Assembly: GCA_042408215.1 (NCBI GenBank)
Contig: JAYFMW010000020.1
Coordinates: 544,001 to 608,000, forward strand
DNA from: Microcoleus sp.
GTDB lineage: Bacteria; Cyanobacteriota; Cyanobacteriia; Cyanobacteriales; Microcoleaceae
Length of the DNA stretch: 64,000 bases
Reading direction: 5' to 3'
In this document: positions 1 to 64,000 of the stretch, in pieces
Numbering within the stretch: position 1 is the stretch's first letter
Layout: every line of letters begins with the position of its first letter
Made by a program: the position numbers and the translations under genes
The notes under the pieces: model-generated
Database searches by the model: none
What the model was told of the DNA's origin: nothing
What the model saw: only the letters and a program-made list of their open reading frames with translations

Positions 1-630
1 GAGGCTTTAATGAATCCTGTAAGACCTGAAGGAGAAAATTTTACTCGACGATATCGGACTCTATGTGTATATGGAGATAATAAGCTTATCGTAGGAACAA
101 TATCCTACACCGATGTATTGCGTAAAATCAACGATCCAACAAGTCATACACCTTTCTTAAGGCTAACTATAGGTGAAAATAGCCTATTTAAGAAAAGAGA
201 GGATCTTACTGTATTAACTGAGGATGATAATTTGTTGCGGGCCCGAAGAATTTTGAAGGAAAATTCCTTTACTCATATTCCTATCACAACAGCAGATGGT
301 AGATTTGTGACAGGAATAGTTGATGATGTAATTGTTAATACTTTTTTACACGATATAACTTTGACTCAATACTCAAAATTGCCGTTAAAATATATTATGC
401 TTCCGGTGAATGAGAGAAATAGCGTAAGTCCTGGGACTGTTACCTCTAAAGTGATTGAAACATTTGTTCCAGATAATTCTAAGGATAGACCTACTGCTCT
501 TGTAGTTTGCACAAAAGACCCTAATAGTGGTAAATTTGCCTTCGATGGAATAATCAGCTATACTGATATTTTTCGAGGCTTTCTAATGTTTATAAATCCT
601 GGATCGCCAACTCCTGAAACTCCCAAATAA
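1..630 (+). CDS. CBS-domain protein, probably 5'-truncated by the window edge
   Basis: Repeated CBS-like motifs (VGTISYTDVLR, FTHIPIT...TGIV, DGIISYTDIFR); the frame is open from base 1; AT-rich. Confidence 0.65.
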   Translation, partial: EALMNPVRPEGENFTRRYRTLCVYGDNKLIVGTISYTDVLRKINDPTSHTPFLRLTIGENSLFKKREDLTVLTEDDNLLRARRILKENSFTHIPITTADGRFVTGIVDDVIVNTFLHDITLTQYSKLPLKYIMLPVNERNSVSPGTVTSKVIETFVPDNSKDRPTALVVCTKDPNSGKFAFDGIISYTDIFRGFLMFINPGSPTPETPK

Positions 631-675
631 ACCGCAAGATAATTGACGTAAACTAACTCAAAGAAAGCGAAAATT

Positions 676-717
676 TTAAAAAATCCCATCCTTTTTTAGG
701 GGCTGGGATTTTTTAAA
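676..717. terminator. Hairpin / probable terminator between the convergent CBS gene and rpsD
   Basis: Inverted repeat aaaaaatccca...tgggatttttt with A/T tails. Confidence 0.55.
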
Positions 718-731
718 GTCCTCATTCATCA

Positions 732-967
732 GTAGGGACACGGCAATGCCGTGTCCCTCAGTCATCAGGACACGGCAATGCCGTGTCCCGATCGATCCCC
801 GTAGGGACACGGCAATGCCGTGTCCCTCAGTCATCAGGACACGGCAATGCCGTGTCCCGATCGATCCCCGTAGGGACACGGCAATGCCGTGTCCCTCAGT
901 CATCAGGACACGGCAATGCCGTGTCCCGATCGATCCCCGTAGGGACACGGCAATGCCGTGTCCCTAC
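732..967. repeat. Tandem array (69-bp period, about 3.4 units) of GTAG-type REP palindromes GTAGGGACACGGCAATGCCGTGTCCC
   Basis: Units start at 732, 801, 870 and 939, giving 7 palindromes. The same REP occurs near 2117, 24503 and 35596-35710. Confidence 0.9.
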
Positions 968-987
968 TACTGGAAATGACTAATAAC

Positions 988-1596
988 TTAAGCTTGACGT
1001 GAATAGTATTCCACAACTAGCAGCTCGTTAACCTGAAGCGCAATCCACTCCCGTTCAACAACGCCGTTAACTTTACCAATCAGTTTTTGCTTATCAAATT
1101 CCAAGTGATTGGGTAAGTGAGCCAAACCTGGATCTTTGAGGTTAGTCTCCACCATGAGGCGGGAACGCTCCCGATTTTTTACCGAAATTACATCTCCAGG
1201 CTTGCACTGATAGCTGGCGATGTTGACTTCGCGATCGTTCACAGTTATGTGACCGTGATTTACCAATTGTCTAGCGGACGGAATGGTAGGAGCCATTCCC
1301 ATCCGAAACACAGTGTTGTCCAAGCGCATTTCCAAGAATTGCAGTAACACTTGACCTGTGGAGCCGGTAACTCGGCGAGCTTTCCGAACGTAACGAAGCA
1401 GTTGGCGTTCAGTCACACCGTAATTGAAACGGAGTTTTTGCTTTTCTTGCAAGCGAACCGCATACTCAGAGAGCTTTTTGCGGTTTTGACCATGCTGCCC
1501 GGGTGGATAATCCCGTCTGGGTGTTTTGCGAGTTAGCCCAGGCAAATCCTTTAGGCGACGGACGATTCTTAATCGGGGACCCCGATATCGAGACAT
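988..1596 (-). CDS. rpsD: 30S ribosomal protein S4
   Basis: [15 protein letters not shown]...PPGQHG...EMRLDN...VVEYYSR. Confidence 0.99.
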
Positions 1597-1645
1597 TGAT
1601 TTTCCTCTCTAATGTCTGTATAAAATTTTATACAGGCTTTATACT

Positions 1646-1795
1646 TTGGCACTCTCAGGTCTAAAAACGCTGAGATTTTTGGTTCTGCGAGACGACTTGC
1701 CGAGGCTGGATTACTCCAACTTCAGTAGTGGTCATCTCTCCCCAAACGTTGCTCGGAGCGGTGTCCGAAAGTTTCGGTATGCCCTACCGTACTCA
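1646..1795 (-). mobile_element. Degenerate IS200/IS605 right end / TnpB omegaRNA relic
   Basis: Minus strand TACGGTAGGGCATACCG...AACGTTTGGGGAGAG...GAACCAAAAATCTCAG...GAGAGTGCCAA resembles the cyanobacterial IS605 3' end and the relic at 2629-2830. Confidence 0.65.
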
Positions 1796-1936
1796 ATGAG
1801 TTTTTTGTCTAGTTAAGTCTTGTCCAAATTTAGCTTTCCTAAACTGCAACACCGTTAGGTGAGACCACGTACTCAACTAATCTAGTTAAGTTTTTACGTT
1901 GCTTAGTTATACTCAAATTTTGAACCAATCCGAATC

Positions 1937-2540
1937 TTGACATACTCACCGCCCTAAAAGTGCGGTGATTCTTGACGTTTCACAGGGTGATGCTACGGTC
2001 GTAGTCTTATTCTGCTATACAAAACTTGGCTAAACTTATTCAAGCTTCACCATTCAACTAGAAGTGGTTTCTAGAGGGTCTGCTTCCTGCTTCTGCCAAG
2101 GGAGTCGGCTCCGTACGGACACGGCACTGCCGTGTCCCTACAGTCCACAGGCGTAAATTCGGGTGTAGCCCACCCTATGCATCACGTTGTATAACTGTTG
2201 AAGCTTTTAGCCATTGTTCAACCTGTATTTTCCACCTATTTAACGAATCGTGGTCTCCCGTTCGACCTTTTTACAGGCTGGTCAGTTTTGAATCGACGCT
2301 CGGTTTACAAACCAGATATTTTGCCTCATCGTTTCGGCATGAGCGTCAAATTAGCAGAAAATTACAACGCTGTCAATATCATCACCGTGAAGAACTATGA
2401 GCAACTTTAGACAAGTATTTGGCTATTTAGTCTAGCTCCCTCCCCGTCCATTTAGAGTCGTGGAAATGCCCTATCCCGACTTCTTTACATTATAGCATAA
2501 AGCCGTCCTAGAAGGACGGGGTTTTCAACCCAAATTTTCG
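1937..2540 (-). mobile_element. Non-autonomous IS200/IS605-derived element (left and right ends, no ORF) with nested tnpB 3' remnant and REP
   Basis: Left-end hairpin CCCCGTCCTTCTAGGACGGC matches that of the tnpB element at 8819-8858; right end GAATCACCGCAC...GGCGGTGAGTATGTCAA. Confidence 0.75.
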
Positions 2541-2628
2541 ATCGAGTATGTGGAGGGTGTTCAACCAAGAAATAGTCCCCTGGCTTTAGTCACGCGGGTG
2601 GCGACCATCGGGGCCCTTTGATTATGTT

Positions 2629-3141
2629 TTGACACTCCCCAGCGATCGAGGCGTGGGGATTCTTGGTTCTAGCGACACACCTTAAAACTAGCTATCCTTG
2701 CGGCAATACTTAAACCAAATATCCGTTCAAAGGAACCAAATATCGAGCCTAATTTAGTTAGTCCCAGAGGGTTTTATCTCCCCAAGCGTTCGAGAATTAC
2801 TTCTCATGTTACCGGATGCCCTACGGTACGTTTTAACTTCCCAAAATTTACTTTTCTGATTTGGGCTGACGTTAGTTAGCCTAGCTATGTTTATTGGTGG
2901 TTTTCGCCACCCACTAACCATTATTGTTTTCCGACCCGTCGTTTGAGCTTGGTGTCTCATTTGTATCGGCGGTTATTCTACTTGTGGTATTAGTATAATT
3001 GTACCCTGTTTTTAATAAAATGCCAGAAAAATTGAAAAATAAACATTGATGAGGCTAGACAGCTTAAACAAAAATTGGAATCAATTAAAGCCGTCCTAGA
3101 AGGACGGGGCCCCGGCCACCCGCTACGCTCCGCCCAATTTG
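2629..3141 (-). mobile_element. Non-autonomous IS200/IS605-derived element with omegaRNA-like 3' region
   Basis: Left-end motif at about 3088-3110; TACCGTAGGGCATCCGG...AACGCTTGGGGAG...GAACCAAGAATCCCC...GGGGAGTGTCAA right end. Confidence 0.75.
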
Positions 3142-3216
3142 ATCGGTAAATTCTGAAGGAAAACGCGATCGCCCGATCGCACTAATTAGTCAAAAAACTG
3201 ATAACTTAAATCTGCC

Positions 3217-3771
3217 ATGCACCACCCAAAATTTGCCCGCAGTTCTGCCCAAAAGCCCGCACCCAAAGGCTCACAGCCTACGGGGCGCTGGATATGGGCT
3301 CTGGGCACACAGCTAGCAACCCTCTTGTTGTTAGCCGGATCACTTCCCACGGAGCCAGCATCAGCCATCACTATGAGATTCCCTCGAAGTAAAAATCCCT
3401 ATCGCGTCTGCATTCAGGAACTAATCGGAGCCGGAGTTGTAGCAGATGCGGCCTCCGGCGCTTGTGCGGGCGCGCTCCATCCCCGCGACATATCTAAGTG
3501 CGTCGTTCAAATCAACGGTAAAACCAATATTGCGGCTGCGGATGCCCTATCTAGCTGTCAGCGGGTGCGCCGTCCCAACGAGTTAGCTACTTGTGTCGTA
3601 GACATTAACGGCAAATCTCGAACTCAAGCTGCGGCTCCGCTGTTGGTGCTCGATCAATGTCGTCGCAGTTTATTGCCGCAACAGTTTTCTGAATGCGTAG
3701 TCGGATTGAGCCGCCAGCTCGACTTTCCCACGGACCGATTGATGATGACTTGTCTCAATTCTAGGACGTGA
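3217..3771 (+). CDS. Exported Cys-rich repeat hypothetical protein
   Basis: Hydrophobic signal-like segment ending PASA; three repeats of C...P...CV. Confidence 0.7.
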   Translation: MHHPKFARSSAQKPAPKGSQPTGRWIWALGTQLATLLLLAGSLPTEPASAITMRFPRSKNPYRVCIQELIGAGVVADAASGACAGALHPRDISKCVVQINGKTNIAAADALSSCQRVRRPNELATCVVDINGKSRTQAAAPLLVLDQCRRSLLPQQFSECVVGLSRQLDFPTDRLMMTCLNSRT

Positions 3772-4026
3772 GTCAGTTGGATGGGAGTCCAGCGCCGACG
3801 CCTCCTGCGGTGCTAATTTCGCCCCCTTCGCGGCTCAATTAATTAGTCATTTATTAGTTATTGGTTAGTTGTTATTTGTTACTTGTTGCTGGTTGGTTCC
3901 CAGTTATTAGGTGTTAGTCGTTGATGGATTCTGACTAATCACCAATTACCCATAAATCATCATCAATAACCAATCCCAAATAACTCACAACCAATCACCA
4001 ATAACTAATAAATAATAACTAATATA

Positions 4027-4128
4027 GCCTTTCTCAGAAAGATGAGGTACGACTGGGCATAGGGCATGGGGCATGGGGCATAGGGCATAGGGTTCCGTGG
4101 GCATACCTCACTTTTTTGAGAACCGCTA
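4027..4128. repeat. GGGCAT(A/G) heptamer tract bracketed by an inverted repeat
   Basis: ttctcagaaagatgaggta ... tacctcacttttttgagaa; the same right arm follows a GGGAATA tract at about 45756-45820. Confidence 0.65.
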
Positions 4129-4163
4129 TAAATGATCGATAATCACCAATAACTAATCCTAAA

Positions 4164-4511
4164 ATGTCAGAAAATTTTGTTCAAATCACAGTCGAAGAAT
4201 TAGGTCGCCGTTTAGCAGAACCAACTGCTGATAAATTCCAGCTTGTGGACGTGCGGGAACCTCACGAAATTGAGCAAGCCGCGATCGCAGGATTTGCGAT
4301 TTTTCCGCTGAGTGAGTTTGCTGAATGGTCCGACACAATAGCCGATCGGCTCGATCGCGACACAGAAACCCTAGTGCTTTGTCATCATGGAGTGCGATCG
4401 GCTCAAATGTGCCAGTGGCTGAGCGGTGAAGGCTTTACCAACGTCAAAAATATAGTTGGCGGCATCGATGCTTACTCCATGTTGGTAGATCGAACTATCC
4501 CACGTTATTAA
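4164..4511 (+). CDS. Rhodanese-domain sulfurtransferase
   Basis: LVDVREPHE, LCHHGVRS active-site loop, GGIDAY. Confidence 0.92.
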   Translation: MSENFVQITVEELGRRLAEPTADKFQLVDVREPHEIEQAAIAGFAIFPLSEFAEWSDTIADRLDRDTETLVLCHHGVRSAQMCQWLSGEGFTNVKNIVGGIDAYSMLVDRTIPRY

Positions 4512-5100
4512 CACCAAATCCGATTTTTAATGCTCCTATTCTCTACAGAAAATCTACCGTGACAATAGGGTATCCCCGCGCTGCCGCAGGAGTGAATTAT
4601 TCGCTGCTTCTGTGAACTTCTGCACTTTTTTATGGGAGCTTTAATGCGAGGCCGAGGGGTTTGTATTTTTCCGATCTACACGCTCGCTTCTGCCGGGGTT
4701 AGATCGATCTAAAATCATCGTCAAGCGGTATGGGGCTTTGGGAAATTCGCCTGCTACAACCGTTTGGATGATCTTTGATGATTTTTGGAATCCTGCCATA
4801 GTTGTTCTGCGAAGCCGATCCCCGATCAGTTTGATACGATCGCCCTGGTTGTGGCGATCGCCTGCGCGGTGGAGATGCGCTCTGCGGCTGTCTTCCCAAA
4901 TATACCAGTCAGCCGAAGGGAGGTTTGAGATTTGAGAAGTGAGAATTACTCAAGAGAATAAAAAAGCAAATCTTTAAAGAATCCGATCTCTCGATGGAGG
5001 TGGGAGTGTGAATTTGCTATAGTGGTGTGACTTTACCCGCCGATCAAACCCTGCTTCAACTAGACGAGACGGACAGAAATTTTTCGGCGATCGAGACGCG

Positions 5101-5435
5101 GTCAGCACCCCGCGCTCTTTGCGACGGGGCTTCGTGCCTCACTGAGGGTGATAGTTGACCAGCCTAAGTGCCTTGTGTACTACGTTTTTTGAGTCATGAC
5201 ACCCTGCGGATGCGTAGCTAGTCCCCGGCTCTGTCGTTAGTGGTTAAACATCTTTATTGAGGCTCAGGAAGTGCTGCTAACCTAACAAGCTCTTAAAACC
5301 TTGGCGAAGCTAACTTTACCCAGCAATGGGTTTGGAGACAACCAGATCTCCACAGAGGGGCAACCATGCCCCTCTACCCCGAAAGGGGAAATATAAAGCC
5401 GTCCTAGAAGGACGGGGTTTCAACCCATTTTTTTG
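5101..5435 (+). ncRNA. Orphan IscB-type omegaRNA (HEARO-like) within a non-autonomous IS200/IS605 element
   Basis: GTCAGCACCCC...GGGGCTT, GTTGACCAGCCTAAGT...CTACGTT...ATGACACC...GCTAGT...GCTCTGTC...GGTTAAAC...TTGGCGAAGCTAACTTTACC, as recalled from cyanobacterial iscB leaders. It ends in the GCCGTCCTAGAAGGACGGGG end motif and no iscB ORF follows. Confidence 0.75.
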
Positions 5436-5518
5436 ATGAATTTGCGCCTCTACCTGAAAAATCAGTCATCTGTCGCCGTCGCGCAGGCGAGAGCCCCCAT
5501 CACAAGGAGAAATAATCA

Positions 5519-6781
5519 TTGTCACGCCGCTACCTGTTCACCTCTGAATCTGTTACCGAAGGTCATCCAGATAAAATCTGCGATCAAATTTCAGATACAA
5601 TCTTAGATGCCTTACTGACCGAAGACCCTAAAAGTCGCGTCGCCGCCGAAGTTGTAGTCAACACGGGCTTGATGCTGCTGACTGGAGAAATTACCACGAA
5701 AGCTCAGGTAAATTACATAGAATTAGCGCGGAAAAAAATAGCCGATATTGGCTACATCCACGCTGATAACGGCTTTTCTGCCAATAGCTGCTCAGTATTG
5801 GTAGCTCTTGACACACAGTCACCCGATATTGCTCAAGGGGTGAATACAGCCCACGAAAGTCGGGAACAATCGAGTGAAGAGGAATTAGACGCCATAGGAG
5901 CCGGCGATCAAGGCTTGATGTTCGGCTTTGCTTGCAACGAAACACCGGAATTGATGCCACTCCCGATTAGTTTAGCGCACCGGATTTGCCGCCAATTAGC
6001 AGCAGTCAGAAAAACCGGTCAATTGCCTTACCTACGTCCCGACGGCAAAAGCCAAGTTACGGTGATTTACGAAGACGGCAAACCTGTTGGTATTGATACC
6101 ATCTTAATTTCTACGCAGCACACAGAGGCGATCGGCGACATTACTGACCCGGCCGCAGTTCAAGCCAAGATTAAAGAAGACCTTTGGACTGCTGTCGTCG
6201 AACCCGTATTTGCCGATATTGCCATCAAACCAGATGCACAAACTCGATTCCTTGTCAACCCCACAGGCAAATTTGTGGTCGGCGGGCCTCAAGGAGATTC
6301 AGGTTTGACGGGGCGCAAAATTATTGTGGATACCTACGGCGGTTATTCCCGTCACGGGGGCGGCGCTTTTTCTGGGAAAGACCCCACAAAGGTAGACCGC
6401 AGCGCGGCTTATGCTTGTCGCTACGTGGCTAAAAATATCGTGGCGGCCGGTTTGGCCGAAAAGTGTGAAGTGCAGTTGAGTTATGCGATCGGCGTGGCGC
6501 GGCCAGTTAGCATGATGATCGAAACTTTTGGCACTGGAAAAGTTGATGACGATCGCCTGTTAGAAGTTGTGAAGCAGCATTTTGAACTGCGTCCAGCGGG
6601 GATTATTCAAGCATTCAACTTGCAGAATTTACCTGCGGAAAGAGGCGGTCGTTTCTATCAAGACGTGGCTGCTTACGGTCACTTCGGACGCACTGATTTA
6701 GACTTGCCTTGGGAGCAAACTGATAAAGTCGAACTGTTGAAAGCAGCTTTGAGCCAGCAGTTGTCAGGCGTGGCGGGCTAG
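5519..6781 (+). CDS. metK: S-adenosylmethionine synthetase
   Basis: [32 protein letters not shown] start. Confidence 0.99.
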
Positions 6782-6791
6782 TAAAATTTCT

Positions 6792-7032
6792 TGTGGAACG
6801 GGCTTCTAGCCCGTTGCTAAGGCCCCACAAGAAATTTTATTGTTTGTGGAACGGGCTTCTAGCCCGTTGCTAGCCGCTCAGATCAAATCCGTTGGTATCC
6901 GAATCATTCATCTCTCTCTTCTCTTCCTCTGTGTCCTCTGTGGCCTCTGCGGTTTAATAATTCCAAAACAACCGTAAACGAGATCGCAAGAAATTTAATT
7001 AATTGTGGAACGGGCTTCTAGCCCGTTGCTAA
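6792..7032. repeat. Three copies of the REP-like palindrome TGTGGAACGGGCTTCTAGCCCGTTGCTA
   Basis: Copies near 6792, 6845 and 7004. Confidence 0.8.
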
Positions 7033-7054
7033 TATTGATACCTAATGTTACTAA

Positions 7055-7468
7055 ATGCCATTTTTAGATCCATTACAATCAGCCATTCGCCGTTTCAAAT
7101 CTTTATTAAAACAGCAATTTGCGGTTCCAGTAGACGCAAAAAATCAAGTAACGCTTCCCAAGTCGTTGGCGCCTCATAACACTGGAATGCGCGGTGTCTG
7201 GATACCAAGCACAGACTGCAAAGTTCTCACCTCAAAACAACGAATTGCAGAAGCAATGGACTTGATAGCCGATACGGGATTTAATACAGTATTTCCTGTA
7301 GTCTGGAACCGAGGTTTTACAGCTTATCCTTCTCAAATTATGCGCGAACAATTTGGGGTAGAACTTGACGCCCGCTATCTAGGTCGTGACCCCTTAGCAG
7401 AATTATTGAAGCAAATAGAGTTGGTTTAAAAGTTATTCCTTGGTTTGAATACGGTTTTGTCAGTTCTT
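7055..7468 (+). pseudogene. Glycoside hydrolase family 10-like (DUF187) pseudogene, frameshifted and interrupted by an IS
   Basis: MRGVWI...GFNTVFPVVWNRG...RDPLAEL, then after a frameshift GLKVIPWFEYGFVSS up to the IS junction. Confidence 0.8.
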
Positions 7469-8858
7469 GTGACATCACTCCGCCCGGTCGGTACGTCGCG
7501 GACTAAGAATCACTTGTTAGGTTTCCTAGTTGTTCCCTTACGGGATTTCGACTTTGACCTAGGCTGAGACATCTCAACCCCCGGCCAACCGTCTGCATAG
7601 GCATTTTGAATTCCCGACTGTCCATCGGTACTAATCAGTTCTATTCCCCTATTTCTGATCGCTTGACCACTAGCAACATCCCTATCCGTTGTATAGCCAC
7701 AATTAGAACAAGAATGAACTCTCACACTCAAATCCTTTCTAACTTCTGCACCACACTCAGGACACTCCTGGGAAGTCCCCCTAGCACTAACCTCACCAAA
7801 GAATTTACCGCGCTTCCAACACACATACTTGGTGATAGTTCGGAATTGTCCAAATCCCTCCGCAAGCATTTGTTTCCCAAGCATTCCTTGGGCGGGGATT
7901 CGGTAATCCAAATCTTCCATGAAGACCATATCGGCTGCCCCGCAAAGGACATGAGCTTGTTTGAAGTGAAAATCTTTACGGGTGTTATCAATTCTGTGGT
8001 GAATTCTAGCAACCTTGATGCGCTGCTTCTCGTGATTTTTAGACCGTTTCTTTTTTCGAGAAAGTCTGCGTTGCAGCAATTTGAGCTTGCGGAGCATGAC
8101 TTTTAAGAACTTAGGTGATTTTACGAGCATCCCGTCACTGGTTGCTAAAAACTTGGAAAGTCCAATATCTACTCCAATCGGATGACCCTGTGGACTAGGG
8201 TTGGGGATGTTAACATCACATTGGATGTTAATAGATGCGTACCAAATATCCGCTTTATTAATTATTCGGACTTGCTTTACTACAAACCCCTGTGGGATTG
8301 GGCGATGGAGGTTAATTGAAATCAACCCCAATTTTGGTAAGGCAATATGTACGACCGTCACAGGATTCTGCTTGAACTGGGGAAACAACAAAGACTTAAA
8401 TTGTCCAAACTTTTTAAATCGAGGGAACCCATGTCCAACTTTTTGAAATCCTTCCCAGGCTCGGTGCAATTGTTTAAGCGCTTGCTGCAATACTTGGCTT
8501 GGTACTTTACCCAATCGGGGAAATACCTTTTTAGCACTTGGCAGAGCATTAAGCTGTTTTACCTCGCCAGGGAAAGGGCTATCAGCAGGCATGATGTACT
8601 CATGACTGATGGAACATCTGTCAACCATGCATTTCCGACTATTGCACCAGTCCTTGATTTCTCGCAGTCCGTAGTTATATGCGACGCGACAAGTGTTCAT
8701 CCACTCTTTGAGCAACTGTTCTTGAGCGGTATTTGGGTAGACTCGGTAGCGGTAGTTCATGGTTAACATTCCACTACTCTAGCACATTTAGTGGTAACTG
8801 TGTCTCTAGTAAACATAAAGCCGTCCTTCTAGGACGGGGTTTTAAACCCAATTTGCTG
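7469..8858 (-). mobile_element. IS200/IS605 (IS1341-type, tnpB-only) element inserted 3' of TTTAT
   Basis: Left-end hairpin at about 8819-8850; right end finishing in GTCAC at 7469. Removing the element restores ...VSSYK of the host gene. Confidence 0.85.
7510..8769 (-). CDS. tnpB: RNA-guided endonuclease TnpB, catalytic triad intact
   Basis: N-terminal YRYRVYP, GVDIG, MEDL, CPECG/CSNCG zinc finger, DRDVA. Confidence 0.95.
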   Translation of the reverse strand: MLTMNYRYRVYPNTAQEQLLKEWMNTCRVAYNYGLREIKDWCNSRKCMVDRCSISHEYIMPADSPFPGEVKQLNALPSAKKVFPRLGKVPSQVLQQALKQLHRAWEGFQKVGHGFPRFKKFGQFKSLLFPQFKQNPVTVVHIALPKLGLISINLHRPIPQGFVVKQVRIINKADIWYASINIQCDVNIPNPSPQGHPIGVDIGLSKFLATSDGMLVKSPKFLKVMLRKLKLLQRRLSRKKKRSKNHEKQRIKVARIHHRIDNTRKDFHFKQAHVLCGAADMVFMEDLDYRIPAQGMLGKQMLAEGFGQFRTITKYVCWKRGKFFGEVSARGTSQECPECGAEVRKDLSVRVHSCSNCGYTTDRDVASGQAIRNRGIELISTDGQSGIQNAYADGWPGVEMSQPRSKSKSRKGTTRKPNK

Positions 8859-9110
8859 ATAAAATTATAGTCTAGAGCTGAGCTAGTTAAGATCGCAGCA
8901 ATGCCAGGCGGCAAACGCTACGAATTGTAAACCCGATCGCCCAAAATTTTCAGATAGTTAATGATTGAGGAGGTGCAAAGCATAGCCCGATCGAATATGT
9001 CCGACCGGTGGTGCATTTTTTAGATAAGTTTAGTTGCCGTATTTTTGTTAAGACAACTAATTTAAAAGAGAAGTATCAAGCGGACACAAAAATATTAGGA
9101 TAATAAATCA

Positions 9111-11015
9111 ATGAACTCAGCAGCAACACTCATCCAACAGCTACCAGAGCTCAGTGACGATCAACTCAAACAAAAATATTTAAAGCAAAAACAAGGAATG
9201 CACACTTTGGCGGAAATATTGCCCCTTGTTGAACAGGAAACTATGGCTTTGCGTGTAGTTAAATTAGCCATAAAAGTAAATATTAAATTAGGCGCAAAAT
9301 TAGCAGGGATGGTAAAGCCAGAGTTTCAAACAGCAACAGTAAAATTAATCGCAAACATCAAAACTTCGCCACTGCTGAAGATTCAACTGCTGGCACTAAC
9401 TTGTTCTGACACGGCAATTCCGATGCTGCTCAAAGGATTGAACAACAAAGAAATTGCAGTGCGCCGGAATTGCATTCGATCTCTAGGGAAAATAGGCTCC
9501 CAAGCGGCCGTAATTGAATTAGCCCGATCGCTCCACAGCGAAGATTCCCAAGTGCAGGCTTGGGCGGCTTGGGCCCTAGGAGAAATTGACTCGCAACCAG
9601 CCGCCGCCGCACTGCAAACAGCCCTCCAACACGAAGCCTCCGGCGTTCGCGCGTGGGCGGTTTGGGCCTTGGGAAAAATTAACCCCACAGCAGCCGTCAC
9701 CCCACTCCTGAATGCCCTCCAACACCAAGACCCGGAAGTGCGTTGGCGGGCGGCCGTCAACTGCGGGCGAATCAACATCAAAGAGGCAGTTCCCTGGCTG
9801 CTGAACGCCCTCAGAGACGAAAATCACATCGTCCGTGCTAGGGCGATTGCTGCACTGGCGAAAATCGGCGATCGAGTAGCAGTACCCCACATCATAGAAT
9901 TGCTCAACGATCCAGACTCCTATGCAGTCTCTTTGAGGGCTGCCGAAGCCCTGGGAAAAATTGGCACGGAAACAGCCCTAGCAGGTCTACTGAGGGCCCT
10001 CAACCATGACGACTCGACCGTGCGCGGGAGTGCAGTTTCTGCCCTGGGCGAAATCAGCAGCGAGGTGGCTGTGGTGGCGGTAATGCGATCGCTCTGCGAT
10101 CGAGACATTTTCGTGCGCGGCCGGGCCGCCGAAGCCCTTGGGAACATCAACACAGCCGGAGATGAGAACTTGCTGCGTACGATCGCATCAGGTCTGGCGA
10201 TCGCGATCGACGACAGCGAATCCTACGTGCGTTGGAGGGTGGCTGCTGCTTTCGGGCAAATTGGGACGACCGAGGCTGTAGCGGGTTTACAGCGGTTGCT
10301 GGGGGACGAAACCTCTGGTGTGCGCCACAGGGCTATAAAATCCCTCGGTCAAATCGGCTCGGCTGCTGCTATTTCAGCTTTGTCAGCAGCTTTAAACCTG
10401 GAATTTGCTGACAGTCGCGCCCAGGCTGCCCAACAGTTACAAAGCCTCGGCACTGAGGAAGAACCAGTTAATTTTGATACCGCAGCCTCCGCAGATTCAT
10501 CAGGTAGCAAACTGCCCAACATCTTAATTGCCTCGGAAGCCGAAGCCAACGAATACATTCTCGATCGCACTGCGGGGCGTAAGCTCAAATACATGATCTC
10601 GATCGCCAGTCCAGGCGTCGCCGAACCCAGAAGTTTTAACCAAGTTCCCAACCGACTGAGGCTGGAGTTTAACGACCTCGACACCCCCGTTGACGACCCC
10701 GATCGCATTTTGCCTAGCCTTGAGGATGTACTCAAAATTATCGACTTCGCCCTCAAAATGTCGCCACACTTCGGCTACGCTCAGTGCGACGCAACTGGGC
10801 AACTTGCTGTCTCTAGCCAAGAAGGTATCAGCCGTTCAACGGCTGTGGCTTTGACGGTTTGCGCTGCCGTTTTGGGCCGGGGCCAAGAACGGGAAGCTTG
10901 GGCGCTGGTGCTAGCCGCCAGACCCCAAGCTCGACCAAATCGGTGGATTGTTGAATTAGCAGATGAAGCTTTGGCCAGAGACGGTAAGTTAGCCTCCGCG
11001 ATGGATCAGTTTTGA
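9111..11015 (+). CDS. HEAT/PBS-lyase repeat protein with a C-terminal tyrosine-phosphatase-like domain
   Basis: About 12 repeats of VR..AA.ALG.I; C-terminal MISIASPG...LRLEFND...GISRSTAVA...ARPQARPN. Confidence 0.85.
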   Translation: MNSAATLIQQLPELSDDQLKQKYLKQKQGMHTLAEILPLVEQETMALRVVKLAIKVNIKLGAKLAGMVKPEFQTATVKLIANIKTSPLLKIQLLALTCSDTAIPMLLKGLNNKEIAVRRNCIRSLGKIGSQAAVIELARSLHSEDSQVQAWAAWALGEIDSQPAAAALQTALQHEASGVRAWAVWALGKINPTAAVTPLLNALQHQDPEVRWRAAVNCGRINIKEAVPWLLNALRDENHIVRARAIAALAKIGDRVAVPHIIELLNDPDSYAVSLRAAEALGKIGTETALAGLLRALNHDDSTVRGSAVSALGEISSEVAVVAVMRSLCDRDIFVRGRAAEALGNINTAGDENLLRTIASGLAIAIDDSESYVRWRVAAAFGQIGTTEAVAGLQRLLGDETSGVRHRAIKSLGQIGSAAAISALSAALNLEFADSRAQAAQQLQSLGTEEEPVNFDTAASADSSGSKLPNILIASEAEANEYILDRTAGRKLKYMISIASPGVAEPRSFNQVPNRLRLEFNDLDTPVDDPDRILPSLEDVLKIIDFALKMSPHFGYAQCDATGQLAVSSQEGISRSTAVALTVCAAVLGRGQEREAWALVLAARPQARPNRWIVELADEALARDGKLASAMDQF

Positions 11016-11081
11016 GCTGTCCGAGTGTCCGAGTGTCCTCCTATAGAGAATTGGGAAAATCTTCCCTCTTCCCTCTTCCTG

Positions 11082-11145
11082 ACATCCGTTACATCCGTTA
11101 CATCCGTTACATCCGTTACAGAATCCGTTGCCGAACTTCCTTCTT
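11082..11145 (+). repeat. 9-bp ACATCCGTT tandem repeat element
   Basis: Four units plus tail GAATCCGTTGCCGAACTTCCTTC; inverted copy at about 47511-47597. Confidence 0.8.
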
Positions 11146-11523
11146 CCCTCTTCCTTCTGCTATAGTTCGATCGACTGTCGCATTTGTGACATTCTGTAGC
11201 AGTCGTCGGGTGCTGAAACAAAAATCGTCAAGCGTCAGCCACCGTGCTGGCTGCGATGACTCCAAAGTTGAGGAATCGGGTGCATCGTCCAACAGACAAT
11301 ATCAGCTTTGGGTCACTCTCTGGGCAAAAGGCTAAGGCAGAATTTTCTGCCTATATTATTTCATGTTGGGAAAATTCATTGCCTGCATAAATTTTTCTTT
11401 CCTTTTATCTGGAGAGGACTTTTACAGGTCGAAAAAGAATTTGGCAACAGCCATCAGGAACCTAATTATCTATTAGAGTTCGATCGCATTTAAGTTTCTG
11501 CTATGAAATGACAAGAATAGCAG

Positions 11524-13614
11524 ATGCTTTGTCGGAGATGTCTCTTGAAAAATAGACCATGTTTTCCGTTTAGGGAACTTAAGAACGTGTTAGATTTTAG
11601 CAGAGTATGTTTTCAAAGAGAGCGGTTGCATATTTCCCAACTTAACTGGCTGACAAAAGCAGGTAATCAAGCCAGTGTATCGGTTGCAGTTTTGGCAATT
11701 CAGGGCGATTCGGAAGGAGAATTGCCACCATTAAACCAGCAGGCAAAACCTGTTGAAAAACCGGTTGCAACTCATGAAAAAAAACGAAATTTATCTGAAT
11801 GGAAGTCGCGCGATATTCCGCAAAATGCGGTGGCTGGGAAAACCGATCGCCAAAAATCAGCCGAGGATTCGGGAGGAAGCTACTTCTTAAAAAACCTCGA
11901 TATTTGGCAATCTAAAATCGGCAGTTGGGGCATTCATCAAAAAATTGGCAGCGGATATTTGCTGGCAATAGGAATCGGTTTTTTGGGTTCGCTGAGTGGA
12001 TTGCTAATCGCCGACTACCACCAAGGAGCAGGAGTAAAACAACTCAATGACGCTCACCGGCAAGCGCAATTGCTGGGCAATTTTAAAGATGCAGCGCTGG
12101 TGGCGCAATTGCAGGGATCGCAGCTAGATTCTTTTGTAGACAATTGGGCCCAACTGCAATTGCAAAAAGAGCTATTTGTCGGGAGTATTACTAAGGCGAA
12201 AAACCTGCGATTGCAAATAGAAAAGTTTGCCGACAGCCAACCCGCTTGGCTAGCAACAAAGCCTGAAAATCTCAAGGCTTTATTGCAAGATTGCACAGCA
12301 GATTTAGAATCCTACGCCGATACTCTCAAGTCTAGCTTGCAGCAAATCGAGCGATCCTCTTCGAGGGCTTCGCTAACGCAATTATCACCACCGGAGATAG
12401 AGTCAGCCCGAAAATTGCTCGCAATCGAAAGCGGATCGGGTGCACAACAACTCCACAGTCACCTTCAGGAATTGAGCAAAATCCTCGACATAGCCCAGCA
12501 GCAGGAAGAGCAAGGCGGTGAAGTGATGGAGGACGCGCAAGGAATCGAAAAGGCGATAATTATAATTAGTATGCTGCTGTCGGTAGCGGTGGCTGGAATT
12601 GTGGCTTACCGCACCAGTCGGGCGATCGCTAAACCTGTTATCAGCGTCACTCAGGTGGCCGAACAAGTAGCCGCCGAGTCGAATTTTGACTTGCGAGCCC
12701 CCGTCACCGCACAAGGCGAAATAGGCTCTCTGGCTGTCTCCCTCAATCACCTAATCGAGCGGGTTTCGGAACATACAAAAGAATTGGAACAAGCTAAGGA
12801 AGCGGCTTTAGCTGCTAGCACTGCTAAAAGCCAGTTTTTAGCAAATATGAGCCACGAATTGCGGACGCCTTTAAATGCGATTATCGGCTACAGTCAACTA
12901 CTTGCAGAAGATGCTGAGGATGGGGGATTTGATGATTGTGTACCAGACTTGCAGAAGATTGAAAAAGCAGGCGCGCACCTGCTATCTTTAATTAACGATA
13001 TCCTCGATTTGTCTAAAATTGAAGCGGGGGGGATGAAACTAGAAATCGAGGAATTTGACATCGAATCGCTGATTGAGAATGTGGCGAGTGCGGCGAAACC
13101 GTCCATAGAGAAAAATGGCAATGTTTTAGAAATTGAGTGCGATCGCACTGCGGGCACAATGCACACAGATTTTGGGAAATTGCGGCAGGTTTTGATGCAC
13201 TTGCTGAGTAATGCTGCTAAGTTTACCAAAAATGGCAGGGTGAAAGTCAGTGTCAGCCGCATTGTAGGAAGTGGAAAATTGAATTTAGGGCGATCGGCTA
13301 TTGATAATTCAATTGCTGCGGGTGAAACTCATTCTGTCACCATAGCTTGTCCTTTGCTGAATGTTCAAGAGTCGGATTGGATTTGTTTATCTGTTAAAGA
13401 TACCGGAATTGGAATGTCCCAAGCACAGCAGCACAAGTTGTTTGAAGCTTTTGTGCAAGCTGACTCTTCGGCAACGCGACAATATGGCGGCACGGGATTG
13501 GGGCTAACAATTAGCCGCTACTATTGTCGGATGATGGGCGGCGAGATTTTGGTGGAAAGTGAGGAGGGGAAAGGGTCTATTTTTACTGTGCGTTTACCGG
13601 CGGGAAATGGGTGA
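11524..13614 (+). CDS. Membrane sensor histidine kinase (HAMP-HisKA-HATPase); true start probably further downstream
   Basis: Two transmembrane segments, [36 protein letters not shown]. Confidence 0.9.
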
Positions 13615-13904
13615 TGTGATGTTTGGGCGATCGATGTAGGGAGTACGCCGAGGGGCGAAAATTTATGTTTCAAACCTCTGGTTTTGTGTCCAAATGCTTT
13701 ACTCTTGTCATTGGGGGCGATCGCTCCGGGCGCGATATTTTATTTTTCCCAGATGCCTATTTAATTAAGTTTGTCTGATGCAGTTTGTTAGATTGTTTTC
13801 AGTATTATTGCACTATTTGCAGGCTTCGTCTATAATAATTATATATTGACATTTTGCAAATTTGTTAAAATAAAAAACGTTTATTTAAGGATGTGGATTG
13901 AGCC

Positions 13905-14492
13905 ATGATTAACTGTCTCAATGCTGCTCGCTACTTCATTATCAGAGCTTATGAAGATGGTCTAGAAGCTGAAATGACCAACATGAAAGTTCAGAAGCTT
14001 TTATATTATGCTCAGAGCTTGCATTTGGCGCTCTACAATGAACCATTATTTGAAGCAGAAATTCAAGCATGGCGCTACGGTCCGGTTTGTCCTCCTGCTT
14101 ATAAGTTCTACAGTGAGTTTGAGGCTCAACAACTACCAATTCCTCAGCAAGAATCCTTGTTGCAGCTTCCATCCCAGAAGAAGGAACTTTTAGAAGAAAT
14201 TTGGGAATACTTCGGTGGTTACCATGCTTATCGACTGAGTGATATGACTCACGGAGAATTTCCGTGGAAGAAAGCTCGTAAAGGTTTACCACCTCAAGCA
14301 AGTTCAACGGAGCCGATTCTGCTGAATGACATGAAAGAATTAGGTTATCAAAAGCTCGATCGCATTGAACGCGATCGACCTGAATACGAGCTAGCAATGT
14401 CTGAAACTGTGAATGATGCGTTTGCTTCGGAATCTTTAAATCGTATTGGTAAAGGAGAAGTGCATGACTGGCTCAACTCCCTTCTCGATTGA
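13905..14492 (+). CDS. Panacea-domain (DUF4065/SocA-like) antitoxin
   Basis: MTNMKVQKLLYYAQ...IQAWRYGPV...LSDMTHGEFPW. Confidence 0.88.
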   Translation: MINCLNAARYFIIRAYEDGLEAEMTNMKVQKLLYYAQSLHLALYNEPLFEAEIQAWRYGPVCPPAYKFYSEFEAQQLPIPQQESLLQLPSQKKELLEEIWEYFGGYHAYRLSDMTHGEFPWKKARKGLPPQASSTEPILLNDMKELGYQKLDRIERDRPEYELAMSETVNDAFASESLNRIGKGEVHDWLNSLLD

Positions 14493-14841
14493 AGCATCCG
14501 ATAATTTCAAGCGTTCTTTCAAGAAACTTGCAAAAGTTCACAGAGATAGCTTTGTGGCGCTGATTGGAAAAACTTTGGAAGATTTGATAGACGATCAATA
14601 CCCCAACAACTCTCGTAATGAACCTCTACCCGGAAAAACTCAGTTACCGGAAGACTGGACATTTCATAAATTGGAAATCAGGTTGGCAAAAGGGGCTTCG
14701 GGGCAAATTAGATTGATGTACTTGGTTAACGCTACTACTTGCATAATTAGACTGGTTTGGATTTACAGTCATGAACAGTTTGCCAAACGCCCTGCTGATG
14801 CGGATCTAAAGAGTGTTATCAGAGAAATTCTAGATTTTTAA
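14464..14841 (+). CDS. Putative RelE/ParE-superfamily toxin overlapping the antitoxin 3' end
   Basis: FKRSFKKL...KLEI..KGASGQIRLMYLV...LVWIYSH; operonic overlap with the antitoxin. Confidence 0.7.
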   Translation: MTGSTPFSIEASDNFKRSFKKLAKVHRDSFVALIGKTLEDLIDDQYPNNSRNEPLPGKTQLPEDWTFHKLEIRLAKGASGQIRLMYLVNATTCIIRLVWIYSHEQFAKRPADADLKSVIREILDF

Positions 14842-15010
14842 GTGTATGTTCTAGTTGTCACGGTTGCTGATCGCGCACCCTCGCGTAGTGCTGATCGCGG
14901 TTCCTTGGGTGATGAAGGTTTTGGGGAGTCACCTGATTTTCCAGGCGGTGATGGGGCCCAAGGTGGTTGAATCAATGGGAACAGTAAAGTGTTCCAGAGA
15001 CGATTTAGCA

Positions 15011-15097
15011 ACATAACGGCTCAAATCAGCAGCGGCAGACAAACTCGAACTTAGCACAAGGGGCTTTCGTCCGTCCGCTGGATTTGAATTGTTATAT
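15011..15097 (-). other. attC-like integron cassette recombination site (87 bp)
   Basis: Minus strand ATATAAC AATTCAAATCCAGCGGACG...GCCGCTGCTGATTTGAGCC GTTATGT. Confidence 0.6.
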
Positions 15098-15269
15098 ATG
15101 CAACCTTACAAGTATTAAGTGGCTGCTTCAAAAACCGTCTGCAAAGCAATTTTGTAACCCTCAAGACTCAATCATATTTTTACAACTTTTCGACAAGTTT
15201 CTCAATCACTTCATGGCATAATTTTCTTGGTTCTCGACTAATTTGGATATCCTCTCCATACAGTTGATA

Positions 15270-15296
15270 CCGTCCGCTCCAACAGCGTTGTTAGAT
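15270..15296 (-). other. Truncated (half) attC-like site
   Basis: Minus strand ATCTAAC AACGCTGTTGGAGCGGACGG matches the 5' half of the two full sites. Confidence 0.5.
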
Positions 15297-15331
15297 TCCC
15301 GACGGCTTTAACAAATCTTAACTTCTCACCC

Positions 15332-15363
15332 TTGACCTTATACCTTGATATAGGGTATAGGAT
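15332..15363 (+). promoter_or_regulatory. MerR-type promoter/operator
   Basis: TTGACC, 20-bp spacer, TAGGAT, with the dyad ACCTTATA-N6-TATAGGGT across the spacer, just upstream of the merR gene. Confidence 0.75.
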
Positions 15364-15395
15364 TAGTTTAATAGGTTGCAATGGAGCTATAGCAA

Positions 15396-15824
15396 GTGGA
15401 ACAAGTCGGTGAAGTCTCTCGTCGTTTAGGCCTCAATCCACAAACTCTATATTTTTATGAGCGCATTGGATTGATCCCATCTCCCCAGCGTAATGAAGCG
15501 GGCTATCGCCTCTTTAGCCAGCAGGATATGGAACGACTTGCCTTTATTTCTCGTGCAAAGTCTTTAGGGTTAAGTCTTGATGAAATTAAGGAAATTCTAG
15601 CGTTGAAAGATGGGCAATTACTCACCTGTAAAGCCGTCTATGACCGACTCAGCAAGAAAGTTCAGGAAATTGACGACAAGATTCGACAATTGCGATCGCT
15701 GCATGATGAGCTAGTGCCTTTGGTCGATCGTTGCTACGAAAATCTTCATACTTCTGACAATCAGTGCATTGTCTTTCATAAAACAAACGATGACCCACAG
15801 GGCGATCGCATCCGTTACAATTGA
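15396..15824 (+). CDS. MerR-family heavy-metal-responsive regulator
   Basis: TLYFYERIGLI...GYRLF...LGLSLDEIKEIL; Cys residues in TCK, RCY and QCIV. Confidence 0.92.
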   Translation: MEQVGEVSRRLGLNPQTLYFYERIGLIPSPQRNEAGYRLFSQQDMERLAFISRAKSLGLSLDEIKEILALKDGQLLTCKAVYDRLSKKVQEIDDKIRQLRSLHDELVPLVDRCYENLHTSDNQCIVFHKTNDDPQGDRIRYN

Positions 15825-15847
15825 TTAAACATTAGAGGAACTTTGCC

Positions 15848-16090
15848 ATGACTACCATCAGAGTTGAAGTATTAGGAACGGGTTGCAAAAAATGTCAGCA
15901 ATTGGAAGCCAACGCCAAGGAAGCGATCGCCACTTTGAATTTAGATGCTGAAATACTGCACATCACTGACCCGATCGAAATCGCTAAACGCGGCGTGATG
16001 TCTACTCCCGCATTGACTATCAACGGCAAAGTTGTCAGCAAGGGAAAAGCGATCGCACCCGCAGAAATTCAGCCCCTCTTACAAGTCTAA
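15848..16090 (+). CDS. Small thioredoxin-like redox-active disulfide protein
   Basis: LGTGCKKC, GVMSTPAL.INGKVV. Confidence 0.9.
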   Translation: MTTIRVEVLGTGCKKCQQLEANAKEAIATLNLDAEILHITDPIEIAKRGVMSTPALTINGKVVSKGKAIAPAEIQPLLQV

Positions 16091-16106
16091 TAATTGGATA
16101 AAAACC

Positions 16107-17099
16107 ATGTTCGATCCGTTTTATCCGTTCGACTGGTTAGCCACTCAGATTGTGACTCGCCTCTTGGGTTTATCTGTAACATCTCACCTCGGAGCCAGCT
16201 TACATTTTTTCCTCTACGATGTACCCAAAGTTTTAACATTGCTGATTGTAATCAGTTTCATTGTTGGTACATTTCAAAGCTTTTTAGAACCCGAAAAAGT
16301 TCGGCATTGGTTAGAAGGAAAGCGCACCTTTGGCGGGAATATCCTAGCGGCTATGGTGGGCATCATTACACCGTTTTGCTCCTGTTCAGCAGTTCCTCTT
16401 TTTATCGGATTTTTGGAAGCAGGTGTTCCTTTAGGAGTCACATTTTCCTATCTCATCTCAGCACCAATGGTCAAGGTCGTGGCGGTGGTGTTGCTCTGGG
16501 GATTATTTGGGTTGAAGGTTACGCTTCTCTATATTGGCTTTGGCGTTGGATTGGCGATCGCCGCTGGATATACGATCGGATTACTCAAATTAGAAAAATG
16601 GGTGGAACCCTTTGTTTGGGAACTCCAAAAATCCCATCGAGTACAGGCTCAAACAGAGGAATTTGAATCTCCTCAGCTCACGGGTAAACAACGATTAGAA
16701 CAGGGATGGTTTCAGTCTCGTCAAATCGTGCAATCCGTTTGGCTTTATGTGGTCGCAGGAATTGCGATCGGTGCAGGAATTCACGGTTATGTGCCGACAG
16801 ATTTTATCACCCAATATGCGGGGGCTGGCAACCCCTTAACCGTTCCTATTGCTGTTGTTTTAGGTGTACCACTCTATGCCAATATTGCTGGTGTGATGCC
16901 GATTACTGAAGCACTGGTTAACAAAGGAATGCCCCTCGGAACTGTGTTAGCCGCCCCAATAGCCGTTACCGCTCTCTCATTACCTGAGATCGTCATTCTT
17001 AGAAAAGTTCTTCGCCCTCAACTTTTAGCTGTTTTCATCAGCCTCATGACTCTCGGCATCATCAGTATCGGCTACTTATTCAATGCTCTTCTTGCTTAA
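16107..17099 (+). CDS. ArsP/DUF318-family permease
   Basis: TPFCSCSAVPLFIGF, GIHGYVP, GVPLY, LSLPE. Confidence 0.88.
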   Translation: MFDPFYPFDWLATQIVTRLLGLSVTSHLGASLHFFLYDVPKVLTLLIVISFIVGTFQSFLEPEKVRHWLEGKRTFGGNILAAMVGIITPFCSCSAVPLFIGFLEAGVPLGVTFSYLISAPMVKVVAVVLLWGLFGLKVTLLYIGFGVGLAIAAGYTIGLLKLEKWVEPFVWELQKSHRVQAQTEEFESPQLTGKQRLEQGWFQSRQIVQSVWLYVVAGIAIGAGIHGYVPTDFITQYAGAGNPLTVPIAVVLGVPLYANIAGVMPITEALVNKGMPLGTVLAAPIAVTALSLPEIVILRKVLRPQLLAVFISLMTLGIISIGYLFNALLA

Positions 17100-17141
17100 T
17101 TGACTTACGCTGCATCACCTTGTAAAGCATCATCAGGAGTA

Positions 17142-18401
17142 TTATGGAAGCAGATCGGGAACTTTGCTATTCAGCAGCACCCAACTTTTGAATGGCTTTG
17201 TCTTTCCTTTAAGGTCATGAGTTCTGCAAAGCTTAACTTGAATTTGCTTACCTAACCTTTCATAGACAACATCTGAAATTGTGATTTCTCCTGCTGCGGT
17301 TGCGCCCTCTAGACGCTTTGCTGTATTCACAACATCACCAATCACCGTGTAGGTACGGACATCTTTACCACCAAATAATCCTTCCACCACATCTCCACAG
17401 TGAACCGCGCAGCCAGCCCCAAGCCCATAGGCAGAAAGAACCTCGCGTGCAGCTTTCTGCATGGCTTGGGCCGCAGAAACTGCCTGCTGTGGAGTCGCAT
17501 AAATCGCCATGATTTCGTCGGCGACAAGAGTGACACGTAACGGGTGGAAATTATATACTGCTGACTCAACCTCCTGATAGTAACTGTTGAGCGCACTGGC
17601 GATCGCATTTGGGTCGTTTTGCTCGCACCAATTTGTAAATCCGCGAATATCCATGAACAACACCGCGCGATCGCACCTTTGAAATTCCAATTCCTGCGGA
17701 TTCCTCACAAATGTGTCTACCGCATGAATCCCCATTCCCCACTCCGCCAAATTTCGTAGTAGTTTAGATGTTCGCATCAGCTCCTGCTGTTGCATCAAAA
17801 TTTGCAGCCGTTGGAATCCTAACAGTAGCCCAACTAACAAAAGACTGCTAGCCAGGAATAAATGGGTATTTTTTTCTGTAAACTGCTGAAGAGATTGTAC
17901 GATCGCCGAGTTACTTGAACTTTCACCTAATCTGACAACCAGGTAGAATGCCAGTAGCATCAGCATTCGCAGGATACTTTCCAGGGGTATTATCCAGCGC
18001 TCTAGTTTAGTTTTCCAGCGATCGCGAGCGCCCGCAAGGAGACTAATCGCCAGAGAAAACACCCAAAACACAATGTGGGATGGTTTTTCAAAAAAATTAC
18101 TTCCATCCACCGGCCAATCGACCATTGTGTAGAGACTGACACCAATCAAATTGCCAAATAGTCGGGATGGGCGAGAACCAGACAAATAGGCTGTTTGGGC
18201 GGACATTGCACCAATCAATAGATACTGCGTCGGGTCGGTGACATAGCTATACCAACCATAGAGTGCCACATGCTCCAAACTTTTCAGGATTAAAAAATGT
18301 CCACTGTTGCTGAGAAATTCGCTCAAAAAAGCTGTTAAGCGATCGCCATTTAATCTTGGTTTAAGATTAAGCTTCTGTAGAACCTTTGAGACTTTAGACA
18401 T
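17142..18401 (-). CDS. Membrane-bound class III adenylate/guanylate cyclase
   Basis: Multi-TM N-terminus; LFMDIRGFT, YTVIGDVVNTAKRLE. Confidence 0.85.
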   Translation of the reverse strand: MSKVSKVLQKLNLKPRLNGDRLTAFLSEFLSNSGHFLILKSLEHVALYGWYSYVTDPTQYLLIGAMSAQTAYLSGSRPSRLFGNLIGVSLYTMVDWPVDGSNFFEKPSHIVFWVFSLAISLLAGARDRWKTKLERWIIPLESILRMLMLLAFYLVVRLGESSSNSAIVQSLQQFTEKNTHLFLASSLLLVGLLLGFQRLQILMQQQELMRTSKLLRNLAEWGMGIHAVDTFVRNPQELEFQRCDRAVLFMDIRGFTNWCEQNDPNAIASALNSYYQEVESAVYNFHPLRVTLVADEIMAIYATPQQAVSAAQAMQKAAREVLSAYGLGAGCAVHCGDVVEGLFGGKDVRTYTVIGDVVNTAKRLEGATAAGEITISDVVYERLGKQIQVKLCRTHDLKGKTKPFKSWVLLNSKVPDLLP

Positions 18402-18528
18402 ATAGACACAGGGAACCCATCTCCAAAACACTTAGCTATCATTATTGCACCCAGTATGTCAAATCTATCAATAGAGAAGCCTCAGACCCGCAAAACCGAC
18501 AGATTTCTATAAGCCGCAATAGACCTAA

Positions 18529-19890
18529 GTGAACTACCCACACTGACTTGGAGTACCAAGTACAGTGTCGGCTTCTGTACTCACAGGCGAATACCTCAAG
18601 ACAGACTTGCGTCCCCATGAAGGTCTGACATCCCCTCCTACAGCAGAAACGGCTGAACCATCCGTCTTTAGCATTCTGATCCCCTCTGCTCTAATATTGA
18701 TAGCTGCGTTTCCATCTCGGTCACGATCAGTACCACAATTAGGACAAGTCCATTCACGAACATCTAATGGCATCTCACTGACTTGATAGAAACAATTAGA
18801 ACAGAGTTTGGAACTGGGAAACCATCTATCAATCTCAACTAACTTAGCGCCTTTTCGTTCTAGTTTATAGGCTAAGAAATTACTAAAATTTCCCCATCCT
18901 GCATCAGATATTGATTTGGCAAATTTATGATTACGAACCATGCCTTTGACATTAAGATTCTCTACTATAACAGCTTGGCTATCGCTGACTAACTTATGAC
19001 TAAGTTTATGTAGAAAATCTTGCCGGGAATTACTAACTCGTTCGTATAATGCGGCAACAACTTGACGATATTTATTTCTGGATTTACTCCCCTTTTGTTG
19101 ACGCGCTAATTTTTTCTGTTGGCGTTTGAGATTTTTCTCATGTTTAGCAAGGTGTTTAGGATGATCGTATTTAGAAACATTTTCGCCATCAGTGACAACT
19201 GCAAAGTGTTTTAACCCTAAATCAATACCGTAAATCTTACCTTCTGAAACAGTCGGGTTTTCTCCTTCAATTTCTGTTAGGATAGATGCCAAATATTTGC
19301 CTGATGGTGTTTTACTAATAGTTACAGTCTTGATTTTCCCCTCAATTAGTCTATGTATTTTGGCTTTGACTATCCCAATCTTGCCAGGAAGTTTGACATT
19401 ACCATCAACAATTTTGACGTTTTGAGGGTATTGAATTGACTGTTTACCATGTTTAGATTTAAACTTAGGGAAACCTGCGCGTTGCTCAAAAAATTTTTTA
19501 TATGCTGTGGTTAGATTAAGTGTTGTAGATTGTAAAACTTGGCTATAACAATCAGCTAACCACAGCGTATCTTCGGCTTTTTTGAGCTTAGGTAGTAGGG
19601 CGTTGAGTGCTACCTGTCCCAGCCCTTTACCCGTATCTCGATCAACCTCAATGGATTTATTTAAGGCATAATTCCACCACCACCGCGAACATCCAAATAT
19701 TTGGGCTAGTAGTGCTTCTTGCAATGCAGTTGGATACAGACGGACTTGTACAGCTTGATGTAGCACTCAAGATCACCTCCTGGTCTGAATATCTTACTAC
19801 ATAATACTGAAAAAAGATTTGGTCAACTCCGTACCTACACCGCTCACCTGGGTACAGGTAGAGCGGGGGACTTCCCGGCGGTGTAAGTTA
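18529..19890 (-). mobile_element. IS200/IS605 tnpB-only element (left boundary approximate)
   Basis: Right end ...GTGTGGGTAGTTCAC at 18529; hairpin CCGCTC...GAGCGG at about 19840-19866. Confidence 0.75.
18534..19766 (-). CDS. tnpB: RNA-guided endonuclease TnpB, catalytic triad intact
   Basis: VRLYP, GIDLG, VENL, CSNC/CPNC, DRDGNAAINI. Confidence 0.95.
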   Translation of the reverse strand: MLHQAVQVRLYPTALQEALLAQIFGCSRWWWNYALNKSIEVDRDTGKGLGQVALNALLPKLKKAEDTLWLADCYSQVLQSTTLNLTTAYKKFFEQRAGFPKFKSKHGKQSIQYPQNVKIVDGNVKLPGKIGIVKAKIHRLIEGKIKTVTISKTPSGKYLASILTEIEGENPTVSEGKIYGIDLGLKHFAVVTDGENVSKYDHPKHLAKHEKNLKRQQKKLARQQKGSKSRNKYRQVVAALYERVSNSRQDFLHKLSHKLVSDSQAVIVENLNVKGMVRNHKFAKSISDAGWGNFSNFLAYKLERKGAKLVEIDRWFPSSKLCSNCFYQVSEMPLDVREWTCPNCGTDRDRDGNAAINIRAEGIRMLKTDGSAVSAVGGDVRPSWGRKSVLRYSPVSTEADTVLGTPSQCG

Positions 19891-20003
19891 AATTCCTAGG
19901 CAGATAGCTGGATGGAACCTAATTTTTTCACTTCCTGAAAAAAACAATTGAATGCAAGTTTTTCACTTTCCAGTTTTCCTAAGCAGTATTCAAAATATCA
20001 AGC

Positions 20004-20684
20004 CTAAAGTTCTGCCCATTTCCGCAGCAGATTAGCGTGAGTTTTACTCAGCAGATCAAACTCAACAGTCTTCCCTTGCTTCTCGAAAATGGCTCGACGC
20101 ACCGTATCGAGATCAAACAAAATTTCACGCTCTTGAGTATCTCGCACTAAGCTTTGTACCCAAGTGACTGCTGCTAAACGAACTCCTCTAGTCACCGTTG
20201 CGACACGATGCAATGCGGTGGATGGGTAGACAATCATCGATCGAGCCGGTAGTTTAAAGGACTGTTCCCCCAAACTCGTATCAATTACGAGTTCACCCCC
20301 ATCATAGGTATCAGGTGCACTTAGAAATAAGGTAACAGAAATATCCGATCGCGTCAGGAACTCTTCACCCACGATCGCGTTATCAGTATGTAAGCCATAT
20401 TCCATCCCTGTTTCATAGCGGCTGAAGAGAGCCGGACGAATAATTTTAGGACGCACAACAGCCTGAAACAAAGCATTGCGTTTGAGTGCCTGATTCACAA
20501 TTGCCTTAACAGACTCCGCCGCATCTGTGTTGCCTTCAAGCTGTTGATTGTGCTTCACTATTTTAGCATAGACTCCAGCCGTTAGTTTCCCATCCACAAA
20601 CTCAGCTTCTTTGAGGATCTGGTAGATCTCATCCAGTTCTTCAGGAGTTAAAACATTGTCAATTGCAAGAATCATAACACTCAA
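20004..20684 (-). CDS. PKHD-type Fe(II)/2-oxoglutarate hydroxylase (PiuC/YbiX-like)
   Basis: FVDGKLTAG..K.NQQ, YGLHTDNA, RSDISVTLFLS.P..YDGGEL, LHRV..VTRGVR. Confidence 0.92.
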   Translation of the reverse strand: MSVMILAIDNVLTPEELDEIYQILKEAEFVDGKLTAGVYAKIVKHNQQLEGNTDAAESVKAIVNQALKRNALFQAVVRPKIIRPALFSRYETGMEYGLHTDNAIVGEEFLTRSDISVTLFLSAPDTYDGGELVIDTSLGEQSFKLPARSMIVYPSTALHRVATVTRGVRLAAVTWVQSLVRDTQEREILFDLDTVRRAIFEKQGKTVEFDLLSKTHANLLRKWAEL

Positions 20685-20725
20685 ACACCGCTCTGTTTAA
20701 TTACAAGGTTGACTTCTGAAATTAT

Positions 20726-21019
20726 AAGAAATACCCTGAAAACCCTGCGACTTTAGTCCAGGGATGAAAGGGCGTTGCAGGATTTATCCTGCCTGCCCCA
20801 TCTTGACAAACCGATTTTGGTTTGATCAAGTTGTTGAAACCTAGTTGGTGAAAAACCCGACAGTTGCAAGCCGTTAGGCAAAAAAGTAGCCATAGACTCA
20901 GCAACTCGCTGTGTGGGTAGCGGGTATCTGACTTACCCTTTAAGAACCGAAGTTTGGGTGGATTCATCCCCAAAGTTTGTCCTTAAGAATCCCCGCGTCT
21001 TCAGACCGGGGAGTGTCAA
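20726..21019 (+). mobile_element. 294-bp non-autonomous IS605-type mini-element, copy 1
   Basis: Follows TTAT, carries end hairpins and finishes GGGGAGTGTCAA; near-identical inverted copy at 41810-42103. Confidence 0.9.
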
Positions 21020-21264
21020 TTCTTACCCTTTTCACCGCCCTCTCCGCCTTCACCGCCTTTACCAGGTTTACCCTTTTCACCGCCCTCACCCTTTTCACCG
21101 CCTTGACTACTGCTAGAGACACTAGGGGAGGGGCTGGTTAGAGAAGAGGAGGGGCTTGTTGAAGAAGATGTGGGTGTTACAGCACCTATGGCTGCACCAG
21201 CGCTGGCTGCAAGGCTTGCAGTCAATCCCAGGCTCAGAAACAGGGCTACTGATTTAGAATTCAT
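21016..21264 (-). CDS. Small exported protein with Ser-rich linker and Gly-X-Y (GEK/GEG) tail
   Basis: Signal-like MNSKSVALFLSLGLTASLAA, AAGGAG RBS; current stop codon is supplied by the inserted element. Confidence 0.8.
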   Translation of the reverse strand: MNSKSVALFLSLGLTASLAASAGAAIGAVTPTSSSTSPSSSLTSPSPSVSSSSQGGEKGEGGEKGKPGKGGEGGEGGEKGKN

Positions 21265-21310
21265 TCGCGTTCTCCTTATTGGTGTTCCAGAATCATGCCA
21301 ACATCATAAA

Positions 21311-21338
21311 TGGCAAAAAGTAAAGATTTAGGAAAGAT
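21311..21338 (-). promoter_or_regulatory. Putative response-regulator direct-repeat box
   Basis: ATCTTTCC-TAAA-TCTTTAC-TTTTTGCCA, 47 nt upstream of the 82-aa gene; same motif at 24108-24134. Confidence 0.6.
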
Positions 21339-21387
21339 GGTGCGATCAGTTTTGGGGATAGTAAATTCTATCAAAAACGATTAATCA

Positions 21388-21474
21388 ACCTAACGGTTCT
21401 GTTCAGCGGCGGCTAGTAACCTTTGAATAGCGACCAAGATGTCTCTATCGTCCGCTGCAACACATTTGTTAGGC
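21388..21474 (-). other. attC-like site (87 bp)
   Basis: Minus strand GCCTAAC AAATGTGTTGCAGCGGACG...GCCGCCGCTGAACAGAACC GTTAGGT; fits RYYYAAC/GTTRRRY. Confidence 0.7.
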
Positions 21475-21537
21475 TGATTAATTGTAGTTAGTTGTTAATG
21501 AGAAGAATCTCTGACACCAGCGCCCTAATCTTCAGGT

Positions 21538-22110
21538 TTACGCTTTAGCAGCTCGACTTCGGAGAATACCTGTCATCTGAATCCCTGTTACCAACATTGC
21601 CAATAGCCCTAAACCTACGAGGAGTACATACACAGCGCGTAATTCCTTCCCTAGATAACTACCTTGATGGATATCCAGAAAGAACTTGGCTTGCTCATCC
21701 GATAGACCAAACCATGCTTTGCCAAGACGGTACGTGATACCTGTTGATGCGCTCACGAATAAGGGTAAGAAGAAAACTGGAGCCAGAAAACCATGCACCA
21801 GACGAAAACTAAATTTTGCAGGTTTTGATTCACCCTCGCTGTTTTTTCTCCGTTGCTTGATCATGGTGATCCCACTGACTAGCATAGCTGCTAATCCTAA
21901 ACCTACAAGCAACACATAAACAGGCACCAGAGGCTTGCCTAGATACCCCCCCTGATGAATCGTCATCATGAATTCACCAAACTCATCCGATAGGCCAAAC
22001 CAAGTTCTGCCGATGCGATAAGCCATACCACTAAAGGCACTTAGCAGTAGCGGTAAAAATAGGATTGGGGCAATTTTGCGGTGTAATTTACGCAAGTTCA
22101 TAGTGGACAT
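21538..22110 (-). CDS. PepSY-associated TM-helix protein (internally duplicated)
   Basis: Two repeats of H..(I/L)AP..FLPL...G..YR.G..WFGLSDE...IHQG.YLGK; start codon uncertain. Confidence 0.75.
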   Translation of the reverse strand: MSTMNLRKLHRKIAPILFLPLLLSAFSGMAYRIGRTWFGLSDEFGEFMMTIHQGGYLGKPLVPVYVLLVGLGLAAMLVSGITMIKQRRKNSEGESKPAKFSFRLVHGFLAPVFFLPLFVSASTGITYRLGKAWFGLSDEQAKFFLDIHQGSYLGKELRAVYVLLVGLGLLAMLVTGIQMTGILRSRAAKA

Positions 22111-22159
22111 ATAGTTTACCAACTTAATTGTGAATTGCTTGCTGATTTATGTTTTTGAA

Positions 22160-22409
22160 GGACAGGGCAATGCCCATTAGTGTCAACAATCGCCTGAAAC
22201 CCTTGAGAAATCTGGGTTTTACGCCAAGTCTAGATCCCCCTAAATCCCCCTTAAGAAGGGAGTAGGGTGTGAGTAGGGGTTGACTTTGAAAAGACTCTTA
22301 TCCCCCCCTTCTTAAGGGGGGCTAGGGGGGATCTAGACTTTGCCTAAAAGCGACATTTATATGGGTTTTAGGCGATTGTTGACACTCCTTGGGCAATGCC
22401 TTGTCCCTA
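22160..22409. mobile_element. MITE with GTGTCAAC...GTTGACAC terminal repeats, flanked by REP-like arms
   Basis: About 24-bp TIR AGTGTCAACAATCGCCTGAAACCC; internal CCCCTTAAGAAGGG hairpins. Confidence 0.8.
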
Positions 22410-22467
22410 GGGGGAGCGATCGCTAGGCGGGTGTACTTCATAAACGTGGAATCTGCTGTATGTTGAT

Positions 22468-22907
22468 CGGAAAAATGGGTTTAAAACCTCGTCCTTCTAG
22501 GACGAATTTTTATTAAGATCAATAACAAAACTACCGAATTACTGTGGTTTTTTGTTAACATATTAGTGGTTTGAAAAGACCCGCCCGAATCAAAGATACT
22601 CCGAAATAAATAGCAAGGTTGAAAGTCCTGTGGGGTTGAGATTAGAAACTGGGGAAGCGGATGTAAGGCAATGGGAAATCCAACCTTTAACGCATTAATT
22701 AACAAATTAAACAAAAAGTTTAACTTAGTGAACGAGGTTAATCTTAAGTCGCGGGAGGGCTAACGAGACTTAAAACGGACGTGGAGACAGTGTAAGACTA
22801 CTTTTTCAGTAGCAACAGTCTGCGAAGCGTCAACCCCATTCAGCGACCATCCTAAAAAGGTGGCGTGGTGAGGAATCCCCGTCCGTTTACGGCGGGGTGG
22901 ATGTCAA
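22468..22907 (+). mobile_element. Non-autonomous IS200/IS605-derived element with omegaRNA-like 3' end
   Basis: Preceded by TTGAT; left end GGGTTTAAAACCTCGTCCTTCTAGGACG; right end GAATCCCCGTCCGTTTACGGCGGGGTGGATGTCAA. Confidence 0.8.
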
Positions 22908-22983
22908 GGCTCCAATCTCAAACTGTATTCCTATAGAATTTGATGTAGTGCAGGAGGGTTTGACCCTCCTATTTTGACTACGA

Positions 22984-24063
22984 TCAAATAAAGTCGGATA
23001 CATTGATCAGCGATGAATTGACACCCTGCAACGTTGCCAGAGTCTTGCCAGTACCAGCGAGTAGAAGCAGCGTATCATTTGCTGCGCTGCCACTCCCAGG
23101 CACAATCTGAATGTCTGAAAATCTCAAATCATTGAGTTTGAACTTGTCTATGCCATCCTGAAAATCGGTGAAGACATCAGCAAATTCGTACCCAGACTGG
23201 TTGGACTTGTACTGGACTTCAAATAAGTCGCTGCCCACACCGCCTGTCAAGATATCTGGGCCTTGGCCACCAACTAGGATGTCGTCTCCATCGCCACCAA
23301 GTAGTATGTCGCCGCCCTTGCCTCCTTTGAGGTAGTCATTCCCCACACCACCGTTGAGCCGATCGTTGCCTTTCTTTCCGTCGAGTCGATCGTTGCCGGC
23401 GCTACCTTCTAAAACATCATCGCCATTGATGCCTTCGAGGTTGCTTGAGTAGAAGTTGTTGCCTGATTGGTCAGATTGGCTATACTGAACAGAATTGCCT
23501 GATGTGCCCGATTGGTAATACTGATCGTTAGTTCCTGATTGGTCCGATCGACCATACTGAACAGAATTGCCTGATTGGTCCGATTCGACATACTGAACAG
23601 GATTGCCTGATGTGCCCGATTGGTAATACCGATCGCTAGTGCCTGATTGGTCCGATAGGCTATACTCAACGCGAGCGCCTGATTGGCCCGATTGGCTATA
23701 CTGAACAGAATTGCCTGATTGGCCCAATTGGCCATATTCATAGCGATCGTCTGATTGGCCCGATTGGCTATACTGAACAGAATTGCCTGATTGGCCCAAT
23801 TGGCCATATTCATAGCGATCGTCTGATTGGCCCGATTGGCTATACTGAACAGAATTGCCTGATTGGCCCAATTGGCCATATTCATAGCGATCGCCAGATT
23901 CACCCGATTCGCCAGATTCACCCGATTCGCCAGATTCACCCGATTCGCCAGATTCACCAGATTCGTCGTATTTATTACCATTATTGAGGGAAAATGCCGA
24001 TCGGGACACTCCAGAAGAATCTGCCGAGTCCAGTCCGAGGAATAGTGATACTGATTGAGACAT
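22984..24063 (-). CDS. RTX/hemolysin-type Ca-binding protein with low-complexity GES and Y-S/G-Q-S repeats
   Basis: GNDRLDGKKGND/GGDGDDIL nonapeptides; N-terminal SGE repeats and QYSQSGQS repeats. Confidence 0.85.
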   Translation of the reverse strand: MSQSVSLFLGLDSADSSGVSRSAFSLNNGNKYDESGESGESGESGESGESGESGESGDRYEYGQLGQSGNSVQYSQSGQSDDRYEYGQLGQSGNSVQYSQSGQSDDRYEYGQLGQSGNSVQYSQSGQSGARVEYSLSDQSGTSDRYYQSGTSGNPVQYVESDQSGNSVQYGRSDQSGTNDQYYQSGTSGNSVQYSQSDQSGNNFYSSNLEGINGDDVLEGSAGNDRLDGKKGNDRLNGGVGNDYLKGGKGGDILLGGDGDDILVGGQGPDILTGGVGSDLFEVQYKSNQSGYEFADVFTDFQDGIDKFKLNDLRFSDIQIVPGSGSAANDTLLLLAGTGKTLATLQGVNSSLINVSDFI

Positions 24064-24107
24064 GATAAATTTCCTTTTTCTCTATATTTCTATCCCTCTA
24101 TTGAACT

Positions 24108-24134
24108 TGGCAAAAGTAAAGAAGTCGGAAAGAT
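24108..24134 (-). promoter_or_regulatory. Putative response-regulator direct-repeat box
   Basis: ATCTTTCC-GACT-TCTTTAC-TTTTGCCA, 45 nt upstream of the RTX gene. Confidence 0.6.
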
Positions 24135-24239
24135 AGGTAGCAAAGAACACAATTTTTCTGAACAGGACTTACGCACAGTCTCTACATAAGCGCGTTTTGT
24201 AGGGTCATATCCTTTCCGGTTGCATCGGAATGATACCGA

Positions 24240-24492
24240 GGACACTCCAAGAGCCCATTGGTGTCAACTTAACGTCAAACCCAGTCAGAGACTGCTGTTT
24301 GACTATTAAGCCTAGATCCCCCCTAGCCCCCCTTCCCAAGGGGGGGACAAGAGTCTTCTCAAAGTCAACCCCTACTCACACCCTACTCCCTTCTTAAGGG
24401 GGATTTAGGGGGATCTGGACTCAGGTAAAAACGAGATTTATCAAGGCTTTCAGGCTTAAGTTGACACCTATGGGCTCCTGGAGTGTCCCTAC
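24240..24492. mobile_element. MITE (GTGTCAAC family) with REP-like outer arms
   Basis: GGTGTCAACTTAA...TTAAGTTGACACC; outer arms GGACACTCCA...TGGAGTGTCCCTAC. Confidence 0.8.
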
Positions 24493-24632
24493 CCCATTAA
24501 TTGTAGGGACACGGCACTGCCGTGTCCTCCGTTTATATCATTCCGATGAAGAGAGGATTTAATATCAATCCCCGTGGTTGCCCCTATTCCTGGGATTGTT
24601 GCGTCCAGGACTACTTAAGTAATCATATTGTT

Positions 24633-26075
24633 TCAGTGCTTGGCGTAACTCAGGACAGGGAAATAAACCTGAAACTGGCTTCCCAATCCCGGTTGACTGG
24701 TGACGGTAATCTTGCCGCCGTGATGGTGGGCGATCGCCTGTGCAATTGCTAAACCCAACCCGGAGCCACCGTAATGATGTTGGCGGGCTGGATCGGCTCT
24801 CCAAAAGCGATCGAAAATATAAGGGAGATGTTCGATCGCAATCCCAATACCTGTATCTTCGATCTGAATCACTACACCATCTGAGCGCTTTTGTGTTGAG
24901 ATTGTGACCATTCCCCCGGCTGGGGTATATTGCAGAGCATTCAAGATCAGGTTTAAAAATAGGCGATTTAGCTGTTCACCATTGCCTTGAATCGAAACAT
25001 CTAGAACCAAATGAGATTTCAGGGCGATGTTCTTTTGCTCTGCTTCGCTTTCCACTAGGAGGAGCAAATCCTGTAACATTTCATGCAAGTCGATGGTTAG
25101 CCAATCCTGTTTGTTGCTAAAGGGCGATCCATCCATCCGCGCCAATAACAGCAAGTCTCCCACTAAAATAGACATTTGTTCTGAAGCACTAGCGATCGCC
25201 GACAATTTCGAGACATCTGCGGGATGAATCCGTTCAGGATGGCTCTGCATCACCGATACCGAAGCACGAATCGCCGTTAGCGGGTTACGAAGTTCATGAG
25301 AGGCGTCGGAGGTAAACAGTTTAAGTTGCTCCAGACTGCTGAGGATCGGTTTCATTGATTCTCGTGTTAGCCAAGCGCTGCTAATAGTAATGATGCCTAG
25401 CATGACGATGCCGATACTGCCAAAGCTCCATCCCAATCGCCGAAGTTCTTCCTCCAGGGGAATCGTAGATGTACTAGCGCGAACATACCCGACAAGTTCG
25501 CGATCGGCGTTCACCCCCAATTTATAGACAGGTAAAACATAGCTGCGGATTTTATCATTTTGCGAGAATGTCCCAGAAACTTCTACAGAGTTGGGGAGAG
25601 GAGGCTGAGACAATATCCGTCCCTCTGCAACCATAAGATTTCTAGCATCGTCAAACCATTCCAAGCCATTTAGACTAGACAGCGAACTTTTAGATGGAAT
25701 CTCCAAGGCAAGATTTGGCTTGAGCAAGGAATCTGTTTCATACTTCCCCATTAGCTCTATCAGTGTTAGAGGATTTAAAGTGTCGAGTCTTTGACTCGAT
25801 CTATACTGCCGATGCTTTTCCTCAAGAGATAACTCGTCGTACTCATGCTTGATGATTTCTAAGGTGTGAGTCCCTGAAACAGCTAACTGCTGTAGGCGAG
25901 TGTTAACCTCTCGATTGCACTCATATTCAGTCACTCGATAGGCTACTATCCCAAACACCCCCAAGATGACCGCCATCGCGCCAAAATAAATCACCAACAG
26001 TCGATTTCGGACTGAGCGTACCTGCGGGTTAGAATTTTGGATTGAGCCGATACCCCATGCCATAGACAGTTTCAA
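24633..26075 (-). CDS. Sensor histidine kinase (start uncertain; overlaps the regulator gene)
   Basis: Two transmembrane segments, FTSDASHELRNPL, NALQYT, DTGIG, GSGLGL. Confidence 0.9.
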   Translation of the reverse strand: MKLSMAWGIGSIQNSNPQVRSVRNRLLVIYFGAMAVILGVFGIVAYRVTEYECNREVNTRLQQLAVSGTHTLEIIKHEYDELSLEEKHRQYRSSQRLDTLNPLTLIELMGKYETDSLLKPNLALEIPSKSSLSSLNGLEWFDDARNLMVAEGRILSQPPLPNSVEVSGTFSQNDKIRSYVLPVYKLGVNADRELVGYVRASTSTIPLEEELRRLGWSFGSIGIVMLGIITISSAWLTRESMKPILSSLEQLKLFTSDASHELRNPLTAIRASVSVMQSHPERIHPADVSKLSAIASASEQMSILVGDLLLLARMDGSPFSNKQDWLTIDLHEMLQDLLLLVESEAEQKNIALKSHLVLDVSIQGNGEQLNRLFLNLILNALQYTPAGGMVTISTQKRSDGVVIQIEDTGIGIAIEHLPYIFDRFWRADPARQHHYGGSGLGLAIAQAIAHHHGGKITVTSQPGLGSQFQVYFPVLSYAKH

Positions 26076-26706
26076 TCAAATTAGGTGGTGCTCCAGCAGT
26101 TGTCAGCTTCCGCCGCAAGCTCTGTAAATGAACTTTAACAGTTTCTTCGCCCGGTGACTCTTCAAACAACCAGATTTTGTCGAGAATTGACTGTCGGCTC
26201 AGCACGCAACTGCCATGACGAAGAAATAACTCTAATAAAGCATATTCTTTCGGGGTTAGCGTTATAGATTGCTGATTGTAGGTGACACGACACTGATTGG
26301 GGTTCAGTGTTAGCCTTTCCCATTCCAAAACAGGCGAAAAGACGACGCTAGTTCGTCGTAATAGTGCCCGAATCCGCGCCAATAATTCGGGTAAATCAAA
26401 GGGCTTGACAACATAATCATCGGCTCCAACATCCAGCCCCAACACTTTGTCGCAGCTTGTATCTCGTGCTGTCAGCATCAGAATCTGAGTTTTATTGCCA
26501 GCCTGTCGCAGTTTTCGGCAGAGCGAAATCCCGTCTAGTTTAGGCAGCATCAAGTCTAGGACAATTAAGTCAAAGGAACCTGTTTCGGCGAAGGCCAATC
26601 CTGACTCACCATCTCCAACCATCTCCACAACATAACGCTGTTCCGTCAAGGCTTCAGCGATTGCTTTAGAGATGCGAAAATCATCCTCGACTAATAATAT
26701 TTTCAT
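26029..26706 (-). CDS. OmpR-family response regulator
   Basis: MKILLVEDD, DLMLP, GADDYVVKPF, IETVYGMGYRL. Confidence 0.96.
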   Translation of the reverse strand: MKILLVEDDFRISKAIAEALTEQRYVVEMVGDGESGLAFAETGSFDLIVLDLMLPKLDGISLCRKLRQAGNKTQILMLTARDTSCDKVLGLDVGADDYVVKPFDLPELLARIRALLRRTSVVFSPVLEWERLTLNPNQCRVTYNQQSITLTPKEYALLELFLRHGSCVLSRQSILDKIWLFEESPGEETVKVHLQSLRRKLTTAGAPPNLIETVYGMGYRLNPKF

Positions 26707-26933
26707 TACTTGACGGAGGGAATTACCTGAATCAGCCCGGTTTGGAAGGCTTCGTCGTAGGTGATAATGGGCAAACTTTCGAGTTCAATGGCGAGTTCCA
26801 TAAATTTGGCCTGATGTAATATCTGCGAATATTCCTCGACTAGCTGTTTAGCTTCGGGAAGTTTGCCGATGCGGTATTTGGTGGCAATTTCCCAGGCGGA
26901 GGCGCTGCTAAGGATAATCTTCTGGATCAGCAT
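26706..26933 (-). pseudogene. PIN/VapC toxin remnant with N-terminal and internal deletions
   Basis: SSASAWEIATKYRIGKL...LPIITYDEAF; the usual H.DPFDR segment is missing. Confidence 0.65.
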
Positions 26934-27035
26934 AAATTAAATTCTCCGGTGGTTGGTGGTTAATTAATCAGTGATATGGTCTTTATAGTAATTTGAAATT
27001 CGGTTTTTGCGCCCCGCTGCTTGCCGCCCAACCAT

Positions 27036-28477
27036 CCAAGAAACCGGGTTTCTGCGAAAATTTACGCATCCTCACCAGATTTTAGGAAGAAACCCGGTTT
27101 CTGAGTCCCACGCGCCTAGTCCAAGAAACCGGGTTTCTGCGAAAATTTACGCATCCTCACCAGATTTTAGGAAGAAACCCGGTTTCTGAGTCCCCCACGC
27201 GCCTAGTCCAAGAAACCGGGTTTCTGCGAAAATTTACGCATCCTCACCAGATTTTAGGAAGAAACCCGGTTTCTGAGTCCCACGCGCCTAGTCCAAGAAA
27301 CCGGGTTTCTGCGAAAATTTACGCATCCTCACCAGATTTTAGGAAGAAACCCGGTTTCTGAGTCCCCCACGCGCCTAGTCCAAGAAACCGGGTTTCTGCG
27401 AGAATTTACGCATCCTCACCAGATTTTAGGAAGAAACCCGGTTTCTGAGTCCCACGCGCCTAGTCCAAGAAACCGGGTTTCTGCGAAAATTTACGCATCC
27501 TCACCAGATTTTAGGAAGAAACCCGGTTTCTGAGTCCCCACGCGCCTAGTCCAAGAAACCGGGTTTCTGCGAGAATTTACGCATCCTCACCAGATTTTAG
27601 GAAGAAACCCGGTTTCTGAGTCCCACGCGCCTAGTCCAAGAAACCGGGTTTCTGCGAAAATTTACGCATCCTCACCAGATTTTAGGAAGAAACCCGGTTT
27701 CTGAGTCCCACGCGCCTAGTCCAAGAAACCGGGTTTCTGCGAAAATTTACGCATCCTCACCAGATTTTAGGAAGAAACCCGGTTTCTGAGTCCCACGCGC
27801 CTAGTCCAAGAAACCGGGTTTCTGCGAAAATTTACGCATCCTCACCAGATTTTAGGAAGAAACCCGGTTTCTGAGTCCCACGCGCCTAGTCCAAGAAACC
27901 GGGTTTCTGCGAGAATTTACGCATCCTCACCAGATTTTCGTGAGAAACCCGGTTTCTGAGTCCCACGCGCCTAGTCCAAGAAACCGGGTTTCTGCGAAAA
28001 TTTACGCATCCTCACCAGATTTTAGGAAGAAACCCGGTTTCTGAGTCCCACGCGCCTAGTCCAAGAAACCGGGTTTCTGCGAAAATTTACGCATCCTCAC
28101 CAGATTTTAGGAAGAAACCCGGTTTCTGAGTCCCACGCGCCTAGTCCAAGAAACCGGGTTTCTGCGAAAATTTACGCATCCTCACCAGATTTTAGGAAGA
28201 AACCCGGTTTCTGAGTCCCACGCGCCTAGTCCAAGAAACCGGGTTTCTGCGAAAATTTACGCATCCTCACCAGATTTTAGGAAGAAACCCGGTTTCTGAG
28301 TCCCCCACGCGCCTAGTCCAAGAAACCGGGTTTCTGCGAAAATTTACGCATCCTCACCAGATTTTAGGAAGAAACCCGGTTTCTGAGTCCCCCACGCGCC
28401 TAGTCCAAGAAACCGGGTTTCTGCGAAAATTTACGCATCCTCACCAGATTTTCGTGAGAAACCCGGTTTCTGAGTCC
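27036..28477. repeat. 17-copy tandem array of an 85-87-bp unit containing an inverted pair AGAAACCGGGTTTCT / AGAAACCCGGTTTCT
   Basis: Units start at 27036, 27121, 27208 ... 28405 and are nearly identical; the C-run length varies. Confidence 0.95.
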
Positions 28478-28498
28478 TGCGCCGTCTCTCAAATCCGA

Positions 28499-30415
28499 TT
28501 ATTTTCCCAGACTAACCGGCTGCTGGCGGTTTCGCACTTCCAGAAAAATCAACAAAGCATTAACATCAGCCGGATTCACCCCACCAATCCTCGACGCTTG
28601 ACCAATAGTCAACGGCCTGATTTTTGTCAACTTTTCCCGCGACTCCTTCGACAGAGTTGTAATCGCCATATAATCCAAATCCCCAGGCAATTGTCGGCGT
28701 TCGTGTCTGACAATTTCATCAATTTGATTTTGCTGTTTTTGCAGATAGCCAGAATATTTGATATCAATTTCTGCACCATCTTTCTCAGCCAACTTCAGAC
28801 TATAATCGCCTAAATTGTACCGTTCCAAATCGACATAATGAAAACCAGGACGACGCAACAAATCAGCCAGAGTAATCGAACCTTTAATCGCTTGTTGAGT
28901 CTCAGCAAAAATCTGCTGACCAAGCTCCTCGTGCTCCTTCACCCGCGTCGAATACAAGCGTTTCTTCTCTGCTACAATATTAGCTTGTTTCCGCTCAAAC
29001 AACTCCCAACGCCGATCGCCAATCAAGCCAATTTCCCGTCCGAGCGGAGTCAAGCGTTGGTCAGCATTGTCCGATCGCAATAATAACCGATATTCCGATC
29101 GCGAAGTCAACATCCGATAAGGTTCCCGCAAATCCTTCGTACACAAATCATCAATCAAAGTCCCGATATAACTTTGCTCGCGAGGAAACACAATCATTGC
29201 CTGATTTTTCGCAAACCTAGCCGCATTAATCCCCGCCACAATCCCCTGTGCAGCCGCCTCCTCATAGCCAGTCGTACCGTTCACCTGGCCCGCGCAAAAT
29301 AGACCTTCAATCTTCTTAGTCATCAGCGTGGGAAAACACTGAGTCGCAGGCAAATAATCATACTCCACAGCATAAGCCGGACGCATCATCTCGCACTTTT
29401 CCAAACCAGGAAGAGTCCGCAGCATTTGCAATTGCAAAGTTTCCGGTAAACCAGTCGAAAAACCTTGGATATAAAGTTCAGGAATATCCCTACCTTCCGG
29501 CTCAATAAAAATCTGGTGACTTTCCTTATCCGCAAACCGGACAATCTTATCTTCAATACTCGGACAATAGCGCGGCCCCTTCGCATCAACCCAGCCGCCG
29601 TAGACAGGAGAAAGGTGCAAATTGTCCCTAATTAACTGATGAGTTTCTGGCGTAGTTCGAGTCAAATAACAAGGCATTTGTTCCCGTTCGATCCAAACTT
29701 CTGGATCGAAACTAAACCAGCGGACATCTGCATCTCCAGGCTGCGGTTCCAGGTTAGTATAATCGAGAGTCCGTTTGTCAACTCTTGCCGGAGTTCCGGT
29801 TTTTAACCTGCCAGTTTCAAAGCCCAAACGGTTGAGAGTTTCCGTCAAACCAACGGCGGCAAATTCTCCAGCGCGTCCGGCAGGCATCGACTTATTGCCC
29901 ACCCAAATTGTGCCGCCTAAAAAAGTGCCAGTGGTGAGAATTACAGCTTTGCATTCAAAGGCGACACCGAAGTATGTTTCAACTCCGATTACTTCTTCGT
30001 TTTTGCCCAAAACTAAGTCTGTAACCATCGCTTCGCGGATGGTCAAATTCTCTTGATTTTCGACAATATTATTCATCACAGCGGCGTATTCTCGCTTGTC
30101 TGTTTGTGCTCTCAGCGCCCACACAGCGGGGCCTCTGGAAGAGTTGAGGATGCGTTTTTGTAGGTAAGTGCGATCGGCCATTTTGCCAATTTCCCCGCCT
30201 AACGCATCCACTTCGTTAGTCAGTTGAGACTTCGCCGGGCCGCCGACAGCGGGATTGCAAGGTTGCCAGGCAATTTTATCGAGGTTGAGGGTGAGGAGAA
30301 GAGTGCGACAACCGAGGCGAGAAGTGGCGAGGGCGGCTTCGCAGCCGGAGTGGCCGGCACCAACTACGATGATGTCGAAACTGTCTTGGAATTGTACTGG
30401 GGTTTGTGCGGTCAT
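28499..30415 (-). CDS. mnmG: tRNA uridine-5-carboxymethylaminomethyl modification enzyme MnmG (GidA)
   Basis: [42 protein letters not shown]. Confidence 0.99.
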
Positions 30416-30607
30416 GGCTGAGTCGAGCGATTTTAGATTTTAGATTTTAGATTTTAGATTGAAGGATTAACCCCGTCCTGAGTCTGCGCGTTGGAATTAA
30501 TCTGGGAGCTTGTTTATTGGATACCATTATATACTATAATTCAAAATCTGTCGTCAAATACAGAGATAAGCAGCAGTTACACCAGCCATTTAAAGGAAAT
30601 AGCGAAA

Positions 30608-32104
30608 ATGGTAAATCAACTATTTTACGGTGACAATCTCGAAGTCTTACGCAGACACATCAAAGATGAATCAATCGATTTGTGCTACATTGACCCGCCT
30701 TTTAACTCAAAACGCAACTACAACCAAATTTACAACAACATTGGCAAGGAAGACCAAGCCCAAGCACAAGCTTTTATTGACACTTGGACTTGGGACGATT
30801 ACGCAAATCAGGGTTTAGCTGAAATCTTGGAAAATTACCAAGGTAAATTTACATCACAAAGTATTGATTTAATCGCTGGCTTAACAAAGGTCTTAAGCAA
30901 AGGCAGTTTATTAGCATATTTGGTTCACATGACTTTGCGAGTAGTCGAGATTCATCGAGTCTTAAAACCTACGGGTAGCTTTTATCTACATTGCGATCCT
31001 ACAGCAAGCCATTATTTAAAATTAATTTTAGATGCAATTTTTTGCTCTTTGGGAGGTCAATTCAGAAATGAAATTATCTGGCAATACAAACGCTGGCCTG
31101 CCAAACAGAATAATTTTCAACGAATGCACGATGTCATATTTTTCTATTCTAAAGATTCGTCAACTAATACATTTAATACATTCTATGAAGACTTATCAGT
31201 AGGTACTCAAAAAAGATGGAAGGGTAAAAAGAGCAAAGTAGAATTTGAGGGCAAAACTAGATTAGTCACTCAGATGACAGAAGAAGATTCAATCGGTACA
31301 CCCGCTGATGATGTTTGGAATATACCAGTTATAAATTCCCAAGCTAGAGAACGTCTTGGCTATCCTACACAGAAACCGGAAGCTTTATTAGAACGAATCA
31401 TCAAAGTCAGTAGCAATGAAGGCGATGTAGTTTTAGATGCTTACTGCGGTTGTGGTACTACCGTCGCTGTATCTCAACGCCTCAACCGCCAATGGATCGG
31501 AATTGACATTACTTATCAAAGTATTAGTTTAATTCTCAAACGCCTTGAGGATTCTTTTGGTAAAGATGTACTTGAGCAAATTCAGTTAAACGGCATTCCT
31601 AAAGACATGGAAGCTGCAATAGCCTTGGCTAACAAAAAAGACGATCGCACTCGTAAAGAATTTGAAAAATGGGTCGTGCTTACCTATACTAATAATAGGG
31701 CAACTATTAACGCCAAGAAAGGTGCAGATCGGGGAATAGATGGCATTGCTTATTTTCAGGGTGAGAAAGATGAACCTGAAAAGATTATCCTGCAAGTCAA
31801 GTCAGGGAATGTGAAATCAGGAGACATCCGCGATTTGCAAGGAACAATTACCCTCGAACAAGCGGCGCTTGGCATTTTCATTACCTTAAAAGATCCAACT
31901 AAGGAAATGATTAAAACTGCTAAGTCAGCGGGAATATATCAAAGCAGATATATGAGCCAAAGTTCCGACAAAATACAAATTGTTACTGTTAGGCAAATTT
32001 TAGAAGAGAAAAAAAGGCTAGATGTTCGCCTGAGTTTTGAAGTGGTGAAGTCAGCCGAAAAACAAATGGAAGTTAAAGCGAAGCAGTTAGAACTAGATAT
32101 TTAG
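30608..32104 (+). CDS. N6-adenine/N4-cytosine DNA methyltransferase fused to a C-terminal Mrr-like domain
   Basis: YIDPPFNS, GYPTQKP, DAYCGCGTT; C-terminal GADRGIDG...ILQVKSG. Confidence 0.88.
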   Translation: MVNQLFYGDNLEVLRRHIKDESIDLCYIDPPFNSKRNYNQIYNNIGKEDQAQAQAFIDTWTWDDYANQGLAEILENYQGKFTSQSIDLIAGLTKVLSKGSLLAYLVHMTLRVVEIHRVLKPTGSFYLHCDPTASHYLKLILDAIFCSLGGQFRNEIIWQYKRWPAKQNNFQRMHDVIFFYSKDSSTNTFNTFYEDLSVGTQKRWKGKKSKVEFEGKTRLVTQMTEEDSIGTPADDVWNIPVINSQARERLGYPTQKPEALLERIIKVSSNEGDVVLDAYCGCGTTVAVSQRLNRQWIGIDITYQSISLILKRLEDSFGKDVLEQIQLNGIPKDMEAAIALANKKDDRTRKEFEKWVVLTYTNNRATINAKKGADRGIDGIAYFQGEKDEPEKIILQVKSGNVKSGDIRDLQGTITLEQAALGIFITLKDPTKEMIKTAKSAGIYQSRYMSQSSDKIQIVTVRQILEEKKRLDVRLSFEVVKSAEKQMEVKAKQLELDI

Positions 32105-32263
32105 AAAAGAGTGAGTGTTCGGTTGTTTTAAGTCGATCTACTTAGAAGATTACCCACTTCTTCTCTACTCTTCCTTCGTGTCATAAGCGTCTTCGCGGTT
32201 CAATAAGTCGGTACTGTTGCAATTTTGCGCTATCTTAGACAACAAAATCTCAAGCGTACACAA

Positions 32264-32593
32264 GTGAAATACTTTTTCTTATCCGAAGGCTGGACGATCG
32301 GGCGCGTCTGGGGAGTCGGCGGCGAGTGGACTTACGCCGCCTGGAGACGCGTGCCCGACATTACACAACTTGACCTCTGCCTCTGGGATCAAAAAGAAAC
32401 AATGTGGCTCTACCGCGTAGAAGAGGCTGTACTCATGGTAGAAGTCAAACCCACAGCCCCCGTAGACCATACCGCTCCTGCCAAAAACATTGGCAACGTG
32501 GTACTCACGAGGTTTATTGATGCGGAGCAAGTTATAGAGCGCCTTGGGGCGATCGCAGCCCGGTGTGAAATCGGCAACCCCCAACTAATGTAA
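32264..32593 (+). CDS. Hypothetical protein
   Basis: Clean ORF with GTG start; KYFFLSEGW..GRVW motif. Confidence 0.65.
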   Translation: MKYFFLSEGWTIGRVWGVGGEWTYAAWRRVPDITQLDLCLWDQKETMWLYRVEEAVLMVEVKPTAPVDHTAPAKNIGNVVLTRFIDAEQVIERLGAIAARCEIGNPQLM

Positions 32594-32790
32594 GGCCGAG
32601 ATATTGCAATCGGTTCTAACACTAGATACACTTCTTTAAATAACTTTCATTTTTATGCCTCGACCCTCGAAGGCAGAAAGCAGAAGACAAAAAGCAGAAT
32701 TTAAACCCCGCAGGTAACTGCTGAGGACTTAAAATCTGATTTTTGGCTCAAAATAGACATCATCACTTACACGTTGGAGAAGCGCAGTCA

Positions 32791-34320
32791 ATGGGATTAC
32801 CCTGGTATCGCGTACACACAGTCGTCTTAAATGACCCAGGTCGATTGATTTCTGTACACTTAATGCACACTGCCCTCGTGGCAGGCTGGGCCGGCTCAAT
32901 GGCCCTTTACGAACTAGCAATTTTTGACCACGCAGACCCAGTTCTGAACCCGATGTGGCGTCAAGGGATGTTCGTACTACCCTTTATGACTCGCTTAGGA
33001 GTAACAGGTTCTTGGGGTGGTTGGAGCATTACGGGCGAAGGTAACGTCGATCCAGGCTACTGGTCTTTTGAAGGCGTTGCTGCTGCTCACATCGTCCTCT
33101 CTGGCTTGCTGTTCTTAGCAGCAGTCTGGCACTGGGTATTTTGGGACTTGGAACTTTTCAGAGACCCGCGCACCGGTGAACCAGCCCTGGATTTGCCAAA
33201 AATGTTTGGGATTCACTTGTTCCTCTCTGGCTTGCTGTGCTTCGGTTTCGGCGCATTTCACCTCTCTGGACTCTTCGGGCCGGGAATGTGGATTTCTGAC
33301 CCCTACGGCCTGACCGGTCACGTTCAGCCAGTGGCACCTGCTTGGGGCCCTGAAGGCTTCGATCCGTTCAATCCGGGTGGCATCGTGGCTCACCACATTG
33401 CAGCGGGTGTAGTCGGCGTGATTGCTGGTTTGTTCCACTTGACCGTGCGCCCACCGGAACGGCTTTATAAAGCCCTGCGGATGGGGAATATCGAAACTGT
33501 ACTTTCTAGCAGTATCGCTGCTGTGTTCTTCGCAGCTTTTGTGGTGGCGGGTACGATGTGGTACGGTTCTGCTGCTACTCCGATCGAACTTTTTGGCCCG
33601 ACTCGCTATCAGTGGGACGGCGGCTATTTCCAACAAGAAATCGATCGCCGAGCTCAAGCTAGTTTAGCCGGTGGCGCTAGCTTCCAACAAGCTTACGAGC
33701 AAATTCCTGAAAAATTGGCTTTCTACGACTACGTGGGCAACTCTCCAGCTAAAGGTGGTTTGTTCCGCGCCGGCGCAATGGTCAACGGCGACGGTATTGC
33801 TAAAACTTGGCTGGGCCATCCAGTATTTACAGACAGCGAAGGTCGCGTATTGTCGGTACGCCGTCTCCCGAACTTCTTTGAAACTTTCCCAGTCATTTTG
33901 ACCGACAAAGATGGCGTCGTTCGCGCTGACATTCCTTTCCGTCGTGCTGAATCAAAGTACAGCTTTGAACAAAGTGGAGTTACTGTCACTTTCTACGGTG
34001 GCGAATATAACGGTCAAACCTTTAGCAGTCCTTTGGATGTGAAGAGATTTGCCCGCTCCGCCCAAAAGGGTGAAGTGTTTGAATTCGATCGCGAAACTTT
34101 GAAGTCTGACGGGGTTTTCCGTACTTCGACTCGCGGTTGGTTCACTTTTGGACACGCTTGCTTTGCTTTGCTGTTCTTCTTCGGCCATATCTGGCACGGT
34201 TCTCGGACTATCTTCCGCGACGTGTTTGCTGGAGTTGAGGCCGACATGGAAGAACAAGTGGAGTTCGGCTTGTTCCAAAAGTTGGGCGACATGACAACCA
34301 GAAAAGAGGAATCTATCTAG
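32791..34320 (+). CDS. psbB: Photosystem II CP47
   Basis: [26 protein letters not shown]. Confidence 0.99.
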
Positions 34321-34363
34321 GTTTCTGTCACCATCGGGCATCGGGAATTTTTCCCGGTGCTGC

Positions 34364-34397
34364 AAAAACCCGGTTTCTTGAAGAAACCGGGTTTTTT
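34364..34397 (+). terminator. Hairpin downstream of psbB
   Basis: aaaaacccggtttcttgaagaaaccgggtttttt; same core as the 27-28 kb array. Confidence 0.6.
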
Positions 34398-34617
34398 GAC
34401 TTATGGCAGAAGTCCGATGGAAGTCGGAAGAAGGAAGAAGGAAGAGGTAATAATAGCAAGGGTTTCAGCACAATAAAATTCACTCATTGTGGAACAGGCC
34501 GGAAAGCCTGTTATTGAAAATGGCTCAAGATATTCAGTTTTCAGAAATATCTGTGAACTTAGAAAGCAATAATTAAGATAAAATAATACGGCAAGGGAAG
34601 ATAAGGAAACTTTAAAC

Positions 34618-34713
34618 ATGGAAAGCGTTGCTTACATTTTGATGCTGGCTTTAGCATTAGGCGTGATATTTTTTGCGATCGCCTTCCGGGAACCTCCCCG
34701 GATTGGCAAATAA
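34618..34713 (+). CDS. psbT: Photosystem II PsbT
   Basis: Manual translation [31 protein letters not shown]. Confidence 0.96.
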
Positions 34714-34805
34714 GCTCTCGCAATCTTTCTAGTCCAGCAATTCATCTGACCACTGGGGTCAGATGAATGGCAATTTTCTGGCAAGGCCTGTAAAAATCAG
34801 CAATC

Positions 34806-35348
34806 ATGCGCTGTTCCTCCTGTCAACACACAAATAGTCGCGTTCTCGAATCGCGCTCAGCCGAATCGGGTCAAAGTATTCGGCGGCGACGCGAGTGTCT
34901 GAATTGCCAGCATCGGTTCACAACTTACGAACGCATAGAATTTGTGCCGATTACGGTAATTAAACGGGACGGTAAGCGCGAATCTTTCGATCGGTCAAAA
35001 TTAGTCAGGGGACTGGTTAGAGCCTGCGAAAAAACGGGCTTGTCTTCCGGGCAACTTGAAACTCTCGCCGAAGAAATTGAAGCTCAACTCCAAGGTCGAT
35101 CGCTCCGGGAAGTCACCAGCTCGGACATTGGAGAATTAGTATTATTACATCTGCGGCCGCTCAGCGAAGTCGCTTATGTCCGTTTCGCCTCTGTATATCG
35201 GCAATTTCGAGGCATCCGAGATTTTGTAGATACCCTAAATCACCTTCAGAGTCCCCTCATCGAAGCTTTGTGTCCAGAAATTCCCCCCGAAAATGACCCA
35301 GATTTGTCGGAACCGGATGAGTTGACGGTTGACTGTCAGGTAACTTAG
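34806..35348 (+). CDS. nrdR: Transcriptional repressor NrdR
   Basis: MRCSSC...[27 protein letters not shown]. Confidence 0.97.
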
Positions 35349-35367
35349 AAGACGGCAATGCTCAAGG

Positions 35368-35555
35368 AGTGTCAACTTAAGGTAAAACCCAGTCAGAGAA
35401 TACTGTTTGACGATTAAGGCCAGATCCCCCCTAGCCCCCCTTAAGAAGGGGGGGACAAGACTCTTCTCAAAATCCCCCTTCTTAAGGGGGATTTAGGGGG
35501 TTCTAGACTTGGCATAAAACCCATATTTCTCAAGGGTTTCAGCCTTAAGTTCACA
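35368..35555. mobile_element. MITE (GTGTCAAC family)
   Basis: AGTGTCAACTTAAGG...CCTTAAGTTCACA; interior matches 24260-24468. Confidence 0.75.
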
Positions 35556-35595
35556 GGCTTTGATCGCTGGCCTATCCTGATTCTCAGGCAACTCA

Positions 35596-35710
35596 GGACA
35601 CGGCAATGCCGTTTCCCTAACCCAACATTATCTGAGGACACGGCAATGCCGTTTCCCTACCCCAAAATAATCCATCGACCTGTAGGGACACGGCAATGCC
35701 GTTTCCCTAC
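35596..35710. repeat. Three REP palindromes GGACACGGCAATGCCGTTTCCCTA
   Basis: Same family as 732-967. Confidence 0.8.
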
Positions 35711-35973
35711 CTGGTCTAAATTAATTTGAAACCAGTATGCCGATCAGGTATAATATTCTATTGGACTCTGAATGTTAAAATTAAACGTTTTCACCCAGAG
35801 TTGGAATTAAGAGCAATGGCAAGCGCCGGTGTACGGTTGCACCGGGCAAAAGTTGGCAAAAACTGACTTTCGTAAAAGATTTTGCAAGAAGTTAACCCCT
35901 TTTTTCCCAAAATCTCTAGTATCTGCCTGCAAACGAAAAACATGAAGGAGAGAAATCCTAGGAAACTATTCGC

Positions 35974-37185
35974 ATGGTCAATCTCAAAACCACAGTCAAA
36001 GACATCGGCTTTACTCACGAAGATTTTGCGGCCCTACTAGATAAATATGACTATCACTTTAGCCCCGGCGATGTAGTAGCGGGTACAGTTTTTAGTATAG
36101 AACCGAGGGGCGCTCTGATTGATATCGGTGCTAAAACAGCAGCGTACATTCCCATTCAGGAAATGTCGATCAATCGAGTGGAAAGCCCTGAAGAGGTATT
36201 GCAATCAAACGAAACCAGGGAATTTTTCATCCTCACCGATGAAAATGAAGACGGGCAATTAACCCTGTCAATCCGGCGCATCGAGTATATGCGAGCCTGG
36301 GAAAGAGTGCGACAACTGCAAGCAGAAGATGCCACAGTGCGATCGCAAGTATTTGCTACCAACCGTGGCGGCGCACTGGTGAGAATAGAAGGTTTACGAG
36401 GCTTTATTCCCGGTTCTCACATCAGCACCCGCAAACCGAAGGAAGAATTAGTCGCCGAAGAATTACCCTTGAAATTCTTAGAGGTAGACGAAGACCGCAA
36501 CCGCCTAGTATTAAGTCATCGTCGCGCCTTAGTTGAGCGCAAGATGAACCGCCTCGAAGTCGGGGAAGTGGTCATCGGTACAGTACGCGGTATCAAGCCC
36601 TACGGTGCTTTTATCGACATCGGCGGCGTGAGCGGCTTGCTGCACATCTCGGAAATTTCGCACGATCACATCGATACGCCTCATAGCGTATTCAATGTCA
36701 ACGACGAAGTGAAAGTGATGATTATTGACTTGGATGCCGAGAGAGGTCGGATTTCTCTTTCCACCAAGCAGTTGGAACCGGAGCCTGGAGCGATGGTCAA
36801 AAATCGCGAATTGGTGTACGAAAAAGCTGAGGAAATGGCTGCTAAGTTCCGCGAAAAAATGCTAGCTCAAAAGCAAGCTAAAGCTGGGATTGAAATTCCT
36901 GTAGAATCGATCGATGCTGAGGAAATCTCCGATGAAATACTCGAAGACGTACCATCAGCAATGGAAGAAGATTTGCCGGAAGAAACAACCGCAGCAGTAA
37001 CAGAATCAACACCCGAAGCAGTAACGGAATCAACACCCGAAGCAGTAACGGAAGCAACACCGGAAGCAACACCGGAAGCAACACCGGAAGCAACACCGGA
37101 AGCAACACCGGAAGCAACACCGGAAGCAACACCGGAAGCAACATTAGAGGTAGTGGAAGAAATACCTCCGGCGACAGTCGAATAA
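35974..37185 (+). CDS. rpsA: 30S ribosomal protein S1 with an expanded acidic (ATPE)n tail
   Basis: DIGFTHEDFAALLDKYDYHF; S1 domains. Confidence 0.97.
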   Translation: MVNLKTTVKDIGFTHEDFAALLDKYDYHFSPGDVVAGTVFSIEPRGALIDIGAKTAAYIPIQEMSINRVESPEEVLQSNETREFFILTDENEDGQLTLSIRRIEYMRAWERVRQLQAEDATVRSQVFATNRGGALVRIEGLRGFIPGSHISTRKPKEELVAEELPLKFLEVDEDRNRLVLSHRRALVERKMNRLEVGEVVIGTVRGIKPYGAFIDIGGVSGLLHISEISHDHIDTPHSVFNVNDEVKVMIIDLDAERGRISLSTKQLEPEPGAMVKNRELVYEKAEEMAAKFREKMLAQKQAKAGIEIPVESIDAEEISDEILEDVPSAMEEDLPEETTAAVTESTPEAVTESTPEAVTEATPEATPEATPEATPEATPEATPEATPEATLEVVEEIPPATVE

Positions 37186-37269
37186 CATCGGAGTCACTGT
37201 TATTATGAAGAGGGTATTCCCCTCTTTTTTTAATTTATTTTTATATCTAGAAATAATAATCGTGAGCGG

Positions 37270-37318
37270 ATCGATATTCTGTCATTCTGAGCGTAGCTCA
37301 GAATGACAGAATATCGAT
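37270..37318. repeat. Perfect 23-bp-stem hairpin
   Basis: ATCGATATTCTGTCATTCTGAGC-GTA-GCTCAGAATGACAGAATATCGAT. Confidence 0.85.
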
Positions 37319-37364
37319 AGATATCCTTCCCCTTGACAAATACGGGATTTTCCCGGAGATTTCC

Positions 37365-40300
37365 ATGAACGCTAATCAGCCGTCTGAGGCAAATATACCC
37401 GAATCGATCGCACTATCCCCCATCGACCTGGAACAGCCAAACACAGTAGAAGCTCCCTTTCCCATCGTGGGGATTGTCGCCTCTGCGGGAGGGTTAGAAG
37501 CATTCACGGAGTTACTCCAGCACTTACCCGCCGATACGGGCATGGCCTTTGTGCTGATTCAGCACTTAGACCCCAATTACAAAAGTCTGTTGAAAGAAAT
37601 TCTTGCCACAAAGACCCAAATGTCTGTCAGTCAGGTGGAAGACGGGACGACTGTAGAGCCGAATCAAGTATATATCATTCCGCCCAACGCCAAGATGACA
37701 CTCCTGTCCGGGGTGCTGAAACTCACACCCCGCGAGAAAATTTATGGCAAATATATGCCGGGAGATGCGTTTCTCGTGTCCTTGGCTGCCGATCGCGGAC
37801 ACAAGGCGATCGCCGTAGTATTATCCGGGGGAGACGGAGACGGTTCCCTGGGGATCAAAGCAATCAAAGCAGCCGGAGGAGTGACATTTGCTCAATGCGA
37901 AGCCTCGGCAAAATTCGATAGTATGCCGAATACCGCAGTGGCCACAGGTGATGTAGACTTCGTTCTGCTCCCTCAAAAAATTGCTGAGGAATTGGCAAAT
38001 CTCAGTGACAATCCCTGGCTGGCTAGCCCGCTCCCGACCATCGCCGTTGCAGAATTACCCCCTGAGAGCGATGTCCGGGCGACTATTTTGGGAATGCTGC
38101 GATCGACCACAGGCGTTGACTTCAGCCACTACAAAGCTGCCACGATCGATCGACGCATCCAGCGACGGATGTTGCTGCATAAGCTAGAGCGATTGGCAGA
38201 TTACGCCCAATATTTGCGAGACTATCCGCCTGAAGTCCAGGCCCTGTATCAAGAAATCCTGATCCACGTCACCAGTTTTTTCCGCGATCCAGAAGCCTTT
38301 AAACAGTTAAAAGAGCTGGTTTTTCCCGCGATTACCCAAAATAAATCGGCAAATAGTCCCATCAGGATTTGGGTGGCGGGATGTTCCACAGGAGAAGAAG
38401 TTTATTCGATCGCCATCTGTTTGTTAGAGTTTTTGGGCGATCGAGTCCCCCTACCACCGATCCAGATTTTTGCCACAGATATTAGCGAACCGGCGATCGC
38501 CAAAGCGAGGTCTGGCTTCTACTTAGAAAACCAGATGATCGACGTTTCAGCTCTGCGACGCGATCGCTTCTTTATGCTCGAAGGAGGAGGCTATAGAATC
38601 AACAAAAGTGTGCGCGAACTCTGTATATTTGCCAGACAAAACTTAGGCAGCGACCCGCCTTTTTCCAATCTCGATCTAATTAGCTGTCGCAATGTGCTGA
38701 TTTACTTGGCAGAGCCGTTGCAAAAACGAGTGATTCCCATTTTTCATTACAGTCTTAACCAGACTGGCTTTCTCCTATTAGGCACTTCTGAGAGTATCGG
38801 AAAATTCTCATACTTATTTACGCCGCTGCACACAAAGTGCAAAATATATGCTAAGAAATTGACTGAGAATAGTCCCATATTTTCGTTTACGACGAGTTCT
38901 TACCCCGTCGCTAAAGTAGATGAATCGCAGCAGCAAATGAATGAAAATGATACAGATAAGTTTGACTTACAGCGATATACAGACCAACTGATTTTGAATC
39001 GCTATGCCCCAGCAGGTGTGGTTGTCAACGAACAGATGAACATTCTGCAAGTGCGGGGAGACACCAATGGTTACTTGAGACTGACACCAGGGATTCCCAG
39101 CTTAAACTTGCTGACAATGGCAAGGGAAGGCTTGCTGATCGAGCTTCGCACTGCGATTTATCAGGCACAAATGCAGAACATAACTGTGAGAAAAGAAGGG
39201 GTAACGGTGGTCGCGGGCGGGCGAGCGAGTCTCGTGAATCTTGAGGTGATTCCCTTCCAGCCTGGGACAGTCGCAGAACGCTACTTTTTGGTTGTATTTG
39301 AAGAGGCTTTACCCACTGCGATTAACCTCAGTACCGTCAATTCTGAAAGCTCGGAGCCTCGTGATTTAGAGCGTGAGATTGTGCTGCTGAGGGAGGCAAT
39401 AGCCACCGCTAACGAAGAAAAACTTTCGGCTCAATCGCATCTGCAAGCGGTGATCCAGGAGCAGGAAAATCTCAACCAAGACATCAAAGTTGCCAACGAA
39501 GAAATCCTCTCGAGCAACGAGGAGTTGCAAAGCACCAATGAGGAACTAGAAACGGCAAAAGAAGAGATTCAAGCCACCAACGAGGAACTGATCACCACTA
39601 ACGAGGAACTTCGCAGTCGAAATCTCGATCAACACCAAATCAATAACGACCTGATCAATTTGCTGGGCAGTATCAATATCCCGATTTTAATGCTGGAAAA
39701 CGATTTAAAAATTCGACGCTTTACGCCCTTGGCGCAGCAACTTTTTAATCTGATTCCTACAGATATTGGACGACCTTTTAGCGATCTTCGCTCGACTCTT
39801 GATGTTCCAGATTTGGAAGCGATGATTTTGGAGGTGATTGATACTCTCCAGACGAAAGAACAAGAAGTCCAAACTCTAGCGGGCTATTGGTACATCCTCC
39901 GCATTCGTCCTTATCGCACGACGGAAAACCTGATTGACGGTGTGGTAATGGTTTGGATCGATATTGATGCTCTGAAACGCAGTTACAAAACCTTGGAGTT
40001 AGCCCGAAATTATGCTGAAACGATCGTCGAAACTGTTCAAATACCTTTAGTTGTGCTGAATGCTGATTTACAAGTGAACACAGCCAATCGATGTTTCTAT
40101 GAAACCTTTCAGGTTTTATCCCCAGAAACATCAAATATTTCGCTGTTTGAATTGGGAAATGGGCAATGGAATATCCCGCAACTGCGATCGATCTTGGCAG
40201 ATATTCTGGTGAGTGATGTTCAGCTTCACAACTTTGAGTTAGAACACGTATTTGAGCAGATTGGGCAGAAAACTATGGTGCTGAATGCTTGTAAACTGCA

Positions 40301-41561
40301 ACGAGAAGACCAAGCTTTAATGATTTTGTTGTCGGTCGAGGATATCACCGAACGCAAGCAGTTTGAGAAGGAACGATCGCAGCTATTGATGCAGGAGCAG
40401 TCAGCCCGTCAACAAGCAGAAAACAGCAACCGTGCTAAAGATGAATTTCTGGCGAATCTCTCCCATGAACTTCGTAACCCCCTGACTCCGATTCTGGGAT
40501 GGGCAAAATTGCTGCGAACCGGGAAGCTGAAGGAATCCTCCGTTACTCGCGCCATAGAGGTGATTGAGCGGAGTGCGATCGCCCAAACTCAGTTAATTGA
40601 AGATATTCTGGATATTTCCCGGATTACCAGTGGTAAGCTTAATCTCGATACCAGTCCGATCGATCTGCTTGTAGTGGCGCAAAGTGCGATCGACGGGGTT
40701 CAATTATCAGCGGATGCCAAAAACATCCAAATGGTTGCCCAGTTGAGTTCTGCGACTGTTTTAGGCGATGCTGACAGGTTGCAACAAGTCCTGTGGAATC
40801 TGCTATCTAACGCGATTAAGTTTACTCCATCGGGTGGACGAGTGGAAATTGTCTTAGAGGCGATCGACAGTCACGCTCAAATTCGAGTCAGCGACACGGG
40901 AAAAGGCATTCGTACAGAATTTTTGCCGTATATTTTCGATCGTTTCCATCAAGGTGATTCTGGCACTACCAAGGTTAATCAAGGGCTAGGATTGGGTTTG
41001 TCGATCGTGCGTCATCTAGTCGAACTTCATGGTGGTACAGTGGGAGCCGAAAGTCCGGGTGAGGGAAAAGGAACTACGATGACTGTGAGGTTTCCTCTAG
41101 TTTCAATACCCCAGGAATTTACACCGCCAACTGTATTTACACTACCGCTAAACAGCTCGACAGATAGCGCCCCCAGCCTTGAAGGCTTGCAGATCTTAGC
41201 TGTAGATGATGATCCCGATACTCGTGAGTTATTGCAATTTTTCCTGGAAGAATACGGGGCTCAGGTGCTGACGGTTGGCTCTGCAAAAGAGGCGATCGCC
41301 GCTTTGACTGAAAACCTTGACAAATATGACGTACTGATCTGCGATATTGGAATGCCAGAGGAAGATGGGTATTCCTTGATTCAAAAAGTGCGCTCTCTGG
41401 ATGCCGAATCTGGAAAAATTCCAGCCGTTGCGCTTACTGCTTATGCTAGTGTTCAAGAACGGCAAAAGGCGATCGATGCTGGTTTCCAAAAGCATATTGC
41501 TAAACCTGTTAAGCCAATTCAACTAGCATTAATCATTGCGGAGTTAGCTGGAAGATCTTAA
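37365..41561 (+). CDS. CheB/CheR-PAS hybrid histidine kinase with receiver domain
   Basis: ASAGGLEA, IQHLDP, IWVAGCSTGEE, ISCRNVLIY, SHELRNPL, C-terminal REC domain. Confidence 0.95.
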   Translation: MNANQPSEANIPESIALSPIDLEQPNTVEAPFPIVGIVASAGGLEAFTELLQHLPADTGMAFVLIQHLDPNYKSLLKEILATKTQMSVSQVEDGTTVEPNQVYIIPPNAKMTLLSGVLKLTPREKIYGKYMPGDAFLVSLAADRGHKAIAVVLSGGDGDGSLGIKAIKAAGGVTFAQCEASAKFDSMPNTAVATGDVDFVLLPQKIAEELANLSDNPWLASPLPTIAVAELPPESDVRATILGMLRSTTGVDFSHYKAATIDRRIQRRMLLHKLERLADYAQYLRDYPPEVQALYQEILIHVTSFFRDPEAFKQLKELVFPAITQNKSANSPIRIWVAGCSTGEEVYSIAICLLEFLGDRVPLPPIQIFATDISEPAIAKARSGFYLENQMIDVSALRRDRFFMLEGGGYRINKSVRELCIFARQNLGSDPPFSNLDLISCRNVLIYLAEPLQKRVIPIFHYSLNQTGFLLLGTSESIGKFSYLFTPLHTKCKIYAKKLTENSPIFSFTTSSYPVAKVDESQQQMNENDTDKFDLQRYTDQLILNRYAPAGVVVNEQMNILQVRGDTNGYLRLTPGIPSLNLLTMAREGLLIELRTAIYQAQMQNITVRKEGVTVVAGGRASLVNLEVIPFQPGTVAERYFLVVFEEALPTAINLSTVNSESSEPRDLEREIVLLREAIATANEEKLSAQSHLQAVIQEQENLNQDIKVANEEILSSNEELQSTNEELETAKEEIQATNEELITTNEELRSRNLDQHQINNDLINLLGSINIPILMLENDLKIRRFTPLAQQLFNLIPTDIGRPFSDLRSTLDVPDLEAMILEVIDTLQTKEQEVQTLAGYWYILRIRPYRTTENLIDGVVMVWIDIDALKRSYKTLELARNYAETIVETVQIPLVVLNADLQVNTANRCFYETFQVLSPETSNISLFELGNGQWNIPQLRSILADILVSDVQLHNFELEHVFEQIGQKTMVLNACKLQREDQALMILLSVEDITERKQFEKERSQLLMQEQSARQQAENSNRAKDEFLANLSHELRNPLTPILGWAKLLRTGKLKESSVTRAIEVIERSAIAQTQLIEDILDISRITSGKLNLDTSPIDLLVVAQSAIDGVQLSADAKNIQMVAQLSSATVLGDADRLQQVLWNLLSNAIKFTPSGGRVEIVLEAIDSHAQIRVSDTGKGIRTEFLPYIFDRFHQGDSGTTKVNQGLGLGLSIVRHLVELHGGTVGAESPGEGKGTTMTVRFPLVSIPQEFTPPTVFTLPLNSSTDSAPSLEGLQILAVDDDPDTRELLQFFLEEYGAQVLTVGSAKEAIAALTENLDKYDVLICDIGMPEEDGYSLIQKVRSLDAESGKIPAVALTAYASVQERQKAIDAGFQKHIAKPVKPIQLALIIAELAGRS

Positions 41562-41580
41562 ATATTTGGGAGATAAGACT

Positions 41581-41710
41581 CGGCGGTTGAAACCGCGTCT
41601 ATACAAACAAAACCCGCCTCCGCGGGTTGAAGAATGCCGGTTAAAATTACCTGGTTTTCTTCAGTCCGCGGAGGCGGACATCGTTTGTGTAGACGCGGTT
41701 TCAACCGCCG
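41581..41710. repeat. REP-doublet (REPIN-like) inverted repeat
   Basis: CGGCGGTTGAAACCGCGTCTA...TAGACGCGGTTTCAACCGCCG. Confidence 0.75.
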
Positions 41711-41809
41711 TCTAATCTCAGACATCGTTGATATAGACGCGGTTGCAACAGCCGTCCGATCTAAAAACAATTGCCAAAAACATCGCAATATGAGAAAATA
41801 TCAGAAAAT

Positions 41810-42103
41810 TTGACACTCCCCGGTCTGAAGACGCGGGGATTCTTAAGGACAAACTTTGGGGGATGAATCCACCCAAACTTCGGTTCTTAAAGGGTAAGTC
41901 AGATACCCGCTACCCACTCGCTCATGGCTGAGTCTATGGCTACTTTGGTGCCTAACGGCTTGCAACTGTCGGGTTTTTCACCAACTAGGTTTCAGCAACT
42001 TTATCAAACCAAAATCGGTTTGTCAAGATGGGGCAGGCAGGATAAATCCTGCAACGCCCTTTCATCCCTGGACTAAAGTCGCAGGGTTTTCAGGGTATTT
42101 CTT
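41810..42103 (-). mobile_element. 294-bp non-autonomous IS605-type mini-element, copy 2
   Basis: Reverse complement of 20726-21019 with few differences; again preceded by TTAT. Confidence 0.9.
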
Positions 42104-42127
42104 ATAAAAATTAGGGAGTTCAGATTC

Positions 42128-42871
42128 TTGGTAACTATTAAATGTCGGGGCATTACCTTCTCTCATATTCAAGCCGTGATCTTTGACAAAGACGGCACTC
42201 TAGAGGATTCTCAGGAGTTTTTGAGACATTTGGGGATTAAGCGATCGCGCCTCGCAGACGCTCAAATTCCGGGCGTTGGGGAGCCATTACAAATGGCTTT
42301 TGGCATCGAAGGTGGTAAGATTGACCCCACGGGCTTGATGGCAGTCGGTAGTCGCCGGGAAAACGAAATTGTGGCTGCGGGATATATCGCCGAAACTGGC
42401 AGAGGATGGATAGAATCTTTAGCTATTGCTCACCGTGCTTTTGATGAAGCCGACCAAATGTTGAAAAATAGTCCACCTTCTCCTTTATTTGTTGGCAGTT
42501 TGGAAGTGTTGAAATCTCTCTCCGAAGCTGGTTTGAAACTGGGTATTCTTTCGGCGGCTACGACAAAAGCAGTACAAGATTTTGTTAAAACTTACCAATT
42601 AAGTGACTACATTCAGTTAGAAATGGGTGTGGATTCTGTGCATCTCAATAAACCAGATCCCAAACTATTTTTGCTGGCTTGTCAGCAACTAGGGGTAGCT
42701 CCCGCAGCAACTTTGATGGTGGGAGATTCGGCCGGTGATATTCAGATGGGTAGAAATGCTGGTGCGGCGGGCTGTATTGGGATTTGTTGGGGTAAACCGG
42801 AAGTTAGTCATTTGGAAAAGGCTGATGTGGCGATCGCATCTTTGGATGAAATCCAAATTGTAACAGATTGA
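42128..42871 (+). CDS. HAD-family hydrolase
   Basis: IFDKDGTL, KPDP, MVGDS. Confidence 0.9.
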   Translation: MVTIKCRGITFSHIQAVIFDKDGTLEDSQEFLRHLGIKRSRLADAQIPGVGEPLQMAFGIEGGKIDPTGLMAVGSRRENEIVAAGYIAETGRGWIESLAIAHRAFDEADQMLKNSPPSPLFVGSLEVLKSLSEAGLKLGILSAATTKAVQDFVKTYQLSDYIQLEMGVDSVHLNKPDPKLFLLACQQLGVAPAATLMVGDSAGDIQMGRNAGAAGCIGICWGKPEVSHLEKADVAIASLDEIQIVTD

Positions 42872-42922
42872 GTCGCTCTGGCGGTTTTGCAGCGCTCAAC
42901 CCGTCCCTACCAAATATAATTG

Positions 42923-43420
42923 CTATACTGCCTTCAAATGCAGGCCGACAATTACTACATCTCTTTCAACCCCGTCGAGTTCGGCGACTTTTGGCAGATA
43001 TCCCCAAGGCTGGAAGCCAAATTTATCGAATAATTTTAAACTGGGCTGATTGTGAGCAAAAATTATGCCGATTAAGGTTTTAATGCCTAATTCTGGACTT
43101 CGCCGAATTGCTAATTCCAAAAATTTGTGCCCAACTCCGCAGCATTGGCGATCGGGCGTGACGTAGATGCTAACTTCTGTTGTATGCTGATAGGCTGCGC
43201 GTCCGTAGAAAAGCTGAAAACTCAGCCATCCAATGATATTTTGTTCTGATTCCATTACCCAAATGGGTAAGGAATTGGGTGAGTGTTCTCTGTACCAAGC
43301 GAGACGACTTTCGACTGAGACGGGTTCTAAATCTGCTGTAGCCATTCTGCCCGGAATTGCTGAATTGTATATTTCGACAATTGCTGGCAAATCGCTTTCA
43401 ACTGCATCGCGGATTTTCAT
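42923..43420 (-). CDS. GNAT N-acetyltransferase (phosphinothricin/methionine-sulfoximine type)
   Basis: DLPAIVEIYN, AYQHTTEVSIYV, HNQPSLKLF. Confidence 0.88.
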   Translation of the reverse strand: MKIRDAVESDLPAIVEIYNSAIPGRMATADLEPVSVESRLAWYREHSPNSLPIWVMESEQNIIGWLSFQLFYGRAAYQHTTEVSIYVTPDRQCCGVGHKFLELAIRRSPELGIKTLIGIIFAHNQPSLKLFDKFGFQPWGYLPKVAELDGVERDVVIVGLHLKAV

Positions 43421-43424
43421 AGTT

Positions 43425-43697
43425 TGGTTGACTGTTGGCTGTTGACAGTTAACAGTTAACTGTTAACTGTTAACTAATGACTGTTAACAGTCAACTGTCA
43501 ACTGTTAACTGTTAACTGTTAACTAATGACTAATGACTAATAACTAATGACTAATAACTAATGACTAATGACTAATCACTAATGACTAATCACTAATGAC
43601 TAATCACTAATGACTAATCACTAATCACTAATGACTAATCACTAATGACTAATCACTAATCACTAATGACTAATGACTAATGACTAATGACTAATGA
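43425..43697. repeat. STRR heptamer tract (CTGTTAA / TGACTAA / TCACTAA)
   Basis: Direct reading of the sequence. Confidence 0.9.
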
Positions 43698-44764
43698 CTA
43701 TTATACAGTTGCATCACATCGCTAATCGCCATTCTCGAATGTGCTCCTAAAGTTAATCGCGAAGTGTGTCCTTGCTGCAAGTGTTCGGCGGCTGCACAGG
43801 CGATCATTGCTGCGTTGTCGGTGCAATATTTTAAGGGCGGAAACAATACTCGCAGATTGTGTTTGGCTGCTGCGGTTTGTAAGTGCTGTCGTAATCCGCT
43901 GTTAGCCGCCACTCCGCCGCCGATCGCAATAGTGTTGAGTCCCAGATTGACTGCACAGGCGATCGCCCTTTTTGTTAAACTCTTAGCTACAGTCTCTTGA
44001 AAGCTGGCCGCTATATCATTAATTACAGATTCAGGCAAGATGCCTTCGCTACCAAAACTATTATTTTCTTTCTTGAGTTTCTGCACTAATTGCAAAACTG
44101 CTGTTTTCAAGCCACTAAAACTGCTGTCATAGGGATGATAGCCACCTTCGGGTAGCGAAATTCTGCCCTCTGGCAACCTAAAAGCTGTAGGATTGCCCAC
44201 TGTTGCCAATTTGTCAATCAGTGGCCCGCCGGGATAGCCTAGCTGCAACAGTCTCGCGATTTTATCAAAAGCTTCCCCCGCTGCGTCGTCGCGAGTTTGT
44301 CCTACTGTTTCGTAAACGCCACAATCTTTGACGTGAATTAAGCTGGTGTGTCCCCCAGAAACTAACAGACACAAAAACGGCGGCTGCAAGTCTGGTTCGG
44401 TAAGGTAAGAGGCGTAGATGTGGCCTTCGAGGTGGTGTACGCCTAAAAAGGGTTTTTGGTGGACGATTGCCAAGGTTTTGGCCGCCGTCAGCCCGACTAA
44501 TAACGCACCCACTAAACCGGGGGCACAGGTGGCTGCAATCCCGTCAATTTCTGACCAAGTGAGATTTGCCTCCGCAAGACACTGGGCAATTACCTGATTT
44601 AGCATTTCTAAGTGACTCCGCGAAGCCACTTCTGGAACCACCCCGCCGAACTGCTGGTGGATCTTAATTTGTGATGCTACAACATTGCTGCAAACTTGAC
44701 GATTCTTAACAATTGCTGCGGCAGTTTCGTCACAACTTGTTTCAATTGCGAAAACGGTTGCCAT
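43691..44764 (-). CDS. tsaD: tRNA threonylcarbamoyladenosine biosynthesis protein TsaD
   Basis: [38 protein letters not shown]. Confidence 0.98.
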
Positions 44765-44899
44765 TAACTGGTAATTTAATTTGATAGGTTGGCTATTGCT
44801 AGCTTAAACTGTCAACAGAGCAGTAATCTGGATGACCGATCAGCAAGTTGAAATGCTTGTACAAAAACTTATTGTTTTGTAACAAAAGGAAACAATTTC

Positions 44900-45388
44900 A
44901 TGCGACGATTGTTTGCTGCGATTTTAGTGGTCAGTCTTTGGATCAGTTTTGCTCCTGTAGCTTCGGCTTACAATCTAGTGCCGTGCAAGGACTCTCCCGC
45001 GTTCAAGGAACTGGCTAAAGATGCCCGTTCTACCAATGGCGACCCGGCATCAGCCAAAGCCAGATTCGACCGTTATTCCGAAGCTTTGTGTGGCCCGGAA
45101 GGATATCCTCACTTGATTGTGGATGGCAATTTGAGTTACGCCGGCGACTTTTTGATTCCCAGCGTGCTGTTTTTGTATATTGCTGGCTGGATTGGTTGGG
45201 TGGGCCGCTCTTACCTGCAAGCAGCCAAAAAATCTGACTCTCCAGAGGAAAAAGAGATTATTATCGATGTTCCTTTGGCAGTCAAATTTATGCTGAGTGG
45301 CTTTTTGTGGCCTCTGGCAGCTCTCAAGGAAATCACCACTGGTGAAATGTTTGCTAAAGACGACGAAATTACCGTTTCGCCGCGCTAG
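44900..45388 (+). CDS. psaF: Photosystem I subunit III
   Basis: [37 protein letters not shown]. Confidence 0.98.
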
Positions 45389-45512
45389 TAATTTGGGATT
45401 TTAGATTTGAGATTTTAGCTGGGAAAGCAAAGACCTATTCTAAAATCCTCAATCTAAAATCTGTTCTGGCATTTTTTTTTAAAGTTGTCTAAACTTTCGA
45501 GGAGCAGTATTT

Positions 45513-45641
45513 ATGCAATACTTTCTGAAGTATCTTTCGACCGCACCAGTATTGGCAGCAGCTTGGATGGTGGTAACGGCGGGAATTTTGATCGAGTTCA
45601 ACCGCTTTTACCCTGACTTGCTTTTCCATCCACTTCGCTAA
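45513..45641 (+). CDS. psaJ: Photosystem I subunit IX
   Basis: Manual translation [42 protein letters not shown]. Confidence 0.97.
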
Positions 45642-45755
45642 AGTTTCAGCGAATTTAGGTGGCAAAACCTAGGTCAAAAAAGTTGAGAGTTTTGAATTTT
45701 TGAGCTGTGATTTATCAAGTTATTTCAAAGCTCAAATATCAAAACTCTCAAATCA

Positions 45756-45915
45756 GGGAATAGGGAATAGGGAATAGGGAATAGGGAATAGGGCATACCT
45801 CACTTTCTTGAGAACCTCTATAATGACCAATGACCAATGACTAATGACCAATGACTAATGACTACTGACTACTGACTAATAACTACTGACTACTAACTAC
45901 TAACTACTGACTACT
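45756..45915. repeat. STRR heptamer tracts (GGGAATA; TGACTAA/TGACTAC)
   Basis: Direct reading of the sequence. Confidence 0.85.
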
Positions 45916-45922
45916 TGTATCG

Positions 45923-46735
45923 ATGAAGTCTTATCTCGCCGCAGCAATTCAAATGACTAGCTTGCCTGACCTGCAAAAAAATTTGGTTCAGGCAGAGGAA
46001 TTAATCGACCTGGCAGTGCGTCAAGGTGCTGAGTTAGTTTGTTTACCAGAAAATTTCCCGTTTATGGGAGAAGAGGAGGAAAAGATTGCTGCTTCAGAAG
46101 CGATCTGGCAGCAAAGTGAAAAATTCCTCAAAACTATGGCCCAGCGCTTCCAGGTAACGATTCTGGGTGGCGGATTTCCGGTGCCGACGGAGGGTGGCAA
46201 GGTATACAATACTTGTTTGTTAGTAGATCCGAACGGCAGGGAGTTGGCAAGGTACGAAAAAGTACATTTGTTTGATGTGAATGTGCCCGATGGGATTACT
46301 TATCGGGAATCTAGCACTGTGAAGGCGGGTGAAGATTTGCCGCCGGTTTATGCGTCGCCGGAGTTGGGTACTCTGGGGCTTTCGGTGTGCTATGATGTGC
46401 GGTTCCCGGAATTGTACAGGCATTTGTCCCAGAAGGGTGCGGATGTTTTGTTTGTGCCGGCGGCTTTTACGGCTTACACTGGCAAGGATCATTGGAAGGT
46501 TTTGTTGCAAGCTAGGGCGATCGAAAATACTTGTTACACGATCGCCCCGGCACAGACTGGACACCACTACGGCCGCCGTCAAACTCACGGTCACGCGATG
46601 ATTATCGACCCTTGGGGTGTGGTTTTGGCCGATGCCGGGGATGCACCCGGTGTGGCGATCGCCGAAATTAATCCCGATCGACTAGAACAAGTCCGCCGCC
46701 AAATGCCCTCGCTGCAACATCGGGTTTTTCTCTGA
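45923..46735 (+). CDS. Carbon-nitrogen hydrolase (Nit1 / deaminated-glutathione amidase-like)
   Basis: LPENF, YEKVHLFDV, VCYDVRFPE, ARAIEN. Confidence 0.92.
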   Translation: MKSYLAAAIQMTSLPDLQKNLVQAEELIDLAVRQGAELVCLPENFPFMGEEEEKIAASEAIWQQSEKFLKTMAQRFQVTILGGGFPVPTEGGKVYNTCLLVDPNGRELARYEKVHLFDVNVPDGITYRESSTVKAGEDLPPVYASPELGTLGLSVCYDVRFPELYRHLSQKGADVLFVPAAFTAYTGKDHWKVLLQARAIENTCYTIAPAQTGHHYGRRQTHGHAMIIDPWGVVLADAGDAPGVAIAEINPDRLEQVRRQMPSLQHRVFL

Positions 46736-46987
46736 AGGCATTTTGAGACCAATTGGTCTCAAAATTTCAGTTTCAGTCAGGGACAAGACCTGAATAATTT
46801 TAATTCGGTCGAGGATTTGTGTACGTTCGTACACAAATTTTCAGTTGTCGCGAGTGCCGACAGGGCGCGCTCTTACCCGCCCGTACAACATAATATATTG
46901 TGTAAGGCAGGTTCAATGAGCGTGCAGTTCTGCTAAAAGCGGAATTGGCGAAAGTAGAATTGCACGAAATGCGTCTTTTTTGGAGAA

Positions 46988-47506
46988 ATGAAACACACTC
47001 TTTCGGTTTTAGTTGAAGATGAAGCGGGTGTCCTCACCCGAATTGCTGGTTTGTTTGCCCGTCGGGGTTTTAATATTGAAAGTCTGGCTGTAGGCCCGGC
47101 AGAGCAAGTGGGAGTGTCTCGGATTACTATGGTTGTGCCGGGAGATGACCAAATTATTGAGCAGTTGACTAAGCAACTGTACAAGTTGATTAATGTGCTC
47201 AAAGTGCAGGATATAACGGAAATTCCTTGTGTGGAACGGGAATTGATGTTGTTGAAAGTTAATGCTGCTAGCGCGACGCGATCGGAGGTAATTGAGTTAG
47301 CTCAAATTTTCCGAGCACGAGTGGTGGATATTGGTGATGATACCCTGACATTGGAAGTAGTGGGAGATCCGGGTAAAATGGTGGCGATCGTTCAGGTTTT
47401 GAATAGATTTGGTATCAAGGAAATTGCTCGGACTGGGAAAATTGCTATGACGCGGGAGTCGGGAGTAAATACTGAGTTTCTCAAGTCTTTGGAAGCGAAA
47501 GTTTAA
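46988..47506 (+). CDS. ilvN: Acetolactate synthase small subunit
   Basis: [33 protein letters not shown]. Confidence 0.97.
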
Positions 47507-47510
47507 AGAC

Positions 47511-47725
47511 GAAGGAAGTTCGGCAACGGATTCGCTCCACGGATGTAACGGATGTAACGGATGTAACGGATGTAACGGATGTAACGGATGTAACGGAGTG
47601 TCAGGAAGAGGGAAGAGGGAAGAAGGAAGAGGGAAAAAGGAAGAAAAATAATTCAACTTTTTTAATTTACCAATGCCCGATGCCCAATGCCCGATTCCCG
47701 ATTCCCGATTCCCGATTCCCAATGA
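47511..47725. repeat. 9-bp ACGGATGTA repeat element followed by STRR tracts
   Basis: Inverted counterpart of 11082-11145. Confidence 0.75.
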
Positions 47726-47736
47726 CTACTAACAAA

Positions 47737-48465
47737 TTACCATTCTGGTTTAGTTGCTACTAACATCGTTGCGGAAAGGCTATCTATCGGTTTTGAAAAA
47801 AAGTCTCCCTGTCCGTATTCGCATTGCAGCGATCTGAGCAAATTAAGTTGTTCGATTGTTTCTATGCCTTCTGCAATTACCGAAAAACGAACCAAAGCCC
47901 CTGGCTTTAGACATGGGGATGTAGGTGATTAGCGGCTTTAGCCGCCTTGAGTTTGATAAAATCAAGAAGTGATTAAGAACAATTGTCTACGTGTTGAAGT
48001 ATTCTAGTCTCGGTGAGATTCCGGCACAGTAAGTCACTACTGCCAATGGCAGCAAGCCTATACAACTGACAAGCAATATCAGAATACGGAGCGTACCTAT
48101 CTGGCTAGTGATGAACTCTGAAAGCAAAAAACTCAAAAAGTAAGCCCAATTGCAGCACCGCCAGGTAGTTGTTTTGAGGGTCTAGAGGGATACTTGAATG
48201 TCCCACTGTCGCCTTTTGGTTGGCAGGAATCCCCTAGCTTCTAGCTATGGGGAGGTTCAAATTCATGCCTAAATGACCGGCTAAAATTAAAATTGTTTGT
48301 ACAATAGCTTCATTTCCTTCATCCTCGGCCATCCGGCTTCCCTTAGCCCGATCGATTTTTACTTGCGATCAAAGAGTGTCAGTTGGGAAAGTGTGCAGCC
48401 GGCTCAATGGAGAATAGCCAGTGCCGAAATCATCAATATATAATTGAATTTCTAAATTTCTCAAT
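47737..48465 (-). pseudogene. EAL (c-di-GMP phosphodiesterase) domain remnant split by a mini-element
   Basis: IDDFGTGYS...GHLGMN | VIAEGIETIEQL...EYGQG.FFSKP; internal stop codon. Confidence 0.8.
47881..48260 (+). mobile_element. 380-bp non-autonomous IS605-type element inserted 3' of TTAC
   Basis: Left-end CCCCTGGCTTTAGACATGGGG, right-end GAATCCCCTAGC...GGGGAGGTTCAA; excision restores GMNVIA. Confidence 0.88.
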
Positions 48466-48547
48466 TGGGCGAGGACAGTCGTCACGGAGCAGTAACGCAT
48501 ACAAGGTAGGATTTGAGGTAAAGTCAATAATACAGTGAACACTGACT

Positions 48548-49561
48548 ATGAAAGCGATCGCCCATTTTACGCCCGGAAGTCCAGAAGTCCTGCAACTGCA
48601 AGATCTCCCAGACCCTACTATACAAAAAGAAACCGATGTTTTGGTGAAGCTGCGGGCTGCGGGAGTCAATCCCATCGATACTAAGTTGCGGGCGCGGGGT
48701 ACTTTTTATCCCGATCGAAGTCCTCATGTTTTGGGGTGTGACGGTGCTGGAGTCGTAGAGGCTGTAGGTGCTGCTGTGCAACGTTTCCAAGTTGGGGACG
48801 AGGTTTTTTTCTGCAATGGCGGTTTAGGTGGTTCGATCGGTACTTATGCAGAGTTAGCGGTTGTAGACGAGAGATTTCTCGCCCATAAGCCTGCTGCTTT
48901 AAGTTTTGCTGAGGCGGCGGCGGCACCGTTAGTCTTAATTACAGCATGGGAATCGCTGTACGATCGAGGACAATTGCGAGCCGGTGAGGTGTTATCAAAG
49001 AAAGTGTTGATCCAAGCTGGTGCCGGCGGTGTCGGCCACGTCGCGATCCAGTTGGCAAAATTACAAGGTGCGGAAGTTTGCACTACCGTTAGTACAGCAG
49101 AAAAAGCCGAATTTGTCAAGCAATTAGGTGCAGATTTAGTTATTTTCTACAAAAATACCGATGTTGTCGATCGAGTTTTGACTTGGACTGGGGGAGAAGG
49201 AGTTGACTTGGCTTTTGATACAGTCGGGGGAGAAACTTTCTACAAAACGATTCCGGCTATCAAGATTTATGGAGATTTGGTGACAATTTTGGAACCAGAT
49301 CCCGCTTTGGGCAATTTGAAAACAGCGAGAATGCGAAATCTGCGAATTAGTTTGGAATTGATGTTAACACCGATGCTGGAAGGTTTGGTGTCAGCACAGG
49401 AACATCAGGCTGATATCTTGCAGCAATGTGCTAGTTTGTGCGATCGCAATTTGCTAAAAATTCACGTCAGCCAAACCTTCCCCCTAGAACAAGCCCAAGC
49501 CGCCCACGAACTATTAGAAGCCGGTTCGGTAACAGGAAAAATTGTGTTGCTGATTTCCTGA
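48548..49561 (+). CDS. MDR-family quinone oxidoreductase / alcohol dehydrogenase-like protein
   Basis: AAGVNPIDTK, GCDGAG, AGAGGVGH, TGKIVL. Confidence 0.9.
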   Translation: MKAIAHFTPGSPEVLQLQDLPDPTIQKETDVLVKLRAAGVNPIDTKLRARGTFYPDRSPHVLGCDGAGVVEAVGAAVQRFQVGDEVFFCNGGLGGSIGTYAELAVVDERFLAHKPAALSFAEAAAAPLVLITAWESLYDRGQLRAGEVLSKKVLIQAGAGGVGHVAIQLAKLQGAEVCTTVSTAEKAEFVKQLGADLVIFYKNTDVVDRVLTWTGGEGVDLAFDTVGGETFYKTIPAIKIYGDLVTILEPDPALGNLKTARMRNLRISLELMLTPMLEGLVSAQEHQADILQQCASLCDRNLLKIHVSQTFPLEQAQAAHELLEAGSVTGKIVLLIS

Positions 49562-49672
49562 ATTGAAAATTTCAAATCCCATGACTGTTAGAGCCCCGAT
49601 TTCTTAAAGAAGTCGGGGCTCTGGGTATGCTGTTTTTGAGGTCAGCTTACTTAATAGCCGGAGTTGATGATA

Positions 49673-50914
49673 TCAAGTCGTGTATTCCGCATTAATTTTC
49701 ACATAGTCGTAACTCAAATCGCACCCCCAAGCCTTAGCAAAACCCGCGCCATTTCCAACACTAACCTGAATTAAAACCGTGTCTTCCTTCAAATATTCTC
49801 CCTCCGCCGCCGCTTTCAGATAATTACTCGCAGCAGATTTATCGAAGGGTAAAGGTTGGCCATTTTCCATCATCAAAAAATCTCCCAATTGAATCCGCAA
49901 ATTCTCCTGTTCAAACGGTACGCCCGCACGCCCAGCCGCCGCTGCAATTCTTCCCCAATTCGGATCGCGTCCAAAAATAGCAGCTTTCACCAAAGAAGAA
50001 CCGACAATTGTTTTGGCAATTTTACTCGCAGAAACTTCGTCCGGCGCGCCGCTAACTTGCACTTCAACCAAACAAGTTGCACCTTCGCCGTCGCGGGCGA
50101 TCGCCTTGGCTAAATGCACACAAACTTCTGTTAGCATTGCTTCTAATTTGTCTGCTTCTGGCCCTTTTTCGGTAATTGCGGGTGTGCGAGATTGTCCGTT
50201 TGCTAAAGCAATTAGCGAATCATTGGTACTGGTATCGCCGTCAACAGTAATTTGATTGAAACTTCTGTTAGCTGCACGACTCAGCATTTCTTGCCACAAA
50301 TGTGACGATACTGCTGCATCACAAGTTACAAATGCTAGCATTGTTGCCATATTCGGGTGTATCATTCCCGAACCTTTGCAAATGCCGCCGATACGCACGG
50401 GCCGATCGCCAAACATGGTTTCCAGGGCGATCGTTTTTGGGACTAAATCTGTGGTGCAAATAGCTTTAGCAGCCGCGTCAGAACCAGTTTCTGAAGCCGC
50501 AGCAACTAATGCAGGAATTCCCGCCCTCAACGGTTCCATCTTAATCCGCTGTCCGATTACCCCAGTGGAGGCTAAAAGAATAGATTCTGGAGGAATATTC
50601 AGGGCTTCACCCAACAATTTGGCGCATTCGAGGGCGTCAGCCAAACCTTGAGCGCCGGTGGCGGCATTAGCTTGTCCGGCGTTGCACAAAATGGCTTTAG
50701 CACTTGGTTTGGTTTGCAGCCGAGTGCGGCAGTAGTCCACACAAGCGGCCCGGACAGTGGATGTAGTGAAGACTCCGGCTGCGATCGCGTCTACTTCTGA
50801 CACAATCAAAGTTAAATCCGGCAAGCCTGAAGGCTTTAAACCCGCTGTAATTCCTGATGCTCGATATCCTCTCGGTGCTGTAACTCCACCGCTAATTACT
50901 TGCCAGTCGGACAT
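49673..50914 (-). CDS. argJ: Bifunctional ornithine acetyltransferase / N-acetylglutamate synthase
   Basis: KGSGMIHPNMATML, DGDTSTND, ARDGEGAT, INAEYTT. Confidence 0.98.
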   Translation of the reverse strand: MSDWQVISGGVTAPRGYRASGITAGLKPSGLPDLTLIVSEVDAIAAGVFTTSTVRAACVDYCRTRLQTKPSAKAILCNAGQANAATGAQGLADALECAKLLGEALNIPPESILLASTGVIGQRIKMEPLRAGIPALVAAASETGSDAAAKAICTTDLVPKTIALETMFGDRPVRIGGICKGSGMIHPNMATMLAFVTCDAAVSSHLWQEMLSRAANRSFNQITVDGDTSTNDSLIALANGQSRTPAITEKGPEADKLEAMLTEVCVHLAKAIARDGEGATCLVEVQVSGAPDEVSASKIAKTIVGSSLVKAAIFGRDPNWGRIAAAAGRAGVPFEQENLRIQLGDFLMMENGQPLPFDKSAASNYLKAAAEGEYLKEDTVLIQVSVGNGAGFAKAWGCDLSYDYVKINAEYTT

Positions 50915-51152
50915 GATGACCTCCCTAAAAGCTTTCTATTCTGCTGAAAGGGGGATTATATCATTTTAGATTTTAGATTTTAGATTTTAGATTGTAAATA
51001 TTGTATTTAAGCAACTCAATAAAATTAATCGCGACTTTTTCTTGAGAGATCGAACTCAAGAAGAAGTCGCGACAATTTTGTAACTGGCATGATTAATTTT
51101 TAGCGGGCATTCAACAAAGTAGATTTAACTGTCTCGCCATTGAAAAAACGAG

Positions 51153-51293
51153 TTATTTGCGATCGCCTAGTGCCTGTGCACTCAGATCTAAACCAACTTC
51201 AGCAGCCACGCGGCTTAGTAGAGATTGCTGGCGATTCAGAACTCGGTTGTGGTGGCGCATCATCAGGCTGCGGGCTTGTTCTTGAGCTGACAT
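51153..51293 (-). CDS. Short IF7/GifA paralog (46 aa)
   Basis: Manual translation MSAQEQARSLMMRHHNRVLNRQQSLLSRVAAEVGLDLSAQALGDRK; GGAG RBS. Confidence 0.8.
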   Translation of the reverse strand: MSAQEQARSLMMRHHNRVLNRQQSLLSRVAAEVGLDLSAQALGDRK

Positions 51294-51353
51294 AACTTGT
51301 TTCTCCAAATGTAGGTATTAAGTTTGCGGGCAATTGGGGAAATTGAGCTGCCC

Positions 51354-51548
51354 TTAGCTCATGGCGGCATTGCTGCGATCGTAACTTGCTTGAAAGCTGG
51401 GCTGCGGCTTGCCTTGAATATGACCCCAGTAGTTAGCATCTTCCATACCAACTTCGGCGGCGCTGCGGTTGAGCATAGATTGCTGCCGGTTCTTGACGAG
51501 TTGGTGGTGGCGCATCATCAGAGAGCGAGCTTGGTTTTCGGTACACAT
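51354..51548 (-). CDS. gifA: Glutamine synthetase inactivating factor IF7
   Basis: QARSLMMRHHQLVKNRQQSML.R.AAE.G...W..IQGKPQ.SF...YDRSNA matches IF7 as recalled; GGAGG RBS. Confidence 0.92.
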   Translation of the reverse strand: MCTENQARSLMMRHHQLVKNRQQSMLNRSAAEVGMEDANYWGHIQGKPQPSFQASYDRSNAAMS

Positions 51549-51624
51549 ATTCGGTTCCTCCGTATTCCTTGACTAAGGTTGAGCTGTGTTTCTGTTCCTA
51601 CTATTCAATATAACAGACAATTCT

Positions 51625-51638
51625 GTATCTAAAGCTAC
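51625..51638 (-). promoter_or_regulatory. NtcA binding site in a repressing position upstream of gifA
   Basis: GTA-GCTTTAGA-TAC (GTA-N8-TAC), 12 nt before a TATATT -10-like hexamer. Confidence 0.8.
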
Positions 51639-51675
51639 AGAATCAAATTTTGTAACAAAGCTTTATATTTGCTAG

Positions 51676-51900
51676 AGCTCCCCGAGTAACCCATAATTGG
51701 AGTGAATCGGAATAAATCCCAAGGTTCCAATTAGGGTTCACTTTTTCGACTCCTCTGTAGTCGCTTCCTTCAGCTTGTGGGACTCGCCCAACCAAATAGA
51801 GCGTAGTGAAGTAGGAATCTTTAGGCAGTTTACCCAAGCCTCGTACAATCAAAGTGGAGTCGCTAAACACCGTTCTAGTTTGATTGCACACCTAAAGCAT
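51676..51900 (-). ncRNA. Putative structured omega/guide RNA downstream of the divergent tnpB
   Basis: Nested complementary stems at 51819-25/51891-97, 51842-53/51879-90, 51747-63 and 51688-701/51726-38. Confidence 0.55.
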
Positions 51901-51902
51901 TA

Positions 51903-53201
51903 CTACTCTAGGCTTTTTAGATTAAGCGTAGCCTCTGGGATGTTACGCTTGATTGCTTTTAACGCCACATTACGAGCCGCATTTAAGCCACTGTGAGCTT
52001 TATACCCATCAACCGTTGCTACTAATGCAGCGCCATTTTGATAGCCATCAAATTCAAGTAGAGTTGAAGGGAATTTGCATCCTCTCCAAAGTTGCTCACC
52101 CCACGGGGTAAGGCGGCTTGTATTCATGGGACTAACGCGAGTTGTGAGGATGGCATAATCTTGGTAAGCAATTCGTTTCACTTGTTCATAGATTTTGCCT
52201 TTTAACCAGTAGGCGCGTTTCTGATTTGAACGTCTGGAATATTTACCGCGTTTAGGTTGTAAATTTCCAAGGTGTTCAAAACTAATTACATCAGACCGCC
52301 AATGATTTGCGAACTCAACAAGTTCACGAGATACGGCTCTAGAATATTCAATCTCTCTAGCAGATAGAGAGTCCCATGCTGTTTTAGCGAATCCACGGGA
52401 AATAATCCCTGTTTTGCCCATCAAAATTGCAATCTTTCCTAGCTCCCGCTTCCTACGAGCTACATGACGCGACTGGTTAATGAAATGTCTAGCGACGACC
52501 GTCGTTTCGCCTCTGTCGTTGGTTTCTAAGATTGTGGCAATTACGATGAACTTGTCTAAATCCATGTCAATTCCGCAGGTCCGAAACGTGCCTTTTGCCA
52601 TGATTCCCTTGATCCCGCCCGTTGCAGGGACGTATTTCTCAAGGGGAAAAACTATCCACAAGGAGTCATTCTGAACCTGCACTCTAGGGGAGCCTTTGAC
52701 CCATTCAGTCGGAACGTCAGGACATTGATACTGATGTTTGATCCATTTCCATGAATCGCCTACTAGGATTTTCAGAACAATGGAGAAACCATCATCCTCT
52801 TTCCACATTCCAGAATCGTACTGAGGGTTAAAGTTGAATTTTCTGGGATGGACAGGTGGCTTGTGGTGCTTCATCCTTTTTGGGCGATTCAACCATTTTT
52901 GATAGGTTGAATTCCAACTTTGATAAGCACCAATCGCTTGCCTAATAGCGGCTCTTTTCATCGGAGAAGGAAAGCTTTTTACTCGTGGCTGATTAGCTGT
53001 AAGTAGCTCGTAGTAACGCCAGCCTCCATCTTCTTTGGTCGGGATGCTAATGCCTTGAGGATTTTCTACAATCAGCAAGAAATAGAAATGAACCAGCTCG
53101 TTATAAGCAGCTTTGGTGGGCTGCATATCAAAACCAGAACGAAGCAATTTCGCCTTGACCGACTTGGTTGTAATGGAAAATCCTTTTTGACGTTTTAGCA
53201 T
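51903..53201 (-). CDS. Divergent TnpB-like protein, predicted nuclease-dead
   Basis: RuvC-I GIDMD and RuvC-II FEHL retained; RuvC-III reads HSGLNAARNV (D to G); zinc-finger cysteines absent after NTSR. Confidence 0.8.
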   Translation of the reverse strand: MLKRQKGFSITTKSVKAKLLRSGFDMQPTKAAYNELVHFYFLLIVENPQGISIPTKEDGGWRYYELLTANQPRVKSFPSPMKRAAIRQAIGAYQSWNSTYQKWLNRPKRMKHHKPPVHPRKFNFNPQYDSGMWKEDDGFSIVLKILVGDSWKWIKHQYQCPDVPTEWVKGSPRVQVQNDSLWIVFPLEKYVPATGGIKGIMAKGTFRTCGIDMDLDKFIVIATILETNDRGETTVVARHFINQSRHVARRKRELGKIAILMGKTGIISRGFAKTAWDSLSAREIEYSRAVSRELVEFANHWRSDVISFEHLGNLQPKRGKYSRRSNQKRAYWLKGKIYEQVKRIAYQDYAILTTRVSPMNTSRLTPWGEQLWRGCKFPSTLLEFDGYQNGAALVATVDGYKAHSGLNAARNVALKAIKRNIPEATLNLKSLE

Positions 53202-53294
53202 CTTTCGACCAATGATGTTTATTCAACTACTACGATGACAATGGAATGAAACTAATCTAGAGACTTGATCCATTATACTCCAATATTTTCCTTT

Positions 53295-56200
53295 CTAGTA
53301 ATTAGACTTCGATCGCACTTTTTTCCCTTCCCCCTTCTGACTACCACCGCCCCGCACCAGATGAAAAATCCAGATTTGGAAACCATCCATATAAGTAAAA
53401 ATCACCGGAATCACCACCAAAGTCAACAGCGTAGAAGTCATCAAACCACCAATAACCGCCATCGCCATCGGGCTCCGCACCTGAGAACCGGCGCCAATTC
53501 CCAGGGCGATCGGCATCATTCCAGCGATCATGGCGATCGTCGTCATCAAAATCGGCCGCAAGCGCGCCACCCCCGAATCCAGCGTCGCCTCATACATCGG
53601 CTTACCTTCCTTCTGATTAAGAATCGCGTAATCCACCAACAAAATCGAATTTTTCGTCACAATTCCCATCAGCAACACGATCCCAATCAAAGCGTACAGC
53701 CCCAAAGACTTCTGCCCCACCAGCAATCCCAGCAGCGCGCCCCCAACTGACAAAGGCAGCGCAGCCATAATTGTCACCGGGTGCAGGAAATTCGCAAACA
53801 GCAGCACCAACACAGCATAAATCAACAAAACCGCCGTTCCCAAAGCCCCCGCAAAACCGCTGAACACATCCATCATCACCTTCGCATCTCCCGACGATTC
53901 CTGTTCGACGCCAGGCGGCAGAGGATTCATCGCAGGTAGTTGTTTCACCGCAGCGGAAGCTTCTCCCAAAGTAGTACCGCGCCACAAATTGCCCTCCACA
54001 GAAACTTGGCGAGCTCTGTCATAGCGATCGATCTGAGAAGGCCCGCTACCCAAAGCAATATCAGCCACCGCCCTCAAAGGCACCAAAGTATTATTTTTAC
54101 CCGGTACTTGTAGATTCTTAATTGTTTCGATATCGCTGCGAAACTGCGGTGCCAACATCACATGAATCGGAATTTGTCTATCTGGCAAATCGAACTTAGC
54201 AAGATTCGATTCAATATCTCCGATAGTTGCCAGAGTTGCAGTGCGAGCAATTTGTTGTACAGATACACCCTGATCCGCCGCCCGATGCGGATCGGGTTTA
54301 ACCAGGATTTCTGGCTTCACCAAACTCGCACTAGATTGCACCTCAATCAATCCCGGCACCTGACTCATTTGTTGAGTAAGAGCAAGAGCTGTTTTAGTTA
54401 AAGCAGTAGCATTTTCGCTTTTAAGGACGATCGACATTTGCTTTCTACCCCCCACTCGCCCTTGAGCAAAACTGAGCCGCACACCGGGAACATCCGTGAG
54501 TTTGGGGCGCATTTCCTCTTCAAACTGCTGTTGCTTAATCCGTTTGTCAGCCGGTTTGAGTTTCACATAAAGAGTCCCTGTATTCACACCACTAGCACGG
54601 GCAGTACCCCCACCGGGGCCACCAGAAACTGTCGGAGAACCTTCTGTCTCCAAAACGCTTTCGACTGCTGGATGGACGAGCAACAATTTAGTTGCTTGTT
54701 GTACAGCTAAATCCGTCTGCTGGAGAGTGGAACCGGGAGGAAGTTCAATAGAGACAGTCGAAAGTCCAGTATCATCGCGATCGATAAACCCAGTCGGAAT
54801 ATAAGGTATTAATTTAAAACTGCCGAATAATAAAGCCACAGCCATAATTAGGACGATCGCCCGATGTTTAAGCGACCACATTAAAAGCCGTCGATACTGA
54901 TAGGATAATTGGTCTTTTTTTAACTGTTTCTGATGGTGTCCTTTATCCTTAAACAAATAAGCAGCCATCATCGGAGTCACAGTTCGAGCTACCAGCAGCG
55001 AAAACAAAACCGACGCCGAAACCGTCACCCCAAAAGGTCGAAAAAACTGACCCGGAATTCCCGGCATAAAAGCCACCGGTGCAAATACCGCGACAATCGT
55101 CATAGTAGTAGCAACAACAGCCAAACCAATTTCAGCAGAAGCATCCAAAGAAGCTTGATAGGGAGTTTTCCCCATCCCGACATGGCGTTCGATATTTTCA
55201 ATTTCGACGATCGCATCATCTACCAATACACCCACCACCAGCGCCAGCGCCAACAAAGTCATGCTGTTGAGGGTATAGCCCAAAAGTCGGAGTACAGCAA
55301 AAGTAGGAATTGCCGACAGCGGTAAAGCCACAGAAGCAATCAGAGTTGCCCGCCAATCCCGCAAAAAGATTAAAATAGTAATTACCGCTAAAGCCGCCCC
55401 CAAAAATAAAGCATCCACAGAAGCTTCATAGGAATCTCGGATGTGATCTGCTAGGGTATAAATAAGTTCCAACTTGACATCAGTTGGCAAAGTCTTTTCC
55501 ATTTTTTCCACAGTTTTCCGCACCGCTTCTTCGACAGTAACGAGAGTGCTGCCGGTACTGCGAAGGATAGAAAAAGCCACTACAGGTTTGCCATTAAGTC
55601 GCGCCGCCTGACGCGCCTCTGCATAGCCCTCAGTCACTTCTCCCAAACTAGAAAGAGGAACAAAACCACCTTTGGGCAAAGTAATTTGATAGGTTTTCAA
55701 TTCATCGAGAGTTTTGGCACTACCGAGGGTGCGGACTGTTTGTTCTGAATTGCCAATTTCGGTTCGACCGCCCGGTAAATTGATATTAAAATTGCGAATT
55801 TGGTCATTAACTTGGGTAGCTGTAATGCCAAGACTTTTCAGTTGTTCAGGGTTCAAATCAACTCGAATATCCTTGTCTCTACCTCCGATGCGCTGCACTT
55901 GAGCAACACCTTTGACAGAGAGGAGACTACGGCTGATATTTTGGTCGATCAACTCGCTTAACTGTTCTACGGATTGGCGATCGGAAACCACAGCATAGGA
56001 CATGATGGAACTGCCCGCAAACTCAACCCGCTTGACGACTGGATCGTTGATATCTTGCGGTAGGCCTTGGCGGATTTGGGCGATCGCATTGCGGACATCA
56101 TTCGTAGCGCGATCGCTATTAGTGCCTAGCAGAAAGTTAACCGTAGTATTAGAAGAACCATCATTAACCGTCGAGATAATGTGGTCGATATTACCCAAAC

Positions 56201-56423
56201 CAGCAACAGCATCTTCAACTTTTTTAGTAACTTGAGATTCAAGTTCCGACGGATCTGCCCCCGGTTGGCTAACAGAAATCGAAACAGAAGGAACATCAAT
56301 ATTAGGCGAATCATCAATCCCCAAAACCGGAAAAGATATTAAGCCACCTATTGTCAAGATTAAGAATAAAACAATAGTAGGAACAGGCTGTTTAATCGAC
56401 CAAGCAGAAATATTGAAAGACAT
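53295..56423 (-). CDS. RND efflux permease (AcrB/AcrD/AcrF family)
   Basis: MSFNISAWSIKQP, GVLVDDAIVEIENI, TKNSILLVD, RLRPILMTT. Confidence 0.96.
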   Translation of the reverse strand: MSFNISAWSIKQPVPTIVLFLILTIGGLISFPVLGIDDSPNIDVPSVSISVSQPGADPSELESQVTKKVEDAVAGLGNIDHIISTVNDGSSNTTVNFLLGTNSDRATNDVRNAIAQIRQGLPQDINDPVVKRVEFAGSSIMSYAVVSDRQSVEQLSELIDQNISRSLLSVKGVAQVQRIGGRDKDIRVDLNPEQLKSLGITATQVNDQIRNFNINLPGGRTEIGNSEQTVRTLGSAKTLDELKTYQITLPKGGFVPLSSLGEVTEGYAEARQAARLNGKPVVAFSILRSTGSTLVTVEEAVRKTVEKMEKTLPTDVKLELIYTLADHIRDSYEASVDALFLGAALAVITILIFLRDWRATLIASVALPLSAIPTFAVLRLLGYTLNSMTLLALALVVGVLVDDAIVEIENIERHVGMGKTPYQASLDASAEIGLAVVATTMTIVAVFAPVAFMPGIPGQFFRPFGVTVSASVLFSLLVARTVTPMMAAYLFKDKGHHQKQLKKDQLSYQYRRLLMWSLKHRAIVLIMAVALLFGSFKLIPYIPTGFIDRDDTGLSTVSIELPPGSTLQQTDLAVQQATKLLLVHPAVESVLETEGSPTVSGGPGGGTARASGVNTGTLYVKLKPADKRIKQQQFEEEMRPKLTDVPGVRLSFAQGRVGGRKQMSIVLKSENATALTKTALALTQQMSQVPGLIEVQSSASLVKPEILVKPDPHRAADQGVSVQQIARTATLATIGDIESNLAKFDLPDRQIPIHVMLAPQFRSDIETIKNLQVPGKNNTLVPLRAVADIALGSGPSQIDRYDRARQVSVEGNLWRGTTLGEASAAVKQLPAMNPLPPGVEQESSGDAKVMMDVFSGFAGALGTAVLLIYAVLVLLFANFLHPVTIMAALPLSVGGALLGLLVGQKSLGLYALIGIVLLMGIVTKNSILLVDYAILNQKEGKPMYEATLDSGVARLRPILMTTIAMIAGMMPIALGIGAGSQVRSPMAMAVIGGLMTSTLLTLVVIPVIFTYMDGFQIWIFHLVRGGGSQKGEGKKVRSKSNY

Positions 56424-56889
56424 AATGGGGAATGGGGAATGGGGCATTGGGCATTGGGCATTGGGCATTGGGAATTGGGCATTGGGGATTGGGGATTGAG
56501 AATTGAGAATTGGGAATGGGGAATTTGGCATGGGGCATCTTCGCCGAAAAGCATTGGTTATTTGTTATTAGAAAAACTACTAACAATTACCAATTACCGA
56601 TTACCGATTACCAATTACCAATTACCAATTACCAATTACCAATTACCGATTACCGATTTCCCATTACCATGACTAATGACTAATGACTAATGACTAATGA
56701 CTAATGACTACTGACTACTAACTAATGACTACTGACTACTGACTACTAACTAATGACTACTGACTACTAACTAATGACTACTGACTACTGACTACTGACT
56801 AATGACTACTGACTACTGACTAATGACTACTGACTACTGACTACTGACTAATGACTACTAACTAATGACTACTGACTACTGACTAATGA
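56424..56889. repeat. Long composite STRR tract (GGGCATT, TTACCAA, TGACTAA/TGACTAC)
   Basis: Direct reading; lies between the adaptor and RND genes. Confidence 0.9.
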
Positions 56890-58680
56890 CTATTTAACAA
56901 CCTTAACCCGATCGCCATCTTTGAGATAACCAGCCCCAGCAATCACTACCCGATCGCCCGCCTTCAAACCCTTTTTAATCTCCACCTTAGCATTCGTCAA
57001 ATCACCAACAGCCCCCCCAGAAATTTCCCCAACTTCCACAGTTTGAGCCAGCACCTTATCCTCACCAACAAGTTTATAAACCACAGCACCACCGTCAGAT
57101 TGCGGTAAAATAGCCTTAGCAGGGACTTTCAAACCTTGAGCCGTTGCCGTCGCAATAGATGCGTGCAAAAACATTCCCGATCGCAAAAACTCATTTTGAG
57201 GCAAATCAATTTTCACCGTTGCTTGGCGATTTTGAGGGTCAACCAGCGGCGAAATATCTCGCACAGTTCCTGCTAATTTAATCCGCTTGTCAGATTCAGA
57301 AGTAATGCGGACTGCTGTTCCCAGCCTCACCAGCCCTAGTTGAGTTTCCGGCACTTTCAATTGCAATTCTAGCTTATTTCCCCGAATAATCGAAAAGAGT
57401 TTTTGACTCCCCGAAGAAACATCACCAACACGACCAATTCTTTCAGCAACAGTGCCACTATCCGGTGCTCGAACTACAGTTTGTTCTAGTTGAGTTTGTA
57501 ACTGTTTGACTCGCGCTTCATTGCTGCGGACACTTGCTGCGTTATTTCCGACATTAGCCCTAGCACTGCCGATCGTTGTGGCGGTCGTATTAACTTTAGC
57601 TTGAGCAACGCTGACAGCAGCTTTAGCCTTATTGATATTAGCTTCGGCATTAACTACTTTAGCAAGAGCCGATCGCACTTCTTCCACTTCTTTATTCTGT
57701 TCTTCCAAAGCTCTATTCAAATCAGCTTTAGCTTTGTTCAAATCTTGAACAGCAGTCTGCTGTTCCGTCTTGCGCCTTTCTAAATCTTGCTGACTAACAA
57801 CTCCCTGAGAGGCCAAATCTTGGGTGCGATTTACTTCTCTTTGAGCTTGTTCTAATTTAGCGCGAGCCGAAGCAATGCTAGCTTGAGCTTGATTGACACC
57901 GGCTTTAGCTTGCTCGAGACCAGCTTTAGCTTGGCCGACACCTGTTTTAACTTGTACTAACTCAGCGACAGTTGTTTCAACACCAGCTTGGGCTTGAGTA
58001 ACGCCGGCTTCGGCTTCCTTTTGGGTAGACTGGGCTTGTAGCACCTGAGCTTCGGCTTGTTCTACCGTAGAATCGGCCGATTGTACTTTAGCAACAGCTT
58101 CGGCAATTTGCGATCGCAACACCGAATCATCCAAAACCGCCATAACCTGACCTTTTTCTACCGCATCTCCTTCCGCCACCAAAACCTGCTTAATTTGCAG
58201 CCCATTAGCTTGCGGCAGCACCGGCAGCAAATCGTAAGCCGCCACAGTGCCGGTTGCTTCCAGAGTTTGAGCCACCGCAGCCGATTCCACCGGTGCCACT
58301 GTCACAGTCTGAGCAATCGGTGCTGGAGAGGCTGGTTTTGCTTGAACTGCGGGAGGCGCACTTTGGCGTAGTATCAAGTGTTCTGTCGCCAGCGTTGCTG
58401 CAATACCTATTCCTACGCCCGCCAACACTGACCACCACCTGATGCCTTTGCTGGGCGTCGATTCAGGCTCTTCTGCTTCCCAAACTGCTGATTCTTCCCT
58501 ATCCATTTCTGGAACTTGTAGAGGAATTTCTCGTTCATCTTCCTCAGAGGCTAGTTCCCGGCGATACTCGTCTTTGACGCCACCTTCAAACAGGTTCACG
58601 GCTTCGTTGCTGTCGCGCCCGTTGTGTATGTGGTGAAGAGGTTGCATTTCTTCCGCTTCTGAGATAACTTGATTTGTCAC
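56890..58680 (-). CDS. RND efflux periplasmic adaptor (HlyD/MFP) with a long coiled coil
   Basis: LEATGTV, VAEGDAVEKGQ, VRAPDSG, FLRSGMF. Confidence 0.93.
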   Translation of the reverse strand: MTNQVISEAEEMQPLHHIHNGRDSNEAVNLFEGGVKDEYRRELASEEDEREIPLQVPEMDREESAVWEAEEPESTPSKGIRWWSVLAGVGIGIAATLATEHLILRQSAPPAVQAKPASPAPIAQTVTVAPVESAAVAQTLEATGTVAAYDLLPVLPQANGLQIKQVLVAEGDAVEKGQVMAVLDDSVLRSQIAEAVAKVQSADSTVEQAEAQVLQAQSTQKEAEAGVTQAQAGVETTVAELVQVKTGVGQAKAGLEQAKAGVNQAQASIASARAKLEQAQREVNRTQDLASQGVVSQQDLERRKTEQQTAVQDLNKAKADLNRALEEQNKEVEEVRSALAKVVNAEANINKAKAAVSVAQAKVNTTATTIGSARANVGNNAASVRSNEARVKQLQTQLEQTVVRAPDSGTVAERIGRVGDVSSGSQKLFSIIRGNKLELQLKVPETQLGLVRLGTAVRITSESDKRIKLAGTVRDISPLVDPQNRQATVKIDLPQNEFLRSGMFLHASIATATAQGLKVPAKAILPQSDGGAVVYKLVGEDKVLAQTVEVGEISGGAVGDLTNAKVEIKKGLKAGDRVVIAGAGYLKDGDRVKVVK

Positions 58681-59074
58681 AGTAGTTCCTCCCGCCGGTT
58701 TGAGCCTTTGGTTTTTTATATTGTAAAGAAAGATTGCGGTCTTAAGATCTATATCATTTTAACGGAGGGTGTCAGCAGTGGCGCGTCCTCCTGTTGGGTG
58801 AGTGTGTCCTGATTTCGGGTTGCAGCATTTAAGAAAGTGACTCCACGGAGCGATCGGGCGGCTTGTACCCTGGATGCTTGATTGTCAGAGCGATCGGGTC
58901 GATCGGGCTAAATTCTCTTTCCAGAAGCTGTTTTGCCGTCACCAACTCATCAATAATCAGGTAATTAAGTCTAATCGGGAACTAATTATTGTTAGTTTAT
59001 ATTCTAATATGTTTAGTGTAGAATAAGGCACATCTACCCCAAAAGTTGTGCCATTTTAATTGACAAACATCCCA

Positions 59075-60172
59075 ATGAATAATCTCTTTTCTCCCGTCCA
59101 ACAGTTTCTAATTACTTGGCTGCTAGTCCTAGTGACGGGGTGGTTTACCTTGGCTGCTGTCAATTATGTTGGAGAACTGGTCAGCATTTTAGTAACAGCG
59201 GGACTGATTGCGTTTTTATTGAACTACGCAGTAGTAAGACTGCAAGTATTTTTGCCGCGGGGAATAGCTGCGGGGCTGGTTTATTTGACGGCGGGTTTGC
59301 TATTAGTAGTAATTGGTCTAACTATTGTGCCGCCAGTGTTCAGCCAAGGGAGACAGTTGGGGGTGAGGTTCCCGGAATTGCTGGAGTCTGGGCGACAGCA
59401 GCTAGATGAATTCCAAACTTGGAGTGCCGATCGCAATTTGCCTTTTAACGTGGAAATTTTGGAACAGCAACTATCTGCTAAGGTGCAAGAACAAGTGCAG
59501 GCGATCGCGAGTAAGAGTTTAGGCTTAGTTGTCGGTACTGTCAACTGGTTTTTGGATTTAATTCTAATTCTAGTAATTTCATTTTATATGCTCCTAGACG
59601 GACAAAGAGTATGGGGTGGTTTGACAAGTATTTTTTCCCCAGACATTCGCTATGTTTTAACCGAAACTTTACAGCGAAACCTCCAGCGGTTTGTATCGGG
59701 ACAGTTGCTGCTAGGACTATTTATGGCGACAGCACTGACTCTGGCTTTTTGGTGGCTGCGAGTGCCATTTTTCCTGTTATTTGCCGTATTTATAGGGTTG
59801 ACGGAAATAATTCCGTTTATCGGTGCAACTTTGGGAATTGGAACTGTTAGTATAACTGTAGCGTTTATTGATTGGTGGCAGGCGCTGCAAGTCTTAGTAG
59901 TTGCGATCGCCCTTCAGCAAGTCAAGGACAATTTAGTAGCTCCCCGGATCATGGGCACTCTCACGGGGTTGAGTCCGGTAATTATTTTCACAGCTTTGCT
60001 GTTAGGAGGTAGAGTCGGAGGATTGTTGGGAGTTATCCTCGCAATTCCGTTAACTGGGGTAGTAAAAAGTATAGTAGAAATTGTACTCAATCCCAAATTG
60101 CCACCGCAAACAGGTTCATTTTTCTACAATCCCTTTAGCGACGAAGAATTACATAAAAACGATAGTCATTAG
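59075..60172 (+). CDS. AI-2E family transporter
   Basis: IAFLLNY.V..L, IIPFIGA, APRIMG...LSPV, GGLLGVILAIP. Confidence 0.92.
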   Translation: MNNLFSPVQQFLITWLLVLVTGWFTLAAVNYVGELVSILVTAGLIAFLLNYAVVRLQVFLPRGIAAGLVYLTAGLLLVVIGLTIVPPVFSQGRQLGVRFPELLESGRQQLDEFQTWSADRNLPFNVEILEQQLSAKVQEQVQAIASKSLGLVVGTVNWFLDLILILVISFYMLLDGQRVWGGLTSIFSPDIRYVLTETLQRNLQRFVSGQLLLGLFMATALTLAFWWLRVPFFLLFAVFIGLTEIIPFIGATLGIGTVSITVAFIDWWQALQVLVVAIALQQVKDNLVAPRIMGTLTGLSPVIIFTALLLGGRVGGLLGVILAIPLTGVVKSIVEIVLNPKLPPQTGSFFYNPFSDEELHKNDSH

Positions 60173-60457
60173 TTAGTAGTCATTAGTCAGTAGTCAGTAG
60201 TCATTAGTCATTAGTCATTAGTCATTAGTCATTAGTCAGTAGTTGGTAGTTAGTAGTTAGTAGTTAGTAGTCAGTAGTCAGTAGTCAGTAGTCAGTAGTC
60301 ATTAGTCATTAGTCATTAGTCATTAGTCAGTAGTTGGTAGTTAGTAGTTAGTAGTTAGTAGTCAGGAGTCATTAGTCAGTAGTCAGTAGTCAGTAGTCAT
60401 TAGTCATTAGTCAGTAGTCAGTAGTCATTAGTCATTAGTCATTAGTCAGTAGTCATT
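60165..60457. repeat. STRR heptamer tract (TAGTCAT/TAGTCAG)
   Basis: Direct reading of the sequence. Confidence 0.9.
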
Positions 60458-60521
60458 GGTAGCAGCTAACAACTTAGAAATAACAACCGTCAACAGTCAA
60501 CAATCAACAATTTCAAAACAT

Positions 60522-61592
60522 ATGAAATGGTGGCAAAATCTTAAAAATAATCCTCTAGCCCGGTTGGGAGCCGTACTACTATTAATTTTTTACACAGGAG
60601 CAATTTTAGCTGATTTTGTAGCACCTTACGACCCCTACGACTCTCAATTAAACGGTTCCTTGCTACCGCCAACTCAGATTCATTTGACAGCCCCTGACGG
60701 CAGATTTATCGGGCCGCACGTTTATCCAACCACCCAGGGCCCAGTGGATGCAAATACAGGCGATCGCGAAGTAATTGTAGACTCGCGAAAACCTTCCTCT
60801 CTAGTTTTATTTGTCAAAGGTTCCCCCTATAAATTTTGGGGAATCGTGCCTTTAGATAGACACCTGTTTGGTACTATAGGAGAAGGCAAAATTAACATTT
60901 TAGGCACGGACGAACAAGCACGCGACCAATTTACCCGCTTAGTACACGGTAGCCGCATTAGCCTTAGCATCGGTTTAGTAGGAATAGCAATTTCTTTTCC
61001 TTTAGGGCTATTAATAGGAGGAATTTCCGGTTATTTTGGTGGTTGGATTGATAGTATTTTGATGCGATTCGTCGAAGTATTGATGACGATTCCCGGTCTC
61101 TATTTATTAGTAGCACTAGCAGCAGTTCTGCCTCCGGGATTGACAAGCGCTCAGCGATTTATGTTGATCGTGATGATTACTTCATTCATCAGTTGGACTG
61201 GTTTAGCGCGGGTAATTCGCGGTCAAGTTCTCTCGATTAAACAACTAGAATTTGTCCAAGCGGCACGGGCTATGGGTGCGAATCCACTTTATATTATTGT
61301 CCGCCACGTACTACCCCAGACTGCAACTTACGTGATTATTTCCGCTACTTTATCGGTTCCTAGTTTTATTGTGGCGGAGTCGGTTTTGAGTTTGATTGGT
61401 TTGGGAATTCAACAGCCAGATCCTTCTTGGGGAAATTTGCTTTCGCTGTCTACTAATGCTTCAATTTTAGTGTTGCAGCCTTGGTTAGTTTGGCCCCCCG
61501 CGATTTTGATTATTTCGACAGTGTTGGCGTTTAATTTATTGGGTGATGGGTTGCGGGATGCTCTCGATCCGAGAAGCGCTCAAAGGAATTAA
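60522..61592 (+). CDS. Peptide/nickel ABC transporter permease (OppC/DppC type)
   Basis: LGTDEQARD, FVQAARAMGA, PSWG, FNLLGDGLRDALDP. Confidence 0.93.
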   Translation: MKWWQNLKNNPLARLGAVLLLIFYTGAILADFVAPYDPYDSQLNGSLLPPTQIHLTAPDGRFIGPHVYPTTQGPVDANTGDREVIVDSRKPSSLVLFVKGSPYKFWGIVPLDRHLFGTIGEGKINILGTDEQARDQFTRLVHGSRISLSIGLVGIAISFPLGLLIGGISGYFGGWIDSILMRFVEVLMTIPGLYLLVALAAVLPPGLTSAQRFMLIVMITSFISWTGLARVIRGQVLSIKQLEFVQAARAMGANPLYIIVRHVLPQTATYVIISATLSVPSFIVAESVLSLIGLGIQQPDPSWGNLLSLSTNASILVLQPWLVWPPAILIISTVLAFNLLGDGLRDALDPRSAQRN

Positions 61593-61596
61593 ATCA

Positions 61597-61700
61597 TGGG
61601 GAATGGGTAATTGGGAATGGGTAATTGGTAATGGGTAATTGGTAATTGGGTATTGGAAATTGGGCATTGGAAATTGGGCATTGGGCATTGGGCATTGGGC
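61597..61700. repeat. STRR heptamer tract
   Basis: GGGCATT / GGTAATT units. Confidence 0.8.
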
Positions 61701-61709
61701 GCCGTCATT

Positions 61710-61890
61710 AGTGTCAACTTAAGGTCAAACCCAGTCATAGACTGTTGTTTGACTATTAAATCTAGATCCCCCCGCATTCTTGCCCCCTACTCTACCTCTA
61801 CTCCCCTTAAGAAGGGGGGACAGGAATCTTCTCAAAGTCACCCCCTACTCACACCCTACTCCCTTCTTAAGGGGGATTTAGGGGGATCGA
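61710..61890. mobile_element. Truncated MITE (GTGTCAAC family)
   Basis: Left TIR and internal hairpins match 24260-24468; right TIR missing. Confidence 0.7.
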
Positions 61891-61949
61891 GACCTGACTA
61901 CCAGCGACATTGACGCGGACTAAAAGAGTTTCTTCCCTCTTCCTTCGTA

Positions 61950-64000
61950 TTAATTAACAGGTAAACGGATCGTAAAAGTAGAACCAACACCCTCCTGACT
62001 TTGTAAGGAAATATTGCCGCCCATCATTTGGCAAAAACGCTGACTAATTGCCAGTCCTAAACCGGTGCCGCCGTACTTGCGCGTGGTAGAAGCATCTGCT
62101 TGGATAAACGGTTGAAAAATCCGCTGCAATTGGTCTGGATTCATCCCAATTCCTGTATCAATACAATGAAAAACTAAACATTCTTTACTGGGAATTGAGG
62201 AATGAGGGTTTACTTCAGATTGAGAACTTTTTTCAGGGTTCCCTTCATGACTTTCGCCCGATATCTGTTCTCGATTTGCGGTGAGGGTAATTGTGCCATT
62301 CTTAGTAAACTTGGCAGCATTGCTCAGCAAATTTAATAATATCTGCCGCACTTTAGTAATGTCGGCGTGCATAGTGCCGATATTGCTAATTTGACTCAGG
62401 TCTAGAGTGTTGCCGTTTTTCTCAATTAGTGGCGCGGCGGTGGAGGTGACTTCTTCTATCAAAGCTGCGATGTCGAAGGTTTCTAAATAAAGATCCATTC
62501 TGCCGGCTTCAATTTTAGAAATGTCGAGAATGTCATTGATTAGTGACAGCAAGTGTCTTCCAGAAGTGCGAATTCTGTCCAAATCCGGGATGATTTCTGT
62601 ATAACCGTATTCCTCGCTTTCTTCTTGGAGAATTTCGCTATAGCCGATGATGGCGTTGAGGGGAGTTCGCAGTTCGTGGCTCATGTTTGCTAGAAATGCG
62701 CTTTTTGCCGTGGAAGCGGCTTCGGCTGCTTCTAGGGCGAGTTTTAAGGCTGATTCAAAGACTTTTCGATCGCTAATATCCTCGATACTGCCTTCATAGT
62801 ACAGCGTTTTCCCGTCCTCATCTCGCACCGCACGGGCGCTTTCGGAAATCCAAATGACGTAGCCGTCAGCGCGGTAAACCTCGGATTCAAACCCTGAGAC
62901 TTCGCCGGTTTTATTGATCGCTCCCATAAACTCCTCCTGGCGCTGGGGGTTAACGTAAGCCTGCTGTCGGATCTTTGTGAGATTGGATGTTAACTCTTCG
63001 GGGGTGGAATAGCCGTAGATGCGGGCTAAAGCTGGATTAACGCTCAAAAAGTGACCTTCAGGTGTGGTTTGAAAAATGCCTTCGACTGCGTTTTCAAAGA
63101 TGCTGCGGTATTTTTGTTCTGCTTGACGTAGAGCTATTTCTGTGCGTTCGCGCTCGCTGGCTTCGATGGCTAGGGAGACTAAATCTGCGAGGGAAGCAGC
63201 GAAATTTTGTTCTTCTACTGTCCAGTTGCGAGTACCTGCTATCTGTTCGATACAGATGACTCCCACTGTTTGTCCGCCGAGTCGTATTGGCGCGTCTAAG
63301 GTAGAAGTAGTGCCACTTTCTACAAAGTAAGATTTGGCAAATTCTCTAGTTCTCGTATCTGATAGAGCGTCGTCGGCTGCGATCGTCCGGTCTTCTTCCA
63401 AAGCTTTAAAATAAGCTGGATAGTCTGCTGCTGCGATTTCGACTCCTTGGGAATGTCGGCCAGTGCTGCGGTGAAATTGGTCGAGACATTGCAGTTTCGA
63501 TCGACTCTCATCATACAGCCACGCGCCGGCTCTTTCTGTCTGTAGGGTATAAACTGCGGCTTCGTTGATTTCCCTCAACGCCACTTGTAAATCGCCTCGA
63601 TACAGTCTTTTATTTCTGGCGAGTTCTACCAAAACAGTATTTTGCTTGAGCAATTGTTTTTGCCTTTCCAGGCGCGCCGATTCGTCTCGCTTGTACTCGG
63701 TAATATCGCGGGCCACCCAAATTACGGACTCTTCTGAAAGTGGCGAAATGCTGGCGGCAAAACAAATTTCGCGATCGCCAATGGGTAAAGTGTACTCGAT
63801 ACTGACAGTTTGCTTGGTATCTAAAGCTGATTGGATGCAGTGCAGAAATCGATCGGCTGTGGCTGGCGGAAACATCTCGGAGAGGGTTTTACCAATTAAT
63901 TCTTCAGGTGGTTTATACAGTAGGGAAAGATTTGTTGGTGCTACTTTTAAATAGCGGCCACTAGCATCCAAAACTACAATTAATTCGCTCATCGCTGCAA
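61950..64000 (-). CDS. PAS-GAF-PAS sensor histidine kinase, 5' end outside the window
   Basis: [44 protein letters not shown]. Confidence 0.92.
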   Translation of the reverse strand, partial: AAMSELIVVLDASGRYLKVAPTNLSLLYKPPEELIGKTLSEMFPPATADRFLHCIQSALDTKQTVSIEYTLPIGDREICFAASISPLSEESVIWVARDITEYKRDESARLERQKQLLKQNTVLVELARNKRLYRGDLQVALREINEAAVYTLQTERAGAWLYDESRSKLQCLDQFHRSTGRHSQGVEIAAADYPAYFKALEEDRTIAADDALSDTRTREFAKSYFVESGTTSTLDAPIRLGGQTVGVICIEQIAGTRNWTVEEQNFAASLADLVSLAIEASERERTEIALRQAEQKYRSIFENAVEGIFQTTPEGHFLSVNPALARIYGYSTPEELTSNLTKIRQQAYVNPQRQEEFMGAINKTGEVSGFESEVYRADGYVIWISESARAVRDEDGKTLYYEGSIEDISDRKVFESALKLALEAAEAASTAKSAFLANMSHELRTPLNAIIGYSEILQEESEEYGYTEIIPDLDRIRTSGRHLLSLINDILDISKIEAGRMDLYLETFDIAALIEEVTSTAAPLIEKNGNTLDLSQISNIGTMHADITKVRQILLNLLSNAAKFTKNGTITLTANREQISGESHEGNPEKSSQSEVNPHSSIPSKECLVFHCIDTGIGMNPDQLQRIFQPFIQADASTTRKYGGTGLGLAISQRFCQMMGGNISLQSQEGVGSTFTIRLPVN

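Follow-up and report, generated by a model that had tools for sequence, protein, structure and literature searches.

A TnpB-like gene lies next to gifA in the window, the 64,000-nucleotide stretch of Microcoleus sp. DNA analysed here, and belongs to a mobile IS607-family element rather than to a domesticated regulator, a reading to which we assign a probability of roughly 95%. The sequence-only reading of this DNA had proposed a TldR-like regulator beside the gifA promoter, possibly serving nitrogen control, keeping TnpB cargo of a non-IS605 element as its fallback. The fallback was right: the element is of the IS607 family, with serine-recombinase tnpA genes at related loci and in a copy (C23/C28) in the same genome. 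The principal proposal fails, as the unit is a strain-specific insertion that exists in multiple copies and is decaying elsewhere, and gifA is near none of 84 related loci. What remains of interest is a compact (~430–460 aa), zinc-finger-less clade of cyanobacterial IS607 TnpBs in which, judging from alignments, a catalytic carboxylate may have been relocated.

Table 1. Features of the element and its surroundings (positions in the window).
Feature	Position	Strand	Details
Whole mobile element, tnpA-less IS607-family insertion sequence	51684..53307	minus	1624 bp; left end, tnpB, guide-RNA scaffold, right end
Left end and 5' leader	53202..53307	minus	terminal GTCTAATTACTAG; -10-like TATAAT at 53272-53277
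tnpB-like ORF	51903..53201	minus	432 aa; D212 RuvC-I, extra invariant D214, E309 RuvC-II, G405 at RuvC-III Asp position
Conserved structured RNA (omegaRNA/reRNA scaffold)	51684..51907	minus	stop codon to right end, ~220 nt
Scaffold helices	51907 to 51748	minus	seven, covarying
Invariant AAGTGAAC, then 3' hairpin, then terminal TACTC	GTGAAC at 51736-51741; TACTC at 51684-51688	minus	
Predicted guide, host flank directly 3' of right end (GGGGAGCTCTAGCAAATATAAAGC)	51660..51683	minus	position from conserved scaffold end
RND efflux pump gene	53295..56531	minus	last three codons and stop (53295-53297) inside the element's left end
gifA (glutamine synthetase inactivating factor IF7A), host gene downstream	51354..51548	minus	NF052599, E 1.1e-35, 121.6 bits vs cutoff 70
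GTA-N8-TAC palindrome, gifA promoter region	51625..51638		read from sequence; 45 nt from the element's right end

A mobile unit with defined ends

Comparison of paralogous and orthologous copies places the ends of the element at 53307 (GTCTAATTACTAG...) and 51684 (...GGGTTACTC). The CTAG tetramers at 51672-75 and 53295-98, earlier taken to bound the unit, are present but are not its ends. Degraded copies on contigs C30, C23/C28, C6 (two) and C20 of the same genome share the ends defined here, which also recur at loci in other genomes. Of the copies in the host genome a single one is intact; at least five others are degraded or reduced to solo 3' ends, with 83–96% DNA identity. All share one right end, and every copy other than the intact one is broken by stops or deletions. 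GTCTAAT starts the left end at 11 independent left junctions, and in other genomes pairs of nearly identical copies (99.95%, 99.9% and 100% identity) sit in different flanks. Within the left end, the 8-nt ATTGGAGT at 53277-53284 has its reverse complement at 51696-51703, inside the right end. Together with the empty site described below, these copies and ends show that the 51684-53307 unit is mobile.

The window copy is a tnpA-less, non-autonomous derivative of an IS607-family element. At 29 of 80 related loci, tnpA or a remnant of it adjoins tnpB, directly upstream. Loci L063 and L085 carry in this position a 190–194 aa ORF with MerR-HTH and Resolvase domains (Pfam PF00239, E 1.5e-18 and 5e-19; PF12728 also matched). 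The host genome's best TnpA match lies within the C23/C28 copies, between left end and tnpB, and the C23 gene scores 171.5 bits against the IS607 transposase model NF033518 (cutoff 110). The first 69 bp of the window element match the left end of this tnpA-bearing copy, and the 618-bp tnpA stretch of C23 (between positions 4546 and 5165) is absent from the window between 53239 and 53238. The sole matching tnpA in the genome thus belongs to a copy with an 84% identical left end, and present-day mobility of the window copy is putative.

Insertion between the pump gene and gifA

The orthologous site is empty in two same-genus genomes (G008 and G005), which are the two that could be aligned on both flanks (2/2). 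Their flanks are 96–98% identical to the window, and they have a ~60 nt spacer where the window has the 1.6-kb unit. Among 18 other same-genus genomes, a single one encodes a homolog, and there it has no linkage to gifA.

The junctions suggest how the element arrived. The empty site reads AAG-TC-GGGG, the left end G-TC-TAAT and the right end TAC-TC; the common TC, as read from these letters, is consistent with the matching-dinucleotide crossover of IS607 (PMC10711439). The left junction departs from a simple insertion in that an extra 53-nt deletion is needed, and no excision product was seen; an AAGTCT repeat may explain this deletion. The element is a recent arrival in the stretch that separates the RND pump gene from the gifA promoter, and crossover probably took place at the TC dinucleotide of AAG-TC-GGGG. 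Some 53 nt of spacer, the pump terminator among them, disappeared with the insertion or after it. In the empty-site relatives, the pump reading frame continues into other final codons, and a terminator-like hairpin (CCCCGAC...GTCGGGG) comes after it; the window lacks most of this hairpin. The insertion altered the last codons of the pump gene, and with the pump terminator removed upstream of gifA, putative read-through towards gifA could follow.

A TnpB clade with an altered RuvC site

The element encodes, as first noticed, an uninterrupted 432-aa TnpB-like ORF. A Pfam-A search with the protein gave no hits; its homologs carry the precomputed label PF27142, and the NCBIfam guided_TnpB model NF040570 matches at E 4.3e-14 and 52.6 bits, under its cutoff of 100. 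In a Foldseek search, its AF2 model (pLDDT 86.8, pTM 0.74) matched AsCas12f best (8j3r, E 2.4e-14, TM 0.56), and also the TnpBs of ISFba1 (8iaz, E 5.9e-12) and ISDra2 (8h1j, E 1.3e-10). The modelled fold is of the TnpB/Cas12f type, a fold made up of WED, REC and RuvC domains, the last with an inserted target-nucleic-acid-binding region. The ORF is 88–90% identical to intact orthologs at a dN/dS of ~0.1, and dN/dS is 0.07–0.16 in 14 of 14 homolog pairs. Such purifying selection shows that the clade has a function, not which function.

Profile alignment to Cas12f equates E309 with the RuvC-II Glu and G405 (AHSGLNAARN) with the RuvC-III Asp position. With D212 at RuvC-I, this upholds the earlier observation that the first two catalytic residues are kept and the third is replaced by Gly; the absence of zinc-finger cysteines was also correctly seen, as the protein has no CxxC pair. 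Neither feature is peculiar to the window. No member of the clade has the CxxC pairs of the C4 zinc finger between RuvC-II and RuvC-III, a motif found in most though not all branches of the superfamily, and outgroup relatives retain CxxC...CxxC. D212, D214, E309 and G405 occur in 49 of 49 clade members, spanning many genera; the outgroup has D212, N214, E309 and D405 in 23 of 23. The suggested check, whether the Gly and the lost zinc finger are conserved under purifying selection, has a positive outcome, both being fixed in a deep clade with the low dN/dS given above. These losses are old and clade-wide, and the same branch gains an invariant Asp two residues past the RuvC-I Asp. Since Gly is fixed across the clade, the Asp-to-Gly change is not recent decay. 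The sequence-only reading had named recent decay, with close homologs that keep the Asp and sit at random loci, as the outcome that would count against it; close homologs do sit at unrelated loci, but the Asp is not kept in them.

The coincidence of gain and loss can be placed against the rest of the protein. Over all 432 positions, a single acid loss is specific to the clade (405), against three gains (136, 214 and 226), and the N214D and D405G swap is a single event on the tree. A second Gly clade has N214, G405 and E406 in 3 of 3 members; it makes the weaker case, E406 being one of 13 clade-specific acids in a three-row clade. Because the swap occurred once, the D214/D405 correlation rests on one event plus the weaker E406 case.

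On balance we favour a nuclease retained through a relocated Asp, D214, though by no means firmly. The third RuvC carboxylate would then sit in the hairpin that follows the RuvC-I Asp and no longer in the RuvC-III helix. There are precedents for caution over single losses: the TldR study states that calling a TnpB “dead” from a single residue is often spurious because the catalytic residue can occupy an alternate position, and its initial screen demanded at least two mutations since single ones were often spurious (10.1101/2023.11.30.569447).

It is doubtful, by comparison, that the same mobile IS607 element carries a TnpB that is truly nuclease-dead and kept for a binding-only role, for which RNA-guided occupancy of donor or target, control of TnpA and processing of its own RNA are candidates. 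This reading draws on the Gly fixed in all 49 clade members, on the missing zinc finger, and on the statement, in the same study's account of studied TnpBs, that mutating any triad residue abolishes cleavage (10.1101/2023.11.30.569447). Purifying selection leaves the kind of function undefined, and the place of D214 in the active site is a prediction from sequence. Against it stand the invariance of D212 and E309 in a clade reaching down to ~36% identity, the arrival of an invariant Asp beside D212 on the very branch where D405 is lost, and the Glu at the next position in the second, independent Asp loss. The benefit of TnpB to its transposon also reportedly requires a double-strand break, in the line of work of Meers et al. 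D212 and E309 could, on the nuclease-dead reading, persist for processing the element's own RNA and not for cutting DNA.

Extended to the whole clade, the proposal becomes that actively transposing IS607 elements carry TnpBs unable to cut DNA, kept by strong purifying selection for RNA-guided binding alone; we consider this unlikely. Such proteins would, for example, mark or shield the donor site, or steer or regulate the serine recombinase. If this were true, the clade would stand as a natural parallel to Cas12k, borne by a transposon and working without Tn7 machinery. Were the clade active, it would extend the catalogue of active-site arrangements and offer a candidate small editor; were it inactive, it would reveal a non-nucleolytic role of TnpB in transposon biology.

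A conserved scaffold and a variable, predicted guide

The ~220 nt of nested stems described after the stop codon are borne out as conserved RNA structure by folding (z = -3.25) and by covariation across 28 homologous loci. The consensus has 39 pairs, 29 of them with compensatory changes; pairing holds in 97.1% of cells, versus 36–42% with partners slid, and 0 of 500 shuffles reach the observed values. An Rfam search of the scaffold region matched no family. The clade's scaffold is well defined, with TACTC at its end: at 30 of 67 full-length homologous loci, TACTC ends 150–260 nt past the stop and unrelated flank lies beyond. The guide therefore varies with the insertion site, and the guide-equivalent sequence indeed differs at every locus.

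The flank at 51660-51683 is the predicted guide by analogy with the mechanism of IS607 and IS605 TnpBs (PMC10711439). The scaffold RNA would be read across the right end, so that each insertion takes its guide from the adjoining flank, as TnpB elements do elsewhere. If it behaves like the characterised IS607 and IS605 TnpBs, the TnpB–RNA complex would recognise the donor site resealed after excision, through a predicted motif of GTC followed by flank. Cutting of the resealed site would then allow recombination with another chromosome copy to restore the element, a putative form of homing.

A genome search for a second guide target (16 nt with ≤2 mismatches or 20 nt with ≤3, preceded by GTC) found none, and the single extra 12-mer match is about what chance would give. 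The sequence before the guide self-match is CTC, versus GTC at the left junctions. RNA-library contigs cover parts of the element and may be DNA carry-over. The suggested promoter stands in part: the minus strand carries TATAAT at 53272-53277, but a promoter scan gave no -35 partner for it, and promoter-like sites in the region, 5 against 3.5 expected from shuffled sequence, are not in excess.

An incidental neighbour of gifA

The position of the element next to gifA is incidental. The gifA region, promoter included, is conserved in 25 of 25 other same-genus genomes. Its GTA-N8-TAC box, which fits the NtcA-box consensus and is a putative site, occurs in the empty-site relatives too.

The locus is accordingly very unlikely to encode a domesticated TldR-like repressor, RNA-guided and driven by its own promoter, that acts on gifA or nitrogen control. 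That reading could appeal to the missing triad residue, to a gene that is intact while all paralogous copies are broken, and to the location, 45 nt from the NtcA-type box, with the guide-equivalent being the DNA just upstream of that promoter. Yet the site is empty in two same-genus genomes whose flanks are 97–98% identical, and 17 of the 18 same-genus genomes searched lack a homolog even though gifA and its promoter are in 25 of 25. The expected synteny with gifA was found at none of the homolog loci. The element has transposon ends and a tnpA association, features that TldRs are said to lack. The guide, for which a genomic target had been predicted, is local flank, different at each locus and with no second match, and its self-match follows CTC and not the GTC of left junctions. 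The empty site, the copy census and the variability of the guide all speak for an ordinary insertion.

Weaker still is the reading of a decaying pseudogene in which a dying copy lately lost its catalytic Asp: all other copies in the host genome do have stops or deletions, but clade-wide conservation of Gly405 rules it out, and the ORF is intact and under the constraint described above.

For annotation, an intact TnpB gene with one catalytic residue missing near an interesting host gene should not be read as a domesticated regulator by default; before such a call, the site should be compared with its empty counterpart in relatives, the copies counted and the variability of the guide checked.

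Relation to known systems

The element resembles other IS607 elements with TnpB and reRNA (ISXfa1, PMC10711439; ISFba1, 8iaz) in having tnpA upstream of tnpB in autonomous copies. According to the sections of PMC10711439 on these elements, it also shares with them the lack of terminal inverted repeats, a structured RNA spanning the right end with flank as guide, the frequency of tnpA-less derivatives and, probably, a dinucleotide common to left end, right end and target; this dinucleotide is apparently TC here, not GG. The fold match to ISFba1 TnpB adds to the likeness. Its TnpB differs from IS607 TnpBs in the RuvC-III Gly, the extra RuvC-I Asp and the absent zinc finger, and in being too divergent for Pfam-A and under the NCBIfam TnpB cutoff.

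Triad substitutions conserved across large mobile clades are also a feature of the RIIr and RIIIr branches, Ealt TnpBs and Fanzors (Altae-Tran et al., PNAS 2023, PMC10691335). In the portions of that work describing them, the RIIr and RIIIr substitutions are read as rearranged, not dead; rearranged RuvC-III branches and branches without the C4 zinc finger are predicted to be active. The cases given there are relocation of the RuvC-II Glu and, in RIIIr-4, RuvC-III Asp-to-His, versus Asp-to-Gly here. The cases described there do not include an Asp-to-Gly change coupled to a new Asp at RuvC-I +2, and our clade may be one of its six RuvC-III branches.

TldRs likewise descend from TnpB, have lost a canonical catalytic residue and are followed by a guide-RNA scaffold (Wiegand et al., 10.1101/2023.11.30.569447). 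As characterised in the parts of that study concerned, TldRs have neither tnpA nor ends that can be recognised on the left or right, keep a stable linkage to particular genes of host or phage, have guides that match promoters elsewhere and are often C-terminally truncated to ~300–350 aa, none of which applies here. Where a TldR has a deteriorated RuvC, this protein has lost one of three canonical residues and has a candidate replacement in D214.

Cyanobacterial “pro-Fanzor” IS607 TnpBs share the hosts and the IS607 TnpA association, but in the description in PMC10711439 they have DPG in RuvC-I, an alternative Glu placed six residues ahead of the zinc finger, and the zinc finger itself. In the window family RuvC-I reads D-M/L-D, the Glu is at its canonical position and the zinc finger is absent.

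Cas12k of type V-K CRISPR-associated transposons is likewise cyanobacterial and TnpB-derived, with an altered RuvC site. It is associated with Tn7-like genes and a CRISPR array. Cas12k is also larger, whereas the window protein sits in a 1.6-kb insertion sequence, and Cas12k structures rank lower among the Foldseek matches (7n3o, E 2.5e-8; 7pla, E 3.5e-7).

A mobile element beside gifA

The TnpB-like gene between an RND pump gene and gifA belongs to an ordinary, recently inserted, non-autonomous IS607-family element; we put the probability that the unit is a mobile element rather than a domesticated regulator at roughly 95%. The gifA region is found in all 25 other same-genus genomes. In the two closest, G008 and G005, whose flanks are 96-98% identical to those of the window, there is no element, and ~60 nt with a terminator-like hairpin link the pump 3' end to the gifA upstream region. 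Moreover, just one of 18 other same-genus genomes encodes a homolog (E up to 1e-20), on a different contig from its gifA; in the order's other families, one genome of the 12 searched encodes one too. From the 95 relatives found by a genome scan, 80 loci were kept; gifA lay within the fetched flanks of none of these 80 public-genome loci, nor of four loci from relatives. With the site empty in the closest genomes and gifA near 0 of 84 loci, the proposal of the sequence-only reading that the protein is a domesticated regulator of gifA is wrong.

Features at the gifA locus of the window
Feature	Position	Strand	Remarks
IS607-family element	51684-53307	minus	1624 bp
tnpB-like ORF	51903-53201	minus	432 aa, uninterrupted
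RND pump gene	53295-56531	minus	upstream of tnpB, same strand
gifA	51354-51548	minus	downstream of tnpB; NF052599 (IF7A), 121.6 bits against a cutoff of 70
Second, shorter IF7-like ORF	51153-51308	minus	51 aa; NF052599, 62.2 bits, below the cutoff of 70
Consensus RNA helices	51907-51748
Guide-equivalent	51683-51660		24 nt

Copies elsewhere define the ends of the element. In G000, the window's own genome, a protein search found a single intact copy, along with stop-containing fragments (53-85% identity) in contigs C30, C6, C23 and C28; DNA searches (83-96% identity) found a near-full degraded copy in C30, the paired copies of C23 and C28, and three partial or solo 3' ends (two in C6, one in C20). 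All G000 copies share the right end ...GGGTTACTC (window 51684), and three start with the left end GTCTAATTACTAG (window 53307). The CTAG tetramers earlier taken as boundaries do exist, but they lie 9-12 nt off these paralog ends and are coincidental. In other genomes, within-genome copy pairs are 99.9-100% identical over 2.2-2.3 kb in unrelated flanks, showing that the family transposed recently. The family is cyanobacterial: in a homolog search (175 proteins), all homologs with a named source were from cyanobacteria.

The second IF7-like ORF sits in tandem downstream of gifA. At every same-genus locus the two regions match each other with 71-81% DNA identity, which makes the tandem pair an old one.

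IS607 ancestry and loss of tnpA

The fallback of the earlier reading, TnpB cargo of a non-IS605 element, proved right. At the related loci L063 and L085, tnpB is directly preceded by an ORF of 190-194 aa with a MerR-type HTH and a Resolvase domain (PF00239, E 1.5e-18 and 5e-19). By tblastn, such a tnpA, whole or remnant, adjoins tnpB in the same orientation in 29 of 80 loci (28 of the 73 whose upstream sequence spans 700 nt or more). The best TnpA match in G000 (58% identity, no stops) falls inside the C23 and C28 copies, exactly between the 69-bp left end and the tnpB start, and its ORF scores 171.5 bits against NF033518, 'IS607 family transposase' (cutoff 110). The window copy, whose left end joins directly onto the tnpA-tnpB spacer at 53239/53238, is therefore a tnpA-less derivative.

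The tnpA-bearing degraded copies (C23:4478-7028 and C28:277378-279933) have identical left flanks and different right ends, and reflect partial segmental duplication or else a repeat in the assembly. These copies carry the sole apparently intact cognate tnpA in G000, and the window holds the sole intact tnpB. This 7.36-Mb genome contains 32 matches to IS607-type serine-recombinase TnpA, many of them stop-free, and carries a large, diverse IS607 population. At L063 (Phormidium R1S1), a canonical 406-aa TnpB with a zinc finger and a DENAAINI motif (2098-3318) lies immediately upstream of the IS607 element, the two TnpB elements being nested or adjacent.

Junctions and insertion

Left junctions in the window's subfamily read G-TC-TAAT at all 11 independent sites, the right end reads TAC-TC, and the empty site AAG-TC-GGGG is exactly the sequence after the window's right end. 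In PMC10711439, IS607 elements cross over at a matching dinucleotide, which is GG there and TC here at both the ends and the empty site; the same paper gives the ISXfa1 TnpB target motif as the left-flanking base plus the crossover dinucleotide. Because the junction pattern fits this scheme, we predict by analogy a TC crossover and a GTC target motif. Beyond G-TC, the left flanks of the 11 junctions have no motif in common, which keeps the target motif a prediction.

In the window, the left junction is displaced 53 nt upstream of where simple insertion would put it. Once the element is in place, AAGTCT stands at both the simple-insertion and the observed positions, and the junction seen here would result if the DNA between these 6-nt repeats had been deleted, either spontaneously or by the recombinase. 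The same 53-nt deletion would remove the pump terminator and alter the last codons of the pump. At 53295-53320 those codons are rewritten and the stop codon now lies in the element's left end. Most of the hairpin CCCCGAC...GTCGGGG, which parts the pump gene from gifA in empty-site relatives (locus L030:1380-1540), is gone; this terminator loss makes read-through towards gifA possible.

Two independent left junctions are preceded by CGATCGA (window 53308-53316; C30 near 362783), which is absent at the other nine. We take this sequence to resemble the cyanobacterial HIP1 palindrome, and its presence may be chance.

A probably rearranged active site

The sequence-only reading was correct at the level of residues: the protein has G at the RuvC-III Asp position and no CxxC pairs. 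A profile search of solved chains aligned FEHL with the RuvC-II Glu and AHSGLNAARN with Cas12f ANADYNAARN, which puts G405 on that Asp. The protein has no match in a local Pfam-A library, and its match to NCBIfam guided_TnpB (E 4.3e-14) stays below threshold, at 52.6 bits where the cutoff is 100. AlphaFold2, given 30 homologs, yields a confident model (pLDDT 86.8, pTM 0.74) that best matches the solved structure of AsCas12f (E 2.4e-14), followed by the TnpBs of ISFba1 (5.9e-12) and ISDra2 (1.3e-10), with Fanzor2 and Cas12k below these. Cas12k/CAST ancestry was dropped, Cas12k being only a lower-ranked structural match.

Full-length family members were drawn from 67 of the 80 loci and from an exhaustive profile search. 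Of its 771 hits (E up to 1e-3) the best 150 were listed, and 83 proteins of at least 380 aa were aligned. Among the members compared (the loci and the 83 aligned profile-search proteins), there are three active-site states.

Active-site states in the family, numbered as in the window protein
Group	Rows	212	214	309	405	406	Zinc finger
Window's clade (cyanobacterial)	49/49	D	D	E	G	hydrophobic/aromatic (L, I, V, Y, F)	none
D405-keeping relatives (Chloroflexota, Bacillota, some cyanobacteria)	23/23	D	N	E	D	varies	CxxC...CxxC except P0122
Small Calothrix-type clade	3/3	D	N	E	G	E	none

The 49 rows form a single monophyletic clade (SH-aLRT 100), whose sister group includes both P0122, a profile-search protein with N214, D405 and no cysteines, and the G405/E406 clade, so that the zinc finger was lost first and D405 was then lost twice. 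Both losses are accompanied by a new carboxylate nearby. The tree shows the paired change N214D and D405G occurring a single time, and the three-row clade has 13 clade-specific acids, of which E406 is only one. Across all 432 positions, an acidic residue was lost specifically in the window's clade at one position (405) and gained at three (136, 214 and 226), of which only 214 lies in the hairpin right after catalytic D212 in the model's secondary structure. dN/dS is 0.07-0.16 in 14 of 14 pairs.

This overall pattern, taken with the unbroken conservation of D212 and E309, speaks for a relocated third carboxylate rather than a dead site, and we lean towards a nuclease retained through D214. That the TnpB only binds, while still part of a transposon, we rate as less likely; D212 and E309 could be kept for RNA processing alone. 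The window TnpB's clade is an atypical, zinc-finger-less one that is probably catalytically rearranged.

Published systems bear on both the context and the residues. In 10.1101/2023.11.30.569447, TldRs are recognized by a deteriorated RuvC combined with lost tnpA and lost transposon ends, newly formed stable links to genes, and promoter-matching guides, and the window unit differs from them on every contextual count. That preprint also cautions that single-residue "inactivation" is often spurious, since a catalytic residue can take an alternate position. A PNAS 2023 TnpB census (PMC10691335) describes clades with rearranged RuvC-II and RuvC-III and branches without a zinc finger, argued to be still active; the RuvC-III example detailed there is Asp-to-His, whereas the window's clade has Asp-to-Gly. 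The cyanobacterial IS607 'pro-Fanzor', with DPG, an alternative Glu and a zinc finger in PMC10711439, is a different family. A literature search (cyanobacterial/IS607 TnpB, PF27142) found no paper on the window's clade, which may already be classified in the census's large supplementary tables; one PMC10691335 supplement had no match for Scytonema, Microcoleus, WA1_14350 or RIIIr.

A conserved guide-RNA scaffold

Folding of the 277 nt that run from within the ORF's 3' end up to the right end gives -82.4 kcal/mol (z = -3.25). Of 67 full-length homologous loci, 30 have TACTC at a distance of 150-260 nt past the stop, and 27 of those also have GTGAAC ~45-50 nt before the TACTC; more distant subfamilies have other ends, such as TACAC. 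Alignment of 28 TACTC-ending regions yielded a 39-pair consensus structure, 29 pairs of which show compensatory changes. Paired cells make up 97.1%, versus 36-42% when partners are slid by 1-3 columns, and none of 500 shuffles reached the observed pairing values. The last hairpin, from GTGAAC to TACTC, appears in the single-sequence fold, with no consensus from the right-end alignment. An Rfam scan of 50900-53400 (E up to 1) matched no family. Judged by this covariation, the structured 3' RNA is a genuine guide-RNA scaffold.

Beyond TACTC, the homologous loci compared are unrelated in sequence, and because the sequence beyond the scaffold varies by locus, there is no fixed guide. For the guide-equivalent of the window, the genome has no second match at 16 nt allowing at most 2 mismatches, or at 20 nt allowing at most 3, preceded by GTC, and the one extra 12-mer match is about the chance expectation for 14.7 Mb of sequence (both strands). 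In public contigs assembled from RNA libraries (three, from two studies), gifA is covered deeply, and parts of tnpB and of the scaffold thinly; such contigs indicate neither strand nor ends nor transcription, and DNA carry-over is possible.

Other TnpB-like groups

Two further groups stood out among the profile-search hits. Fifteen proteins (P0145, P0160, P0161, P0176, P0189, P0193, P0194, P0201, P0220, P0225, P0228, P0234, P0257, P0266 and P0267) form a distant group that keeps the CxxC zinc finger and has lost all three RuvC residues (example motifs VAFPDQD / VVPNY / GNTALNTAKNI); its motifs suggest a TnpB or Cas12f-like lineage that is truly nuclease-dead. P0152, P0164, P0165, P0172, P0175, P0182 and many others have a canonical D-E-D and DGSG in place of the first zinc-finger CxxC, and look like another zinc-finger-less branch.
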